From: an uncultured Erysipelotrichaceae bacterium
Lineage (GTDB): Bacteria > Bacillota_I > Bacilli_A > RF39 > UBA660
DNA: 64,000 nucleotides
Direction: 5' to 3'
Assembly: GCA_948439995.1 (NCBI GenBank)
Contig: CAOJNP010000002.1
Coordinates: 316-64,315, forward strand
Position numbers and translations under genes: made by a program. Under the pieces are notes generated by a model. It saw only the letters and a program-made list of their open reading frames with translations, did no database searches and had not been told where the DNA came from. Below, piece by piece: positions 1 to 64,000 of this stretch; the first letter of the stretch is position 1, and each line of letters starts with the position of its first letter.

Positions 1-536
1 ATTATGATTTTTTTGAAGAAAGCAATTTAAATCGTCAAATCATTTCAACGCAATTTAATTTAAATAGTTCGAAAGTGGAAGAAGCAAAAAAAAGAGCACT
101 TATGATTAATCCTAATTGTCAAATTTTAACCATCAATCAAAAATTAGATGAGCAAGCTGTTTTTCAATTTGATATTTCATCATATCATTTTATTTTAGAT
201 GCTTGTGACGATCTTTTGGTAAAGAAACGTTTTATTATAAAGGCAAAAGATCAACATATTCCAATAATATCTTGTTTGGGAACAGGAAATCGACTTCATC
301 CAGAATTGTTGCAAATTTGTAAATTATCTCAAACGAAAAATGATCCTCTTGCAAAAAAGCTTCGCCATTTATTAAAAAAAGAACATATAAAATATTTGGA
401 TATAAAAGTAGTAAATAGCTTTGAAAATCCTGTTAAGTGTGCGAATTTAGGATCCACTTGTTCTGTACCAATGGCAGCAGGAAGTATTATGGCTAGCTAC
501 GTAATCAATGAATCAATTAAAAAAAGTGCCGAATAA
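1..536 (+). CDS. tcdA: tRNA threonylcarbamoyladenosine dehydratase TcdA (ThiF/MoeB E1-like), 5' end outside window
   Basis: Reading frame is open from nt 3 (YDFFEESNLNRQI...). It matches the TcdA/CsdL pattern NTNRQI...INP.C......D.......IPL..TGGAG..DP, then KT..DPLA.KLR..LKK and a C-terminal C..G....VP..AG.I.A.E.IK. The ORF track starts it at GTG 75 only because the window begins inside the gene. Confidence 0.7.
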   Translation, partial: YDFFEESNLNRQIISTQFNLNSSKVEEAKKRALMINPNCQILTINQKLDEQAVFQFDISSYHFILDACDDLLVKKRFIIKAKDQHIPIISCLGTGNRLHPELLQICKLSQTKNDPLAKKLRHLLKKEHIKYLDIKVVNSFENPVKCANLGSTCSVPMAAGSIMASYVINESIKKSAE

Positions 537-541
537 GCACT

Positions 542-1504
542 TTATTTTTTCGTTAAAATTTCTGGATTTTGTTCCTGTATGACTATTTGATAGATTGTTT
601 CTACAATAGAATTTTCTAATTTTGTTTTTTTTATAAAATTTTCAATATTATTTAAACTTTCTAGACCTTCAATTGTTGTATTTTGTTGATATTCTACTAT
701 TTCTTTTTTATTTGTTTTTGTTCCAATCATTTTTCCAAGTGTGAAATTTCTACTTTTTTTGCTATGAGAAGTTAATAAGAAGTCTCCAATTCCTCCATAA
801 GTTAAAATTGTTTCTTCAAAGCCACTCCATTTTTTGATAATCGTTTTTGTTTCTTTTATGATATCAGTTATAAAAGTGTAATAGGAACTTTCTGAACAAT
901 CTAATCCTTTTATAATGCCACTTCCAATAGCATAAATATTTTTTAATACCGACATGATCTCTAAACCATATAAATCTCTTGTAAATTCAAATTTTATATT
1001 AGAAGGCCATAAAGTTTGAAATTTGATAAAGCCTAATTTATTAGAACCAGCAATAGTAAAAGAAAAATTATCTTCTGTGGTAAGATCTTTGGCAAATGTT
1101 GGTCCAGCAAAATAAGAATAGGAATTACATTTTAATTGTTTTCGTGTCAAATCTGAGAAAAAAGTACATGTTTCTAAGTTCATACCTTTTGTTCCTACAA
1201 AAATAGGAATTTTTTTATCATAATACGGTTTGATCTCTTGAATTGTTTTTTCATAATATTTACTACCTACTAGAATAAACAAAATATCTGCTTGATTTAT
1301 TGTTTCTTCTAAACTCGTTGATAATCTTACATTATCATTATAAATTAGATCTTTTGATAGAAAATCAAATTTTTTCTTTTTCTGAAATTTTTGGGCTAGT
1401 TTTAAATTTTCAGTCCATAAACAAATGCTATTTTCTTTTAATTTTTGTAAATGATAAGTTAGAGCAGTACTATAAACTCCAGTACCAATAATTGCTATTT
1501 TCAT
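542..1504 (-). CDS. gpsA: NAD(P)H-dependent glycerol-3-phosphate dehydrogenase
   Basis: N-terminal Rossmann motif MKIAIIGTGVYSTALT. Central GPTFAKD/GLE and YAIGSGII motifs are typical of GpsA. Length is 320 aa. Confidence 0.8.
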   Translation of the reverse strand: MKIAIIGTGVYSTALTYHLQKLKENSICLWTENLKLAQKFQKKKKFDFLSKDLIYNDNVRLSTSLEETINQADILFILVGSKYYEKTIQEIKPYYDKKIPIFVGTKGMNLETCTFFSDLTRKQLKCNSYSYFAGPTFAKDLTTEDNFSFTIAGSNKLGFIKFQTLWPSNIKFEFTRDLYGLEIMSVLKNIYAIGSGIIKGLDCSESSYYTFITDIIKETKTIIKKWSGFEETILTYGGIGDFLLTSHSKKSRNFTLGKMIGTKTNKKEIVEYQQNTTIEGLESLNNIENFIKKTKLENSIVETIYQIVIQEQNPEILTKK

Positions 1505-2703
1505 TTTTCTTCACCTTTCATTTCTTTCCATAAATGATTTAAATTTGCTTCATATTTGTTATTTTTCATTTGGTAGTATTTTTTACCAATTAATCCTTTT
1601 GGTAGGTATTCTTGTTTTACATAATCTCGTGGGTAATTATGAGGATATAAATAGGTTTTGCTTGAAGTTTTAATGTGATCTGGAACATTACCAGTACTTC
1701 CTTTTTTGATATCGCTTAATGCTTCATCTAAAGCTGTATGACCACTATTACTTTTTGGAGATAGTGCCATTTCTGTAACTACAACTCCCAAAGGAATTCT
1801 AGCTTCTGGAAGGCCTATTAATTCAGAGGCAGATATCGCAGCCATTACTTTTGGTCCAATTGATGGGTTTGCAAGTCCTATATCTTCATATGCAATCACG
1901 CTCATTCTGCGATAAATACTATCTAAATCGCCTGATTCAATTAATCTAGCTAGATAGTGTAGGGAAGCATCTACATCACTTCCTCGTATTGATTTTTGAA
2001 ATGCAGAAAGGACATCATAGTGGCCGTCTTCATTTTTATCATGAAAAAATACGGGTTTGGATTCAATTGATTTTAAATGTTCTAAAGTTATTTTTTTATC
2101 TTTTGAAGAATAGTAGGCGACTTCTAATAAGTTTAAAGCACTTCTAACATCTCCTGAGGAAGCATAAGCAATATAGTCGATTGCTTCTTCATCCAATTTT
2201 ATTTCCTCTAATTCATTACACGCTCTTTTAATGGCTGTTTTCATTTCATCAATAGACAATTCATGTAATTCAAATATTTGAACTCTACTTCGGATAGCAG
2301 GATTTATTTTATGATAGGGATTCGATGTCGTTAATCCGATTAAAATAATGACTCCAGATTCTAAATGAGGCAGTAATATGTCTTGTTTATCTTTGTTCAT
2401 TCGATGAATTTCATCAATTATTACTATCATTTCACCATACATTTTTGCTTCTTCTATTACAATATCAAAATCTTGCTTATTATTGATCGTAGCATTTAAA
2501 AAACGATGGGGTACTTTTAATTCATTTACAATTGCATTGGCAATGGAAGTTTTTCCTATACCAGGTTTTCCATACAAAATAAAAGAAAATATTTTTTTAT
2601 TTTGGACTAAATTGGATAGCACTTTGCCTTCTCCAATAATATGACTTTGTCCAATAATATCCGTTATTTTTTGAGGTCTTAATTTATTTGCTAAAAGTTC
2701 CAT
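1501..2703 (-). CDS. rarA: recombination factor RarA/MgsA (AAA+ ATPase)
   Basis: Walker A GKPGIGKTSIA, an AAA+ core, and a MgsA C-terminal helical domain. The ORF track extends to 2886, but the 61-aa N-terminal extension is hydrophobic junk. ATG at 2703 (MELLANKLRPQKITDIIGQ, the typical RarA N-terminus) has the RBS AAGGTGA 6 nt upstream. Confidence 0.85.
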   Translation of the reverse strand: MELLANKLRPQKITDIIGQSHIIGEGKVLSNLVQNKKIFSFILYGKPGIGKTSIANAIVNELKVPHRFLNATINNKQDFDIVIEEAKMYGEMIVIIDEIHRMNKDKQDILLPHLESGVIILIGLTTSNPYHKINPAIRSRVQIFELHELSIDEMKTAIKRACNELEEIKLDEEAIDYIAYASSGDVRSALNLLEVAYYSSKDKKITLEHLKSIESKPVFFHDKNEDGHYDVLSAFQKSIRGSDVDASLHYLARLIESGDLDSIYRRMSVIAYEDIGLANPSIGPKVMAAISASELIGLPEARIPLGVVVTEMALSPKSNSGHTALDEALSDIKKGSTGNVPDHIKTSSKTYLYPHNYPRDYVKQEYLPKGLIGKKYYQMKNNKYEANLNHLWKEMKGEEK

Positions 2704-2789
2704 ATTTGTCACCTTATTCATTATAACATACCATTTTATTTGACGAAAGTAGCAAGCATTTTTTATAATAAAAGTAAGGAATGATTTAC

Positions 2790-3701
2790 ATGAATGAGAG
2801 TCGAAAAGAGAATTTAGAACATGAAATGAATCAATATTTAAATTATTTACAATTTGAACGAAAATTATCCAAAAATACGATTTCATCTTATTTTTATGAT
2901 TTACTCGTTTTTAAAAATTATTTGGATCAAAATAATAAAACTTCACTAACTTGTTTTACAACATTGTTAGAAGATTTTTTAAAAACTATGGAAGAAAAGA
3001 GTCCTACTACAAGATCTCATTATTTAACGGTTTTAAAATCATATTATCAATTTTTAATAGAAGAGGGGTTAGTGAAGGAAAATCCTTGTGATTTTCTTTT
3101 AAGACCGAAGATGATTCAAAGACTTCCTAAATATTTAACCATAGAAGAAGTTGATTCTCTTTTAAATATTGAGCTTCGAAGTGCATACGATTATCGAAAT
3201 AAAGCAATGTTAGAACTTTTATATGCAACTGGAATGCGTATTAGTGAATTAGTTCATTTAAAAATTCAAGATCTTGATTTTCAAGAAGATTTTGTTCATA
3301 TATTTGGTAAAGGGAATAAAACAAGAATTGTTCCTATCAATGATACTTCAAAAAAATATCTTCTACTTTATTATCATGATCATCGTCCTTCACTTTTAAA
3401 AAATTCCTCTTCTGATTATTTTTTTATTAATAATCGAAAAGGAAAACTGTCTCGTCAAGGCTTTTTTAAAATGCTAAAAGCTCTATGTTATGAAAAAAAT
3501 ATAAAAAAAGATGTTTCTCCTCATGTCTTGCGTCATTCTTTTGCAACTCATTTATTGAACAATGGAGCGAATTTAAGAGTTGTTCAGGAATTACTTGGGC
3601 ATTCAGATATTTCTACAACCCAAATTTATACTCATATTTCTAATGAAAAGATTAAAAAAGATTATCATTATCATCCACGTAATAAAAAAGAAGAAAATTA
3701 A
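2790..3701 (+). CDS. xerD: tyrosine site-specific recombinase XerD/XerC family
   Basis: C-terminal catalytic box HVLRHSFATHLLNNGANLRVVQELLGHSDISTTQIYTHI with the R..H..R..Y tetrad. N-terminal core-binding domain (YLQFERKLSKNTISSY). ATG 2790 is preferred over 2781 because of RBS spacing. Divergent from rarA. Confidence 0.75.
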   Translation: MNESRKENLEHEMNQYLNYLQFERKLSKNTISSYFYDLLVFKNYLDQNNKTSLTCFTTLLEDFLKTMEEKSPTTRSHYLTVLKSYYQFLIEEGLVKENPCDFLLRPKMIQRLPKYLTIEEVDSLLNIELRSAYDYRNKAMLELLYATGMRISELVHLKIQDLDFQEDFVHIFGKGNKTRIVPINDTSKKYLLLYYHDHRPSLLKNSSSDYFFINNRKGKLSRQGFFKMLKALCYEKNIKKDVSPHVLRHSFATHLLNNGANLRVVQELLGHSDISTTQIYTHISNEKIKKDYHYHPRNKKEEN

Positions 3702-3735
3702 ATCTTTCTTCTTTTCTTTTATTTACTCATAACAA

Positions 3736-3879
3736 TTAACGACTTTGTTCGTTTTTATTAGATCTACTATTTCTAGAATTGTTATTATTTTTTTCATTTC
3801 TAGAGTTTCTACTATTTGTGTTATTCGATCTATTGTTGTTATTACGAGCATTGTTTTGGTTTTGATTATTTCTACTCAT
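3736..3879 (-). CDS. 47-aa Asn/Arg/Ser-rich basic small protein (unannotated; possible small spore protein)
   Basis: It is not in the ORF track because it is under 60 aa. A perfect SD GGGAGGT sits 8 nt before the ATG. Translation: MSRNNQNQNNARNNNNRSNNTNSRNSRNEKNNNNSRNSRSNKNEQSR, then stop. CATAATA (the sigma-G -10 pattern CATxxTA) lies just upstream of the RBS. The plus-strand ORF 3745..3930 is its low-complexity shadow. Confidence 0.45.
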   Translation of the reverse strand: MSRNNQNQNNARNNNNRSNNTNSRNSRNEKNNNNSRNSRSNKNEQSR

Positions 3880-4005
3880 TTTCTTTACCTCCCACTATTA
3901 TTATGTGAGGATTCTATTTCTTCATTCTGAAAAATTTTAAAATTGAGTGGTAATTATTGGCTTAATAAATAACATCTGTTATTAAAAAAAAGCAACTCTT
4001 CATTC

Positions 4006-4251
4006 TTAGTTACTTTTTAATTTTTGAATTGTTTTCATTATGGTTTTATTGTCAATATTTTTTGTTTTATACCATCCACATTCTGTCATTTTTGTATAAA
4101 CTTCATATTGCATTTTTAAAATTTCTTCTAAGCAACTTTTTAAAATAGAATGTACTTTTTTATTACTGGCTTCTTCGGTTCCATGAACATACACTTCTGC
4201 TGTTCCCTTTAATAATAGTAGGACATTTTCCATAATTAGCTTATCATTCAT
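4006..4251 (-). CDS. small CotF-like protein, second of pair
   Basis: 81 aa, translationally coupled to the upstream 68-aa ORF. Helical and charged with conserved aromatics (EVYVHGTEEASN...YEVYTKMTECGWY), consistent with a Coat_F second half. Confidence 0.3.
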   Translation of the reverse strand: MNDKLIMENVLLLLKGTAEVYVHGTEEASNKKVHSILKSCLEEILKMQYEVYTKMTECGWYKTKNIDNKTIMKTIQKLKSN

Positions 4252-4450
4252 TTTCTATTCCCTCCATTATTTCCATAAGTTTCTTTTCCATAACAGTATG
4301 TTTTTTGGCAATTTTTTTTAAAAATGATGCTAAATTTTTATCTTGAACATTATTACTAAAATCTTGTAGTAACGATACTAAATTTTGTTCATGTCCAATC
4401 GCATCTTCCATATAAAGTAGTTCTTTTTGTGTCATTTTATTCCTCCTCAT
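4244..4450 (-). CDS. small CotF-like (spore coat protein F domain) protein
   Basis: 68 aa with a strong RBS GAGGAGG. Its pattern MTQKELLYMEDAIGHEQNL...NLASFL resembles the Coat_F family (YraD/YraE-like pairs in Bacillus). It overlaps the next ORF by 8 nt, which suggests translational coupling. Confidence 0.35.
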   Translation of the reverse strand: MRRNKMTQKELLYMEDAIGHEQNLVSLLQDFSNNVQDKNLASFLKKIAKKHTVMEKKLMEIMEGIENE

Positions 4451-4553
4451 TCTTTTATTATTATCATAATCTTTTTATTTAAACCTAAAAAAATAATTAT
4501 TTTGAAATGAAATAATTAAGTTTAGCATTTCATAGAATGTAGTAGGTGAGAGT

Positions 4554-5309
4554 ATGAATATTTTAGGACCTTTTCTTGTTTCTACTATAGCAGGATTATC
4601 TACTGTACTTGGATCATTGGTTATATTTTTTCATTGGAAGAAGGAGAATATTAATAAATTTATTACTTTTAGTTTGAGCTTGTCTTTGGCTATTATGATA
4701 GGGGTATCTATAACAGAATTAATTCCTGAATCTACTTTTTTTATTATCACGGATTACAGACTTGCAAAAGGAATTTTTATTTGTTGTCTTTCTTTTTTAG
4801 TAGGTATTGTTTTAATTTATTGGTTGAATCAAAAAATAAATGGAAAATCACTTCTACAAAAAGATTTATATAAATTAGGAATTTTATCTATGCTTGCTTT
4901 GATGCTTCATAATTTACCAGAAGGAATTGCAACGTTTATGAGTGCTTATCAGGATATGAATTTAGGAATAAAATTAGGTGTAGCAATTATGCTACATAAC
5001 ATTCCAGAAGGAATAAGTATTGCTGTGCCTATCTATTATGCAACGAAAAATAAAAAAAATGCTATTTTAAAAACTTTTATTTCTGGCTTAGCGGAACCTT
5101 TGGGTGCATTTCTAGCCTTTCTATTTTTATCTAAATATATCACGAACACACTAATTAGTATCGTTCTATTATTTGTAGCAGGTATTATGATTACTCTTTC
5201 CATTCAAAAATTGTTTCCAGAAGCTTTGAAATATAAAGAAAACAAATTTATTTGGATTGGACTTGGAGTAGGAGTGGGCCTTACTATAATAAATCATTTT
5301 ATATTGTAA
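4554..5309 (+). CDS. zupT: ZIP family metal (zinc) transporter
   Basis: Two signature HNxPEG motifs (LHNLPEGIATF and LHNIPEGISIAV) and about 8 TM helices in 251 aa. RBS GGTGAGAG. Confidence 0.7.
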   Translation: MNILGPFLVSTIAGLSTVLGSLVIFFHWKKENINKFITFSLSLSLAIMIGVSITELIPESTFFIITDYRLAKGIFICCLSFLVGIVLIYWLNQKINGKSLLQKDLYKLGILSMLALMLHNLPEGIATFMSAYQDMNLGIKLGVAIMLHNIPEGISIAVPIYYATKNKKNAILKTFISGLAEPLGAFLAFLFLSKYITNTLISIVLLFVAGIMITLSIQKLFPEALKYKENKFIWIGLGVGVGLTIINHFIL

Positions 5310-5352
5310 ATGATTTTTTTATTTGATAAGATAAGTAAAACATGGAGTAAAT

Positions 5353-5811
5353 ATGAAAAAAGAAAAATTAAATGTCATTGATTTTTTACAGAAAAATACT
5401 GGTTGGATTGTTACTTTAATTGGTAGTGGTTTAGCAGTCTTTTCTAGTATTTTTGTTTTAATCACTACCTTTGAAAATAAATTAAAAAGTATTTATTATC
5501 ACGTGGATTTTTTATTTTATAAAAATTCTTTCAATTTTTATCAACTTATATTATATTTTCTTTTTATTTTAATTTGTTGGCAAGTTGTATTTTCATTAAA
5601 GAAAGTTATACTATTTGTTTATGATAAATTGATCAATAAGAAAAATATTATTTTTCCTAAGCTTGATTTATTATTTTCCATTCCTTTTTTTCTTCTTATT
5701 TTAGTTCTTTTATTTATTGATTGGTTGCTAAGTTTTTATTTATTATTTTATTTTCTATTATTTAATTGTTCACTTTTTTTTGAAATTTTTAAATATAGAT
5801 ATAAAATCTGA
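5353..5811 (+). CDS. small polytopic membrane protein (hypothetical)
   Basis: RBS GGAG 8 nt before the ATG. About 4 predicted TM helices. No recognisable motif. Confidence 0.45.
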   Translation: MKKEKLNVIDFLQKNTGWIVTLIGSGLAVFSSIFVLITTFENKLKSIYYHVDFLFYKNSFNFYQLILYFLFILICWQVVFSLKKVILFVYDKLINKKNIIFPKLDLLFSIPFFLLILVLLFIDWLLSFYLLFYFLLFNCSLFFEIFKYRYKI

Positions 5812-6121
5812 TATTAAGGAAATTAATATAGTTGAAGAGTGTGTTAATTTTGTGAAAATATTATTATTCTTTTCAATAGTTGAAATGTTTTTCTGCTTTG
5901 TTAAAGTTACTTGTAATTTATATAATAAATCTGATTATTATATTATAAGACAAGATGATCAACTTGAAGTTGTTGTCGAAACTTACTCAGATTACTTTAT
6001 AACTAAAAAAGCACAAATTGATGGTAACAAATTAATTATTATGAAAAATTCGCAAAGCATGAAATCTACTTTTGATACAATTGTAACTAAAGAAACTTTT
6101 GAAGATATTATTTTAAAATAA
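5780..6121 (+). CDS. doubtful ORF (TTG start, no RBS)
   Basis: Open frame of 113 aa with protein-like composition, but the only start is TTG without an SD. It could be a pseudogene or non-coding plasmid-origin DNA. Confidence 0.2.
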   Translation: MKFLNIDIKSDIKEINIVEECVNFVKILLFFSIVEMFFCFVKVTCNLYNKSDYYIIRQDDQLEVVVETYSDYFITKKAQIDGNKLIIMKNSQSMKSTFDTIVTKETFEDIILK

Positions 6122-6149
6122 TGATTAAATATTTTGCTAATATTTTAGT

Positions 6150-6173
6150 TTAACATAATGTATATTATGTTAA
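6150..6173. repeat. perfect 10-bp inverted repeat TTAACATAAT-gtat-ATTATGTTAA
   Basis: Read directly from the sequence. It lies 4 nt downstream of the rep stop codon (minus strand) and 29 nt downstream of ORF 5780..6121. Confidence 0.6.
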
Positions 6174-6177
6174 CTCT

Positions 6178-6744
6178 TTAATATATTGAATTCCAATCAA
6201 CTTCTGTATGATATCTTTTACTACAGATATCTGCATTATGTTCTTTTACTACATCTCTTAAATAACTGTAATATCTTATGAAATAATTCCATATACCATT
6301 TTGGTTTGCAAATTTTCCAACTTGTGACATTTTCACATAATCTGGTTGTGAATGTATATATTCTTGTATACTCATTGCATGGTCACCACCTGGTATTTCA
6401 TCTGTTACCAATTCTCTAAATCGTTTTAATAATTTCTCTGAATTACTTTTTACATCTTCTACATCATATTGGTATTTATTATCATCTTTGAAGTGAATCA
6501 AATATTTTAATGAACCATTAAAGCTCTTTTTAATGGGTTCTATCATGTTTTCTGCAACCCCTACTCTCTTTGATAGGGCAGATATGGTACACGCAGTTTT
6601 GAGCTTTATAACAAAGTGATAATGTGGTTTCTTGAGTTCTCCTTCTTCTGTTACGTCTTGATCATGTCTTATATAGATCACTTCCTTTTGTTCTAGTAGA
6701 TTTAGCATCTGTCTATCAAAGTTTTCATCATCTTCATAGATCAC
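6178..6744 (-). CDS. RepB-like rolling-circle replication initiator (Rep_2 / pMV158 family HUH endonuclease)
   Basis: RHDQD...KKPHYHFVIKL matches the pMV158 RepB metal-binding motif HDKD...KAHYHVLY (HUH). The downstream SLKYLIHFKDDNKYQYD aligns with the RepB catalytic-Tyr region MYLYLTHESKD...VYD. The gene starts at GTG with no convincing SD and an in-frame stop 10 codons upstream, so it may be degenerate. Confidence 0.65.
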   Translation of the reverse strand: MIYEDDENFDRQMLNLLEQKEVIYIRHDQDVTEEGELKKPHYHFVIKLKTACTISALSKRVGVAENMIEPIKKSFNGSLKYLIHFKDDNKYQYDVEDVKSNSEKLLKRFRELVTDEIPGGDHAMSIQEYIHSQPDYVKMSQVGKFANQNGIWNYFIRYYSYLRDVVKEHNADICSKRYHTEVDWNSIY

Positions 6745-6787
6745 ACACAGATAATAGACGTAGCCTATTTTTTAAATAGTATAATAT

Positions 6788-6811
6788 AAAAAAAGAAGAG
6801 TTTTACTCTTC
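6788..6811 (-). terminator. rho-independent terminator after the HTH regulator gene
   Basis: Stem GAAGAG-tttta-CTCTTC, followed on the minus strand by 7 T residues. Confidence 0.6.
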
Positions 6812-6825
6812 AATGTTTCAGAAAA

Positions 6826-7602
6826 TTAAACTTTTCTAGATTGTATTTCTGCAATTTTTTCAAATACTTCGGCAGCATTACTTTCATTAATTTCAGTATA
6901 ATTTAATTCTTTTAATGCCTGAATTTTAATAGTATTTAATTGTTGTGTTCGACTTAATTTTTCTTCATTTTTTTGTTCAATTTCTTGAACAAAACGTCTA
7001 TGACTTTCTGCTAATTTACTACGACTTGCTCCTCCATTATTATATAATGTTAATGCAGAATATAAAATGCCTTCAAATATAAACTGTTTATCTTCTTGAA
7101 ATTTATATTCTTCTGGATTCGTAAATCCAGTTGTTTTTGACATATATCCAAAGATATATTTGATTTCAGGAACGTTATCAATTGATTGTAACATATGGTA
7201 TAAATACAAAGCTGCATATCGATTTTCATCATGTTTATTATCTTCTAATAATTTTTCTTTTAAAAGATATGTAATATCTGCTAAAAGTGTTTGATCTTCT
7301 TTACTTAATCCTTTTAAATCAAAATAACTATCTAAATCTGATGTATTTTTTACTCCTTGATTTAAACGATTTTCTACACTCATTAAATAATCAGTAGTTA
7401 CTTTAATTCCATTTAAAGTTCCTTCATCTCCATCATCGATTTCCAAAAGTTTAAAAAGTAATAACTTTTTTTCTTTGGGCCATTTATTAATATCGTCTAA
7501 TTCTAAATAATTATAGACCATTTGTCTCGATACTCCTAAGTACTTTGCTAATCGTACTTTCGAGATACCTAATTCTTGTAATAATTCATTTAATCTGTTC
7601 AT
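6826..7602 (-). CDS. XRE-family HTH transcriptional regulator with about 190-aa C-terminal domain
   Basis: N-terminal HTH LQELGISKVRLAKYLGVSRQMVYNYLE (Cro/C1-type). RBS GAGGGTAGGG. The C-terminal helical domain is not recognised. Confidence 0.7.
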   Translation of the reverse strand: MNRLNELLQELGISKVRLAKYLGVSRQMVYNYLELDDINKWPKEKKLLLFKLLEIDDGDEGTLNGIKVTTDYLMSVENRLNQGVKNTSDLDSYFDLKGLSKEDQTLLADITYLLKEKLLEDNKHDENRYAALYLYHMLQSIDNVPEIKYIFGYMSKTTGFTNPEEYKFQEDKQFIFEGILYSALTLYNNGGASRSKLAESHRRFVQEIEQKNEEKLSRTQQLNTIKIQALKELNYTEINESNAAEVFEKIAEIQSRKV

Positions 7603-7611
7603 TTAATCCCT

Positions 7612-7680
7612 ACCCTCTTATTATTTACATGTTAATTATAGCATTTAACACTTTTTTGTCAAGTGTAAAGAGGTGTAAAT
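7612..7680 (-). promoter_or_regulatory. sigma-A promoter TTGACA-N16-TATAAT with overlapping inverted repeat ACACTTGACAAAAAAGTGT
   Basis: On the minus strand it reads cacTTGACAaaaaagtgttaaatgcTATAATtaac...AAGAGGGTAGGGATTAAATG. The IR arms ACACTT/AAGTGT bracket the -35. This is a probable autoregulatory operator. Confidence 0.55.
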
Positions 7681-7698
7681 ATTTTTATTTTTCATTTT

Positions 7699-8817
7699 TT
7701 AAGAAAGATACCATAGTTTTTTTCCATTTTTTCCCACATTTTTAATGATTCCACTCCCAATGCATTCCTCTTCTAAGTAGAGAACACAAAATTGTCCAGG
7801 TGTTACAGCTTTGACACCTTCTGGATATGATACCTTTATTTCATTGTTGTTTAGATATTCTAATTTTACTGGATAATCTTCTCCACGATAACGAAATTTT
7901 GCTGTACATTGACTAGGATTTTTAGTACTGATTAAATTAACGGATTCTAAAGTACACTCTGTGCTGATTAAAAATTCGTTGCTTTCTCCAAATGCAACAT
8001 AAAGAATATTTTTTTCAACATTTTTTCCACATACATAATGTCTTTTTTGATCTCCTGAAAGCCCTACATTTTTTCTTTGGCCAATTGTATAATTCATTAA
8101 CCCATTATGAGTTCCAATGATTTCATTTGTTTCTACATTTATTATGTTTCCAGGATTTGGTTTTAAATAATTTTGAATAAATTTTTGATAGTGTCTTTCT
8201 CCTATAAAGCAAATTCCTGTTGAATCTTTTTTCTTAGCTACATTTAAATTTTGTTCTTCTGCAATTGTTCTTACCTCTGGTTTTGTTAAATGCCCAATAG
8301 GAAACATGACATCTTTTAATTGTTCTGATGATAATTGGGCTAAAAAATAAGTTTGATCTTTATTAGAGTCAATTCCGCGTAATAGTTTTGTTCCTTCTAG
8401 TCTTGCATAATGTCCAGTTGCAATTTTATTCGCGCCTAATTTTTTGGCTTCTTTTTTAAATAAATCAAATTTAATATATTTGTTACATAATAAATCGGGA
8501 TTCGGTGTTCTTCCTTTTTTTAGTTCTTCTAAAAAATAAGTAAAGACATAATCCCAATATTCTTTAATAAAATCAACACGATGGAGAGGTATTTCTAATA
8601 AGTTACACAATTCCAATGCATCGTTGTAATCTTGTTCTTGGGGACAAATATCATGATTTAAAGTTGGATTACCACTAATGTCATTGTTTAGGGTAGCATC
8701 CCAATTTCTCATAAATAAGCCTTCCACTTCATAGCCTTGTTTTTTTAATAAGTATGCGGATACAGCGCTATCTACTCCACCAGAAATTCCAACTATTACT
8801 TTTTCCATCAAAGTCAC
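7699..8817 (-). CDS. mnmA: tRNA-specific 2-thiouridylase MnmA
   Basis: PP-loop VIVGISGGVDSAV and the catalytic Cys motifs of MnmA. The true start is probably MEKVIVG, 3 codons in. Confidence 0.9.
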   Translation of the reverse strand: MTLMEKVIVGISGGVDSAVSAYLLKKQGYEVEGLFMRNWDATLNNDISGNPTLNHDICPQEQDYNDALELCNLLEIPLHRVDFIKEYWDYVFTYFLEELKKGRTPNPDLLCNKYIKFDLFKKEAKKLGANKIATGHYARLEGTKLLRGIDSNKDQTYFLAQLSSEQLKDVMFPIGHLTKPEVRTIAEEQNLNVAKKKDSTGICFIGERHYQKFIQNYLKPNPGNIINVETNEIIGTHNGLMNYTIGQRKNVGLSGDQKRHYVCGKNVEKNILYVAFGESNEFLISTECTLESVNLISTKNPSQCTAKFRYRGEDYPVKLEYLNNNEIKVSYPEGVKAVTPGQFCVLYLEEECIGSGIIKNVGKNGKKLWYLS

Positions 8818-8855
8818 TTCCTAGTTGATATTATATCAAAAAATAGTAGTAATAT

Positions 8856-9434
8856 CTAGCTCAGTAAAAATCCAAAATAGCGGATTAATTTTATTCCTAC
8901 TAAGTCTAAAAATAAATCATAACAAAGTAAAAGTAAAATTAATAAAATACAATTAAGTGTAATATGAAAAATATAATCTTTTTGATTTTTTTTGTATATA
9001 ATCCATCTCATGATACTTTTTCCAATTCTTATAAGTTTGGAAAGAAAAATTCCAAATATTAATAGAAAAAATAATCGTGTTATGATGAAAAAGATTAACA
9101 TATATAATAAACCATTCCATTGATAATTGGTAATAAATAAAGTCAGACAAAAACCAAAAGAAATTCCTTCATAAAAGATGTAACCCACAGCTAAGGGAAT
9201 TCCGATTAAGAAAAAAGTTGATATTAATAAAATTGAAAAAATAGCAAAATGAGTAATACTAAAATGAGTTGCATTTTCAGCAAGACTTAATGCATAATTG
9301 GAAATTGTATTTTGAAAGGAATTACGTGATAACATGCCAAAGTAAATTCCTACAGCAAATCCAAATGCTAGAATAATTGATAAAAAGATCCATAAGTTTT
9401 TATGTTTTGATAAGCTTGTCCATATTTTTTTCAT
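8856..9434 (-). CDS. spoIIM: SpoIIM-like membrane protein (stage II sporulation protein M family, DUF95)
   Basis: 192 aa with 5 TM helices and a SpoIIM-like N-terminal pattern. In Bacillus, spoIIM lies near xerD (ripX), which fits this neighbourhood. No motif-level certainty. Confidence 0.4.
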   Translation of the reverse strand: MKKIWTSLSKHKNLWIFLSIILAFGFAVGIYFGMLSRNSFQNTISNYALSLAENATHFSITHFAIFSILLISTFFLIGIPLAVGYIFYEGISFGFCLTLFITNYQWNGLLYMLIFFIITRLFFLLIFGIFLSKLIRIGKSIMRWIIYKKNQKDYIFHITLNCILLILLLLCYDLFLDLVGIKLIRYFGFLLS

Positions 9435-9511
9435 TTTCTCACCTAATGAATTATATTTACAAAATACATGATTTATGATAAATTATTTTTGTTAAATATG
9501 AGGTGAATAAA

Positions 9512-9607
9512 ATGAGTAAAAAAGCAAGAAAGATTGCAACTTGGATTATGGTATTCATCATGATTGGTAGTGTGGTAGCTACGATTGTGAGTTATGCTTT
9601 GGCCTAA
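9512..9607 (+). CDS. 31-aa single-TM small protein (unannotated)
   Basis: RBS GAGGTG 7 nt before the ATG. Translation: MSKKARKIATWIMVFIMIGSVVATIVSYALA. A terminator follows it. Confidence 0.35.
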   Translation: MSKKARKIATWIMVFIMIGSVVATIVSYALA

Positions 9608-9647
9608 TAGATCATTACTAAAAAGATCGTAGTTTTTTCATTTATAT

Positions 9648-9680
9648 GTCGTAATACTTTTTTAAGATTACGGCTTTTTT
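9648..9680 (+). terminator. rho-independent terminator after the small ORF
   Basis: Stem CGTAAT/ATTACG with a loop, then GCTTTTTT. Confidence 0.5.
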
Positions 9681-9708
9681 AATGAAAAAAAGACTATTTC
9701 AGTCTTTA
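9681..9708 (-). terminator. rho-independent terminator after the zinc-ribbon gene pair
   Basis: Stem AAAGACT-atttc-AGTCTTT overlaps the stop codon of ORF 9706..10452. It is followed on the minus strand by 7 T residues. Confidence 0.55.
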
Positions 9709-10452
9709 TAAAAATAAATTTGGAATTAAATAAATTGCTAAGAAAGAAAAAACGATGATTAAAATTGCAAACAAACGATTATATCCTTTTGCTTCTACTT
9801 CTCCACCTATTTGGTAATTTTGATAGATATTTAAGATTAATAAAAGAATTCCATATAGTATTAAAATAATGGATAATTTATAAGAAAATATTGAGAAGAA
9901 GACGCTTAAAATGCCTACTAATGTTGGTTCAATCATACTAATAGAAAGAATGGATAATGTTTTTTTAAATCCAACTTGTTTATTACAAATTTTTTCAAAT
10001 CCTAATTGAAAAACAATTGCTAATAAAATATAGCTTATAATGAAACCGATTATAATACAACATAGGATTTTAAAATAACTAAAATGCCAAATGTGATTGA
10101 TTCCTGTATATATATTTTTCATGTTTAATGTTTCTGTCGTTAATGCATAAATACCTTTAATAAAAGATATAGCACAGAAACCTAAAATAACGCTTGTAAG
10201 TAGTAAAATAATTAATGTTAAATTAAAGTCTTCTTCTTTTAAAAATTGTGTTACTGTTTCTTTTGGATTTTGAATGATATTTTTACATAAATCGAGTGTT
10301 TTTTGGATGTATTTTTTGGAAGTATTGGTTACTTCTACTTTAATTGTTTCTTTTGCTTTTGCAATTTCTTGCTTCTTTTGTTTGCAATCACAATTTTGAT
10401 CTTTTTTTAATTCTTTTCCACAATATTTACAAAATTTTGCCATTGTTTTCAC
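9706..10452 (-). CDS. zinc-ribbon + polytopic membrane protein (hypothetical)
   Basis: N-terminal CKYCGKEL...CDCK zinc ribbon followed by about 5 TM helices. Confidence 0.5.
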   Translation of the reverse strand: MKTMAKFCKYCGKELKKDQNCDCKQKKQEIAKAKETIKVEVTNTSKKYIQKTLDLCKNIIQNPKETVTQFLKEEDFNLTLIILLLTSVILGFCAISFIKGIYALTTETLNMKNIYTGINHIWHFSYFKILCCIIIGFIISYILLAIVFQLGFEKICNKQVGFKKTLSILSISMIEPTLVGILSVFFSIFSYKLSIILILYGILLLILNIYQNYQIGGEVEAKGYNRLFAILIIVFSFLAIYLIPNLFL

Positions 10453-10457
10453 CTCTA

Positions 10458-11624
10458 CTATTTTTTTCTAAAATAAGTTACTAAACTTTCTATTTTTAAA
10501 ATTTCTTTTTTATCTATGTTATTTATTGTAATATAAAAGGAATCATTACTTTCTTTTTTATATACGTTTTCACCTTCTTTGATTTCATATGTGTAATCTG
10601 CTCGGAATGATAAGTAAATATTTCCTTCTTCTAGCATTTTGATATTTGTGAGTTTAATTTCATTGATTTGAAATTTTGTTAGTCCAGTGTTTTCTAACTC
10701 TTTTTTGAATTTATCATATGTATTTTTTAATTCTTCTATTTTATATATACTATTTAAAGATTGAAACTCTTTTTTTTCAATTGCTCCTAAATAGATGGTT
10801 TCGATTACATCTTTTCCTAATTTTTCCATTTCATCTGTCAATTCTTGGGATGCATCTTTTAGATTAAAGTGATATGTGTATTCTTTGTTTTTTATAGTAA
10901 TCTTTTTTTCTAAACTCATACCATTTTCTAATATTATTTTTAATGGATAGGTTCCTTGAAAAATCAAAGGTATTTTGTAACAATCATATCCTTTTTTTAG
11001 TTCTTCTTTTTCTAAATATTCTTCTAAATTTTGCTCCATTAAAAAGGCTTTTGCTCCAGTTGGTAAATAAATTAATACATCACTTAGTGTTTTGATATTT
11101 GTTTGAATAATTTCCCAATTTGTAAATAAAATCAATCTATTTTTTTCTTTTTTTTCTAAAACATAATCTTTTTCATAAGTAAAATTATGATTTTCCGTTT
11201 TAAAGCTTACATGACAAATTGCTTGGTTTTTGTTCTTTTTCATTTCACATCCTGTTACTTTAAAGTCCGTCATTTTAAATTCATTTAAATCAGGATAAAC
11301 TTTCGAAAAAATTTCTTTGTTGGTAAATTTAGATTCTTCAATTTTTAAGTCTGCTAAAAGATTATCGTAGTTTTTGTTTTCCCAATTTTTTAAATAGTTA
11401 TGAATTGCATTATCTGGAGAATTAAAGTATTTTAATTCTAAGAAGAATAAAAATACAAATCCAATAATACATAAAATAGCAAGAATGATTTTGTTTTCTT
11501 GAGATAATTCTTTTTTCTTTTTTTCTACGGTTATATTGATTGCTGTTTCTTTTAATTTATTGCCACAATGTTCACAAAAGATGGCATCTTCATCTATTTT
11601 TTTTCCACAGTTTTCACAATACAT
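10458..11624 (-). CDS. zinc-ribbon / single-TM / extracellular-domain protein (hypothetical)
   Basis: N-terminal CENCGKKIDEDAIFCEHCGNKL is a classic zinc_ribbon_2. One TM helix, then a ~300-aa extracytoplasmic domain. The gene is 5 nt upstream of the preceding gene, so the two are probably an operon. Confidence 0.5.
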   Translation of the reverse strand: MYCENCGKKIDEDAIFCEHCGNKLKETAINITVEKKKKELSQENKIILAILCIIGFVFLFFLELKYFNSPDNAIHNYLKNWENKNYDNLLADLKIEESKFTNKEIFSKVYPDLNEFKMTDFKVTGCEMKKNKNQAICHVSFKTENHNFTYEKDYVLEKKEKNRLILFTNWEIIQTNIKTLSDVLIYLPTGAKAFLMEQNLEEYLEKEELKKGYDCYKIPLIFQGTYPLKIILENGMSLEKKITIKNKEYTYHFNLKDASQELTDEMEKLGKDVIETIYLGAIEKKEFQSLNSIYKIEELKNTYDKFKKELENTGLTKFQINEIKLTNIKMLEEGNIYLSFRADYTYEIKEGENVYKKESNDSFYITINNIDKKEILKIESLVTYFRKK

Positions 11625-11722
11625 GCTTGCACCTCTATTTTTATCTTAAAAATGTTTTTTTAAATTGTCAAATAAATTTGCTTTTGCATTTCGTTTTAGA
11701 CAAAAAATTAACAAAAAAAGGC

Positions 11723-12703
11723 TTATCTTTCGCCTTCTTTTAGCATCGTTGTAATAAAAATTCCGTAACCATTTTTTACATTATCTACAATCGCATGAGT
11801 GACTGCTCCAATGATTTTACCATTTTGAATAATGGGACTTCCACTCATTCCTTGAATTACTCCTCCTGTTTCTTTTAAGAGTCGTTCATCTGTTATTTCA
11901 AATGTAATATTTTTAATGTCCGCTGAATTGTTTATGTTCGTAATTTCTATGTTGTACTCACCTATTTGATTATCTGTTAAAACTGTATAAATTGTAGCAG
12001 GACCATTAGTAATTTCTTCTGGATTTCCTACTTGAAATATTTTTCCATTTGGTATTTGTGCAGTATAATCGCCAAATACTCCATATAAAGTATTTTTCTT
12101 TATTTTTCCATAGATTTGGTTAAAATTTAAATTGGCATTTTTTTCTCCAACGGTTCCATCGGTACTTTTAATGATTTTTGATACTTCACTATCAAATATA
12201 GTTCCTGTTTTTACTTCAATTCTTTTATTGGATGAACTTTCTAAAATTTCATGTCCTAATGTTCCAAATATTTTGGTACCTGGATCGATGTAAGTTAATG
12301 TACCTATTCCACTAATTCCATCTTTGACATAAAGTCCTGTTTTATAAACTCCATCAATATTTTTAAGAGTTAATTCCGATTCTATTGTTTTATCTTCTCT
12401 TTTTATAGTTAATATGATCTTATTTTGATCTAAATATTTATCAATTGCATTGGTTAATTCTTCAATGGAAGAAACTTCTTTTTTATTTACTTTCGTAATG
12501 ATATCTCCAACTCTTATTTCAGGTGTACCTTTTTGATATTCTCCATCTACTTTATAAAAGCCAATTACCATTACACCATTTGAATCAATATGAATTCCAA
12601 TATTTTCTCCACCAACTATGATTTGATCAGAATAGGCAAAAACCATAACTGGTGAAAGTAAAATAGTTAGATTCACTAAAAATAATAATAATTTCTTTTT
12701 CAC
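11723..12703 (-). CDS. spoIVB: SpoIVB signalling serine peptidase (S55)
   Basis: Nearly identical to the B. subtilis SpoIVB core: ITDERLLKETGGVIQGMSGSPIIQNGKIIGAVTHA (catalytic Ser). Also has the PDZ region and the GIGTLTY...GTLGH catalytic His. Confidence 0.88.
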   Translation of the reverse strand: MKKKLLLFLVNLTILLSPVMVFAYSDQIIVGGENIGIHIDSNGVMVIGFYKVDGEYQKGTPEIRVGDIITKVNKKEVSSIEELTNAIDKYLDQNKIILTIKREDKTIESELTLKNIDGVYKTGLYVKDGISGIGTLTYIDPGTKIFGTLGHEILESSSNKRIEVKTGTIFDSEVSKIIKSTDGTVGEKNANLNFNQIYGKIKKNTLYGVFGDYTAQIPNGKIFQVGNPEEITNGPATIYTVLTDNQIGEYNIEITNINNSADIKNITFEITDERLLKETGGVIQGMSGSPIIQNGKIIGAVTHAIVDNVKNGYGIFITTMLKEGER

Positions 12704-12788
12704 TTTCTCACCTCACATTTCTAGTGTGGCTTATTTGAAAAGAAAAAAAATGACAATAGTTGGTTAGATCCAATTCTTGTCAAAATTT

Positions 12789-13016
12789 TTATTCTTTTTC
12801 TTCTTCTTTGATTTCAAAATTTGCTAATTCGCCATTTTCTTTTAATATTTGAGTAACAGATTCTGATGCGTGATTTAATTTTTCACTACAAAATTTTACT
12901 AGTTTCATCGCTTCTGTGTATTGTTCAATGGCTTTTTCTAATTCAATATTTCCACTTTCTAGTTCTTTTACAATTTTTTCTAATTCTTGTAATGCACTTT
13001 CAAAAGTCCTATTCAT
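12789..13016 (-). CDS. xseB: exodeoxyribonuclease VII small subunit
   Basis: 75-aa helical protein with the FE.AL.ELE.IV..LE XseB N-terminal pattern. It overlaps xseA by 8 nt. Confidence 0.85.
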   Translation of the reverse strand: MNRTFESALQELEKIVKELESGNIELEKAIEQYTEAMKLVKFCSEKLNHASESVTQILKENGELANFEIKEEEKE

Positions 13017-14343
13017 GATTTACCTCCTTTACTATGGCTTTGATACTTCCTTCTCTCAATTTTACACAAATCATATCATTTATTTTTAAATCTTTACTTG
13101 TTTTAATTATGTTTTCATCTTTTTTAAGGATGGAATAGCCTTTTTCTAAAATATTTAAAGGATTTACTAATTTTAGAGTATTGATTGTAAAATTTAATTG
13201 ATGCTGATACTTTTCTAAAATTCGATCCATATGATGAGAGCATATATTTTGATAATTGATTATTTTTTCTTGTTTGTTTTGATAAATAAACAATGGATTT
13301 TTTAATACGTAAGATGTTTCTAATTGCATTAATTTATTTTTTTTATTTTCTAAATATTTTTCAAACCAATGATTAATTTCTTCTGTTATATAATCTAGTT
13401 TCTGTATTTTTGCCTCATAGATCATGTTAGGGTTTTGTAACAGATAAGATTCTTTTAACTTTTTTAGATGTTGTTCTTCGAATTCTATTTTTTTCTTTAA
13501 TGAATTTTTAATTCGTATATTACATTGATCAATTAAATTTTGAACCTCTAACATAGTGGGAACCGATAATTCTGCAGCACCGGTTGGAGTGGGTGCTCTA
13601 AGGTCTGCCACAAAGTCTGATATAGTGTAATCAATTTCGTGGCCTACTGCACTGATAATAGGTATTTGTGAGTCAAAAATCGCTCGAGCAACACTTTCTT
13701 CATTAAATGCCCACAAATCTTCAATAGAACCACCACCTCGACCAACAATTAAGAGATCCAGTGGATAATTTTGGGCTTTATTAATTTGTTTTACAATATC
13801 GGGTGCTGCTGATTTTCCTTGCACTAAAGCTGGAAATAAAATTGTTTCACAAATGGGGTATCTTCTTTTTATGGTACTTAAAATGTCTCGAATGGCTGCA
13901 CCAGATGGGGCGGTAACGATTCCAATTCTTCTGGGATATTTTGGAATTTCTTTTTTATATCGAGCATCAAACAGACCTTCTTTTTCTAATTTTCTTTTTA
14001 ATTCTTCATAAAGAATATAAAGATTTCCTAATCCATCTTCTTCCATTTTTTCGACATATATTTGATAAGTACCCTGAGCTGGATAGCAAGATACTCTTCC
14101 TTCTATTAAAACTTTTTTCCCATCTTCTGGAGTAAACTTTAATTCATAAGTGTTATTTTTAAACATGATGGCACTTACTCTTGATTCTTCATCTTTTAAT
14201 GTAAAATAAAGATGTCCACTCATATGATTTTTAAAGTTAGAAATTTCCCCTTTTAGATAAATTTTATGAAGAAAGGAATTGTCATCTAGTAGCAGTTTTA
14301 TGTATTGATTTAAAGCACTTACTTTAATATAATTTTTTTCCAT
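13009..14343 (-). CDS. xseA: exodeoxyribonuclease VII large subunit
   Basis: OB-fold N-terminus (YIKLLLDDN...GEISNF..H.SGHLYFTLKD), catalytic domain RGGGS.EDLW.FNEE, and a C-terminal coiled coil. Confidence 0.9.
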   Translation of the reverse strand: MEKNYIKVSALNQYIKLLLDDNSFLHKIYLKGEISNFKNHMSGHLYFTLKDEESRVSAIMFKNNTYELKFTPEDGKKVLIEGRVSCYPAQGTYQIYVEKMEEDGLGNLYILYEELKRKLEKEGLFDARYKKEIPKYPRRIGIVTAPSGAAIRDILSTIKRRYPICETILFPALVQGKSAAPDIVKQINKAQNYPLDLLIVGRGGGSIEDLWAFNEESVARAIFDSQIPIISAVGHEIDYTISDFVADLRAPTPTGAAELSVPTMLEVQNLIDQCNIRIKNSLKKKIEFEEQHLKKLKESYLLQNPNMIYEAKIQKLDYITEEINHWFEKYLENKKNKLMQLETSYVLKNPLFIYQNKQEKIINYQNICSHHMDRILEKYQHQLNFTINTLKLVNPLNILEKGYSILKKDENIIKTSKDLKINDMICVKLREGSIKAIVKEVNHE

Positions 14344-14352
14344 GACTTCCTC

Positions 14353-14748
14353 TTATTCTTTGATTATTTTATCTAATACCGCATTGATTATTTTTCTTAC
14401 TGATTCATCACTATATTCTTTTGCAAGTTCAATCGCTTCATTAATTACGACAACGGGAGGAGTATTGGTATTTTTTAATTCATAAATACCCATTCTTAAA
14501 ATAGCGGCTCCTGTTTTATCAATGCGATCAATTGTCCAGTCTTTTACATATTGATTTGCTATTTTATCAATTTCTTTTTTTTGCTTCCATACTCCGTAAA
14601 TGATTTCTTTTACAAATTCATTGTCCATTTCAATATTTTCTTTTATTACTTCCTCTATTTTATATGGTGTTTTTAAAGTTTCATAAATATCAATTTGATA
14701 TAAAATAATCATACATTTTTTTCTTAATTCACTTCGAGATAATGCCAT
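14353..14748 (-). CDS. nusB: transcription antitermination factor NusB
   Basis: 131 aa with the NusB family pattern (SRSELRK..MIILYQ.D...I..A.E.A). It sits immediately upstream of xseA, as in Bacillus. Confidence 0.8.
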
Positions 14749-14802
14749 TTTTTCTTCACCTAATTTATTATAACAAAAAGAAAAACAACCTACAAGGATT
14801 GT

Positions 14803-15381
14803 TTATTTTATCTTTTTTCTATAAAGAATCATTTCTTTTTTGATTTCTGGTTCATGATGACTTTTGGTTAAATCAAAGCGATCAATAATCCAACGATTTT
14901 CTGCCATTTCTAATTCTTCTAAAAAAGTAATTACAAATTGATCTTTTAAATGATTATAATTTGGTAAACTTCTTATTTTGGCTTGATTTAGTAAATTTAA
15001 AAAAACATTAAAAGTTTTCCATTTTTTTTGTTTTTTTCTTTTTTGATCGATTGTAGTGTTTTCATCTAATAGTATAAATCTTTCTTCATAATAAGGTGTT
15101 CCATCTTCCATAAATTCACTTATGATTGGTGTTTTAATGATAGATTTTGCAATTTCTTTTAATTGGGGTAAAACTTTTTTTAGTTCGCTCAGTATTTCAC
15201 TTTCTTCTTCTTTTCTTGTTTCCTTTTCTCTAAAAAGATTTTGACATTTTGTTAATAAAGTAAATAAAAGAATTCTTTTTTCTTTTTTATCACTTACAAC
15301 TTTTAATAAATCAATGCAATTTCTTGCAATTAGTTCTTCATTTTTTTGCATGGAAAATTCGGTTTCATACTGTTTTTCCAT
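14803..15381 (-). CDS. hypothetical cytoplasmic protein
   Basis: 192 aa, charged and helical, between mutS and nusB. It occupies the position where mutL is usually found, but it is not MutL. Confidence 0.45.
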   Translation of the reverse strand: MEKQYETEFSMQKNEELIARNCIDLLKVVSDKKEKRILLFTLLTKCQNLFREKETRKEEESEILSELKKVLPQLKEIAKSIIKTPIISEFMEDGTPYYEERFILLDENTTIDQKRKKQKKWKTFNVFLNLLNQAKIRSLPNYNHLKDQFVITFLEELEMAENRWIIDRFDLTKSHHEPEIKKEMILYRKKIK

Positions 15382-15391
15382 TTTCTACCTC

Positions 15392-17950
15392 CTATTCTTT
15401 TTTTTCTTTGTCATTTTTTTGTTTTAATTCATATAACACATTTAAGGCATCCATTGGTGTGAGTCTTAAAGGGTCAATTTGATTTAAGTATTCTCTTAAT
15501 TCATCGGTTTTCTTTTCTTCCTCAAAGTCCATAACAAGTTGAATGGTATCATCTTCTGTCTGTTTTTTCTTTTTGCTTTCTTTTTCATAGAAACTTAAAA
15601 TTTCGTTTGCACGGTTTAATAAACTTTTTGGCATGCCAGCAAGAGAAGCTACATGAATTCCATAACTTTTATCGACAGCTCCCGATTTGATTTTATGAAG
15701 AAAAGTAATTGTTCCATTTTCTTCTTTGGCACTGACATGAATGTTTTTAATATTTGAAAAATTTCTTTCTAAGCTAGTTAATTCATGATAATGAGTGGAA
15801 AATAATGTTTTACATTTGATGTTTTTACTAATGTATTCAAGTATACTTTGTGCAAGACTCATTCCATCATAAGTGGCTGTTCCTCTTCCTAATTCATCAA
15901 ATAAAATAAGACTATTTTCGGTTGCATTACAAATGGCATTTTTAGCTTCTTTCATTTCTACCATAAAGGTGGATTCTCCATTTACTAAATCATCGCTGGC
16001 TCCAATTCTGGTGAATATTTTATCTATGATCGGAAGATTTGCATAGCTGGCTGGAACAAATGAACCCATTTGTGCTAGTATTATAATAATAGCTAACTGA
16101 CGCATGTAAGTACTTTTTCCGCTCATATTTGGTCCTGTAATTAAAAGAGTATTGATACTTTGATCCATTATACAATCATTATTTACATATTCTTGATTAC
16201 TTACTTTTTCAACAACTGGATGTCTTCCTTCTTTGATTTCAATATGATGTCCTTCGTTTAATTCGGGTTTAACAAAATGATATTCTTCTGCACAAACAGA
16301 TAATGAACAAATTGCATCTAGTTCACTTAATATTTCTGCAGTATCTAATAAGGAAAGCAATTTTTCTTTAATCATATTTTTAACTTCTAAAAATAAATTG
16401 TATTCCATTTCAATTATTTTTTCTTCGGCATTTAAAATTAATGCTTCTTTTTCTTTTAATTCTGGACTGATGTATCTTTCACAATTTGTAAGTGTTTGTC
16501 TTCTTTCCCAATGAAGATCATCTGATACTTGGCTTACTTGTCCTTTTGATACTTCGATATAATAACCGAATACTTTATTATATCCAACTTTTAAGGTTTT
16601 AATGCCTGTTGTTTCTTTTAATTTGGATTCGAAATCAGCAAGAAAAGTTTTTCCTCCACTTCTTACTTCTTTTAATTCATCTAGTTCTTGATTAAATCCA
16701 CTTTTAATGATATACCCTTCTTTGATTGTGACAGGAGGATTATCATAAATCGCACGTTCTAATAAATCATATATTTCTTGGTGAGTATTCATTGAATAGT
16801 CAAATTTTAATTCTTCGCAAATTTCTTTTACTTCTGGTAGTGTTCCTATGCTATTTTTTAATTGAAGTAGGTCTCTGGCATTTAAGTTACCACAAGTTAA
16901 TTTGCCACAAATTCTTTGAATATCATAGACTTTATATAACGCATTTCGAAGTCGATCTTTTAATATAAATTCATTATGAAGTATATCAATTTTATGATAG
17001 CGATTTAGTATTAAATTTTTGTCTTTTAACGGATTCATAAGCCATTGTTTTAGCTTTCTACTTCCCATACTTGTTTTACATTTGTCCAATAACCATAATA
17101 AAGAATATGTTCTTTCTTTTAAACGTAATGTTTCTACCAATTCTAAATTTCTAACTGTATGAACATCCATTTCTAAATAATCATCTAAAAAGATTTGTTT
17201 TGCTGGATTTAGATGTGATAAATCTTTTAATTCACGAATCACTAAATAATAAAATAAATGTTTGACACTTTCTTTTAGGTGTTCATCTTCTAGATTTTCA
17301 TATAAATTTTGATATTGATTTTCTAAAGTATGTTCACTTATGGATACTTCTATTCCATAATTTCCTTTTAAGGTTCCAATTAATTCTACATCTAAATTGT
17401 CTTTTAAAATGACTTCTAAAATTCCTAAGTTTAAAATTTCACTTAAAAGTTTTTCTTTTTGATGTGGCAAGGATGTAACATATAAAGATCCTGTACCAAT
17501 ATCTGCATAACAAATCACATATAGATAGGAAAAATCTAAAATGCTCGCTATATAATGATTGTCACATTCGTTTAAAAATCCAGAATCAATTACAGTACCT
17601 TTGCTAATGACTTGTATAACTCCTCTTTTAACCATGCTTTTACTGTCTTTTGAGTCTTCTAATTGTTCACAAATTGCAACTTTATATCCTTTGCTTACTA
17701 ACTTTTCAATGTATGGATTTACAGAATGAAAAGGTACTCCACACATGGGGACACGTTCTTTTAAACCAGCATTTTTTCCTGTAAGTGTTAATTCTAATTC
17801 ACGACTGGCTGTTTCTCCATCTTCAAAAAATAGTTCATAAAAATCTCCAACTCGATAAAATAATAACTCATTCGGATATTCCTTTTTAATATCCATATAT
17901 TGTTTCATCATAGGACTTAAATCATTATAGTTTACTTCGCTTCGTTTCAT
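15392..17950 (-). CDS. mutS: DNA mismatch repair protein MutS
   Basis: N-terminal mismatch-binding motif TPMMKQY..IK..YP..LLFYRVGDFYELFFEDG. Walker A GPNMSGKSTYMRQ. Also STF.VEM and DELGRGT motifs. Length is 852 aa. Confidence 0.92.
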   Translation of the reverse strand: MKRSEVNYNDLSPMMKQYMDIKKEYPNELLFYRVGDFYELFFEDGETASRELELTLTGKNAGLKERVPMCGVPFHSVNPYIEKLVSKGYKVAICEQLEDSKDSKSMVKRGVIQVISKGTVIDSGFLNECDNHYIASILDFSYLYVICYADIGTGSLYVTSLPHQKEKLLSEILNLGILEVILKDNLDVELIGTLKGNYGIEVSISEHTLENQYQNLYENLEDEHLKESVKHLFYYLVIRELKDLSHLNPAKQIFLDDYLEMDVHTVRNLELVETLRLKERTYSLLWLLDKCKTSMGSRKLKQWLMNPLKDKNLILNRYHKIDILHNEFILKDRLRNALYKVYDIQRICGKLTCGNLNARDLLQLKNSIGTLPEVKEICEELKFDYSMNTHQEIYDLLERAIYDNPPVTIKEGYIIKSGFNQELDELKEVRSGGKTFLADFESKLKETTGIKTLKVGYNKVFGYYIEVSKGQVSQVSDDLHWERRQTLTNCERYISPELKEKEALILNAEEKIIEMEYNLFLEVKNMIKEKLLSLLDTAEILSELDAICSLSVCAEEYHFVKPELNEGHHIEIKEGRHPVVEKVSNQEYVNNDCIMDQSINTLLITGPNMSGKSTYMRQLAIIIILAQMGSFVPASYANLPIIDKIFTRIGASDDLVNGESTFMVEMKEAKNAICNATENSLILFDELGRGTATYDGMSLAQSILEYISKNIKCKTLFSTHYHELTSLERNFSNIKNIHVSAKEENGTITFLHKIKSGAVDKSYGIHVASLAGMPKSLLNRANEILSFYEKESKKKKQTEDDTIQLVMDFEEEKKTDELREYLNQIDPLRLTPMDALNVLYELKQKNDKEKKE

Positions 17951-18153
17951 ACTTCCACCAATGTGTATTATATCATGATAATGAAGGATGGCTAGTAAAA
18001 AATGGTAAAATTTTTCAATTTTAGAATAAAAATTAGCTTTGATCTTTTCAATATTTTTATGAGAAGATTGAAAAAAAAGACCATATTAAATAAAGTTCTT
18101 TTAATTCTTATTTATTACAGTTTTGCCATATTTTTTAAATGGTCCGTTAACAT

Positions 18154-18177
18154 GAAAAAAATGCCCTTTTGGCATTA
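18154..18177 (-). terminator. rho-independent terminator of the recD2/small-protein transcript
   Basis: Stem AATGCC-ctttt-GGCATT overlaps the stop codon at 18175-18177. It is followed on the minus strand by 7 T residues. Confidence 0.55.
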
Positions 18178-18351
18178 TTTCATTTTCTTTTTCATTTTTT
18201 GAATTGATTCTTCTGCTTCATCCATTGCGGTATTCAATAACTTGTCTGCTTTTTTTTTCGTATTGGTATTAGTTAATGTATATGTTGCTAAAGCAGCTCC
18301 ACCCATCATGGATAATGCAGAGACAAATAACATATTTTTAAAATGTTTCAT
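18175..18351 (-). CDS. small single-TM protein (hypothetical)
   Basis: ATG preceded by GAGGTGGAAAGGT. Translation: MKHFKNMLFVSALSMMGGAALATY..., with a charged tail. Confidence 0.35.
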   Translation of the reverse strand: MKHFKNMLFVSALSMMGGAALATYTLTNTNTKKKADKLLNTAMDEAEESIQKMKKKMK

Positions 18352-18407
18352 ACCTTTCCACCTCACATTCTTAATATGGGTAGAAAATACTTCTTTATAC
18401 TTGATGT

Positions 18408-20618
18408 TTATTCTTTCGCTCCGTTAAATTTTTCCAGTAATATTTCTTTTAATGTCGTTTTCCGATGATTGGAGTAATCGTTTTTTACTCCTTCTAAAAA
18501 TGCGATGGGCTCTCCTACAATCATTAAACTTTTTTTTGCTCTTGAAACTCCAGTATAAATTAATTTATTATAAAGCATTTTGTAATAATTTTTACTAATT
18601 GGTAAAATGACATGTGGAAATTCACTACCTTGACTTTTATGAATTGTCATGGCATAAGCATGTTTGATAGCAAATAAATCTTCTTTGGTATAAACGACAT
18701 AGTTTCCATCAAAGTCGATTGTAATTTGTTCTTTTTTTCTTCCTTTTTGTTTTGTTTCTTCTATTTTTTTTATATATCCAATATCTCCATTGTAAACATT
18801 ACAATCTGGATTATTTACAAGTTGTAAAACTTTATCATTGGTTCGATATGTGTAATCTCCTACTTTAATTTCTTTAGAATCTTCCGTTTTAGGATTAAAT
18901 AAGGCTTGTAAAATAATATTTAAGTTGTCGATTCCATTTTCTCCTTTATACATGGGAGCAAGTATTTGAATGTCGTCTACTTTTAATCCTTTTTCCATCG
19001 ATTTTTCACATATTTGATAAATTGTTTCTTTTATGATTTTGCTTTGACATGGAAAAAAATTGTAATCATCGGTTTTATCCATAAAATTTTCATTGAGCTT
19101 TTGTTCTTTAATTTCCTTTGCTAAATAAGGAATATAGGAGTTTTCGCTTTGACGATAAATTTTATTTAAAGGACAATAGGAAAATAAATTGCTTTCTACT
19201 AAATCATTTAAAATGAGTCCTGCACCCACACTTGGTAATTGAAATGTGTCTCCTACAAAAACGATTTGAATATTAGATTCAATTCCTTCTAGTAAGTTAT
19301 AAAGAAGAAATGTATCAATCATACTGACTTCATCAACAATAATAAGACGATGCTGGTTTTTATTATGCCGATTAATTAAAAATTCATTGGTATCTTTATT
19401 CCATTTTAAATATCGATGAATCGTCATTGCAGGTAAATTGGTGCTCATAGAAAGTTTTTTACTTGCTCTACCTGTTGGAGCTAATAGTGCAATGGAAGTA
19501 TAGGTTTCGATTGGTGTGAGGTGATATAATTGAATGAAAAGTTTTACTATCGCATTTACAATAGTAGTTTTTCCTGTTCCTGGACCTCCAGAGATAATTG
19601 TAATCCGTTCTTGTAAGGCTTTTTTTATGGCTTTTTTTTGTTCTAAATTATAATGTACGGAGGAAGATTCTTCTAAATGTTCTAATTTTTCATCCAATTT
19701 TTTATGTGTTTTTTTAGGCATTGCGGCAATGTGATATAAATGATCGGCAATTTTATGCTCCATTTCATAGTTTTCTTCTAAATATATTTTTTGTTCTTTT
19801 TGAATAATTTCAAATTTGGATTCTAATTCTTCTATATAGCTTTGTAATTCTTCCATATCTAAAAAAATTTGAAACCAATTTTTTAAGCTTGTATGAATTT
19901 CTTCTATATAATAATAGATGTCACCTGTCGTATCACTTAATCTTTTCATACATTCGATCAAACATGCTTTGATTCGAATGGGATTATCACTATCATGATT
20001 TGTTTTGAAGATTTCATCAATTTTATTAAAGTCTATTATTTCTTGAAAAAAATAAAGATTTTCATTTAAATAAGTTTTGGTTTTATCTTTGAAACGGTTG
20101 ATAATTTTTGTGGCTTCATTGACGCTAAATCCTAAATTTTTTAATTCTAAAATTAAATCATCGCTACTTGAATAAGCTAATATGGAAGCATAAATTTTGT
20201 TCGCTTTTTTTTCTGTCATTCCAGGTACTAAATATAAATTCGCCATATTTTCTTTAATTTTGTTTAAAGATTCTTCTTTAAATGTTTCCACGATTTTCAT
20301 CGCTGTTTTTTCTCCACAACCTTTGATTAACGGACTGCTTAAAAATTCGATGATTGCTTCGGTACCATTTGGTATTTCTTTTTCTGATTTATATACTTGA
20401 TATTGATATCCATATCGTTCATGTTTTTGATATTCTCCATATAGAATGTAAGTGTCTTCTGTATTTAAATCTACAAACGTTCCTGTAATGGTAATCGTTT
20501 TGTTTAAAAATTCTTTTAATTCTTCTTCATCGGTTTCTTTGACTTTAAAGGTTCCTACAAAAAAACCATTTTCACTTTTAAATATAGTTTGTCTTATTTT
20601 TCCTTTGATGTAATGCAT
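18408..20618 (-). CDS. recD2: ATP-dependent RecD2-like DNA helicase (YrrC family)
   Basis: SF1 Walker A IISGGPGTGKTT, Walker B LIIVDEVSM, and HhH modules in the N-terminal half. Length is 736 aa. Confidence 0.85.
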   Translation of the reverse strand: MHYIKGKIRQTIFKSENGFFVGTFKVKETDEEELKEFLNKTITITGTFVDLNTEDTYILYGEYQKHERYGYQYQVYKSEKEIPNGTEAIIEFLSSPLIKGCGEKTAMKIVETFKEESLNKIKENMANLYLVPGMTEKKANKIYASILAYSSSDDLILELKNLGFSVNEATKIINRFKDKTKTYLNENLYFFQEIIDFNKIDEIFKTNHDSDNPIRIKACLIECMKRLSDTTGDIYYYIEEIHTSLKNWFQIFLDMEELQSYIEELESKFEIIQKEQKIYLEENYEMEHKIADHLYHIAAMPKKTHKKLDEKLEHLEESSSVHYNLEQKKAIKKALQERITIISGGPGTGKTTIVNAIVKLFIQLYHLTPIETYTSIALLAPTGRASKKLSMSTNLPAMTIHRYLKWNKDTNEFLINRHNKNQHRLIIVDEVSMIDTFLLYNLLEGIESNIQIVFVGDTFQLPSVGAGLILNDLVESNLFSYCPLNKIYRQSENSYIPYLAKEIKEQKLNENFMDKTDDYNFFPCQSKIIKETIYQICEKSMEKGLKVDDIQILAPMYKGENGIDNLNIILQALFNPKTEDSKEIKVGDYTYRTNDKVLQLVNNPDCNVYNGDIGYIKKIEETKQKGRKKEQITIDFDGNYVVYTKEDLFAIKHAYAMTIHKSQGSEFPHVILPISKNYYKMLYNKLIYTGVSRAKKSLMIVGEPIAFLEGVKNDYSNHRKTTLKEILLEKFNGAKE

Positions 20619-20642
20619 GGATACTTCACCTCATTCATTTTA

Positions 20643-20665
20643 TCAAAGAATGAAAAAAAGCGAAA
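20643..20665 (-). terminator. rho-independent terminator
   Basis: Stem GCGAAA-gttt-TTTCGC, followed on the minus strand by 7 T residues. It lies downstream of ORF 20678..21082. Confidence 0.55.
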
Positions 20666-20677
20666 GTTTTTTCGCCT

Positions 20678-21082
20678 TTAATTGTTCGACATTTTATATC
20701 CTAGTAAATATAATTGATAGGATAAAGAATCATATTGCTCGTCTAAATCTTTAAAATCTTGCGTTGATTTTGCTTGATTTAATTTAGTCCAAGATTCATA
20801 TAAACGATTGTAATTTATTAACATCATTTCTCGATCTTTTTGACTTGCCGAACTCATTCGATTATAGTAGTCATTTAAAGATGTTATTATAAATTCATCA
20901 TATGTAGCATAATTTTTTTTGTCTACTTTTTTGATTTGTTTAAAAGATGTATCTCTTATAATTGGTTGCATAATATTTGCTTTTTTTAATAATGAATCGT
21001 TTAATTTTACAATTCCTATATATATTGAATTATCATTTAATTCTAATACTTTAAAATCACACTTTGAAAACATACCCTTCAC
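20678..21082 (-). CDS. hypothetical protein
   Basis: 134 aa with its own terminator. No recognisable motif. Confidence 0.4.
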   Translation of the reverse strand: MKGMFSKCDFKVLELNDNSIYIGIVKLNDSLLKKANIMQPIIRDTSFKQIKKVDKKNYATYDEFIITSLNDYYNRMSSASQKDREMMLINYNRLYESWTKLNQAKSTQDFKDLDEQYDSLSYQLYLLGYKMSNN

Positions 21083-21125
21083 CTATTTTTATTATATCAG
21101 ATTTTAAGAAAAAATATATACTTTT

Positions 21126-22412
21126 TTAAAGATTCACTGTTGTATGTTTCTCTCCAATTATTTCTACTCCATCTAATTTTTGCAATAATACTGATTCCAT
21201 TTGATTTTGTTCGGATTCATTTTTTATTTTCACTTTTAAATAATTGGAAGTATGTCCTACAAAGAATTGATCTTTTGTTTCTTCTATTAAAACATCCATG
21301 GTTTGATTTAAAAATTGTTTTGCATATTCAAGTTCTAATTTATTTGATAATGAAATTAGTTCTCGATTTCGTTCTTTTTTTATTTCTTCTTTTACTTGTT
21401 CTATCATATTTGCGGAAGCTGTTCCATCTCTTTTGGAATAAGGAAAGGCATGAACTTTACTGAATTTAAATTTTTTTACTGTATTTAATGTTTGTTGAAA
21501 TAGTTCATCTGTTTCAAATGGGTGCCCTACAATGATATCGGTTGTAATATTAATGAAAGGACGAATATTTCTTATTTCTTTTAGTTTGTTTTCAAATTCT
21601 TTTAAGTTGTATTTTCGATTCATTTTTTTTAAAATATCATCACTTCCTGCTTGTAAGGGAATATGTAAATGATCACATATTTTGGAATTCTTTCTTAATT
21701 CATTTAAAAATTTATCATTTAATTCTGTAATTTCGATAGATGAAATTCGGATTCTTTTTAATTTTTTCATTTTACTTAATTCATGAATTAAATCAGTTAA
21801 GTCATAATTCATTCCGTAACCATAAGCCCCTGTATTAATTCCCGTAAGTACAATCTCTTTGTGCCCGTGATTTACAAACGAATTGGCTTCTTTTAATACG
21901 TCTTTCATTGGTTTTGATCGAAGTACACCTCGTACATAAGGTATGATACAATAACTACAAAAATTGTTGCATCCATCTTGTATTTTTAAAAATGCTCTTG
22001 TGTGACTTGTAAATTTTTCAATTTCCATTGGTTCAAATGGGATGTTTCTAGTGTTTGCAAATTGAATCTTTTTTTTCTTTTCTTCTTTATATTGATTAAG
22101 ATAAAAAACAATTTTACTTTTGTTCTGATTTCCAATTAAAATATCAATATCCATTGATTCATATTCTTTTTGCTTGTTTTCACTACTACATCCTGCTACA
22201 ATTAAAATCGTATTTGGGTTGCTTTTTTTGATATGTCTAGCCATCTTTTGTGACTTTTTATCAGCCATGTTTGTTACAGTACAGGTATTAATAATTGTAA
22301 TGTCACTATTTTCTTCTTGAAATAAAAATCCAGCTTTTTCTAATTTTTCTTTCATCATTTCGCTTTCATATAAATTAACTTTACATCCTAAAGTGATAAT
22401 GGAAAATGTCAT
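21126..22412 (-). CDS. mtaB: radical-SAM methylthiotransferase, MiaB family (MtaB-like)
   Basis: N-terminal MTTase domain (ITLGCKVNLYESE), radical-SAM CNNFCSYCIIPYVRG, and a C-terminal TRAM-like region. It sits downstream of dnaJ, as yqeV/mtaB does in Bacillus. Confidence 0.65.
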   Translation of the reverse strand: MTFSIITLGCKVNLYESEMMKEKLEKAGFLFQEENSDITIINTCTVTNMADKKSQKMARHIKKSNPNTILIVAGCSSENKQKEYESMDIDILIGNQNKSKIVFYLNQYKEEKKKKIQFANTRNIPFEPMEIEKFTSHTRAFLKIQDGCNNFCSYCIIPYVRGVLRSKPMKDVLKEANSFVNHGHKEIVLTGINTGAYGYGMNYDLTDLIHELSKMKKLKRIRISSIEITELNDKFLNELRKNSKICDHLHIPLQAGSDDILKKMNRKYNLKEFENKLKEIRNIRPFINITTDIIVGHPFETDELFQQTLNTVKKFKFSKVHAFPYSKRDGTASANMIEQVKEEIKKERNRELISLSNKLELEYAKQFLNQTMDVLIEETKDQFFVGHTSNYLKVKIKNESEQNQMESVLLQKLDGVEIIGEKHTTVNL

Positions 22413-22465
22413 AAGTATTCCTCCGATCTACCTATTATACTATAAAAAAAAGACTTTTTAAAAGT

Positions 22466-22957
22466 CTAATTTAATAGTTCGTTTAATTGTTTTAATGTTT
22501 TTAAAAATTCTTCTTCATGATAATAAGCCATGGATTTGATTTCTACTTTGTTTTCTTCCATAGAATTATGAGATAATTTTTCTAAATCTATTTTTTTTAC
22601 TTGAATTTCATTGTCAATCATTTGTTCTTTTTCATATTGGATTGGAATTGGTGCCGTTTTTAGTAATTCTTCATAACTAATAATTGCTTTTTCTTCTTGC
22701 TCATTTTCATATTCAGTCATGTCAATAATCGGCTTTGGTTTTTCATCAATTGTATTTACAATCTTTTTAAGATCTATTTCTTCTTCCATTTCATTTTGTA
22801 CTGGCTTTTTTAAAATATCTTCCTCTTCGTTATTTTTTAATATATAAATAAGTGAAACAACTAGCACAATTAAAGTTAGTACGGAAAAGTATAAGATGTA
22901 ATCAATTAAGGATAAGGTATGTAAAAATGAAATAATATCTTTTATAAATTGCATCAT
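22466..22957 (-). CDS. hypothetical N-terminally anchored acidic protein
   Basis: One N-terminal TM helix and a Glu-rich tail. No recognisable motif. Confidence 0.4.
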   Translation of the reverse strand: MMQFIKDIISFLHTLSLIDYILYFSVLTLIVLVVSLIYILKNNEEEDILKKPVQNEMEEEIDLKKIVNTIDEKPKPIIDMTEYENEQEEKAIISYEELLKTAPIPIQYEKEQMIDNEIQVKKIDLEKLSHNSMEENKVEIKSMAYYHEEEFLKTLKQLNELLN

Positions 22958-23032
22958 ATTCCTCCTCCTTTTGTTATTATTATAGTAATTTTGATAAATT
23001 ATGTAAAGAAAAAGAACGAATTATCGTTCTTT

Positions 23033-24274
23033 TTACGGATTGTTGACGAGATAAGGATCTTCTTTGCTGCCTGTACCTGTAACTGTTATTTTTTTTGTTA
23101 AATTAATCACTGGTCGATTACCACGAAATAAAGTTCCAAGTGTTCCTTCATTCATTTCTCCATTTTGATCTGTTTCGATGTAATAATAATTTCCATTGTT
23201 GTTTTTTGCAGGACTTAGTGTCCACCAACTGGTTTTAATTTCAGAATTGTATAAATAATATTCTGTGTTTGGTGAATGGTTGCTTCCTCCTGCTAATGCT
23301 ACTTCATCTGCAGATAATAATCCAATTTTAGAAGATGTTGCTTCTCCAAGACATTCAAAAATAGCATTGTGATTGGTATAAATTCTGGTTAATGTTAAAA
23401 ATCCATTTTCATCATAAGAGGTATCAGAACAAAATTTACTATTTGCTATAAAGGCATCATAGTTTATTAAATTACTTTGATACCAGACTTTTAAAATGTT
23501 TAAGATATTGGCATCTTGAAAAGATAAATTATAATTACTATCTTGAGCATAAAATTGAGTATTATTATTGATTAAATCATTTAATACTAATTTGACACTA
23601 CCATCGCCATTAATTTTTACAATACGCCATAAAAAATTGGCAAAAGAAACATAATTATTTTCAGTTTTTCCTCGAAAATAATAACTTTTTCCATCGTCAT
23701 CTGTACTTTCAATTAATCCTTCTTCTTCTGTTGCTGCAGATTCTCCAACTATCGTTTTTGTACTACCATGAATAGTATTGTTTTTTAGAATAATATTCGC
23801 AAAATTATTCATATCTTTTTCTAGTTGAATGGAAATGGTTCCAATTACTTTTGCTTGTTCTTGATTTTTGATTTTTAGAGTATAACTATGCGTTGTATTT
23901 CCTTGAATTTCCATTGCTTTTACGATTTCATCGTGGCCATTGGGATAACTTTTTTGAATACTTTGAAAGTTTTTTTGATCACTAAAAAGTTCGTATTCTG
24001 CATTTTTAGAATTGGTACGTTCTAAATTTATACTGTAATAAGTAGGTTCATTGGAAGTATTAATAATGGAAAAGTGATATATTTTTTCTTTTTCTTTGGT
24101 CTCAATTTCTTTTCCTTCTAAAAAGTTAAAGGATAAGTTTTCTTCTACAAACACCTCTGCATATTCATTAATAGCATTACTACTTTTATGAAAAGAATAA
24201 TGAATAATACAAGAAATGCTTCCAATTAAAAGTAATGTTAAAACAAATAAGGTAATTTTATATTTTTTTTGCAT
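23033..24274 (-). CDS. hypothetical secreted/anchored protein
   Basis: N-terminal signal/anchor. The C-terminal motif KIGLLSADEVALAGG...YYLYN...WWTLSP resembles a recurrent LLS.DE...WWLRSP surface-protein motif recalled from memory. Confidence 0.4.
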   Translation of the reverse strand: MQKKYKITLFVLTLLLIGSISCIIHYSFHKSSNAINEYAEVFVEENLSFNFLEGKEIETKEKEKIYHFSIINTSNEPTYYSINLERTNSKNAEYELFSDQKNFQSIQKSYPNGHDEIVKAMEIQGNTTHSYTLKIKNQEQAKVIGTISIQLEKDMNNFANIILKNNTIHGSTKTIVGESAATEEEGLIESTDDDGKSYYFRGKTENNYVSFANFLWRIVKINGDGSVKLVLNDLINNNTQFYAQDSNYNLSFQDANILNILKVWYQSNLINYDAFIANSKFCSDTSYDENGFLTLTRIYTNHNAIFECLGEATSSKIGLLSADEVALAGGSNHSPNTEYYLYNSEIKTSWWTLSPAKNNNGNYYYIETDQNGEMNEGTLGTLFRGNRPVINLTKKITVTGTGSKEDPYLVNNP

Positions 24275-24384
24275 ATCATCAAATCCTCAATTATTATAAG
24301 TATATGATTTTGTGCAATTTTTGTCAATTTTTATCCATTCTCATTTGATGAATATATAAAAAAATAGCTATGTTTTTCACATAA

Positions 24385-25500
24385 CTATAAATATTTTTTA
24401 AAGCTTTTTATTTCACTGTCATTTTCTAAATTTGTCTTATCTAATTCTTCCAACAATTTTTTTTGTTCTCTTGATAATTTTATTGGAGTAACCACATGGA
24501 AAATGACATATAAATCCCCTTTGCGTAAAGAATTTGCTACTTTCACACCTTTTCCTTTTAATTTTACTTTGCTACCGCTTTGAGTTCCTGCTTTAACATC
24601 TAATATAACATTACTATCAATAGTTGGAATTTCTACTTTACCTCCCAAAGCTGCCGTTGTAAAAGTAATTGGTACTTCAAGGAATAAATCTTCTTCTTCT
24701 CTTTCAAAAATAGGATTTTTTCCAACTTTAAATTCGATATAAATGTCGCCATTTGGGCCACCATGATATCCAGCTTCACCTTTTCCAGAAATTTTTAATT
24801 GATAGCCATTGTCTACTCCTTCTGGAATGGTTATTTCAATTTCTTTTTTCTTTTTTATGTGTCCAGACCCACGGCATACATTACATTTTTCTTCGTAAGT
24901 TTTTCCTTTTCCTCCACAAGTTGAACAAGTAGTTTCGGTTTGAAAAATACCAAATAAACTACGTTGTTCTTCAATTACTCTTCCTTTTCCATTACAAGTT
25001 TTACAAGTTTTTTCTCCAAATCCACCAACACCATTACATTTTTCACAAGTTTCATCTAATTCTAGTTGAATCTCTTTTTTACAGCCTTTCACTGCTTCTA
25101 GAAAAGATAAATCAAGTCTTATTAGACGGTCTCGTCCTTTTTGAGGACGATTGGAACTTCTTCTAGATGAACCTCCAAAACTACTAAATCCAGAGAAACC
25201 TCCTCCAAATAAATCATCAAAAATACTTCCTAAGTCAAAATCTTCGGCATTAAATCCAGAGAAACCTCCGCCACCATTTTGGAATGCTGCATGTCCAAAT
25301 TGATCATATTGACGTCTTTTTTCAGGGTCAGATAAAACAGAATATGCTTCGCCAATTTCTTTGAATTTTTCTTCTGCCCCTGGCTCTTTATTCACATCGG
25401 GATGATATTGTTTGGCCAGTTTTCGAAATGATCGTTTAATTTCTTCATCGGTTGCAGATTTTGAAACACCTAAGACTTCATAATAATCTTTTTTTTCCAT
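24385..25500 (-). CDS. dnaJ: molecular chaperone DnaJ
   Basis: J-domain (DYYEVLGV...HPD), G/F-rich linker, four CxxCxGxG zinc-finger repeats, and a C-terminal domain. Confidence 0.92.
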
Positions 25501-25505
25501 TTATT

Positions 25506-26768
25506 TCACTTCTTTCCTACAATTGTTATATTTTTTAATAATAAAGAAGGAGCTGAAACACATAATAAATTATGCGAATATTCTTTTCCTATTTCTATTA
25601 CATTTGAAAATAACTCAAAAAAATTGGTAGATAATATTATCATTTCTAATCCGTTTGTTATTTTTCCATTTTCTACAACAAGTCCTTCTGCATGAAGAGA
25701 AATGGTTCCATTTTTTTTATCAATTCCAGAATGTAATCCATAAATTTCATCAATAATAATACCATTATTAAGCTTTTGAATTAATTCTTGCTCTGAATTA
25801 TCGCCTGATTTTATATATAAATTATTGACTCCATAAGCATTTCCTGTTGCTTTTACATTCTGTTTCGTTGCATATTCTAAATTATTTATTTCCAATTGAA
25901 ATATTCCATTTTTTACAATTTCTTTTTCATATGTAATGGTTCCTTCGGTATCAAAATAACGTTTTTCAATTCCATTTTTAGGGTCTTCGACGATTGTTAT
26001 TTTATCGTCAAATATTTTTTGAGTTCTTTTTCCAGAAAGAATAGATATATTTTGTTCAATATCTTTACTTTGAAAAGAATTTGCAAAGGTATTTAAAATG
26101 TGTGCTACAGCATTATTTTTTAAGATAATATTATATTTTTTTGTGGTACAATTATCACCATTTAATTTTATAATTAAATATTCTAATTTTTCTCGAACAT
26201 AATGATAAAAGGATTTAAAGTCATAATTTTCGGAATAAAAATTAATAAACGATACTTTTTTCTTATCAATTTTTTCAATTGTAATCGCTACTCCATACTC
26301 ATGATAATAAGTTTCATCCGTTAAACTGCATTCTTTATTATTAATCCCATATCGGTTGATATAATGAGAATAAGTGGTCTCAATATTTAAAATTAAAGGA
26401 TACTCTTTTTTTAAATCAATTAAATTCAAAAAATCTTGTTTTATTTTATTATAATCTAATGTTTCTTTTTGTTCTAATTTATGTTTTAAGTTTCCTTGAC
26501 AAAGAAAATTTTTATTTTTATTTTCTTGTAATTTAAAAATATTTTGAATATTATCAATGATTAAATTTGGATTTTTTAAATTATCAGTCATATATTCAAT
26601 AGAAATTTCATTTTTGATGGCTTTAATTCGGTATGAAGTAACATTTGTAATTTGAAATAATTTTTCTTTCCCATTCATGGTATTAATATCAACTTTTTCT
26701 TGGGTCTTTTCAAATATTTCGATATCAATTTTAGCTTTTTTTCCTAATTCGATGATTTTCTGTTTCAT
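25506..26768 (-). CDS. tldE: TldE/PmbA family metalloprotease subunit
   Basis: PmbA_TldD fold without HExxxH, C-terminal GxxxxGxGxxxxG region. It overlaps tldD by 4 nt. Confidence 0.65.
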   Translation of the reverse strand: MKQKIIELGKKAKIDIEIFEKTQEKVDINTMNGKEKLFQITNVTSYRIKAIKNEISIEYMTDNLKNPNLIIDNIQNIFKLQENKNKNFLCQGNLKHKLEQKETLDYNKIKQDFLNLIDLKKEYPLILNIETTYSHYINRYGINNKECSLTDETYYHEYGVAITIEKIDKKKVSFINFYSENYDFKSFYHYVREKLEYLIIKLNGDNCTTKKYNIILKNNAVAHILNTFANSFQSKDIEQNISILSGKRTQKIFDDKITIVEDPKNGIEKRYFDTEGTITYEKEIVKNGIFQLEINNLEYATKQNVKATGNAYGVNNLYIKSGDNSEQELIQKLNNGIIIDEIYGLHSGIDKKNGTISLHAEGLVVENGKITNGLEMIILSTNFFELFSNVIEIGKEYSHNLLCVSAPSLLLKNITIVGKK

Positions 26769-28132
26769 TTTTCACCACCTACTAAAATTTTACCAATTTT
26801 AATGGTTGGCTGACCTACCGTTACTGGGACACTACCACTAATAGAACCACAGTATCCTGTACCAAGTGAAAAATCATTTCCGACCATTTCTACTTCTTGT
26901 AATATTTCTTTGGTATTGCCAATTAAACTAGCAGAAGTAACACATTCTGCAATTTTGCCATCTCTTATCATATAGCCTAAATCGACTCCAAAATTAAATT
27001 CACCCGTTTCGGTAGCAACAGATCCTCCACCCATTTTTACAGCATATAATCCTAATTTGATATCTTGAATCATTTGTTCAAATGTATCATTGCCAGCTTT
27101 TAAATAGGTATTATTCATACGTGAAGTAGGAGCATATAAATAACTTTCTCTTCTCCCAGAACCCGTTGTAGTTTGTTTCATTTTACGATTATTTAATTCA
27201 TCAATTAAAAATCTTTTTAAAACACCATTTTCTATTAAAATATTTTTTTGGGTTGGTTTACCTTCATCGTCAATGAAACTGCTTCCCCATTCCTCTTTTA
27301 AGCTACCATCATCAATAATAGTAACTTTATCAGTGGCAATTTTATGATTTTGCTCCTTCGCTAAAACCGAAGCATTTTCGGCTACACTAGTAGCTTCCAT
27401 CGCATGACCACATGCTTCATGAAATATTACAGCTCCAAATGCGGGCGCTATAATAACAGGCATTTCTCCTCCAATACAAGGTTTTGCATATAATTTGTCT
27501 AAACCTTGTTTGATTAAACAATCAATTTCTTTATCAAAATCAATAGTATTTAAAAAATCTAAAGTAGAAGAAGCACCTTTACTAAAAAAGATTTTAGAAG
27601 ATTTCTCTTGATCTTTTAAATATAACATGATCGAAAAACGACTTAATACTCGATATTCTTTTACATATAGCCCCGTATGATTTGCAATTGTTACATTTTG
27701 GATTGTATTTTCTACTACAAGATTTACTTGGCTAATTCTATCTTCTTTTTTTCTTATTTTTTCATCTAATTGTTTCAGCTTTGTTTTAATTTCTTCATCT
27801 GTAAACGAAGAAATTTGTTCTTTTTTATATTCTTTTCTTCTTTTTAATGGAATATCTTTATAAATTGGTTTATCATTGATATTTTTTCTTAATTCCGAAA
27901 TAATTTGTTCGATCTTTTTTTTCCGAAAATCATTAGAAGAGGCATAATAAGTATTTTCATTTTTTGCTAAACGAAGACCATATCCATTAATATGAAACAT
28001 GGATACTTTTTCTAACATTTGGTCAATAAAGTTAAATGATTTCACTTGCTTTTCTTCTAAAAAAACTTCTGCAAAATCTCCACCTGTAGATAATAATTGT
28101 TCTAAAATTTCTTTAATTTGTTGTCTTTTCAT
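26765..28132 (-). CDS. tldD: TldD metalloprotease
   Basis: Catalytic HEACGH motif (AVIFHEACGHAMEAT) and the C-terminal GYCGS...G region of the TldD family. Confidence 0.75.
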   Translation of the reverse strand: MKRQQIKEILEQLLSTGGDFAEVFLEEKQVKSFNFIDQMLEKVSMFHINGYGLRLAKNENTYYASSNDFRKKKIEQIISELRKNINDKPIYKDIPLKRRKEYKKEQISSFTDEEIKTKLKQLDEKIRKKEDRISQVNLVVENTIQNVTIANHTGLYVKEYRVLSRFSIMLYLKDQEKSSKIFFSKGASSTLDFLNTIDFDKEIDCLIKQGLDKLYAKPCIGGEMPVIIAPAFGAVIFHEACGHAMEATSVAENASVLAKEQNHKIATDKVTIIDDGSLKEEWGSSFIDDEGKPTQKNILIENGVLKRFLIDELNNRKMKQTTTGSGRRESYLYAPTSRMNNTYLKAGNDTFEQMIQDIKLGLYAVKMGGGSVATETGEFNFGVDLGYMIRDGKIAECVTSASLIGNTKEILQEVEMVGNDFSLGTGYCGSISGSVPVTVGQPTIKIGKILVGGEK

Positions 28133-28178
28133 TTGATTTTCCTAACTTAAGGAAGAGAGAATTTTCTTCTCTCTCTTT

Positions 28179-30005
<1,827 letters not shown>

Positions 30006-30015
30006 TCACCTTTCT

Positions 30016-30579
30016 TTATTCATTTACTTTGACCATAGCTGGTCTTATAATTTTATCTTTATATAAATATCCTTTTTGAAGGACATCTAATACTATATTT
30101 TTTTCTTTTCCATCTTTATGTTCTGTTAATACAGCTTCCATGCAAGAAGGATCAAATGCTTTTTCAAGACAATCTATTTCTTTGATTTCAAACTCATCTA
30201 AAATATTTTTTAAGTTACTGTAAATCATTTTAAATCCACTTAAGAATTTACTGACTTCATCTTCTAAGTTAGTATCATCCATATTAATTGCTCTTTCAAA
30301 GTTATCAATGATGGATAGTAATTTTTTGATGAAGTTTTCGCCATCGTATTTCATGAGTCTACTTAATTCTTCATTATTTCGACGTTTCATGTTTTGCATT
30401 TCAGCATTAATTCTTAGAATTTTTTCATTTAGTAATGCATTTTCTTCTGCCATTTTTTCAATTTTTACAGATTCTTTGTTTTTTTTCTCTTTTTTTTCTT
30501 TCTTTTTTGGAAGTTCTGTTTGTTTTATTTCTTCTTTTGTTTCTTCTTGTACTTCAGACGTTTCTTTTGTTTCATCCAT
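30016..30579 (-). CDS. grpE: nucleotide exchange factor GrpE
   Basis: Coiled-coil N-terminus and a GrpE C-terminal beta domain (YLYKDKIIRPAMVKV). Lies between hrcA and dnaK. Confidence 0.85.
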   Translation of the reverse strand: MDETKETSEVQEETKEEIKQTELPKKKEKKEKKNKESVKIEKMAEENALLNEKILRINAEMQNMKRRNNEELSRLMKYDGENFIKKLLSIIDNFERAINMDDTNLEDEVSKFLSGFKMIYSNLKNILDEFEIKEIDCLEKAFDPSCMEAVLTEHKDGKEKNIVLDVLQKGYLYKDKIIRPAMVKVNE

Positions 30580-31593
30580 TTATAAATCACCTTCTTCGTT
30601 TAAATTTTCATTGATATAAGAAAGAAGTCCTACAACGCGATCATATTCCATTCTTTTGGGTCCGATAATGGCAATGGTTCCCTCTTCGCCATGATAATGA
30701 TATGTTGTTTTGATTACTGTTACATTGGGATCAAATTCATTTTCTTCGCCAATATAAATATTAATTCCTTTAAAATCTTTTTTCTCTTCAATTTTTTTAA
30801 TTAAATCGTCATCTTCAAATTTGGAAGCTATTTTTCTAATTTCTTCAACATTATCATATTCTGGTTTTTCAATTAATTTGTATTTTCCACTTAAATGAAT
30901 ATTATTTTCTTGAACATTCGAAGCAAAATTTTGAAAAGCTTCCATAAAAATATGATAAACCGACTCATATTGTTCAATTCGTTTACTAATAATTGGTTTG
31001 ATATCATATTCTAATCGTTCACTTACTTCTTCTATTGGTGTACCAATTAACATTTTATTAATGATTTCACTGGTTTTTACCAATTCTTCCATTTTTACAT
31101 GCTCTGGAATTGTAAATTGTCTATTTTGAACAAACCCTTGATCGGTACAAACTAAAGCTACAATTTTACCAGCATTTAGTGGAATAATACTTACTTGTTG
31201 TAGAGCACTTACTTTAGATTTTTTTCCTAATACGATACTAGTATAATTTGTAATTTCACTAATTATTTCAACACATTTATTAATAGTATCTGATAACACT
31301 AAATCTCGATTTGAAAAAATCGTTTGTAATTTTAAAACATCTTCTCCAGTGAGTTCTTTCGGTTTCATCAGATTTTCTACATAATAGCGATAACCTTTTT
31401 CGCTTGGTATTCTTCCTGATGATATATGATTTTTTTCAAGAAGTCCTAAATCTTCTAATTCCGCCATTTCATTTCTGATGGTAGCACTAGAACATTTAAA
31501 CTTTTCACATAGAGATTTGCTTCCAATTGGTTTTACATTTTTGATGTATGATTCGACGATTTCTTTTAATAGTTTTTTTTGACGTTCCTCCAT
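30580..31593 (-). CDS. hrcA: heat-inducible transcription repressor HrcA
   Basis: Winged-helix N-terminus (LLKEIVESYIKNVKPIGSKSL). Sits beside grpE-dnaK with a CIRCE upstream. RBS GGAGG. Confidence 0.9.
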   Translation of the reverse strand: MEERQKKLLKEIVESYIKNVKPIGSKSLCEKFKCSSATIRNEMAELEDLGLLEKNHISSGRIPSEKGYRYYVENLMKPKELTGEDVLKLQTIFSNRDLVLSDTINKCVEIISEITNYTSIVLGKKSKVSALQQVSIIPLNAGKIVALVCTDQGFVQNRQFTIPEHVKMEELVKTSEIINKMLIGTPIEEVSERLEYDIKPIISKRIEQYESVYHIFMEAFQNFASNVQENNIHLSGKYKLIEKPEYDNVEEIRKIASKFEDDDLIKKIEEKKDFKGINIYIGEENEFDPNVTVIKTTYHYHGEEGTIAIIGPKRMEYDRVVGLLSYINENLNEEGDL

Positions 31594-31602
31594 TCGAACC
31601 TC

Positions 31603-31674
31603 CTAGCACCTATTATATTCAAGTGCTAATATTATTATACTAAAAAACTAGCACTTGTCAATTAAAAATGCTAG
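31603..31674 (-). promoter_or_regulatory. hrcA-dnaK operon promoter (TTGACA-N16-TATAAT) with two CIRCE operators
   Basis: CIRCE-1 at 31603-31629 reads CTAGCACCT-N9-AAGTGCTAA. CIRCE-2 at 31648-31674 reads CTAGCACTT-N9-AAATGCTAG (consensus TTAGCACTC-N9-GAGTGCTAA). The minus-strand -35 TTGACA is the complement of 31656-31661, and the -10 TATAAT is the complement of 31634-31639. Confidence 0.75.
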
Positions 31675-31687
31675 TTTATATCATGCT

Positions 31688-31921
31688 TTACTTTTTTCTT
31701 GAGAATTCAGAAGTATTTAAAGCTGTTTTTTCTTCAGAAATTGGATTATAGTAGCTGGGTGTTTTGATGGGTATATATTTCAACATACACTTTACAGATA
31801 TTTCTTGTGCAATTTCAGCTGTTTTTCTTCTTTTTTGTTCTCTTTTTAAATCTTTATTTAATGTTTGAAGCATTTGACGATATTCTGTTTTATTATTTAA
31901 TTCTTGTAATAATTTTTTCAT
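31688..31921 (-). CDS. hypothetical 77-aa basic protein
   Basis: RBS AAGGGAGAA before the ATG. No recognisable motif. Confidence 0.4.
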   Translation of the reverse strand: MKKLLQELNNKTEYRQMLQTLNKDLKREQKRRKTAEIAQEISVKCMLKYIPIKTPSYYNPISEEKTALNTSEFSRKK

Positions 31922-32000
31922 TAAACAATTCTCCCTTTTGATGTGCTATATAATACTAAATAAATTTTAAAAAGTCAATTTTTTTTTGAAATTTATAATG

Positions 32001-32879
32001 TTATCTTTTCATTTTCTTTCCAATAAGACTTTGATAATAAACTTTTGTCTCTAAATTTTGCTTTGTATTTTTGAAAAAAATAGGATTTATTTCTACTTTA
32101 TTATCTTCAATTAATATAATGATAGTAGAACCCCCAAATAAAAAAGTTCCTTTCTCTTCTCCTCTTTTAAAATATCTTTTCTTCCTATTTTGAATTTTAC
32201 CGACCATTAATGCACCTATTTCAATTTGGGTAACGATTCCAAAGTTTTTTGTTTTCATTTTTGTAATTTCTCTTGTATTTTCATGATAAATAGCAAATTG
32301 ATTTAAGGAAATTGGTCTTACTGTATGTAAAACACCATTGATTTTTGTTTGTTTTAAGATTTTTCCATGATCTATAAAATGATAGCGATGATAATCATCT
32401 GGTGTTAAACGAAAAATAAGACAAGTTCCATTTTGATATCGATTGGCTAGTTTTTCATTTTGTAATAAAGTTTTTAAAGAATAAGTAGAATGTTTTATTT
32501 GAAAAGTTAAATTATTCTTTATTTTATATGTGGTTAATTTTCCGTCACATGGAGATAAAAACTCTGTTTCTTTACTGGGATATTTTATCTTTTTTAACTT
32601 GCGACAAAAAAAATCATTGAAAGAAATATAGGTTTTCTTTTGAAATCGTTTCATATCAATTGTATTTTTTTGAATAAATGGTTTAATTAGTATACACGAT
32701 AATTTGGTGTTTAAAAAAGCTCCCATTATTTTTGAAAAGGAAGGTCGAATTAAGATCCATAAAAAAATTCTCCCTATTTTGGTGTGATAAAAAAATCGTA
32801 ATAAAAGGGATTCTTTTTTTTCTATAGGAATTGTAGTAAAAGATATATCCCTATGATACTGAGTCCGATTAGAAGACAT
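32001..32879 (-). CDS. psd: phosphatidylserine decarboxylase proenzyme
   Basis: FCRKLK... region and an FGGSTIII self-cleavage (GST) site near the C-terminus. The annotated start overlaps pssA by 58 nt, so the real start is uncertain. Confidence 0.75.
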   Translation of the reverse strand: MSSNRTQYHRDISFTTIPIEKKESLLLRFFYHTKIGRIFLWILIRPSFSKIMGAFLNTKLSCILIKPFIQKNTIDMKRFQKKTYISFNDFFCRKLKKIKYPSKETEFLSPCDGKLTTYKIKNNLTFQIKHSTYSLKTLLQNEKLANRYQNGTCLIFRLTPDDYHRYHFIDHGKILKQTKINGVLHTVRPISLNQFAIYHENTREITKMKTKNFGIVTQIEIGALMVGKIQNRKKRYFKRGEEKGTFLFGGSTIIILIEDNKVEINPIFFKNTKQNLETKVYYQSLIGKKMKR

Positions 32880-33484
32880 ACCGTTAATCCTTTCTTATTT
32901 AAGTGAGGTATTTTTATTTTTGATATTTGTAATAACCCATATATTAAAACACCTGTTAAAAAAACAATGGGAAAATAATTTTTCGTAACATCTTTTAGAA
33001 GATATAAAATGGGAATTACAAGAGCAACGACTGTTACTGGAACCCCATTATAAGATTTTCTGGAAGTGGTTTCTTTTTTTCTTCTTAATTCTTCTTCTAC
33101 ATTAAAATAAGCAAGTCGAGATAAAGAAGTTACTAGATAAAATATACTAAATACTTGGAAAAATCCTAAACTTTTGGTGATTTCTAAAGTTATAATAGTA
33201 GGAAGTGCTCCAAAGCATATTACATCAGACAAAGAATCCAACTGAATTCCATATTTGATCTCAAATTCTGTTCGATCTTTTTTGGTTCTTGCAATACAGC
33301 CATCAAACATATCAAAAAAACCACATAGTAATAGACAAAATAAGGCACTAGGTATATTTCCTATGCTAGCTTCTTTGATTCCTACTACTCCAGAAATTGT
33401 TCCAAAAATAGTAAATAAAACAGTATAATTATAAATTCCTATCATATTGTTTTTTCCTTTCTTATCCCACTTATATGATAACAT
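32822..33484 (-). CDS. pssA: CDP-diacylglycerol--serine O-phosphatidyltransferase
   Basis: CDP-alcohol phosphatidyltransferase motif D.FDGCIARTKK...G...D..SD within a polytopic 220-aa protein. Confidence 0.8.
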   Translation of the reverse strand: MLSYKWDKKGKNNMIGIYNYTVLFTIFGTISGVVGIKEASIGNIPSALFCLLLCGFFDMFDGCIARTKKDRTEFEIKYGIQLDSLSDVICFGALPTIITLEITKSLGFFQVFSIFYLVTSLSRLAYFNVEEELRRKKETTSRKSYNGVPVTVVALVIPILYLLKDVTKNYFPIVFLTGVLIYGLLQISKIKIPHLNKKGLTVCLLIGLSIIGIYLLLQFL

Positions 33485-34479
33485 AAATATACAATACTAC
33501 TAAATAAAATTAAAAAGTAGAAACTAATTCCTCTTACTAATAGCATGGATGATAGTGCAAAACTGCTTCCAAAAACCATGGTATTGATTTGATAAGTGAG
33601 TCCTTCTCCTACCATAACTCCACCAGGAAAAGGTACAGAATCAATTGCTTGGTTTACCCCTATTTGAAGAGCTAAAAGAGATAAAAAAGAATAATGATGT
33701 AATCCAAATGAACGATAAATTAAATAACTAATACTAAATAAGAAGAAACGTTGTAATAAAATGATGGAAAATAATTTTAAAAATAATTTTGGATTTTGTT
33801 TTGTTAATTCAGAACATTTTTGATAATCTTTTAAAGCTGTTTCCATTTCTTGTTTTTTTTCTGGTTCTTTTTCTTTTTTTATAAAGTGAAGTTTTACTAA
33901 TATTTTTAAAAAGATATGGATCAAATGATTGGGAATTTTTTTAGAAAAGACTAAAAGACTAAAGAATAAAATAACTAAAACATTTAATGACATTCCAATT
34001 AGCATAAGGGTATTAAATAAAATGCCATTGTTTAATAATAGTTTTGGAAAACAAATAATACTAACAACGCCTAATAAAACAATTACAAGTTTATATAAGA
34101 TGGTATTAATGAGTACTACAATTGTACTTTTTCGATATGGAATGTGATCACGTGCCATATAGATTAATTCAATGGGTTGCCCTCCTGTACTAGATGGTGT
34201 TACAGCAGAAAAATAAATTTCAGTGCATGTATAACCAAGTGCTTGTTTCCAATTTATTTTTGTTTCAAATAAATTAAAAATTCTTTTTAAAAAAATACAA
34301 TTCATCAATAAATATGATAAAACACATAAAAAAGCGAATCCTATGAAAATGGGATTACATTGTTTTAATGTTTGAATAAATTCGGTTATCGAATAATTAG
34401 AAAAGATATAAAAAAAAGTAATTCCAAATAAGAGTAAAAAGAAACCAATAGAAAGTATATATTTTTTTTGTTTTGTCAT
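33442..34479 (-). CDS. UPF0104 / lysylphosphatidylglycerol-synthase-TM-like membrane protein (YbfM-like)
   Basis: 345 aa with about 8 TM helices, cotranscribed with pssA-psd as in the B. subtilis pssA-ybfM-psd operon. Confidence 0.55.
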   Translation of the reverse strand: MTKQKKYILSIGFFLLLFGITFFYIFSNYSITEFIQTLKQCNPIFIGFAFLCVLSYLLMNCIFLKRIFNLFETKINWKQALGYTCTEIYFSAVTPSSTGGQPIELIYMARDHIPYRKSTIVVLINTILYKLVIVLLGVVSIICFPKLLLNNGILFNTLMLIGMSLNVLVILFFSLLVFSKKIPNHLIHIFLKILVKLHFIKKEKEPEKKQEMETALKDYQKCSELTKQNPKLFLKLFSIILLQRFFLFSISYLIYRSFGLHHYSFLSLLALQIGVNQAIDSVPFPGGVMVGEGLTYQINTMVFGSSFALSSMLLVRGISFYFLILFSSIVYLCYHISGIRKEKTI

Positions 34480-34645
34480 AATTCATCCCTTCTTTTTTAT
34501 TTTATCATAAGTTAATAAAAGATTTAATAAAATAAATACTCCTTACAAAATTGTAAGAATTCTTATAAAATAAAGAAAATTCCAAAATAGGAATTTTTAT
34601 CTTTATTTTAGAAATCTTTCAATTAGTATTTACAAATGATTCAGG

Positions 34646-36724
34646 CTATTTTTCTTTGATGATATTTTTGCTACAAGAATAAGTGATTAGAAAATATCCA
34701 CCATAGATGATCATTAAAAAGATGGCTGTCATAATAATGGATTCTATTAATTTTTCGTTGCCAATTGTTTCTAAAATATAGTTACAAAATGTGATTCCAA
34801 AGATAGAATGAATGATAGCGATGAGAAGTGGAAATAAGAAAAATATGCCTATCTGTCGAAATAAAGCTTGATGGATCATCTTTTCATCTACTCCAATTTT
34901 TCTTAATATTTGAAAACGTTCTTTGTTGTCACTGCTTTCTGATAGTTCTTTTAAGGCAAGAATGGCTGCACTACTAATTAGAAAAATGATGCCAATATAT
35001 AGTCCGATAAAAGTGACAAGTGCTCCTAAACCGATACTGGCTTCTTGTAATGAAAGTTTGGTTGTGATATTTAAACTAGTATTTTTGATATATGGATGAT
35101 TTTCTATTTTTAAAATAACATCTTCTATTTTTTGTTTTTCTGCTTTGGTACTTGTATTTTTATAATTTGCTAACCAAATATTTTCGTGAATAAAATGATC
35201 TTCTACTGCATGATCTGGAACAATCAAAATGCCCATATTAATATGATTGCTTGAAATGTGGATGAATCCATTCTGACATTCTTGATATTTGGGATAATAA
35301 TTTTTTCCTAAGATCTTTATGGCTGTATTTCTTTTTAATCCTTCATTTCGCAATGGAATGGTACTATCAAAATCGGATATGATCATATATTCGTTTTCTT
35401 TTAAGGAATATTGCGGTTGATTTAATAATTTTGCCGCAGTATTGTAATCACTTAATCGAATTATGTCTTCTTTTAATGCAAATCGCATATAGGGATAATT
35501 TTTGTTGGCTTCTTCATAATAGGTGCCTAAAGTATCTTTTAAAGTTATTTGTTCTTGATAAATTGGAAATGAAATGATATCACTCAAAAGATTTTGATAA
35601 TCTATTTCTAAGTTTTTTAATGTATCTTCTAGAGAAATTTTGGAATCTTCTATCATATTTTGATTTAAATTCCATTGATTTTCTACTTCTTCTAAAGTTA
35701 GATTTCTCTTTTTTCTTAGTTCTAAATCAATGGGTGCTAAGGTTTTTAAATTAGCCGACATTGAATTTTTAAGAGATAATGCTGAAGATAAAACACAAAT
35801 GGTTACAAATAGCATTAATGAAATTAAGGCCATAGAAAATACAGTGGTATTTATTTTACTACTCACTTGTTTGAGCGTGAAACTATTTAAATGATGATAA
35901 TAGACTTTTTTTATTTTGGTGATGAGTTTTACCATCAAGCCAGATAAAGACCAAAATAAGAAAAATGTGGAAACACATCCAATGATGATGGGAATAAAAA
36001 TATCTTGTATGTTTAATATTTTTTCGATTCCAAAGCTTACTAAATAATATGCATAAGATAGACTACTAACTGAAAGAAGGAATAAAATTATACAAAAAGT
36101 TGTATTTTTTAAACGAATTGTTTCGGTTTTTTTACTAGCATGTAGTAAATCTATTAATTTGCATTTTCTAATATTAATTGTATTAAATGCCATAACAAAC
36201 AGATACATGATTCCAAAATAAATCCATGTTTTTATCATAGCAGATGAGGAAAAAATAAAAGTAAATTTGGTGAGATCTGCTTCAAATAGATTGGCCACAA
36301 AAATACTCATTAATTGAGATAGTAAAATTCCTAAGAGAAGTCCTATGGCAAGAGATATGATACCAATGAATAATGTTTCGATAAATAATATCATTGAAAT
36401 TTTTCGTTTGCTCATTCCAAGTGTAAGATAAATTCCGAATTCTTTTTTTCTTCTTTTAATTAAAAATCGACTGGCATAAATAATTAAAAAGCCTAAGATA
36501 AAAGATATAAAGATGCTCACTGCTTCTAACATTTCAATCATAAGTTTGATGATATCTAGAGTTGACGAGGATACTTTTAGCATGACGGTTTGACTTTCCA
36601 AGGCATTGAAAATGTAAAAAATGGATACACCTAGAATTAAAGTAAAAAAGTAAATTGCATAATCTTTGATGCTTTTTTGAATGTTTTTAAAAGATAATTT
36701 ACAAAGCATCAGAATAATCCCCAC
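34646..36724 (-). CDS. BceB-type ABC transporter permease (FtsX family, 10 TM, large extracellular loop)
   Basis: 692 aa with two FtsX-like 4-TM modules and a ~210-aa extracytoplasmic domain between TM7 and TM8. It overlaps the ATPase gene. Confidence 0.75.
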   Translation of the reverse strand: MGIILMLCKLSFKNIQKSIKDYAIYFFTLILGVSIFYIFNALESQTVMLKVSSSTLDIIKLMIEMLEAVSIFISFILGFLIIYASRFLIKRRKKEFGIYLTLGMSKRKISMILFIETLFIGIISLAIGLLLGILLSQLMSIFVANLFEADLTKFTFIFSSSAMIKTWIYFGIMYLFVMAFNTINIRKCKLIDLLHASKKTETIRLKNTTFCIILFLLSVSSLSYAYYLVSFGIEKILNIQDIFIPIIIGCVSTFFLFWSLSGLMVKLITKIKKVYYHHLNSFTLKQVSSKINTTVFSMALISLMLFVTICVLSSALSLKNSMSANLKTLAPIDLELRKKRNLTLEEVENQWNLNQNMIEDSKISLEDTLKNLEIDYQNLLSDIISFPIYQEQITLKDTLGTYYEEANKNYPYMRFALKEDIIRLSDYNTAAKLLNQPQYSLKENEYMIISDFDSTIPLRNEGLKRNTAIKILGKNYYPKYQECQNGFIHISSNHINMGILIVPDHAVEDHFIHENIWLANYKNTSTKAEKQKIEDVILKIENHPYIKNTSLNITTKLSLQEASIGLGALVTFIGLYIGIIFLISSAAILALKELSESSDNKERFQILRKIGVDEKMIHQALFRQIGIFFLFPLLIAIIHSIFGITFCNYILETIGNEKLIESIIMTAIFLMIIYGGYFLITYSCSKNIIKEK

Positions 36725-37463
36725 CTAATAGCGTTACTACATCAATAATTTTATCAAAGAATTCTTTTCTGGAAGATTCACCACGATTTATTTCATTGAA
36801 AATTTTTCCATCTTTAATAAATATTACTCGCTTGGTATAGGATGCGGTAAAGGCATCATGTGTGACCATTAAAATAGTTGCTTGTCGTTCCCGATTTAGA
36901 TAATCTAACTTTTCTAAAAGCATTTTAGCTGATTTGGAATCTAAAGCACCAGTTGGTTCATCAGCTAGTATTAATTTTGGATTGGTAATGATTGCTCGTG
37001 CAGAGGCAATACGTTGTTTTTCTCCTCCACTTAATTGATAAGGATATTTATTTAAAATATCTTTAATATCTAATTCTTGACTTATTTTTTCTATTCTTTT
37101 TTCTAATTCTTTTCCTTTTATATTTTGAATGGTTAATGCAAGGGCAATATTTTCATAAGAGGTTAAAGTGTCTAATAAATTAAAATCTTGAAAAATAAAT
37201 CCTAATTCTTCTCTTCGAAATTGATTTAATTGATTTCCTTTTAATTTTGTAATATCAATGTTTCCGATTGTGATATGTCCACTGGTTACTTTATCAATGG
37301 TAGATATACAATTTAAAAGAGTTGTTTTACCACTTCCACTGGCCCCCATAATAGCTACAAATTCTCCTTGTTCTACTTCAAAGCTAATATCATCAATAGC
37401 TTTGGTTAGACTTGATTTATTGCCATAATATTTTTCGATATGATCAATTTTTAATATATTCAT
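36699..37463 (-). CDS. BceA-type ABC transporter ATP-binding protein
   Basis: Walker A GASGSGKTT, signature LSGGEKQR, Walker B ILADEPT, and H-loop. Confidence 0.88.
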   Translation of the reverse strand: MNILKIDHIEKYYGNKSSLTKAIDDISFEVEQGEFVAIMGASGSGKTTLLNCISTIDKVTSGHITIGNIDITKLKGNQLNQFRREELGFIFQDFNLLDTLTSYENIALALTIQNIKGKELEKRIEKISQELDIKDILNKYPYQLSGGEKQRIASARAIITNPKLILADEPTGALDSKSAKMLLEKLDYLNRERQATILMVTHDAFTASYTKRVIFIKDGKIFNEINRGESSRKEFFDKIIDVVTLLGGDYSDAL

Positions 37464-37552
37464 TTTTTTCTTCCTTTCTAAAGTTCATTATAAAAAAATA
37501 ATCTAGATTTGTCCTTTTTTCAATCTTACGAAAACCTTACATTTTTGTAAGG

Positions 37553-38569
37553 TTATTTTATTACATCATAGTATTGATTTTGAGAAAAATAGATTCTTAC
37601 TTCGGTGAATTGTTTTTCTATAGAGCTTATTTTTAATTGATGACCTAGTTTATTACAAAGTTGATTTGCAATATAAAGACCCATTCCAGTTGATTGTCCT
37701 CTTACTCGTCCATTTGATCCAGTAAATGTTTTTTGAAAGACTCTTGTTAAATCTTGTTTTGGAATCCCAATACCATTATCTAAAATGATAAGACAAATGT
37801 AATTTTTTTCTTGTTCGATAGAAATGCTAATTTGGGCATGTTTCTTTTTTCGATATTTGATACTATTATTGATAATCTGATTTAATATGAATAAAAGCCA
37901 TTTTGAATCAGTATTTATTTTGACATTAACATTCTTTACTATAAAATCGACTTTATTTTCTAATAAACTATCTTTGTTTTTTAAAGCTACAGCATTTACA
38001 ATTTGTTCTAAATTGTTTTCTCTAATTAAATAATCATTTTCGGCAAATTCTTGTCTTGTATAATATAAGACTTGTTCAATATTATCTTCTAACTTTGTAA
38101 TTTGGTCCTTTATTTTTTTATGAATCTGTTCTTTTTGATTGTGATTCAATAATTCTAATGTTGCTAAAGGAATTTTCATTTCATGAATCCACATTTCTAT
38201 GTACTCTTGAAACTCTTTTGTTTGATGTTCGTATTTTTTTATGTTTTCTATCATAGATTTGTTAATTTCATACAAGGCTTGATCTAGTAATTTTCCTTCT
38301 AGAAAATTGGGTTTTTGTAATACTTCTAGTACTAAATAGCTTTGATCTAATTCTTTTATTTGAAAGAATAACTGCTGATAAAAATACTTTTTGCGATAAT
38401 AATCATAAGTTAAAGAAAGAAAAAAGAAACTATTTAGTAAAAAGAAAATCGCATAGATTAATTCTTTATAGACATGAAATGCTCTTAGTAGGAATAAGAA
38501 TAAAATATTTAAAATTAAAAATAGAACAAGAAAGAATTGTTTATCTTTTAAAAAAGTTTTCCAATTCAT
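37553..38569 (-). CDS. intramembrane-sensing histidine kinase (BceS-like)
   Basis: Two N-terminal TM helices with almost no extracellular loop. H-box EMWIHEMKIPLA, plus N and G boxes (GIGIP, GMGLYIA). Confidence 0.8.
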   Translation of the reverse strand: MNWKTFLKDKQFFLVLFLILNILFLFLLRAFHVYKELIYAIFFLLNSFFFLSLTYDYYRKKYFYQQLFFQIKELDQSYLVLEVLQKPNFLEGKLLDQALYEINKSMIENIKKYEHQTKEFQEYIEMWIHEMKIPLATLELLNHNQKEQIHKKIKDQITKLEDNIEQVLYYTRQEFAENDYLIRENNLEQIVNAVALKNKDSLLENKVDFIVKNVNVKINTDSKWLLFILNQIINNSIKYRKKKHAQISISIEQEKNYICLIILDNGIGIPKQDLTRVFQKTFTGSNGRVRGQSTGMGLYIANQLCNKLGHQLKISSIEKQFTEVRIYFSQNQYYDVIK

Positions 38570-39240
38570 AAGAGAATGTAACCTAAGCCTTTTCTAGTTT
38601 CGATGGCATTTTCAATTCCTGCTTCTTTTAATTTATTTCTTAATCTACTAATATTTACCGTTAAAGCATTATCATTAATGTATTCATTGCTATTCCAAAG
38701 TGAAGTCATTAATTCATCTCTAGAAATAATTCGATTTTTATTTTCTAATAGATAAGAAAAAATAATCATTTCATTTTTTGTTAGAATTATTTCTTGATCT
38801 TTATTTTCAATTGTTCCTCTTTTTAAATTTATGGTTAAATTATGATATTTTAATTGATCTTGAAATCTCACACTTCTTTTTAAAATGGCTTCAATTCGCA
38901 GTAATAAAATGGTTGGATTATAAGGTTTTACAATATAATCATCGGCTCCATAACTCATGGACAATACTTCATCACTTTCATTGTTTCTGCTAGTAACCAT
39001 AATAATTGGAATATTGCTTTCTTTTCTAATTTCTTGTAATATCATTTCACCATTTTGTCCTGGAAGATTAATATCTAATAAAATTAAATCTGGGAAAAGT
39101 TCTAACACATCATTTTTAATATTTTGAAAATGATTTAAAATAATGGCATGATATCCTGCATTTTTTAACATTTCTTGTAGTTCTATTTGAATGCTTTTTT
39201 CATCTTCTATAATTAATATTGATTTCATTTTTTTCACCAC
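38566..39240 (-). CDS. OmpR-family response regulator (BceR-like)
   Basis: Receiver domain (ILIIEDE...DLILLDINLPG) and a winged-helix C-terminus (LT.NE..IFSYLL...G....R..L). It overlaps the kinase gene by 4 nt. Confidence 0.85.
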   Translation of the reverse strand: MVKKMKSILIIEDEKSIQIELQEMLKNAGYHAIILNHFQNIKNDVLELFPDLILLDINLPGQNGEMILQEIRKESNIPIIMVTSRNNESDEVLSMSYGADDYIVKPYNPTILLLRIEAILKRSVRFQDQLKYHNLTINLKRGTIENKDQEIILTKNEMIIFSYLLENKNRIISRDELMTSLWNSNEYINDNALTVNISRLRNKLKEAGIENAIETRKGLGYILL

Positions 39241-39348
39241 AATTCTTATTTATTATATCATAGTATATTTCAAATACTTTTTTATTATATTATAAACCCT
39301 TGTTTTTGTTTTACATTTAAAAAGATTATCTTTTTTTGATAATCTTCT

Positions 39349-39726
39349 TTAATCGATTTGTTTCATCCATAGATCATGTTTATTACAGTAAGCATAAATT
39401 TTAGCATTTTTCTGATACTGAAATTCTGCTTCTGCTATGCTTCCTGGTTTAAGATCAATAAAGTGTTCTTCTGTTTCTGTTACCATAGCAATCCATTCAA
39501 TGTAATGCTCTTCTTCCATCACATGATCTATTTTAACTTTAATAGTATCTTCTTCTATGAGAATATTTGGAACGTGTTTTTCTTTTGCTGCATCAGTTGT
39601 ATTTGGACTTAATGTTATCATTTTTTCACAACATTTGATTTCACAATTGCTATCATTGTGATCTTTTATTAGTTGTATAGTTGTTCCACATTTTGGACAT
39701 TTTTTAATTTTTAATTTTCTTTCCAT
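39349..39726 (-). CDS. dfx: desulfoferrodoxin (superoxide reductase, 2Fe type)
   Basis: Desulforedoxin-like CPKCG...CEIKCC and the SOR centre II motifs EKHVPNI, HYIEWI and CNKHDLW. Confidence 0.8.
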   Translation of the reverse strand: MERKLKIKKCPKCGTTIQLIKDHNDSNCEIKCCEKMITLSPNTTDAAKEKHVPNILIEEDTIKVKIDHVMEEEHYIEWIAMVTETEEHFIDLKPGSIAEAEFQYQKNAKIYAYCNKHDLWMKQID

Positions 39727-42248
39727 TCGTTTTTATCCTTTCCTTGTAAATTAGCTAATTTTTCCTGTTCTTCTAATAATTTTTTCTTTTCTTCTTCGAC
39801 TAGGTGAGTCGGAGCTTTTTTAACATAATTTTCGTTTGATAGTAATTTTTTTCTTCGTTCGATACTGGATTTTAATGCGTTTAATTGTTTTTCTTTTAGT
39901 ATTTGATCTTCTTTGGTTTGTTCTTTTTCATAATAAATGGTTGCTTTTAATTCTTTATAGACAACAGCATAATTAGTGATCTCTTTTTTAATTGCTATTT
40001 TGTCTTCAATTTTTAATAGTTTTAAAGCAATATCTGGAAGATGTGTTTCAATTGATACGAAAAACTCTTTTCCCATGTTATTTTCTTGTTTTATATTACG
40101 GAATATTCTTATAAATTCTAGCATATCTGTAATCTTTTCTTCTTCTGTTTTAAATATAAGTTTTTTCTCATATTCTGGATAATCACTTGTTGTAATTTCT
40201 TCTTGTTTGATTTCATGATAGATCTCATCCGTTACATAAGGCATAAAAGGATGTAACATTTTTAGAATACCAATTAAAACAAATAAAAGTGTATTTTTAG
40301 TATGTTCTTCCTCTATACTAAATTTTGCCATTTCAATATAGGAATCGCAAAAATCATCCCAGATGAAATGATACAATAATGTTCCAACGTTTTGAAATTC
40401 GTAACGATCCATAAATTTACAAACGTTTTTAATAGTATTTTCATAGTGAGTTAAAATCCATTTGTCGGAATCGTTTAGATGTTCTAATTTGATTTCTGTA
40501 TCAATTTTTCTGTTCATTAAAACAAAACGAGATGCATTCCAAATTTTATTGATAAAGTTCCAAGTAGATTTTACTTTTTCTTCTTCGTAACGAAGATCTG
40601 TTCCCAATGCTGTAGATGTTGCAAGATAATATCTTAAAGCATCGGCTCCATAGGTATCAATTACATCCATTGGATCAACACCATTTCCTAAGGATTTACT
40701 CATTTTTCTTCCTTTTGAATCGCGTATTAATCCATGAATCATACAATATTCAAATGGTCTTTGATTTGTAAAGTGTAGTCCTTGAAATGTCATTCGATTA
40801 ACCCAAAATGGAATAATATCATAACCTGTTACTAAAACATTGGTTGGATAATATCGTTTTAAATCTTCTGTTAATTCCGGCCAGCCTAGGGTACTAAAAG
40901 GCCATAAGGCGCTACTAAACCATGTATCTAAAACGTCTTCATCTTGAACCCATCCCTCCTCTAAAGGAGCATCCATTCCAACATAGATTTCATCACCTTT
41001 ATACCATGCAGGGATTCTATGTCCCCACCAAAGTTGTCTAGAAATGCACCAATCATATGTAATTTCCATCCAATGATTCATTATTTTTTCATATCGACTT
41101 GGTAAGAAATTGACTTTTGTTTCTTTGTTTTTTTGATTTTCTAATACAGCATTTGCTAGTGGTCGCATTTTTACAAACCACTGTTTGGATAAGTAAGGTT
41201 CTACTAATACATCAGTTCGTTCTGAGTGTCCTACACTATGCATTATATTTTCAATTTTAATTAATAAGTTTTGCTTTTTTAAATCTTGAATGACTTGTTT
41301 ACGGCATTCAAAGCGATCTAACCCTTCATAAATTCCAGCATTTTCGTTCATGGTACCATTTGGATGCATGACGATTATTCTTGAAAGGTTATGACGCATT
41401 CCGACTTCATAATCATTTGGATCATGTGCAGGGGTTATTTTTACGACACCAGTTCCAAATTCTGGATCAGCATGAATGTCTCCTACGATAGGAATTTCTT
41501 TGTTAACGAGTGGAAGAATTACTGATTGACCAATGTATTTTTGATAACGTTCATCTTTTGGATTGACTGCAACGGCTGTATCTCCAAAAAGGGTTTCTGG
41601 TCTTGTAGTTGCAACTTCTAAATATTCATTCTTGTTTTTGATAAAGTATTTAATATGATATAATGCTCCTTCTATATCTTTATAAATTACTTCCTCGTTT
41701 GATAAAGCAGTCATAGCTAGTGGATCCCAATTAATGATTCGTTCTCCACGATAAATTAATCCTTCATGATATAAATCTACAAAAACTTTTCTTACCGCAT
41801 TTGATAATCCTTCATCAAGAGTAAATCTTTCTTTGTTGTAATCAAGTGAAAGTCCTAATTTTCCCCATTGATTATAAATAGTATTTGCATACTCTTCTTT
41901 CCATTCCCATGCTTTTTTTAACCATTCTTCTCGTTTTAAACTACGAGGATTGATGCCCTCTTCTTTTAATTTTTTATCTACTTTTGCTTGTGTTGCAATT
42001 CCTGCATGATCCATACCAGGTAACCATAATGCGTCAAATCCACTCATTCTTTTATAGCGAATAATAATATCCTGTAAGGCAGTATCCCATGCATGCCCTA
42101 AGTGTAGACGGCCTGTTACGTTAGGAGGTGGTATGACAATCGTAAAAGGAATTTTTGTTTGATCTCCACTTTGAAATAAGCCTTTCTTTTTCCAAGTTTC
42201 ATATTTTTCTTGTTCGACATTTCTATGATTGTATTTTTTTTCTAGCAT
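39711..42248 (-). CDS. valS: valine--tRNA ligase
   Basis: HIGH motif (RLHLGHAW), KMSKS, and a C-terminal coiled coil. The ORF track's 23-codon N-terminal extension (to 42317) is the T-box leader. The real start is MLEKKYNHRN. Confidence 0.92.
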   Translation of the reverse strand: MLEKKYNHRNVEQEKYETWKKKGLFQSGDQTKIPFTIVIPPPNVTGRLHLGHAWDTALQDIIIRYKRMSGFDALWLPGMDHAGIATQAKVDKKLKEEGINPRSLKREEWLKKAWEWKEEYANTIYNQWGKLGLSLDYNKERFTLDEGLSNAVRKVFVDLYHEGLIYRGERIINWDPLAMTALSNEEVIYKDIEGALYHIKYFIKNKNEYLEVATTRPETLFGDTAVAVNPKDERYQKYIGQSVILPLVNKEIPIVGDIHADPEFGTGVVKITPAHDPNDYEVGMRHNLSRIIVMHPNGTMNENAGIYEGLDRFECRKQVIQDLKKQNLLIKIENIMHSVGHSERTDVLVEPYLSKQWFVKMRPLANAVLENQKNKETKVNFLPSRYEKIMNHWMEITYDWCISRQLWWGHRIPAWYKGDEIYVGMDAPLEEGWVQDEDVLDTWFSSALWPFSTLGWPELTEDLKRYYPTNVLVTGYDIIPFWVNRMTFQGLHFTNQRPFEYCMIHGLIRDSKGRKMSKSLGNGVDPMDVIDTYGADALRYYLATSTALGTDLRYEEEKVKSTWNFINKIWNASRFVLMNRKIDTEIKLEHLNDSDKWILTHYENTIKNVCKFMDRYEFQNVGTLLYHFIWDDFCDSYIEMAKFSIEEEHTKNTLLFVLIGILKMLHPFMPYVTDEIYHEIKQEEITTSDYPEYEKKLIFKTEEEKITDMLEFIRIFRNIKQENNMGKEFFVSIETHLPDIALKLLKIEDKIAIKKEITNYAVVYKELKATIYYEKEQTKEDQILKEKQLNALKSSIERRKKLLSNENYVKKAPTHLVEEEKKKLLEEQEKLANLQGKDKNEWKEN

Positions 42249-42500
42249 AATAAATGGTCCTTTCTTTTTTATAAAAAAAAAGATAATACCCAAAGGACGA
42301 AAGATTCGTGGTACCACCTTTTTTTATACTCTATTTGATAACGCAGAGTACTGCGATTGAAAACTCCCTAGCAACCTTCCAAAAATTTCCTTGTTTGATT
42401 TCACCTAATTCAAACTCTCTTTTTCAATTTCCTTTTTGTACTCCTCTAGTTCTTCGTTTCTTAACTATTATTTTACAATAATTTTATTTTCATTTCAACT
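42249..42500 (-). promoter_or_regulatory. T-box riboswitch leader of valS with sigma-A promoter
   Basis: On the minus strand: promoter TTGAAA-N17-TAAAAT (complement of 42493-42498 and 42470-42475), stem I with AGAGA, and the conserved T-box sequence AGGTGGTACCACG (complement of 42307-42318), followed by a T-run. Confidence 0.7.
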
Positions 42501-42549
42501 TGCTTTTTGCTATTCTTTAAAATAAATTTATTATTTTTAGGATCCAATC

Positions 42550-43524
42550 TTATGAGATTGGAATGGTATTGATGGTTTCATTATTTAAGATAATATCTAA
42601 ATTTCCATCTTTATTCAATTTTGATGTAATGTTATCAGAATTTTTAATATGAATTGGATCAATTAAATGTTTCCGATTATTTAAATCAACGATTGTAAAA
42701 TCATGATAATGATCTAATTGATTTAAATATTTGCCTGTAAAAGATAAACTGGCATAGGAGTCTTCTTCTAACGTATTTAAATTATTATAATTGACTAATT
42801 GATATCCATTGTCTTTTTTTACGATTATATTTTGACCATTGTATGTCACAATTTCGTTTTTAATAGATACTGTAAGAGTAGCACCATTTTGATCAATTAA
42901 ATACCAAGCTCCATCTTTATAAGCAGCCATTAAATCATTCATTATTTTTTCTTCGTCTTCATTTATAAAATTTGCAATTCCAATAAAATCATAATTAAAA
43001 TTTACTACTATTTTAGGATCGTTTTCTAAACTTAATATTCCATATTTTCCATTTTTATCTACAACAATATATAAATCATTTTCAATTCCAATTCCATAAT
43101 TTTTAACTGCATTATAGGTTGTCATAATTCTTTCATTTTTGATATCATAAAAGATAACTTTGGATTCATTTTCGTTTTCCTTGTCTTCTATAAAAGCATA
43201 TCGTTCTTTTATTGGGTTTATCAAAGTGTCTTCTGGTTGATAATAATCTAGTGAATATTTGGAATCTTCCAAAGTATTTTTAGCAAGATTACATTTTTCT
43301 TTTTCATTTTGACAAGAATAGGTTCCCAGTAATTGACTTTCTAGTCCATAAAAATATAATTTACCAGAATGATAAAATTCATGATTTGGATTGCTATCGA
43401 TATTTTGGTTGTTATTGTTTTTTTGTAAATGTAAGAAAAAGGAACAAATGGATAATGGTATAAAAAGAATTAATAATACAATGATAGTAATCAATACCCC
43501 TTTTCTATTCGTTTGTGTTTGCAT
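42550..43524 (-). CDS. WG-like-repeat membrane-anchored protein (hypothetical)
   Basis: RBS GAAGGAG before MQTQTNRKG. One TM helix, then repeats of the G(K/E)(Y/W)xLID...G type (GKYGIL, GAWYLIDQNG). The annotated start overlaps the upstream gene. Confidence 0.5.
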   Translation of the reverse strand: MQTQTNRKGVLITIIVLLILFIPLSICSFFLHLQKNNNNQNIDSNPNHEFYHSGKLYFYGLESQLLGTYSCQNEKEKCNLAKNTLEDSKYSLDYYQPEDTLINPIKERYAFIEDKENENESKVIFYDIKNERIMTTYNAVKNYGIGIENDLYIVVDKNGKYGILSLENDPKIVVNFNYDFIGIANFINEDEEKIMNDLMAAYKDGAWYLIDQNGATLTVSIKNEIVTYNGQNIIVKKDNGYQLVNYNNLNTLEEDSYASLSFTGKYLNQLDHYHDFTIVDLNNRKHLIDPIHIKNSDNITSKLNKDGNLDIILNNETINTIPIS

Positions 43525-45769
43525 TTGCTTCTCCTTCATTTAGATTAATTGTGATTTGAGGATCATAATTATTTCCATTTCCAACTTTTACTTGTGCTTG
43601 TGTTCCAATTATATTTGCAGTGTATGCTAAAATTCCATTCCCATAGTAGTTCGTTTGTTTTAATGAGACTGCTTTACCTAAAGTTTTATTTGGATTCAGA
43701 TAAGAATGGAATGTTAATGTTTTATCTTTTACTATTCCAAAATAATTTTGATATATGGATATATAATCTGCACCAGAACTAGTTAAATTTTTACCAGTAG
43801 TCATTTCATACAAATAGTATTTGGAATTTTTATCCATGACAGTTAAATATCCAGCATCAATATTGAAATTTCTAATTTTGTTTGGTACTGGAAGTGAGAT
43901 CATATTTCCAGAATGATCCATTAGTTGATATCCACTTTCATTATGCACTATATAATATAGTAAAATTCGCTCTATATGATCAAATTCGAATCCTTTTACT
44001 CCTTCTACATTATTCTGATTCATGCGAATGATTCCAACTTTTCCATTTTTGTTTTCTGCAATAATGTGAGTGTTATTTGCATTGATAAAGCTTATTTCAT
44101 TGGTCTTGGTATAAGCTCCTGCATCAATGCTTTTGTATTTTGATTTTGTTGCATTATCTTTAAAATCATATAAGACGATATTGGGATCATTTTCTATGTT
44201 TTTACTATCCATAATAAATGCATATCTTCCATTATAAATAGGTAATATTCCAAGATTCTCATCTTGATTTTTTTCTAAATCATTTTCTTGGTAAAAGGAT
44301 TCTTTGGCAGGAAGACAATTGGATAATGATGTGATGTTATCACCTATGTTATTTTTATTTTCACATTGATAAGTACCAAGTAATTCTTTTTTTTCTTTGT
44401 CTTGATAAAAATATAGTGTTCCACCAAAATAGTTTATATATGCTAAATTACTGCTTAGTTTACCTTCATTAAGATTTATGGATTTTTTTTCAGAATTCAT
44501 TCCTGTTTCGTCATAAATTTCTAGAACAAAAAGACTGCCTTGATATGATATTTCATAGCTTTTTTCGCTTTTGATTAATTTATTTTCTTTGGAATAAATA
44601 TGATTTGGTAAATAGTTTTTGTTTTTTAATAAAATATTTTCTTCACTCATTTTGTTTCCATTGTAATCTTCTATTTTTAAATTGCCATCTTCTATATATA
44701 AAATGTAGTTTTCTAATAAATCAATATATTCAAAAGTTTTGTCTTTTATTTCCGTACCATTATAATCTATTAAATGGTATTTTCCTATATTATCTACTAC
44801 TTTTATTTTTTCGTTTTGATAATCTTTGATTTGATAATCGATTGCTTTGGTGAGTGTTTTGTCTGTTTCATCAATTAAGTACCATTTTTCCCCTCTTTTG
44901 CTTACAAATAAATTATTATTTTCTTTGGAATCAAGAAATCCCAAATAGTCGTAGGTTGAATTAAGGACGTTTTCGATTTTTTCTTCTGTAATATGAATTA
45001 AACTATATTCTCCAGATTGTTGTTCAACAATAAATTTATTTTCCAAAGATGTATAACTTTTTACTTTTTTATAATCTCCAACTTTGTTCTTGTTTTTAAA
45101 ATCATAAAGTTGGATTATGCCTTCTTCTTGTTCTTCATTGTCGTATATCCAGGCATATTGTTCCATTAAGAATTTACTGCGTTTTTTGATTTTGCTCCCA
45201 TCTTCATATTGCATTTTTTCTTCATCAAAATCATCTTCATCGTGATAAAATGCGATGTAACATGTGTCTTGATTTTTATTTTCACATTCATAGTTGCCAA
45301 TTTCATGTCCATTTTTATCTAATAAAATTAGAGTTCCATTTTGATAGCGATAATTTTCACTATCATATATAACATCTGGAACGGTTGTGTTCGTTTCCTT
45401 TTTATTGAAATGAAGAATCAAAAAGACAATACCTGTTATGATTAAAAGGAAGATGAATAAGCTGGTGATAGAAATGATTATTTTTTTCTTTTTGGGTAAA
45501 GAATTCCATTTTTTCTTTAATATGGCAATTTTTTCTTTCCAAGTCTTTTTTTCTTTTCCTTTTAAATCTTTTTGTTGCTCATCTTCTTGATTTTCTAATT
45601 GTAATTCTTCCATTTCTTCAAGTTGTTCTACAATCGCTTCAAACTTTTCTTCACTTTCTTCTAAATTTTCATCTAATTCGTCTAATAATTCTAGTTGTTC
45701 TGTGTCATATAAATTTTCTTTTAATTCATTCAGTTCTTTAATTTCTTTTGTATTTTCTTCTTGATCCAT
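43505..45769 (-). CDS. large WG-like-repeat membrane protein with acidic coiled-coil N-terminus (hypothetical)
   Basis: RBS AGGAG. 754 aa: ~90-aa Glu/Leu-rich cytoplasmic coiled coil, one TM helix, then at least 10 WG-like repeats (GEKWYLIDETDK, GKYHLIDYNGTE, GEYSLIHITEEK, NGKVGIIRMNQN). Confidence 0.5.
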   Translation of the reverse strand: MDQEENTKEIKELNELKENLYDTEQLELLDELDENLEESEEKFEAIVEQLEEMEELQLENQEDEQQKDLKGKEKKTWKEKIAILKKKWNSLPKKKKIIISITSLFIFLLIITGIVFLILHFNKKETNTTVPDVIYDSENYRYQNGTLILLDKNGHEIGNYECENKNQDTCYIAFYHDEDDFDEEKMQYEDGSKIKKRSKFLMEQYAWIYDNEEQEEGIIQLYDFKNKNKVGDYKKVKSYTSLENKFIVEQQSGEYSLIHITEEKIENVLNSTYDYLGFLDSKENNNLFVSKRGEKWYLIDETDKTLTKAIDYQIKDYQNEKIKVVDNIGKYHLIDYNGTEIKDKTFEYIDLLENYILYIEDGNLKIEDYNGNKMSEENILLKNKNYLPNHIYSKENKLIKSEKSYEISYQGSLFVLEIYDETGMNSEKKSINLNEGKLSSNLAYINYFGGTLYFYQDKEKKELLGTYQCENKNNIGDNITSLSNCLPAKESFYQENDLEKNQDENLGILPIYNGRYAFIMDSKNIENDPNIVLYDFKDNATKSKYKSIDAGAYTKTNEISFINANNTHIIAENKNGKVGIIRMNQNNVEGVKGFEFDHIERILLYYIVHNESGYQLMDHSGNMISLPVPNKIRNFNIDAGYLTVMDKNSKYYLYEMTTGKNLTSSGADYISIYQNYFGIVKDKTLTFHSYLNPNKTLGKAVSLKQTNYYGNGILAYTANIIGTQAQVKVGNGNNYDPQITINLNEGEANANTNE

Positions 45770-45915
45770 ACTATCAACTCCTATTGTATTTTATTATATC
45801 ATAAAATCTTTCATGCACAACTAAGAAAAAGTAAACGTAATTTTTTTCTTTGTCGAAATTTTTACCAAATTTATTTTTTCTAAAAAAAACCACACAATAA
45901 ATGTGGTTTCATTTT

Positions 45916-46545
45916 TTATTTTTTTGCTATTTGATCGGAATCTACAATATAATATACATGGTCATAATCTTTCACATGATCGATATTTCCAATTCCATAA
46001 AGAAAAATTTCCATATTTTGATTTTTGAAATATTCAATTAATTCTTCTGTAACAATTGGAGAAAGAAGTCCGATAAATTCATATTCACTGTAATCTTTTT
46101 CGCTATTTAATATATAATTCAAAACACCGTATTTCGCATGATTATCTTGTGCAGCTAAATCTTGAATAATACTATTATCAAAAGAATCAATATATAATTT
46201 TTTATCTTTATATTGTTTGATTAGAAAAAGAAAAGAATCAATATCTAAAAAAGGTTCTTTGATTTCAATCATGATGATTTTATCTGTTTTTAAATTTAAT
46301 ACTTCTTCTAATGTTGTAATGTTGTATTTTTCTTTTAATTCTTTTAATGTGAATGAATTTACTAAATGTCCATCGATAAAAATATCATGATGAATTATAA
46401 ATACACCATCTTTGCTTGTTCTGACATCACATTCAAAACCAGCAAATTTAGGATTATCAATCGCTTTTTGAAATGCTTCTAGAGTGTTTTCTTTTTCTTT
46501 TTTTAAATGATCTCCACGGTGAGCTATAAAATTCAAAAAAATCAC
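45916..46545 (-). CDS. glycerophosphodiester phosphodiesterase (cytoplasmic GDPD)
   Basis: IAHRGDH...ENTLEAF...GFECDVRTSKDGVFIIHHD is the GDPD catalytic signature. Confidence 0.75.
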   Translation of the reverse strand: MIFLNFIAHRGDHLKKEKENTLEAFQKAIDNPKFAGFECDVRTSKDGVFIIHHDIFIDGHLVNSFTLKELKEKYNITTLEEVLNLKTDKIIMIEIKEPFLDIDSFLFLIKQYKDKKLYIDSFDNSIIQDLAAQDNHAKYGVLNYILNSEKDYSEYEFIGLLSPIVTEELIEYFKNQNMEIFLYGIGNIDHVKDYDHVYYIVDSDQIAKK

Positions 46546-46570
46546 CTCATTTATTTTATGCAGATGATTT

Positions 46571-47053
46571 TTAACGGTGCTTGTTTTTTTTATAAAAATT
46601 CCAAATTAGTAATCGAAAGAAAAAGAATATAAGAATAGAACATATGCCAATTGTTATTTCTTTTAAATAAGGGATTTCTTTTTGGGGTTCTAAGGCTTTG
46701 ACATTGGTTAAATCTAAACTGACACTTTGTGTTTTTTCTTTTTCTAAATAAAAAGTATACATTTGTGTTTCTTTTGTTTGTTCATCTATTACTTTAATGG
46801 TAGCAACATTTTCAATTCCTTCTATGTATTCTTGGTTTAATATTTCTACACTTGCATTTTCGTCTTCTAATTCATATATATATTCTAATGTATTTGCTCC
46901 TTCATTTAAATATATGGTATAGATATTATTCTTTTCTTGAAACGGAATACTTAATTTTCCATTTAAAACTTCAAAATTTTTTATGTATGCACTGGAGGCA
47001 TTTACTATACATGGAAATAAAATTAAGAAAAGAAAAAAGACGAATTTTTTCAT
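46571..47053 (-). CDS. hypothetical secreted protein with C-terminal TM anchor
   Basis: Signal peptide MKKFVFFLFLILFPCIVNASSAY and a C-terminal hydrophobic anchor. Confidence 0.4.
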   Translation of the reverse strand: MKKFVFFLFLILFPCIVNASSAYIKNFEVLNGKLSIPFQEKNNIYTIYLNEGANTLEYIYELEDENASVEILNQEYIEGIENVATIKVIDEQTKETQMYTFYLEKEKTQSVSLDLTNVKALEPQKEIPYLKEITIGICSILIFFFFRLLIWNFYKKNKHR

Positions 47054-47065
47054 GTGATCACCCGT

Positions 47066-48148
47066 TTATAATAATTTCATGAGAATTTCATTCATTACAT
47101 ATATTTTGTCCGGATTGATGAAAATATATCCATCTTTTTTTATTAAATCTTTGGTTTTGATTAAAGGAGTAATTGGATAAGCATCTTCTATTTTGATTTC
47201 AAACTTTTTTTCAAAATCTGTGATATGAATTCCTTTTCGTTTTCGAAGACCTAACATGATTTCATTATCCATCATATCTTTTTGAGTCAATAATTCTTTT
47301 TTTCCATCATTTTGTTGATTTAAATATTTGGTTAAATTAAAGGTATTCATATATCTGACACCTTCTAAATAGCCAGATGCAGATAGTCCAAATCCATAAT
47401 ATTCTTCATTATTCCAATAGCTTAAATTGTGTTTGGATTCATAACCTTTTTTTGCAAAATTAGATACTTCGTAATGCTGATAATTATGATGTTTTAGCTT
47501 GCCACATAGATACCAATAAAATTCAGCATCTAAATCATCTGATATACTAGGTATTTTATTGATATGAAGTAATGTGTGTGCCGATAAAATTAAACTATAT
47601 GTACTAATGTGTTCTGGTTTTAATTTTAACACTTTTTTGATATCATTTTTGATGTCTTTTTTATTTTCATTATAAAAACCATAAATTAAATCAATATTGA
47701 TATTTTTAAATCCCATTTTACGAATCATTTTTATTTTTTCTTGAACATTTTCATAAGTATGATTTCTGCCCATTAAAATTAGTTTTTTTTCTTGAAATGA
47801 TTGAATTCCAATACTTAAACGATTTACTCTATATGTTTTTAAAATGGCTAATTTTTCTTTGGTGATATCATTTATGTTACATTCTATTGTGATTTCACAA
47901 TCTTTTGCTTTTTGAAAAATACTAATAGATTCTAATAAATAAATCATTTCTTCTTCAGATAGACAAGATGGGGTTCCTCCTCCAATGTAAATGGAAGAAA
48001 TTTTTTCTCCCAAATATTGATCTTTCATTTCATTTCTTAATACTTTTAAATATTTATTTACCCAACCAGTATGATAAAACATTTTACAAAAATCACAATA
48101 ACTACAAATACTTTTGCAAAATGGAATGTGAATGTAAACTGCTCTCAT
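47066..48148 (-). CDS. hemW: radical-SAM heme chaperone HemW (HemN-like)
   Basis: YIHIPFCKSICSYCDFC radical-SAM motif, a HemN_C domain, 360 aa. Lies downstream of lepA, as in Bacillus. Confidence 0.8.
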   Translation of the reverse strand: MRAVYIHIPFCKSICSYCDFCKMFYHTGWVNKYLKVLRNEMKDQYLGEKISSIYIGGGTPSCLSEEEMIYLLESISIFQKAKDCEITIECNINDITKEKLAILKTYRVNRLSIGIQSFQEKKLILMGRNHTYENVQEKIKMIRKMGFKNINIDLIYGFYNENKKDIKNDIKKVLKLKPEHISTYSLILSAHTLLHINKIPSISDDLDAEFYWYLCGKLKHHNYQHYEVSNFAKKGYESKHNLSYWNNEEYYGFGLSASGYLEGVRYMNTFNLTKYLNQQNDGKKELLTQKDMMDNEIMLGLRKRKGIHITDFEKKFEIKIEDAYPITPLIKTKDLIKKDGYIFINPDKIYVMNEILMKLL

Positions 48149-48169
48149 TTTATCATACTCCTCCTCTTT

Positions 48170-48751
48170 TTATTTTTTACTACTGCTCTTAAATTTCTGG
48201 ATTTGTTTTCCACTTTTTTCTAAGTAATAAGAATTTAATTTATCTAATTGACTTCTGATTAATGGATCTTCTATTGTTTTTTCAAAACTTTCTAAAGCTT
48301 TTACATTTCTATTTATCAATGCCATTACTTCATTTCTAGAACATGCATATTTGATTCGATATCTCATAATTATTTCACAATCTTCTGGTTTCAAATCCTC
48401 TTTTTTCTTGGCTTTATTTATTAATTCTTTAAATTTTTTATCTATATTAGTTAAAAGAAAGAGCAATTCTTTTTTGGTATTTTCATTTCCTTTTTTATAA
48501 GAAAGGAGAAAATTTTTGGCTAATAATTCTTTTTGCCTTTCTATTTCACTATTTTCATTTCCTGTATCTTGTTCAAATAAAAATTTAAGTGGACGATAAT
48601 AAGAAGAGTTGCAAGTTTTCACTAGTTCATTGTAAATTTCTTCTTGCGTTTTGTGCATCAGCTTCATCATTGTTTTTAATGATAAGCGATATGTTAATGC
48701 TAACTGGATATATATTTCATTTACTTTCATTTTTTCCCTACTTTTCTTCAC
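48170..48751 (-). CDS. hypothetical helical protein
   Basis: 193 aa. It overlaps the lepA stop by 14 nt. No recognisable motif. Confidence 0.4.
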
Positions 48752-50546
48752 TTAACACAGCTAGAAATGCTTCTTGAGGTACTTCAACACTTCCTACCAT
48801 TTTCATTCGTTTTTTTCCTTCTTTTTGCTTTTCTAATAATTTTCTTTTTCTTGTGATATCTCCACCATAACATTTAGCTAAAACATTTTTTTTCAAGGCA
48901 CTTATGTTTTCTCTTGCTATTACTTTTGAACCGACACTTGCTTGAATGGGTACTTGAAATAGTTGTTTTGGAATTAATTCTTTTAATTTTGTGGTAATGG
49001 CTCTTCCTCTAGAGTATGCAAAATCTTTATGAACGATAATGGATAATGCATCCACGATTTCTCCATTTAATAAGACATCCATTTTGACAAGTTTACTTGG
49101 ACGGTATCCAATTATTTCGTAATCAAAGGAAGCATATCCTTTGGTGGTACTTTTTAATTTATCAAAGAAATCATAAACAATTTCTGATAGCGGTATTTCA
49201 TAGTGAATGTTTACTCTTGTTTCATCAATATATTCCATGGATTGATAAATTCCTCTTTTGTTTTGACAAAGTTCCATAATGGATCCAATGTATTCCGAAG
49301 GAACAATAATATTTGTATAAATATATGGTTCTCTAATCTCTTTTATTTTTACACTTTCTGGCATTTTATTGGGACTATCAATTGTTATTTCTTCTTCGTT
49401 TGTTAATGATATTTCATAAATTACACTTGGACTGGTGGCAATGCAATCTAAATCAAATTCACGTTCAATTCTACTTATAATAATATCCATGTGTAAAAGT
49501 CCTAAAAAACCAACACGAAAGCCAAATCCTAAGGCTTCTGAAGTTTCTGGTTCAAAGGTCAGTGCTGCATCGTTTAATTTTAATTTAATAAATGCTTCTT
49601 TTAGTGCTTCATATTTATTTGGTTCAATTGGAAAGATTCCAGAATAGACCATCGGTTTCATTGGTTTGTAACCTTGTATGGGTTCTGCTGCTTTTTTATT
49701 TTTTAATGTAATAGTATCTCCTACTTGAATACTACTAATATCTTTAATACTTGCACAAAGATATCCAACTTCACCACTTCGCAATTCGTTTAATTTTTCT
49801 TCTTTTGGATGATGAACTCCAAGTTCTGTTACTAAAAATTCACTTCCAGTTGCCATTAGTTCTATGGTATTTCCACATTTTACAGAACCATCTACTACTT
49901 TAATTAATGCTACGACACCTTTATAAGGATCAAAGTAACTATCAAAAATTAGTGCTCTTAATGGTTTTTCATTTTCTATTACTGGAGATGGAATACGTTT
50001 TATGACTTGTTCGATTAATTCTTTTACTCCTACCCCAGTTTTTCCACTACATAATAAAATTTCTTCTTTTTGAAATCCTAATACTTTTTTTAGTTCTTCT
50101 TTTACTTTGGGAATATTTGCATTTGGTAAGTCTATTTTATTGATGACTGGAATGATTTCTAAGTTTTGTTCTAATGCAAGATATAAATTGGCTAAAGTTT
50201 GTGCTTCAATTCCTTGCGCTGCATCAACAACTAGTATCGCTCCTTCACATGCTTTTAAAGATCGACTAACTTCATAGGAAAAATCCACATGACCTGGAGT
50301 ATCGATTAAATTTAAAAGATAACTTTCACCATTTATTTTATAAGGTAATGATACAGCGTTTAATTTAATGGTGATTCCTCTTTCGCGCTCTAAGTCCATG
50401 CTGTCTAAAAGTTGTTCTTTCATTTCTCTTTTTGCAACATTGCCAGTTTCTTCTAAAATTCGATCTGCTAGTGTACTTTTTCCATGATCAATATGGGCTA
50501 TAATAGAAAAATTTCGAATGTTTTCTTGTTGTATCATATTTCTCAC
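48738..50546 (-). CDS. lepA: elongation factor 4 (LepA)
   Basis: G1 [10 protein letters not shown]3 DTPGHVDF, G4 NKID, and a LepA-specific C-terminal domain. Length is 602 aa. Confidence 0.95.
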
Positions 50547-50594
50547 CTATAAACATTATACTAAAGAAATAGAAAAAGGAAAAGCTATGTTTTC

Positions 50595-50939
50595 CTAAGT
50601 AAATAATTTTTTAAAAAGGTCAGCCATTCCTGTAATTCCTTTGGACATGAAATCTTGCACTATGGAAGAAAGAAAAACTCCTGTTTTTGTTGCTCCATTG
50701 GAAAAGTCTCTATTTTTTTCTGTGATATAATTATTAATGTCAACGTTTTTTCCCTCTCTTACATCTTGTTCAAATTGTTTGATTCCTTCTTCGGTTAACA
50801 TCGTTTTTTCATTTAATTTCGATTCATAATATCCTGTTTCCATAGCAATGGATAAAGAAAGATATAAAATAAATAATAAAACCACGATACGAAAGAACCA
50901 ATTGGTTTTTTTCTTTTTTTCCATATTAAGTTCCCTCAA
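50595..50939 (-). CDS. YqxA-like small membrane protein
   Basis: 114 aa with an N-terminal TM helix. It occupies the yqxA position between spoIIP and lepA. It overlaps spoIIP by 14 nt. Confidence 0.4.
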   Translation of the reverse strand: MRELNMEKKKKTNWFFRIVVLLFILYLSLSIAMETGYYESKLNEKTMLTEEGIKQFEQDVREGKNVDINNYITEKNRDFSNGATKTGVFLSSIVQDFMSKGITGMADLFKKLFT

Positions 50940-51897
50940 TGTATTCTTTTAATACAGAGGCTAAGATTTCCATGGTATTGGTTACTTCAATAATTGTATT
51001 ATCTTTTCCTCCAATTTCTAAAAGAAGTGTATTTGGATGGATATCTTGATTGTAAATTCCATTCACATTTTTTCCTTCTTTGCCAATGACTCCTCTTGAA
51101 ATGGTATTAATTTTTAATTTTAATTTTTCATTTAAATGATTTGCCAAGTTTAAGTTTTTTTCATACTGTTCATGTTCTTTTCCAATAACAAATAATATTT
51201 TTGCATATTTTTTTCCATTATACTCTGTCGTCGTATTATCATAGCCTGCACTATCTCGATGGATATCTAAGAAGTATTCTAATGTTTTATTTTTGGCATA
51301 AGTATCTGTAAATAAATATCGACTTGCTTTGTAAGAAGCACCATAGTTCCAGCCATTTATTTTTAAAATTTCACTAATGTTTCCAGTTTCTACCAGAGTG
51401 GGAAGACCAAAATCATTTAATTTTTCTCTTAAATAATAACTTGCAAATAAAACAGTGGGAGTAATATCATATTCACTCATTCCAGCCATGTTATATCCTT
51501 CTGTTTGATGAGTATTGTAAAGATATATGAGAGGTTCTTTTATTAAGGTTTTCGGATTGGGATCTGGAACATATTCATAAGTTGGTCCACTTTCTTCCTC
51601 TTCTTCAAAAATACTTTCACTTTTTGGTAAACGTATGCCCATTGCAGAAGAAAATAAATATTCTGTTGGATTCATTTTTAAAAAATTATAAAAGTCATTG
51701 TTACCCATTTCATGATGAAACATAATATCTAAGACTTCTTCTTTGGTTAAATTATTTTTCCATGTTGTGGCAAAAAAATGAAAACTTAAAAAAAAGAAAA
51801 AGATTAAAAGAGAAAAAAAGGTTATGATTTTTATATTTTTTTTCTGTTTATTTCTTTTTCCAATAAATCTTTTTTTCATAGGCATATTCCTTTCCAC
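50926..51897 (-). CDS. spoIIP: stage II sporulation protein P
   Basis: SpoIIP motifs IYLYNTHQTEGY, LDIHRDS and LLLEIGG with an N-terminal TM anchor. It lies immediately downstream of gpr. Confidence 0.75.
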   Translation of the reverse strand: MERNMPMKKRFIGKRNKQKKNIKIITFFSLLIFFFFLSFHFFATTWKNNLTKEEVLDIMFHHEMGNNDFYNFLKMNPTEYLFSSAMGIRLPKSESIFEEEEESGPTYEYVPDPNPKTLIKEPLIYLYNTHQTEGYNMAGMSEYDITPTVLFASYYLREKLNDFGLPTLVETGNISEILKINGWNYGASYKASRYLFTDTYAKNKTLEYFLDIHRDSAGYDNTTTEYNGKKYAKILFVIGKEHEQYEKNLNLANHLNEKLKLKINTISRGVIGKEGKNVNGIYNQDIHPNTLLLEIGGKDNTIIEVTNTMEILASVLKEYIEGT

Positions 51898-51934
51898 TTT
51901 ATTATATAGTGAAAAATTTACAGAATCTGTCGAA

Positions 51935-52681
51935 TTAAAATAAAAGAGTTTCGTTTAAACTTTCCCCAATTAATTTACTCAGTATTTCCATTTCTTGATC
52001 TAAATAAATATGAGAAAATAATCCTTCTTCTTTTTGATATAAAAACGGAATACCGATACTTAGTATGGGAATTTGAAATGTTTGTTTGTTAATTTCTTTA
52101 TTTGTTCTAAGTGCACTGCCCGGAATAATTCCTGTGTCACTAATTTCAATCACACGATTTAAATAATTGATATTTTTTGTTGCTAAGGAATCAATCATAA
52201 TAATTAAATCAGGATTTAATTCATTTACTACCATTTTTATTAGTTGAAAGGAAGGAATTCCGGTTTTGGAAGTAACATCTGGATTAAATAAAGCTACTTT
52301 TGGAATGGTTAAAAAGTCATTGTACTGATTGGTAGCAATCATTTTATTTGTTACTTTACTTCCAAAGGAATCTACTAAAATACTTTCATTTCCAAGACCA
52401 ATTACTAAAATCGGTTTTTCTTTGTGATATTTTTTTAAAAATAAATTGACTACTTTTTTTAGTTCTCTTTTTAAAGCAGAAATGTTTTTGTTTAAAATTT
52501 GGTCCGAATATTCAATCATAAAATAATCACCAGGTTCTTTTTTTAGTGTTTTTCTATCTTTTTCTAGTACTTGATAATGTACGATTGTTTGTTCTTTTAA
52601 ATGTTTTTCTCCTACTAATAATTTTGGATTTTCTTTTAATTTTGCAGCGTCTAAAAATAAAAATTGTTTCATTCTTTTCAC
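51935..52681 (-). CDS. gpr: germination protease GPR family (short form)
   Basis: ILVIGLGNE...MIDSLATKNINYLNRVIEISDTGIIPGSALR...SIGIPF matches the GPR catalytic-domain pattern (VGLGN; D.LA.R..NRLNRTIQISDTGI.PGSG). Divergent from rpsT, as in Bacillus. It is about 120 aa shorter than B. subtilis GPR. Confidence 0.7.
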   Translation of the reverse strand: MKRMKQFLFLDAAKLKENPKLLVGEKHLKEQTIVHYQVLEKDRKTLKKEPGDYFMIEYSDQILNKNISALKRELKKVVNLFLKKYHKEKPILVIGLGNESILVDSFGSKVTNKMIATNQYNDFLTIPKVALFNPDVTSKTGIPSFQLIKMVVNELNPDLIIMIDSLATKNINYLNRVIEISDTGIIPGSALRTNKEINKQTFQIPILSIGIPFLYQKEEGLFSHIYLDQEMEILSKLIGESLNETLLF

Positions 52682-52835
52682 CCTTCTTATTATGTCCTTG
52701 TTCTTTTTTCTTATGAATTATTTTTCTTTCTAGGATAGCAGTTCTTTTATTTTATTAAAAATGTACTTTTTCATTGCATTCAGCATATAATTTTGTTAAA
52801 ATGATACTTGAATTAAGTACAGAAGGGAGATATTT

Positions 52836-53099
52836 ATGGCTAATATTAAAAGTTCGAAAAAAGCAATTAAAGTTATTGCTAAGAAAACGGAAAATAATCA
52901 TGAATTAAAAGCTCGTGTTAAAAATTTAATTAAAGATTGTGATAAAGCAATTGAAAAAAATGAAAAAGAAACAGCAACTAAATTATTTGCAGATGCACAA
53001 AAATATATTGATCAAGCTGTAAGTAAAGGCTTTATGAAAAAAAATACAGCGGATCGTCAAAAATCAAGATTGTCACAAAAAGTAAAAGATATGAAGTAA
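52836..53099 (+). CDS. rpsT: 30S ribosomal protein S20
   Basis: MANIKSSKKAIKVIAKKTENNHELKARVKNLIK is a canonical S20. A TTGCAT-N17-TAAAAT promoter lies upstream. Confidence 0.92.
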   Translation: MANIKSSKKAIKVIAKKTENNHELKARVKNLIKDCDKAIEKNEKETATKLFADAQKYIDQAVSKGFMKKNTADRQKSRLSQKVKDMK

Positions 53100-53122
53100 T
53101 TGTTTGATTACTTCATTTTTTA
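53093..53122 (+). terminator. rho-independent terminator of rpsT
   Basis: Stem GAAGTAAT-tgtttg-ATTACTTC overlaps the TAA stop, followed by ATTTTTTAA. Confidence 0.65.
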
Positions 53123-53147
53123 ATGATATGATTTTGATAGAAAGTGG

Positions 53148-54134
53148 TTGATTCATTTGAAATGGTTAAAAGATCAATTTATTCCCATTTGTTGTTGCCT
53201 TTTTTTAATTTTTTTATTAACTCAAATGGAAACGATTAGTTCTACTTTATCTTTTTTTATAGAAACAAAAAGTGTTTCTTCTCCTTCTCAAGCGGATTCT
53301 TATAAAAAGGAAGATTCTTTTCTTTTTGTTCAAAATACGAATGATTTTATGCCACTTAGTAAAGGTGATTTAAAAAATATTATTTATACAATTGTTAATT
53401 CTGGATGGGATCATCTTACTTTTTATTGTCCAAATGAATATAAATCTTGTATTTCTGATATGAAAGAATTGAGTTTGGATCAAGAAAGTTTAACGCATTT
53501 AAATAATTTTGTTCATCCTTATCATAGTTTTTCTAATATTAAAACCAGTTTGTTAGAATCTGGGGAAATTACTATTCAAGTTGAACGATTGTATACTGAT
53601 CAAGAAATGATTCAAATTGAAGAAAAAATAGATGAATATATGAAAAAACATATTCGAGAAGATATGAGTGATTATGAGAAAATAAAAACATTTCATGATT
53701 ATATTATTAGTATTACGAAGTATGATGTAAAAAGAAATGAGACTGGTGATTCAGAATATCGTTCTTTTACCGCTTTTGGTCCTCTTATGAATGGTTATGC
53801 AACTTGCAATGGATATACAGATGTTATGGCTATTTTTTTAAGTAAATTAAAGATTCCTAATTATAAAATTGCAACAACTCCTACTAATGAGGAAGAAAAA
53901 ATTGAAGGTCATGTGTGGAATGCAGTTTATTTGGATGGAAACTGGTTACATTTGGATCTAACTTGGGATGATCCTGTGAGTAATGATGGAAAAGACTATT
54001 TACAACATAAGTATTTTTTAATTAATAATGATGAATTAGAAGAAGCAGATCATGGTACTGTGGAAGTTTTGGAACATCAATTTGTAAAGAATATTTATTT
54101 AGAATTCAATGATAAAAAGAACAGACAAGATTAA
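53148..54134 (+). CDS. transglutaminase-like cysteine protease superfamily protein
   Basis: N-terminal anchor, then the Cys-His-Asp core: GYATCNGYTDVMAIFL...GHVWNAVYLDGNWLHLDLTWDD. Confidence 0.65.
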   Translation: MIHLKWLKDQFIPICCCLFLIFLLTQMETISSTLSFFIETKSVSSPSQADSYKKEDSFLFVQNTNDFMPLSKGDLKNIIYTIVNSGWDHLTFYCPNEYKSCISDMKELSLDQESLTHLNNFVHPYHSFSNIKTSLLESGEITIQVERLYTDQEMIQIEEKIDEYMKKHIREDMSDYEKIKTFHDYIISITKYDVKRNETGDSEYRSFTAFGPLMNGYATCNGYTDVMAIFLSKLKIPNYKIATTPTNEEEKIEGHVWNAVYLDGNWLHLDLTWDDPVSNDGKDYLQHKYFLINNDELEEADHGTVEVLEHQFVKNIYLEFNDKKNRQD

Positions 54135-54161
54135 TTTTTTGTCTGTTTTCTTTTGATATGC

Positions 54162-55202
54162 TTATGATTTGTTTTGATTTATAATTAACATCGCATCTCC
54201 AAAAGAAAAGAAACGATATTTTTTTTGAACGGCAATTTCATAGGCTTTTAATATCTGTTCTCTTCCTGCTAAAGCACTAATTAGCATCAGTAAGGTACTT
54301 TTTGGTAAATGAAAATTCGTTAGTAATCCATCAATTGCTTGAAATTGATATCCTGGATATATAAATATTTTAGTATATCCACTACATTCTTGAAATTGGC
54401 TATATTGTTGTAAGATTGTTTCTAAAACTCTTGTAGAAGTGGTTCCAACAGCTATGATCCTTCTCCCTTCTTTTTTTGCTTGATTTAAGAGATCGGCATT
54501 TTTTTTGTCTAGCGAATAAAACTCACTATGCATTTGATGATTTAAAATATTTTCTGTTTCAACTGGTCGAAAAGTTCCTAACCCTACATGTAAAGTAACT
54601 TCAGCTATTTCAATTCCTTTGTTTTGGATTTTTTCAAGTATTTCTTTGGTAAAATGTAGTCCTGCTGTAGGTGCTGCAGCACTTCCAAGATTCTTCGCAT
54701 AAACGGTGTTGTAACGATTTTTTTCCTGCAATTTGGAATGAATGTATGGTGGCAGTGGCATTTGGCCTAATTTTTCTAATATTTCCATTAGTATCCCATC
54801 ATAAATTAATTTAACTTCAACCATACCTTCTGTTTTTTTTCTTATTATTTTTGCTTTTAAACTTCCATTTCCAAAAGAAATAATACTACCCTCTTTTAAT
54901 CTTTTAAAAGGACGTGATAGACATTCCCAATTATCATTTCCTAAATCTTTTAATAATAATAATTCTATTCGAGCTCTTGTATCTTCTTTTTCTCCAATTA
55001 ATCTTGCAGGAATTACTTTTGTATTATTTAATACTAAGATGTCTTTTGGATTTAAATATTCTATAATATTTTTAAATTCTTGATGTTCTACTTCCCCTGT
55101 TATTCGATCTAAAACCATCATTTTAGAAGAACTTCTATCTTTTAGAGGTGTTTGTGCAATTAATTCTTCAGGTAAATTATAATTAAAGTCTTCTAATTTC
55201 AT
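54162..55202 (-). CDS. queA: S-adenosylmethionine:tRNA ribosyltransferase-isomerase
   Basis: [20 protein letters not shown] is the QueA N-terminus. C-terminal motifs TTSTRVLE and AVGTTS are present. Length is 346 aa. Confidence 0.92.
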
Positions 55203-55726
55203 TGATTCACTTCCAATATTGTATTATTATTGTCATTTATTTCTATTACAAAATTCTTTGCAATATGATCTAATTCTTTTAATGTTGTGTTTGTAATAAT
55301 ATAATCATATGAATAATTATCAACATTTGCATCCGAATAATTTGTGATAATATTAGCATGACCAAGTCTTTTTACTAATAATGTTTTTGCATTGAAAGCT
55401 TTCACGGCTCTTTCAATTTCTTCTGGCTCTCGAATATGGATAAACATAATATTAGCTACGCATTTATTACTATTGAAGTATTTTACGGCTTCTTTTATTG
55501 AAGTAAAGGCTAAATCATTATATTCTGTAGTTAATTTTTTTAAGTCACTTAAAAATTTTCTATCTTTTTCTGTTTTGGTGCCATTCCACCCAGCATTTTT
55601 TGCTATTTTTTTAATAATATCTATTGATGAAAAATTAAAAATTTTTTCGTATTTTGAGGTATATTCTATAAAAGTATCTTTTCCACTTGCTCCAGTACCA
55701 TTAATAATAATAATTTTCTTAGTCAT
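55199..55726 (-). CDS. P-loop NTPase, T4-dNMP-kinase-like
   Basis: Walker [19 protein letters not shown] resembles the T4 gp1 dNMP kinase motif (SGxxxSGKDT). 175 aa. It overlaps queA by 4 nt. Confidence 0.4.
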
Positions 55727-56579
55727 GTTGAACTCCTTTTTTTGTAATTTTTCTATTACATGAAATTACTACATTTTCTAAAATCATAGCAATGGTCATA
55801 GGTCCTACTCCTTTTGGCACTGGTGTAATATAAGAGCATATAGGACTTACATTTAAAAAATCTACATCTCCGATTACTTTTCCGTCTAAACGGTTGATTC
55901 CAACATCAATTACAATTGCATTTTCTTTTACCATGTCTTTTGTTACAAAATTCGGCTTTCCAACGGCACTTACTAAAATATCTGCTTCTTTTGTTATTTT
56001 CGCTATTTCTTTTGATTTTGAATGTAAAATGGTGACAGAAGCATTTTCTTTTAAAAATAATAAAGCAAGTGGTTTTCCAACTATATTACTTCTGCCAATA
56101 ATTACAACATGCTTTCCTTCTATTGGAATGTCATATTCTTTTAATATACGAATGACTCCTTTTGGTGTACAAGAAATTAATCCAGTTTTTTGATTCCATA
56201 ATTTTCCTACATTCGTAGTTGTAAATCCATCCACATCTTTTTCTGGTAGTATGGTTTCAAATACTTGTTCTTCCTTCATATGTTTTGGTAGTGGACTTTG
56301 AACTAATATGCCATGAACAGTTGGATCTTGATTTTTTTTCAAAATTTCATTTTCTAATTCTTTTTGACTTGTATTTTCTTCTAAATGAACTAATTCGAAA
56401 TCAATTCCTACACTTTCACAAGCTTTTTGCTTGTTTCTTATGTAAATAGTTGAAGCATCATTTTCTCCAACTTGAAATACAACTAATTTTGGATTGATAT
56501 CCATTTTTTTTAAAGATTCTATTTCATTTTTTAAGTTTTCTTTTATTTTATTTGCGATTTCCGTTCCATTTAAAATCAT
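55719..56579 (-). CDS. folD: bifunctional methylenetetrahydrofolate dehydrogenase/cyclohydrolase
   Basis: KLVVFQVGENDASTIYIRNK...GILVQSPLP...VDGF...VVIIGRSNIVGKP...GVGPMT. Confidence 0.92.
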   Translation of the reverse strand: MILNGTEIANKIKENLKNEIESLKKMDINPKLVVFQVGENDASTIYIRNKQKACESVGIDFELVHLEENTSQKELENEILKKNQDPTVHGILVQSPLPKHMKEEQVFETILPEKDVDGFTTTNVGKLWNQKTGLISCTPKGVIRILKEYDIPIEGKHVVIIGRSNIVGKPLALLFLKENASVTILHSKSKEIAKITKEADILVSAVGKPNFVTKDMVKENAIVIDVGINRLDGKVIGDVDFLNVSPICSYITPVPKGVGPMTIAMILENVVISCNRKITKKGVQHD

Positions 56580-56595
56580 ATTTATCCTCCTAATA

Positions 56596-57591
56596 TTAAT
56601 TTTGATATGGTATGTTTAAGTGATTGTAGCTTTTTTCGGTTGCAACACGTCCTCTTGGTGTTCGTTTGATAAATCCTTCTTGCAATAAAAATGGCTCTAC
56701 TACATCTTCAATGGTAGTAACTTCTTCTCCAATACTAGTAGCAATGGTTTCAATTCCAACTGGACCACCATTAAACTTTATAATAATTGCATTTAAATAC
56801 TCTATATCGATAGCGTCTAAACCATTTTTATCTACTTTTAATTTTTTTAATGAATCTATTGTTGTATCATAATCAATTGTCTTTAGTTCTTTTACTAATG
56901 CAAAATCACGTACGCGTTTGTATAAACGATTGGCAATTCTTGGAGTTCTTCTACATCGACTACCAATTTCTTTCGCTGCTTGTTTAGAAATATCCATTCC
57001 TAAGACACGACTGGTTCTTAAAACAATTTCGATTAATTCTTCCACACTATAGTAATTTAATTTGGATATAATTCCAAAACGGTCTCGTAAAGGAGAGGAA
57101 ATGTCTCCTGCTCTGGTGGTAGCTCCCACTAATGTAAAAGGAGGTAAATCAATTTTAATATTTCTACTATGTCCATCATTATTGATGACAATATCTAATT
57201 CAAAATCTTCCATTGCTGGATATAGTATTTCTTCAATGTATTTTGGCATTCTATGAATTTCATCTATAAATAAAACATCTCCTGATTCTAAATTGGATAA
57301 TACGGCTGCTAAGTCGCCACTTTTTTCAATGCTTGGTCCAGAAGCAGTTTTTATACCTACTCCTAGTTCGTTTGCTATGATATGTGCAAGTGTTGTTTTT
57401 CCAAGTCCGGGAGGTCCATATAATAAAACATGATCCAATGATTCGTTACGAATTTTTGCAGCTTGAATAAATACTTTTAAATTGTCTGTAATTTCTTTTT
57501 GTCCTATATATTCTTGTAAATTTTGGGGACGAATGGTTTCTTCTATTTCATCCGTGGTTAATTTTTCTTTCTCTAATATATTTTCTTCCAT
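56596..57591 (-). CDS. ruvB: Holliday junction branch migration ATPase RuvB
   Basis: [12 protein letters not shown]..., Walker [15 protein letters not shown], Walker B LFIDEIHR, and a winged-helix C-terminus. Confidence 0.96.
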
Positions 57592-57599
57592 ATGACCTC

Positions 57600-58136
57600 C
57601 TATAAATTTTCCACTATTTTTTCAATTTCTTTCCAATTTGTTACGGTTTTATATTTACTAGTAACTTTTTTGTTTGGAACAAATCGAATTAAATATGCAT
57701 CTTTTGGTGGAAATGTATCTAGCATTTTTTCTTGATCATCAATATAAATATCTAAATTAAATTTTTTGGAGGCAAAATATTTATTATATGCATCAAAAAC
57801 GATTTCTTTGTATTCTATATTTCGTTTTTTTAAATATTCTATGGTAAATTTTTGGGCATTTGGAATGTCTTTATTACTTCTTGCTGTAATAAAATAGATT
57901 TCGTGTCCTTCGCTGATCCATTTTTGAATTACGGCTATGGCATGTTTTTTTTCTTTCACATTTAAATAGATTTCGCTTCCATATTCTTTTGTAAAATGAT
58001 GAAATTGTTCATTGGATAGTTGCCATTCTTTATTATATCTTTTTAAATGATATTTTTTTCGATATTCTTTCATTTTTTTGGGAAAAATTTCACTGGTTTT
58101 GGTTAAAGTATCATCAATATCTATACCAATTCTCAT
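57600..58136 (-). CDS. HAD-family 5'(3')-deoxyribonucleotidase (NT5C-like)
   Basis: HAD motif [13 protein letters not shown] at the N-terminus, 178 aa. It sits between ruvA and ruvB. Confidence 0.55.
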
Positions 58137-58690
58137 GCTTTTAATAATAGCTTTAAAGCTTCTTTCACTTGTTCTTCTACATTTTCATTTGAATTTACTA
58201 AAGGAAGTATTTTTTTAATATCAGCAGGTTTGTATCCTAAACTTTCTAATACATTATTCAATTCTTCAAAGTCGTTTTCCCATACATTTTCTTCTTTTTT
58301 TACTAATTTTCCTTTTAAATCTAAAATAATTTGACGAGCTACTTTTTCTCCGATTTTAGGGAATTTTTTTAAATACAATATGTTTTCACGTTCAATGGCA
58401 TCTAATATTCCTGATACACTTCCTGTTGCAAGCATGGGAAGGGCCATTTTCGGACCCAAACCTTTTACTCCAATTAATTTTAAAAATAATTCTTTTTCTT
58501 CTTGCGTTAAGAATCCGTATAGAGAAAATTCTTCTTCACGGATATGACAATAAGTATAAACTGTAATTTCTTCTTCTGTTTTAAAAGAAAATGGATTTGA
58601 TACATAAATTTGATAACCAATCTTATTTACTTCTATAACAATATAATTGCTTTCTTGAATTTTGACAAAACCTTTTAGATAATTATACAT
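58133..58690 (-). CDS. ruvA: Holliday junction DNA helicase RuvA
   Basis: OB-fold N-terminus (MYNYLKGFV...YIVIEVNKIGYQIYV), HhH motifs (LIGVKGLGPKMAL), and a C-terminal RuvB-interaction domain. Confidence 0.85.
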   Translation of the reverse strand: MYNYLKGFVKIQESNYIVIEVNKIGYQIYVSNPFSFKTEEEITVYTYCHIREEEFSLYGFLTQEEKELFLKLIGVKGLGPKMALPMLATGSVSGILDAIERENILYLKKFPKIGEKVARQIILDLKGKLVKKEENVWENDFEELNNVLESLGYKPADIKKILPLVNSNENVEEQVKEALKLLLKA

Positions 58691-58767
58691 GATCTCACCA
58701 TAATTATTTTATCATATTGAATAAAAAAAAAAAAGCGAAGAGATTTGCTTTTCTATATACATATATT

Positions 58768-59472
58768 TTAACCAAAAAGAAATTCTAATAAAACGGGTGA
58801 TAAAATGATTAATAGTAAAATGGGAATAAAGAATAAGACAGAAATAATGCTAATTTTGGTAGGTAATTTAGAAATCTCTGCTTTGATTTCTAAGATTTGT
58901 TTTTCTCTTAAATATTCTAGTTGATTGGTTAAAGATTCTAAAATGCTATTTCCAAATACATTGGATTGAATTATATTTAAAAGAGCATGGTTGATTGCAG
59001 CACTTGGAATTCTTTTTTTCATATCATTCATACTTTCTGTAAAACTTTTTCCAAGACGGATTTCAGAAAGAGATTTTCGAAATTCAAGTGATAAATCACT
59101 TTCAATATTAGATGAAGTGATTTCAAGAGCGGTGTTTAAATTATGATCACTTTCGATGGTTAGTATTAATACTTCAAAAAAGAATATTGCCTCTTCTTCT
59201 AATCTTTTTTCTCTTTTTTTAATTTGCATATCAAATAATAAGTATTCACTTCCAACATAAAAGAATAAAGTGATAAAAGGTGCTAAAATATACCCTGGTT
59301 TTAGAAAAAGGAAACAAATAATAAATATAAGGATAGAAACAATCAAGCGGTAATTTAATAAGTGAATTACATTGTATTTGCATCCTACTCCTAATAAATC
59401 AATTTTTTTATTGATTCGTTCAATCGATTTTTTTAAATGAATTTTTTTTGAGATACTATGGTCTTTTTTCAT
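58768..59472 (-). CDS. tadC: Tad pilus inner-membrane platform protein TadC (T2SSF domain)
   Basis: 234 aa with a GspF-like fold (TM, cytoplasmic helical domain, two C-terminal TMs). It overlaps tadB by 4 nt. Confidence 0.6.
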   Translation of the reverse strand: MKKDHSISKKIHLKKSIERINKKIDLLGVGCKYNVIHLLNYRLIVSILIFIICFLFLKPGYILAPFITLFFYVGSEYLLFDMQIKKREKRLEEEAIFFFEVLILTIESDHNLNTALEITSSNIESDLSLEFRKSLSEIRLGKSFTESMNDMKKRIPSAAINHALLNIIQSNVFGNSILESLTNQLEYLREKQILEIKAEISKLPTKISIISVLFFIPILLLIILSPVLLEFLFG

Positions 59473-60479
59473 AATGACTTCACCTTTAATATTTTTTTAA
59501 TTACAAAAATATAAGAAATATATAATATGACAATAAATAAGAGTAATAAAAAACCAAATGGTGTTTTCAAAAATGGATTAAAATAAGTTGGGTTTAGAAG
59601 AAAAATGAAAAGGGAAAAAAGAAGAGGTAAAAAAACTAATATACGATAAACAAAAATACTAGCAGCTGTTAAACTTTTCATTTCATTTCTTAATTTTTTC
59701 TTATTAAAAATCGATTTTTCTATACTACCAAATACTCTTACAATATTGCCTCCTGTTGTATTTAAAAGGGATAAAGAAGAAGAAATGTATTTGGCATCTT
59801 CTAATTTTACTCTTTCATAAAAACGATTAAAGACTACATCAATACTTAATCCATAATTCATGTCCATGTATATTTTTTTAAATTCATCTTGAATGGGTCC
59901 ATCTAATTCTCTTTTTACGATTTCAACCGCTTGCATAATGTTTCTCCCAGATTTAAAACTATTATTCATGACAATGATGGCTTTTAATAAATCGTCACTT
60001 ACCATTTTCTGCTTTTTTCCAAATTGAAATGTAAGCAACAGATCAGGAAGAAAAAAACCAATTAAAAAAGTAAAAAGAAAACTAATCAAACCAAATGGAT
60101 TGGTTTGAAATAAAATAGTAATCATATTTAATACAACTAAAAAGATAGCAGTCATGAATTTTATAGTGATATAATCCATTCCAGTTTTTGTTTCTTTTTC
60201 TTCATAAGAGATATAACGATCATATTTTTTGCTGTATTTTTTTAAGAATTCACTTTTGAATAAATATCGTCGAAAATGTTTAATCCAGTTCCATAATTTG
60301 ATATAAAAACGGTCCAGAGCTGATTTTTCTTGAACATGAATTGATGCTAATGCAAATTTTTCGAAGCGTTTTTGCAAACGAATGGTTCTGAGTTCTCGAA
60401 AAATGAAATAAAGAAAGGTAATTATTGCTAAAAGGATGATTATTTGTATTATGAAAACTTGTGGGCGAAATACTAGCAT
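59469..60479 (-). CDS. tadB: Tad pilus platform protein TadB (T2SSF domain)
   Basis: 336 aa with the same T2SSF architecture, immediately downstream of cpaF. Confidence 0.6.
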   Translation of the reverse strand: MLVFRPQVFIIQIIILLAIITFLYFIFRELRTIRLQKRFEKFALASIHVQEKSALDRFYIKLWNWIKHFRRYLFKSEFLKKYSKKYDRYISYEEKETKTGMDYITIKFMTAIFLVVLNMITILFQTNPFGLISFLFTFLIGFFLPDLLLTFQFGKKQKMVSDDLLKAIIVMNNSFKSGRNIMQAVEIVKRELDGPIQDEFKKIYMDMNYGLSIDVVFNRFYERVKLEDAKYISSSLSLLNTTGGNIVRVFGSIEKSIFNKKKLRNEMKSLTAASIFVYRILVFLPLLFSLFIFLLNPTYFNPFLKTPFGFLLLLFIVILYISYIFVIKKILKVKSL

Positions 60480-60483
60480 ATTA

Positions 60484-61836
60484 TTATTTTCCTTTCTTTT
60501 TTTTATCTAAATGAAACATAAAATCAATTTCTCGAATTCCTCTTGAAACAATTTTATCGTAAACGTTTGGAATTTTTTTATCGTATAGAATATATTCTCC
60601 ATCTACTTCTTTTTTGTTTGTTAATCCTTTTTGATGAAATGCAAATATTTCACTGATTATGATTTCATCTTCTTTCATTCCATTTAATTCGCAGATAGAA
60701 GTTACTTTTCTTTTTCCATCACTCATACGATCAATATTCACAATTAAATCAATGGCATTTACCATATATTCTCGAACGGCTTTAATCGGAATATCAATCC
60801 CACTCATTAACACCATAGTTTCTAAACGATTTAAGGCATCTTTTGGACCATTTGCATGTAAAGTAGTCATCGATCCTTCATGTCCTGTATTCATTGCTTG
60901 TAACATGTCAAATGCTTCTTTTCCGCGCACTTCTCCTACTATAATTCTGTCAGGTCTCATACGAAGACTATTGATGACTAAATCTCTTATCGTAATTTCT
61001 TTATCACTATCATAATTCGTTACTCTCGTTTCAAGAGAAATTACATGCCTTTGATTTAGTCTTAATTCAGCAGCATCTTCGATTGTAATGATTCTTTCTT
61101 CATCTGAAATAAATCCGCTTAATATATTTAGTAAAGTTGTTTTTCCAGAACCAGTTCCTCCACAAATGACAATATTGCATTTTCCTCTTACGGCTGCGTC
61201 TAAAAATGTTGCCATATAAGGTGTCATGGATCCAATTCTTATCATATCTTCTACATGTGTCATTTCTTCTTTAAATTTTCTTATGGTAATGACTGGGCCT
61301 TTGGTAGATAATGGTGGGATTACGGCGTTGATTCTGGATCCATCTTCTAATCTAGAATCTACCATTGGATTGGATGCATCAATTGTTCTTCCAACGGGTC
61401 CAATTAATCTTTGAATGGTTCTAATAATGTGCTCATCATTAATAAATGATACACTTTCATCTTTCATGATTTGACCATCCATTTCAATATAAATTTCTTT
61501 GGGACTATTTACCATTATTTCGGTTATATTTTGATCTTCTAATAGTTCCGTTAAAGGTCCATAGCCATTGATTTCATTGTCTATTAAATTATAAAGATGG
61601 GCACGTTCTAAATTGGTTAAATCATATCCTTCAATGGTTTCATCAATTTCATCATTAATGAATTGTTTTAGTAATTTTTCTTCTGGTATTTCTTTATCAA
61701 TTAAATTTTCGACAATTCTGGTTCGCAGTTCATCTAATAATTTTTTGTCTGGGAATATATCATAATCATTTAAATTATCCAGTTCTTTTACTTTTCTTTC
61801 TATATTAAATGCTTCTAATAAACTAGTTTTCTTCAT
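60484..61836 (-). CDS. tadA: Tad pilus secretion ATPase CpaF/TadA
   Basis: Walker [16 protein letters not shown], Asp box, Walker B, and His box (TLHANG), all typical of T2SSE/CpaF ATPases. Confidence 0.85.
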
Positions 61837-62608
61837 CCTTCATACTCTCTTTCTCATCTTTGGTGAAATCAGCAGCAATACTCATTAATATTGCATAATC
61901 TTTGGCAAATACATTGGCTATTTTGGGTTGTAAGGTGATAATTTGTCCATTCATTACATAATCGTCTAAGTTTTTTAAATAAAATTCACTGGAAAGTGTA
62001 TAATCAATATTACTTTTTAAAATACTTCTTAAATCGTATAAAGAAAAATATTTTTTGAATGGATCTCTACTATTATTTAATAATATTTTATAATTTGTTA
62101 TTTCTAAATCATGAAAGATACTCAATAATGATTTCATATTTTTTACATCTAATGGATCATTATTTAAAACGAATAAAATTTGTTCTACATTATCTAACAT
62201 AACTAGATTTTGCTCATTTAAATCATGATTGGAATCTACTAAAACGATATCATAATTGTAGATTGCTTTATCTAATACGATTTCAATGTATTTCGATGCA
62301 ATTTTCCCTGCTTGTCGTGGATCTTTTGGGCTTGGTAAAATATCAATATAATTATCGTATTTACTTACATAATCTTTAAACTCTTCATAGCGATTATTAT
62401 TATAATCATCAATAAAATTGTAAATCGTTTTTTCAAAAGGACAATTTAGTGCCGTTGCGATTCCACCGGAAGCTAAATCTAAATCTATGATTAATACTTT
62501 TTTTTCTAATTGTTCAAAAATTCCAGCTAGATTAAGTGTAGTTGTGGTTTTTCCTACTCCACCTTTTGCTGAAAATATACATAATGATTTTCCTTTTTTT
62601 CGTATCAC
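61823..62608 (-). CDS. tadZ: CpaE/TadZ-like ParA/MinD-family ATPase
   Basis: Deviant Walker A SAKGGVGKTTTTLNLA. Its position between the tadE-like genes and cpaF fits the call. Confidence 0.7.
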   Translation of the reverse strand: MIRKKGKSLCIFSAKGGVGKTTTTLNLAGIFEQLEKKVLIIDLDLASGGIATALNCPFEKTIYNFIDDYNNNRYEEFKDYVSKYDNYIDILPSPKDPRQAGKIASKYIEIVLDKAIYNYDIVLVDSNHDLNEQNLVMLDNVEQILFVLNNDPLDVKNMKSLLSIFHDLEITNYKILLNNSRDPFKKYFSLYDLRSILKSNIDYTLSSEFYLKNLDDYVMNGQIITLQPKIANVFAKDYAILMSIAADFTKDEKESMKDEEN

Positions 62609-62994
62609 AATGATTCCTCTTTTCTTTCATTTTCTATGATTAATTTTTCAGTTTTGTTATTTCCTTTTTTATGAATTGTTATTTTGTAATTTTGAATACC
62701 TATTATTTTGCCAAAAATACTATTTATTTGATATTCATTTTTTATTTCTAAACTTTGATCTGTTTGTATGATTTTTAAGTTTTCAATTGGTATGTTATTT
62801 TTTATGAATAATTCTTTTATTTTGCTTTCTGCTTCTTCTTTTTGAACATAATTTTGAATTGCATATTCGGTTACACCAGATAATTTAATTTTTGCATGAG
62901 TTAAAAATCCTATGTCTACAATGATAGCCATCAAAAGCAGAAGAATTGGAATTAAAAAGATAAATAAAATTAGTGTTTGTCCCTTACGATTCAT
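62605..62994 (-). CDS. TadE-like pseudopilin
   Basis: Class-III signal MNRKGQTLILFIFLIPILLLL, followed by a periplasmic domain. Confidence 0.5.
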   Translation of the reverse strand: MNRKGQTLILFIFLIPILLLLMAIIVDIGFLTHAKIKLSGVTEYAIQNYVQKEEAESKIKELFIKNNIPIENLKIIQTDQSLEIKNEYQINSIFGKIIGIQNYKITIHKKGNNKTEKLIIENERKEESL

Positions 62995-63334
62995 TTTGAA
63001 TCCATCTTTCTATTTGGACGTAATATGGTTTTTTTAAAATTAAATTTAAACCTGGTGTAATAATACTATTTTCTTTTTTTAGTAAAAAGTGAATATATTC
63101 ATTTTCTCTTTCAATTTCCAGTCGAGCATTCTTGTTATTTTTATTTAAGTTATCTGTTATTTCTTTATATGGCAAGTCATTTTTGTATTCTTCGATAATT
63201 TCATCCATTTCGCTTTCTAATTGATTTTTTAAGGAGATAATTTTTCCAAAATCAATGATTGCAAATAAAAAGAAAAGAAAAATTGGTAATATTATTACAA
63301 ATTCTACTAATGCTTGACCCCTTTTTTTATTCAT
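62984..63334 (-). CDS. TadE/TadF-like pseudopilin
   Basis: MNKKRGQALVEFVIILPIFLFFLFAIIDFG contains the G/xxxxEF prepilin-peptidase site. The preferred start is ATG 63334, with AAAGGGTG upstream. Confidence 0.55.
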   Translation of the reverse strand: MNKKRGQALVEFVIILPIFLFFLFAIIDFGKIISLKNQLESEMDEIIEEYKNDLPYKEITDNLNKNNKNARLEIERENEYIHFLLKKENSIITPGLNLILKKPYYVQIERWIQNES

Positions 63335-63384
63335 GGACAACACCCTTTATTTTTCATTATTATAGCATAAGATTTTTCGAAAAA

Positions 63385-63594
63385 CTACTTGTTTTCTGAT
63401 TTTTTATCAATACATTTTCCTTCTCCAGGTTTTTCTCCTTCTTGATATTCTTGGTCTACTAAGCTACAAGAGGTTTTGGTAATGGCGTCTTTTAAGTATC
63501 CTCCAAAATAAGAAACAATACTTATTGTGATAATACTTATTAAAGCAATAATTAACACATATTCTACTAATGCTTGACCATTTTTCTTTTTCAT
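63385..63594 (-). CDS. flp: Flp-family type IVb pilin
   Basis: MKKKNGQALVEYVLIIALISIITISIV contains the Flp G/xxxxEY motif plus a hydrophobic helix. RBS AGAGGTGG. It has an unusual hydrophilic C-terminal tail with 2 Cys. Confidence 0.65.
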   Translation of the reverse strand: MKKKNGQALVEYVLIIALISIITISIVSYFGGYLKDAITKTSCSLVDQEYQEGEKPGEGKCIDKKSENK

Positions 63595-63660
63595 AAATAC
63601 CACCTCTATGTTCATTATCATTATATCAAAATAAAAACTTCTTTACAAATAAAAAACAAA

Positions 63661-64000
63661 TCACTGTTTTGTATGTGATTCGGTTTCTTTTATAATATAA
63701 ATTGGTCTTTGTTTGGTTTCTAAATAAATTTTAGATAAATATTCTCCAATAATTCCTAAGAAGAATAATTGTACTCCACTTACAAATATTATAATACATG
63801 CTAAACTAGGCCATCCACCTACTGGATCTCCCCATATTAGTGTTTTTAGAATAATAATTAAAATGAATAAAAAGGCGATAAAGCAAAATAAAATTCCAAC
63901 TAAAGAAGATAATACCAATGGTTTGGTGGAAAATCCAACAATCCCATCTATTGCATAGGTAAATAATTTTTTAAAATTCCATTTTGTTGTACCTGCAATT
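63661..64000 (-). CDS. GT2 glycosyltransferase (GtrB/DPM1-like), C-terminal part, 5' end outside window
   Basis: The frame is open to the window edge (...VPAIKWNFKKLFTYAIDGIVGFSTKPLVLSSLVG...). The ORF track's M is a TTG inside the gene. The C-terminal two TM helices and the GEYLSKIY tail are typical of bactoprenol/dolichol-P glycosyltransferases. Confidence 0.6.
   Translation of the reverse strand, partial: IAGTTKWNFKKLFTYAIDGIVGFSTKPLVLSSLVGILFCFIAFLFILIIILKTLIWGDPVGGWPSLACIIIFVSGVQLFFLGIIGEYLSKIYLETKQRPIYIIKETESHTKQ

What the first reader, a model, noticed from the sequence alone, without database searches (positions are those of the whole stretch)
5310..7700. Small islet with RepB-like rolling-circle initiator and XRE regulator wedged between zupT and mnmA
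A 188-aa protein carries the pMV158-RepB-type metal-binding motif (RHDQD...KKPHYHFVIKL) and a Tyr-containing region (SLKYLIHFKDD). It sits next to an HTH_XRE regulator that has a consensus promoter and an operator-like inverted repeat. Alongside are a small membrane protein, a dubious TTG-start ORF and a perfect 10-bp hairpin. This is the content of an integrated RCR plasmid, integrative-mobilizable element or PICI-like satellite, but no integrase or relaxase is present. The rep gene starts at GTG with no SD, and an in-frame stop lies 10 codons upstream. It may be a decaying element, or a domesticated regulator/Rep pair with a new role (for example phage interference). It is the clearest non-core insertion in the window.
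Basis: partly seen in the sequence, partly recalled or inferred. Interest (0 to 1): 0.6.

Follow-up and report, generated by a model that had tools for sequence, protein, structure and literature searches.

The report
Filamentous-phage rep remnant beside chromosomal dif
The "islet" is the chromosome's dimer-resolution site (dif) at the replication terminus, with the worn-down replication gene of a filamentous phage that once integrated there using the host's own Xer recombinase. The neighbouring regulator is an ordinary core gene of the host.

Summary
The 188-aa ORF is a real pMV158-RepB-type HUH initiator (Pfam PF01719, E 8e-18), with all metal ligands and the catalytic Tyr intact. It lacks the first ~10 codons, the start codon, the ribosome-binding site and nearly all of its replication origin.

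Full-length relatives (50-89% identical) sit in 4.5-6 kb Zot-encoding filamentous-phage genomes. One is a free circular GenBank inovirus. Eight are prophages in related genomes, all at this same locus. These prophages are bounded by direct dif-like repeats and carry no integrase, which is the signature of an IMEX (a mobile element that integrates using host Xer).

It lies where gene orientation and GC skew converge, 2.4 kb from xerD. Same-species contigs diverge from the window exactly inside the dif central region and continue into phage DNA.

The 258-aa HTH gene is not part of any islet. It is conserved at 76-93% identity next to mnmA in at least 469 species-level genomes. The two small ORFs are one gene split by a frameshift.

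Rep fragments anchored at dif recur in six other species in progressively shorter forms, so decay is the best reading. Verdict: an eroded phage remnant at dif, a new member of a known kind. Xer-exploiting inoviruses appear undescribed in Bacillota.

The parts
2781..3701 (+). xerD, the host tyrosine recombinase (context, not part of the remnant)
   Evidence: NCBIfam TIGR02225 XerD, 330.5 bits against a cut-off of 329.6. Pfam Phage_integrase plus SAM_1. The zip-xerD synteny is conserved in about 70 related genomes.
4554..5309 (+). ZIP-family metal transporter (zupT-like), a core flank gene
   Evidence: Pfam PF02535, E 1.4e-22. It is convergent with the HTH gene in related genomes.
5353..6121 (+). 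The frameshift is in the T8 run at 5774-5781.
   Evidence: Deleting one T gives a continuous 255-aa ORF that is colinear with the 266-aa gene found between zip and dif in L011 and L037. There is no Pfam, PHROG or PADLOC hit.
6148..6175 (.). Chromosomal dif site: GTTTAACATAA (6148-6158), central TGTATA (6159-6164), TTATGTTAACT (6165-6175).
   Evidence: 20 contiguous bases are identical to E. coli dif, and the XerD-type arm matches B. subtilis dif (sequences from PMC3025954). One canonical site, ACTTCCTATAATATATATTATGTTAACC, occupies this syntenic position in empty-site relatives. The site is unique in the window, with 0.05 expected by chance. Gene orientation and GC skew converge here.
6178..6744 (-). 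5'-truncated rep: a RepB/pMV158-type HUH initiator remnant of a filamentous phage. Its stop codon lies 2 nt from the dif arm.
   Evidence: PF01719, E 8e-18, profile positions 24-114 of 121. Homologues are 199-205 aa and begin M..KRNYNYLCVIYEDD. A family profile hits RepB 3dkx at E 4e-7, with H27, D30, H41, H43 and Y81 aligned to RepB H39, D42, H55, H57 and Y99.
6751..6768 (-). Residual fragment of the phage replication origin (ATAGGCTACGTCTATTAT, the loop of the nick-site hairpin). Both stem arms, the iterons, the SD, the ATG and codons 1 to about 8 are missing.
   Evidence: The conserved origin AAATTGCATAGGGCTACGTCTATAATGCAATTT plus ATGTAATTT repeats lies upstream of full-length reps in L011, L013, L015-L019, L037 and L100. 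The phage origins fold with z between -3.1 and -4.2; the window fragment does not form the hairpin.
6795..6811 (-). Intrinsic terminator of the HTH gene, separating it from the rep remnant
   Evidence: Terminator scan: 7-bp stem followed by a T run.
6826..7602 (-). 258-aa core HTH protein of unknown function. It is not part of the mobile DNA.
   Evidence: 76-93% identical in at least 469 species-level genomes, always just downstream of mnmA. Homologues at 33-38% identity are still next to mnmA. The Pfam HTH_3 hit is below the cut-off. Only the N-terminal ~50-70 aa aligned to XRE-type HTH proteins, and none of those matches was significant (E >= 0.3).
7635..7662 (-). Consensus promoter of the HTH gene (TTGACA, 16-nt spacer, TG-TATAAT)
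   Evidence: 12 of 12 consensus positions. The promoter and the flanking TTTACAC / GTGTTAA / ATGTAAA motifs are conserved across species.
7699..8817 (-). mnmA, a core flank gene
   Evidence: Pfam tRNA_Me_trans, E 6e-78.

Best explanation
Window 6148-6768 holds the chromosomal dif site together with the eroded end of a filamentous (inovirus-like) prophage.

In this clade of gut Bacilli, small Zot-encoding phages replicate by rolling circle with a RepB/pMV158-type HUH initiator. That initiator would nick a GCTACG/TC-like sequence in a hairpin loop just upstream of rep. The phage attachment site lies immediately after the rep stop codon. It consists of a dif central region and a XerD-type arm, plus a degenerate second arm.

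The phages carry no integrase. They integrate at dif, most likely through the host Xer recombinases, so the phage rep ends up abutting the regenerated functional dif. dif cannot be lost, so later deletions eat into the prophage from the far side and leave a rep fragment anchored at dif.

In this genome two deletions did the damage. One removed everything upstream of the origin loop. The other, about 65-75 bp, removed the right arm of the origin hairpin, the iterons, the SD, the ATG and roughly the first 8 codons. The remaining ORF has no evident way of being expressed and no usable origin, so it is most likely inert. The dif beside it is still used: other strains of the same species carry a phage inserted exactly there.

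Shown: the family assignment, the truncation, the identity and position of dif, the dif-flanked prophages, the strain polymorphism and the erosion series. Inferred: Xer dependence, the exact nick position, the order of events, and non-expression.
For: Rep identity and truncation:
- PF01719 hit.
- Alignment to 199-205 aa homologues.
- The RepB structure family is matched with the catalytic residues aligned.

Phage origin:
- Homologues lie in modules containing Zot, an HTH repressor and small ORFs.
- The best annotated hit is the circular inovirus PQ006156, whose Rep is 71% identical to the L011 Rep. It has the same origin upstream of rep and an attP right after the rep stop.
- Plasmid Reps reach at most 31% identity.

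dif and terminus:
- Canonical Firmicutes-type dif sits between the HTH gene and zip in empty-site genomes.
- The site is unique in the window.
- 43 of 44 large ORFs to the right of the site are on the minus strand.
- GC skew flips at the locus: +0.151 on the left and -0.056 on the right across relatives, and +0.117 / -0.102 in L001.
- xerD lies 2.4 kb away.

IMEX architecture:
- Eight species carry 2.6-6.0 kb elements at this site, bounded by direct repeats of 'central region + TTATGTTAAC'. Only the site nearest the HTH gene has a full second arm. L031 is a tandem array with a 4661-bp period.
- No integrase hit lies inside any of these elements.

Live site:
- Contigs L003, L007 and L008 are 100% identical to window 6163-6900, break inside the dif central region, and continue into DNA 97.6% identical to the left end of the L037 prophage.

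Decay:
- Rep fragments keep their dif-proximal 3' end while losing progressively more of the 5' end: L037 copy 2 keeps profile positions 4-196, the window about 10-196, L036 104-196, L027 122-197 and L026 148-189. L034 (56-192, with dif inside the rep 3' coding end) and L070 (63-120, eroded at both ends, about 130 nt from dif) are further remnants.
- The window keeps only 18 nt of the origin, and it no longer folds.
Against: - The ORF is otherwise intact. Changes specific to the window lineage are 8 synonymous to 3 non-synonymous. So the truncation is either recent or the ORF is still constrained.
- A GTG created by a lineage-specific GTA>GTG change could serve as a start codon.
- In this genome the rep-dif block has the opposite orientation, relative to the flanks, to that in L011 and L037. 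I explain this only by inference, from the two-fold symmetry of the dif arms.
- Xer dependence is inferred from architecture alone.
- No XerC gene was looked for, because only 64 kb of the genome is available.
- The right-hand junction of the occupied (L003-type) allele was not recovered.
Confidence: 0.85

Rival explanations
1. Domesticated truncated Rep. The N-terminally shortened protein is still made (from the GTG, or by read-through from the HTH gene). It interferes with incoming related phages, for example by forming mixed, inactive oligomers through the C-terminal domain or by occupying their origin. This would be a superinfection-exclusion function kept next to the phage landing site.
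For: - The 188 codons are intact and retain all catalytic residues.
- Window-lineage substitutions are mostly synonymous, 8 to 3.
- Related phages do integrate next to it in the same species.
- L037 also keeps a near-full-length 5'-truncated copy.
Against: - There is no SD and no ATG, and a terminator lies between the HTH gene and rep.
- Half of the first beta-strand of the origin-binding domain is missing.
- Fragments in other species are cut at arbitrary points down to about 40 residues, as expected for decay rather than for a conserved product.
- Both L037 copies have lost the RHDQD metal-binding motif through a 10-bp deletion.
- There is no convincing match to a defence family in PADLOC; the only hit is a weak PbeC match for rep, E 0.0014.
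- The synonymous excess is equally explained by recent inactivation. The clearly dead L037 copy shows 11 to 1.
Confidence: 0.08
2. One reading: an integrated rolling-circle plasmid, integrative-mobilizable element or PICI-like satellite made of Rep, an XRE regulator and small ORFs, which has lost its integrase or relaxase.
For: The Rep belongs to the family first described on pMV158-type plasmids. An HTH gene with a strong promoter lies next to it.
Against: - The HTH gene is core and is present in hundreds of genomes without rep.
- The small ORFs are one frameshifted gene, which also lies outside the prophage boundaries in L011.
- The nearest Reps are in Zot-encoding phages and reach 50-89% identity, against at most 31% for plasmids.
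- There is no relaxase, and no att repeats flank the 2.4 kb.
Confidence: 0.03
3. A still-mobile mini-element (rep + origin + att), a satellite that helper filamentous phages replicate and package, comparable to RS1 or TLC in Vibrio.
For: The order 'origin fragment - rep - att' matches the phage replication/integration module. In the occupied allele and in L037 the fragment lies directly upstream of a complete prophage. That is the arrangement which allows hybrid phage genomes to be produced from tandem CTX/RS1 arrays (PMC4246890).
Against: - Only one Xer-type site exists in the window, so the fragment cannot excise.
- The origin hairpin and the iterons are gone.
- In L037 copy 2 the origin is entirely absent.
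Confidence: 0.03

Closest known systems
IMEX prophages and their remnants at dif in Vibrio cholerae (CTXphi, RS1, VGJphi, TLCphi)
   Same: These are also filamentous phages without an integrase that integrate at the chromosomal dif site, form tandem arrays and leave partial copies next to dif. attP mimics dif, and the prophage is bounded by a functional dif and a hybrid site (PMC4246890; compare).
   Different: - The host is a low-GC Bacillota lineage, not a proteobacterium.
- The initiator is RepB/pMV158-type (PF01719), not RstA/pII-type.
- attP keeps the central region and the arm equivalent to the XerD arm and has a degenerate other arm. This is the mirror image of TLCphi, whose XerD arm is the degenerate one.
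- Xer dependence was not tested here.
RepB of plasmid pMV158 (PDB 3dkx/3dky) and its double-strand origin
   Same: - HUH fold family, with Mn ligands H39, D42, H55 and H57 and catalytic Y99 aligned.
- Origin built as a hairpin with the nick sequence in its loop, followed by direct repeats. The pMV158 nick sequence is TACTACG/AC; the phage loop reads GGGCTACGTCTA, followed by ATGTAATTT repeats.
   Different: - About 25-30% identity only; a single-sequence search of the PDB finds nothing.
- The Rep is carried by phages, not plasmids.
- The window copy lacks the N-terminal strand and the origin.
Bajarodino virus 28 (GenBank PQ006156, Inoviridae, circular, 4902 nt, rodent faeces)
   Same: - Its Rep is 71% identical to the L011 prophage Rep.
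- It has the same origin hairpin plus three iterons.
- The att-like arm TTAACATAA follows the rep stop directly.
- The first gene after att is the same 49-aa ORF.
- It encodes Zot and a repressor.
   Different: It is a free, complete genome. The window has only the truncated rep. The host and the integration site of the GenBank virus are not stated in the record.
dif-integrating inoviruses of Xanthomonas and Ralstonia (XacF1, Cf1c, RSM-type)
   Same: Integration at dif by the host XerC/D. attP lies inside or next to a phage gene, and integration/excision is dynamic (PMC5666396, listed).
   Different: Proteobacterial hosts and different replication proteins. There, attP lies in a regulator gene, not at the rep 3' end.

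Membership tests
Rep_OBD / pMV158 RepB-type HUH rolling-circle initiators (PF01719) | Profile match above the curated threshold | tested here: met
   65.2 bits against a cut-off of 24.6, E 8.1e-18. The family profile hits RepB 3dkx at E 4e-7.
Rep_OBD / pMV158 RepB-type HUH rolling-circle initiators (PF01719) | Metal ligands (H, D, HUH) and catalytic Tyr | tested here: met
   H27, D30, H41, H43 and Y81 of the 188-aa ORF align with RepB H39, D42, H55, H57 and Y99. These columns are invariant in 20 homologues.
Rep_OBD / pMV158 RepB-type HUH rolling-circle initiators (PF01719) | Complete N-terminal strand and a usable translation start | tested here: not met
   Profile positions 1-23 are unmatched. 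Homologues begin M..KRNYNYLCV, whereas the window has a stop followed by KIGYVYYLCV, with no ATG and no SD.
Rep_OBD / pMV158 RepB-type HUH rolling-circle initiators (PF01719) | Cognate origin: nick-site hairpin plus direct repeats next to the gene | tested here: not met
   Present upstream of the full-length relatives. Only 18 nt of the loop remain in the window, and they do not form the hairpin.
Rep_OBD / pMV158 RepB-type HUH rolling-circle initiators (PF01719) | Site-specific nicking and joining activity | not testable with these tools
   Needs purified protein and oligonucleotide substrates.
[quoted passage not shown] | Located at the chromosomal dif site | tested here: met
   The rep stop codon is 2 nt from the dif arm. 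dif is identified by sequence, synteny, uniqueness and skew/orientation convergence.
[quoted passage not shown] | Element bounded by dif and a dif-like hybrid site in direct orientation | tested here: not met
   The window has a single site, as expected for a remnant. The feature is met in relatives L011, L022, L029, L031, L037, L044, L062 and L073.
[quoted passage not shown] | No recombinase of its own | tested here: met
   No Phage_integrase Pfam hit or tblastn hit lies between the att sites of L011, L029, L031 or L037. Related phages at other loci do carry an integrase.
[quoted passage not shown] | Crossover inside the dif central region | tested here: met
   Same-species contigs are identical to the window from 6163 rightwards and diverge at 6162, inside TGTATA. 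They then continue into phage DNA.
[quoted passage not shown] | Integration catalysed by host XerC/XerD | not testable with these tools
   xerD is present at 2781-3701. Catalysis needs genetics or in vitro recombination.
Filamentous phages (Tubulavirales / inovirus-like) | Zot/pI-type morphogenesis ATPase and small coat-protein genes | tested here: not met
   None in the window. Present in the related prophages and in PQ006156. The window holds a fragment, not a phage.
Chromosomal dif site | 28-bp 11-6-11 site resembling the experimentally defined dif sites | tested here: met
   GTTTAACATAA TGTATA TTATGTTAACT, compared with E. coli GGTGCGCATAA TGTATA TTATGTTAAAT and B. subtilis ACTTCCTAGAA TATATA TTATGTAAACT.
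Chromosomal dif site | Single copy, at the replication terminus | tested here: inconclusive
   Unique in 64 kb, and skew and gene orientation converge here. The whole genome is not available.
PICI-like satellites / integrative-mobilizable elements | Own integrase, att repeats, and a primase/rep with packaging or mobilisation genes | tested here: not met
   No integrase, relaxase or att repeats within or around 5310-7700.
XRE-family transcriptional regulators (the 258-aa protein) | HTH_3-type domain above threshold | tested here: inconclusive
   HTH_3 scores 21.1 bits against a cut-off of 23. In the AF2 model (pLDDT 85.6), only the N-terminal ~50-70 aa aligned to XRE-type HTH proteins (Aca1, HigA2, SinR, Cro), all non-significant. 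The best overall E-value was 0.3; the XRE-type hits had E >= 1.9, with probabilities 0.15-0.72. The rest of the protein has no match.

The most novel reading that the evidence does not exclude
The remnant is the footprint of an undescribed class of Xer-exploiting filamentous phages in Bacillota. These phages use RepB/pMV158-type initiators. Their attP lies at (or inside) the rep 3' end and keeps only the dif central region and the XerD-type arm, the mirror image of TLCphi. They can insert in either orientation, because dif in this clade is almost two-fold symmetric. They repeatedly rewrite one half of the host's dif. If so, the Xer step must start differently from the three known IMEX classes, and dif-adjacent rep fragments become a marker for locating termini and phage history in uncultured gut Bacilli.
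Probability: 0.45. Interest if true: 0.65.

Novelty: new member of a known kind. Interest (0 to 1): 0.45.

Why it matters
- It turns an apparent orphan Rep/regulator islet into three well-defined things: the chromosome's dif site, a decayed phage end, and a core gene. Annotation of this and related genomes can be corrected accordingly.
- It locates the replication terminus of a large group of uncultured gut Bacilli known mostly from fragmented metagenome-assembled genomes (most of the 80 loci compared here come from MAGs).
- It shows that small filamentous phages known only as faecal metagenome circles have these bacteria as hosts and integrate at dif.
- All the dif-integrating inoviruses I found in the literature are proteobacterial. 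This gives a testable case for how Xer recombination is hijacked in Bacillota when attP has only one good arm.

Tried and rejected
- A single-sequence search of solved structures with Rep and with the HTH protein gave no hits. Only the family profile reached RepB.
- The first AlphaFold model of the HTH protein, from a shallow alignment, was unusable (pLDDT 56). A second, with more diverse homologues, reached 85.6. Foldseek against the PDB then found only weak N-terminal XRE-type HTH matches and nothing for the rest. The function of the HTH protein stays unknown.
- PADLOC gave no convincing defence-family match for the four ORFs; the only hit was a weak PbeC match for rep, E 0.0014. Rfam gave none in 4300-9000.
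- PHROGs gave nothing useful for Rep.
- A scan of IMG/VR with the Rep alignment returned only six distant contigs and added nothing.
- I looked for a second (hybrid) att site between the rep 5' end and the HTH terminator (6770-6794). I found only AT-rich similarity that I do not regard as significant; the motif search finds a single site.
- I looked for flanking direct repeats around the 2.4 kb and found none of note.
- I considered a Xer-mediated or homologous inversion to explain the reversed rep-dif block. I could not find inverted sites to support it and prefer either-orientation integration at a symmetric dif, but this remains inference.
- The substitution count cannot separate 'recently dead' from 'still constrained'.
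- Literature searches for IMEX or dif-integrating inoviruses in Bacillota found none. Absence from this library is not proof of absence.

Full report
WHAT IS IN THE SEQUENCE

Between the ZIP transporter gene (4554-5309, +) and mnmA (7699-8817, -), the ORF list shows four ORFs:
- a 152-aa ORF (5353-5811, +);
- an overlapping 113-aa TTG ORF (5780-6121, +);
- a 188-aa GTG ORF (6178-6744, -);
- a 258-aa ORF (6826-7602, -).

The 188-aa ORF matches Pfam PF01719 (Rep_OBD, the former Rep_2) at E 8.1e-18, 65.2 bits against a cut-off of 24.6. It covers only profile positions 24-114 of 121. The GTG has no SD, and an in-frame TAA lies 10 codons upstream. The 258-aa protein gives only sub-threshold HTH hits (HTH_3, 21.1 bits against 23). 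It has a perfect sigma-70 promoter with an extended -10, and an intrinsic terminator at 6811-6795 separates it from the Rep ORF.

THE REP IS GENUINE BUT TRUNCATED

- The 85 database homologues are mostly 186-233 aa, and the close ones are 197-205 aa.
- They begin M-x-x-K-R-N-Y-N-Y-L-C-V-I-Y-E-D-D. The window reads stop-K-I-G-Y-V-Y-Y-L-C-V-I-Y-E-D-D. The start codon and about the first 8-10 codons have been replaced.
- A profile of the family hits RepB of pMV158 (3dkx) at E 4e-7. The window's H27, D30, H41, H43 and Y81 align with RepB's Mn ligands H39, D42, H55 and H57 and its catalytic Y99. The roles of these residues are taken from PMC5030251.

THE HTH GENE IS CORE

A scan of one genome per species found at least 469 genomes encoding this protein. 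The best 80 are 76-93% identical. They are uncultured gut Bacilli or 'Tenericutes' MAGs, Coprobacillus sp. CAG:605, Ca. Coprovivens and Ca. Caccenecus.

In nearly all of these loci the order is mnmA > HTH > < zip < xerD. Only 10 of the 80 loci contain any Rep_OBD segment. Homologues at 33-38% identity still sit directly downstream of mnmA. The family is narrow, with only 346 clusters at 50% identity among 1.84 billion proteins, and it has no Pfam domain on record. The HTH gene therefore does not belong to a mobile islet.

THE HAIRPIN IS dif

In genomes where the HTH and zip genes are only 77-170 bp apart, the spacer holds ACTTCCTATAATATATATTATGTTAACC (L056, L082, L094; L072 has one mismatch). 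This is essentially the experimentally defined B. subtilis dif, ACTTCCTAGAATATATATTATGTAAACT (PMC3025954). About 65 of the 80 loci have one such site, and it lies in this gap.

The window's version is GTTTAACATAA-TGTATA-TTATGTTAACT (6148-6175). It shares 20 contiguous bases with E. coli dif. It is unique in the 64 kb, with 0.05 matches expected by chance.

Evidence that this is the replication terminus:
- 43 of the 44 ORFs of at least 180 aa to the right of the site are on the minus strand.
- GC skew changes sign at the locus in relatives: +0.151 on the left and -0.056 on the right, with a sign flip in 23 of 34 loci. In L001 the values are +0.117 and -0.102.
- The 306-aa gene at 2781-3701 is XerD (TIGR02225, 330.5 bits against 329.6).

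WHERE THE REP COMES FROM

Full-length homologues lie in 4.5-6 kb modules. These contain an HTH_19 repressor, many small ORFs, a Zot/pI-like ATPase (PF05707), a protein of ~560-620 aa, an 89-aa protein and Rep.

The best annotated matches are circular faecal inovirus genomes. Bajarodino virus 28 (PQ006156, 4902 nt) encodes Zot and a repressor, and its Rep is 71% identical to the Rep of locus L011. Plasmid Reps reach at most 31% identity.

L011 (Rep 63% identical) carries such a module at exactly this locus. It is bounded by CTTTCTTTCAA-TGTATA-TTATGTTAACT and AATTTAACATAA-TGTATA-TTATGTTAACT in direct orientation, 6.0 kb apart, with no integrase inside.

The same architecture is seen in L022, L029, L031 (a tandem array, period 4661 bp), L037, L044, L062 and L073. 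In each case a full dif lies next to the HTH gene. The distal site shares the central region and the XerD-type arm but has an unrelated other arm. This is the IMEX signature described for Vibrio phages (PMC4246890). Related phages integrated at other loci carry their own tyrosine integrase instead.

ORIGIN AND attP

Upstream of every full-length rep there is a conserved element. This holds even between Reps that are each only 50-63% identical to the window's Rep. The element reads AAATTGCATAGGGCTACGTCTATAATGCAATTT, followed by two or three ATGTAATTT repeats. It folds as an 11-13 bp hairpin with a 15-16 nt loop (z between -3.1 and -4.2). This parallels the pMV158 origin, which has the nick sequence TACTACG/AC in the IR-I loop plus direct repeats (PMC5030251, PMC1851628).

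In the free phage genome, the rep stop codon is followed directly by TTAACATAA-CATACA-GTGCTTAGAAAG and then a 49-aa ORF. attP therefore sits at the rep 3' end.

The window retains only ATAGGCTACGTCTATTAT (6751-6768). Compared with L013 and L037, a deletion of about 65-75 bp between short TAT/TATAAT repeats removed the right stem arm, the iterons, the SD, the ATG and about the first 8 codons. A second breakpoint replaced the left stem arm with DNA adjoining the HTH terminator. The fragment no longer forms the hairpin.

THE SITE IS STILL IN USE

Contigs L003, L007 and L008 come from the same species: all flanking proteins are 100% identical. They are 100% identical to window 6163-6900 and diverge at 6162, inside the dif central region. 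Beyond that point they are 97.6% identical to the left end of the L037 prophage, which includes the 49-aa ORF.

The window is therefore the unoccupied allele, and those contigs are a phage-occupied allele of the form rep fragment - hybrid site - phage. L037 shows the same layout in full: zip > 266-aa gene > truncated rep (cut at codon 3) > hybrid site > prophage ending in a rep with a full-length 5' end > dif < HTH.

DECAY, NOT DOMESTICATION

Rep fragments beside dif recur in other species. In most they keep the dif-proximal 3' end and lose more and more of the 5' end. The profile positions retained are:
- L037 copy 2: 4-196
- window: about 10-196
- L034: 56-192 (dif embedded in the rep 3' coding end)
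- L036: 104-196
- L027: 122-197
- L026: 148-189
- L070: 63-120 (eroded at both ends, about 130 nt from dif)

This is what is expected if dif must be kept and deletions come in from the far side. Both L037 copies also carry the same 10-bp deletion that removes RHDQD.

Against simple decay, the window ORF is otherwise intact, and its lineage-specific changes are 8 synonymous to 3 non-synonymous. The demonstrably dead L037 copy shows 11 to 1, however, so this only says that inactivation is recent. PADLOC gave no convincing defence-family match; the only hit was a weak PbeC match for rep, E 0.0014.

ORIENTATION

In the window, rep is co-directional with the HTH gene. In L011, L020 and L037 it is convergent with it.

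On the HTH-sense strand, the window reads rep > TTAACATAA-TATACA-TTATGTTAAAC > zip side. The zip-proximal arm is therefore still a XerD-type arm, as everywhere else, and the phage-linked arm occupies the other position. In this subclade the two arms are near-perfect inverted copies, and the ancestral central region TATATA is itself palindromic. I infer that phages can insert in either orientation. This is inference, not demonstration.

A different Rep subtype (L034, P0070-like) has dif embedded in its 3' coding end in the other orientation. This shows that the geometry varies among these phages.

THE TWO SMALL ORFS

Removing one T from the T8 run at 5774-5781 fuses them into a 255-aa membrane protein. 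This is colinear with the 266-aa gene that lies between zip and the outer att site in L011, which places it outside the prophage. The L037 copy has an internal stop. The gene is lineage-specific, is not detectably of phage origin, and is probably a pseudogene here.

COMPARISON WITH WHAT IS KNOWN, AND NOVELTY

In function, this is the IMEX lifestyle of CTXphi, VGJphi, TLCphi and the Xanthomonas/Ralstonia inoviruses. It also shows RS1-like partial copies and tandem arrays.

It differs in three ways:
- the host phylum;
- the initiator family;
- attP retains the central region and the XerD-type arm, with a degenerate other arm. TLCphi is the reverse.

The arm names rest on analogy with E. coli and B. 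subtilis dif. In the searched literature every dif-integrating inovirus or IMEX is proteobacterial, and the large inovirus survey does not mention Xer.

The feature in the window itself is an inert-looking remnant, so I file it as a new member of a known kind. The phage group it reveals may deserve 'new variant' status once the recombination chemistry is tested.

CAVEATS

- Only 64 kb of the genome is available.
- XerC was not sought.
- The right junction of the occupied allele was not recovered.
- Xer dependence, the nick position and non-expression are inferred.

Noticed in passing
window 6826-7602 and 7603-7700; loci L020-L099, L107-L110: The 258-aa HTH protein is an uncharacterised, clade-restricted orphan that is more conserved than MnmA (76-93% against 67-91%, apart from one outlier locus). 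It is always the gene just downstream of mnmA and usually the last gene before dif. A homologue only 33% identical (L108) still has a dif-like site about 700 bp downstream. Its conserved promoter carries TTTACAC x2, GTGTTAA and ATGTAAA motifs that resemble the dif arm ATGTTAA. A role at dif or the terminus is possible but untested.
   Followed up: partly
window 5774-5781: A T8 homopolymer frameshift splits a ~255-aa membrane-protein gene into the 152-aa and 113-aa ORFs. The same split is seen in independent assemblies (L001, L002, L004-L006). The L037 orthologue has an internal stop instead.
   Followed up: yes
L037 10881-11434 and 16845-17398: The two rep copies flanking the L037 prophage are 579/581 identical. 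Both carry the same 10-bp deletion that removes the RHDQD metal-binding motif. This points to gene conversion, a very recent duplication, or assembly collapse.
   Followed up: partly
L013/L014, L015-L019 versus L011/L037: Closely related phages (same origin, Rep 50-89% identical) use two integration strategies. Some carry a tyrosine integrase directly after rep and sit at other chromosomal sites. Others have a dif-like attP in that position and sit at dif.
   Followed up: partly
L034 10837-11391; protein P0070: In one Rep subtype the dif-like site lies inside the 3' coding end of rep (...ISDNVCYVNF is encoded by GATAATGTATGTTATGTTAAC). Every integration therefore exchanges the last codons of rep.
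   Followed up: no
L031 9782-19115: A perfect tandem array of two 4661-bp prophages bounded by three att sites. This is the arrangement that lets CTXphi produce virions from the chromosome.
   Followed up: no
L003 about 11010-11055: The contig ends in Illumina adapter sequence (AGATCGGAAGAGCGTCGTGTAGGGAAAGAGTGT). This is an assembly artefact in the public record that truncates the occupied allele.
   Followed up: no
window 4006-4450 and 11723-12703: A pair of CotF-like spore-coat genes and a Peptidase_S55 (SpoIVB-type) gene show that this low-GC (~27%) 'Tenericutes-like' bacterium is probably a spore-former.
   Followed up: no
window 6742-6744: The GTG that opens the 188-aa ORF arose by a lineage-specific GTA>GTG synonymous change in what is an internal Val codon in full-length homologues. 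Five of the eight lineage-specific synonymous changes are A>G at third positions, so this is probably mutational bias and not selection for a start codon.
   Followed up: partly
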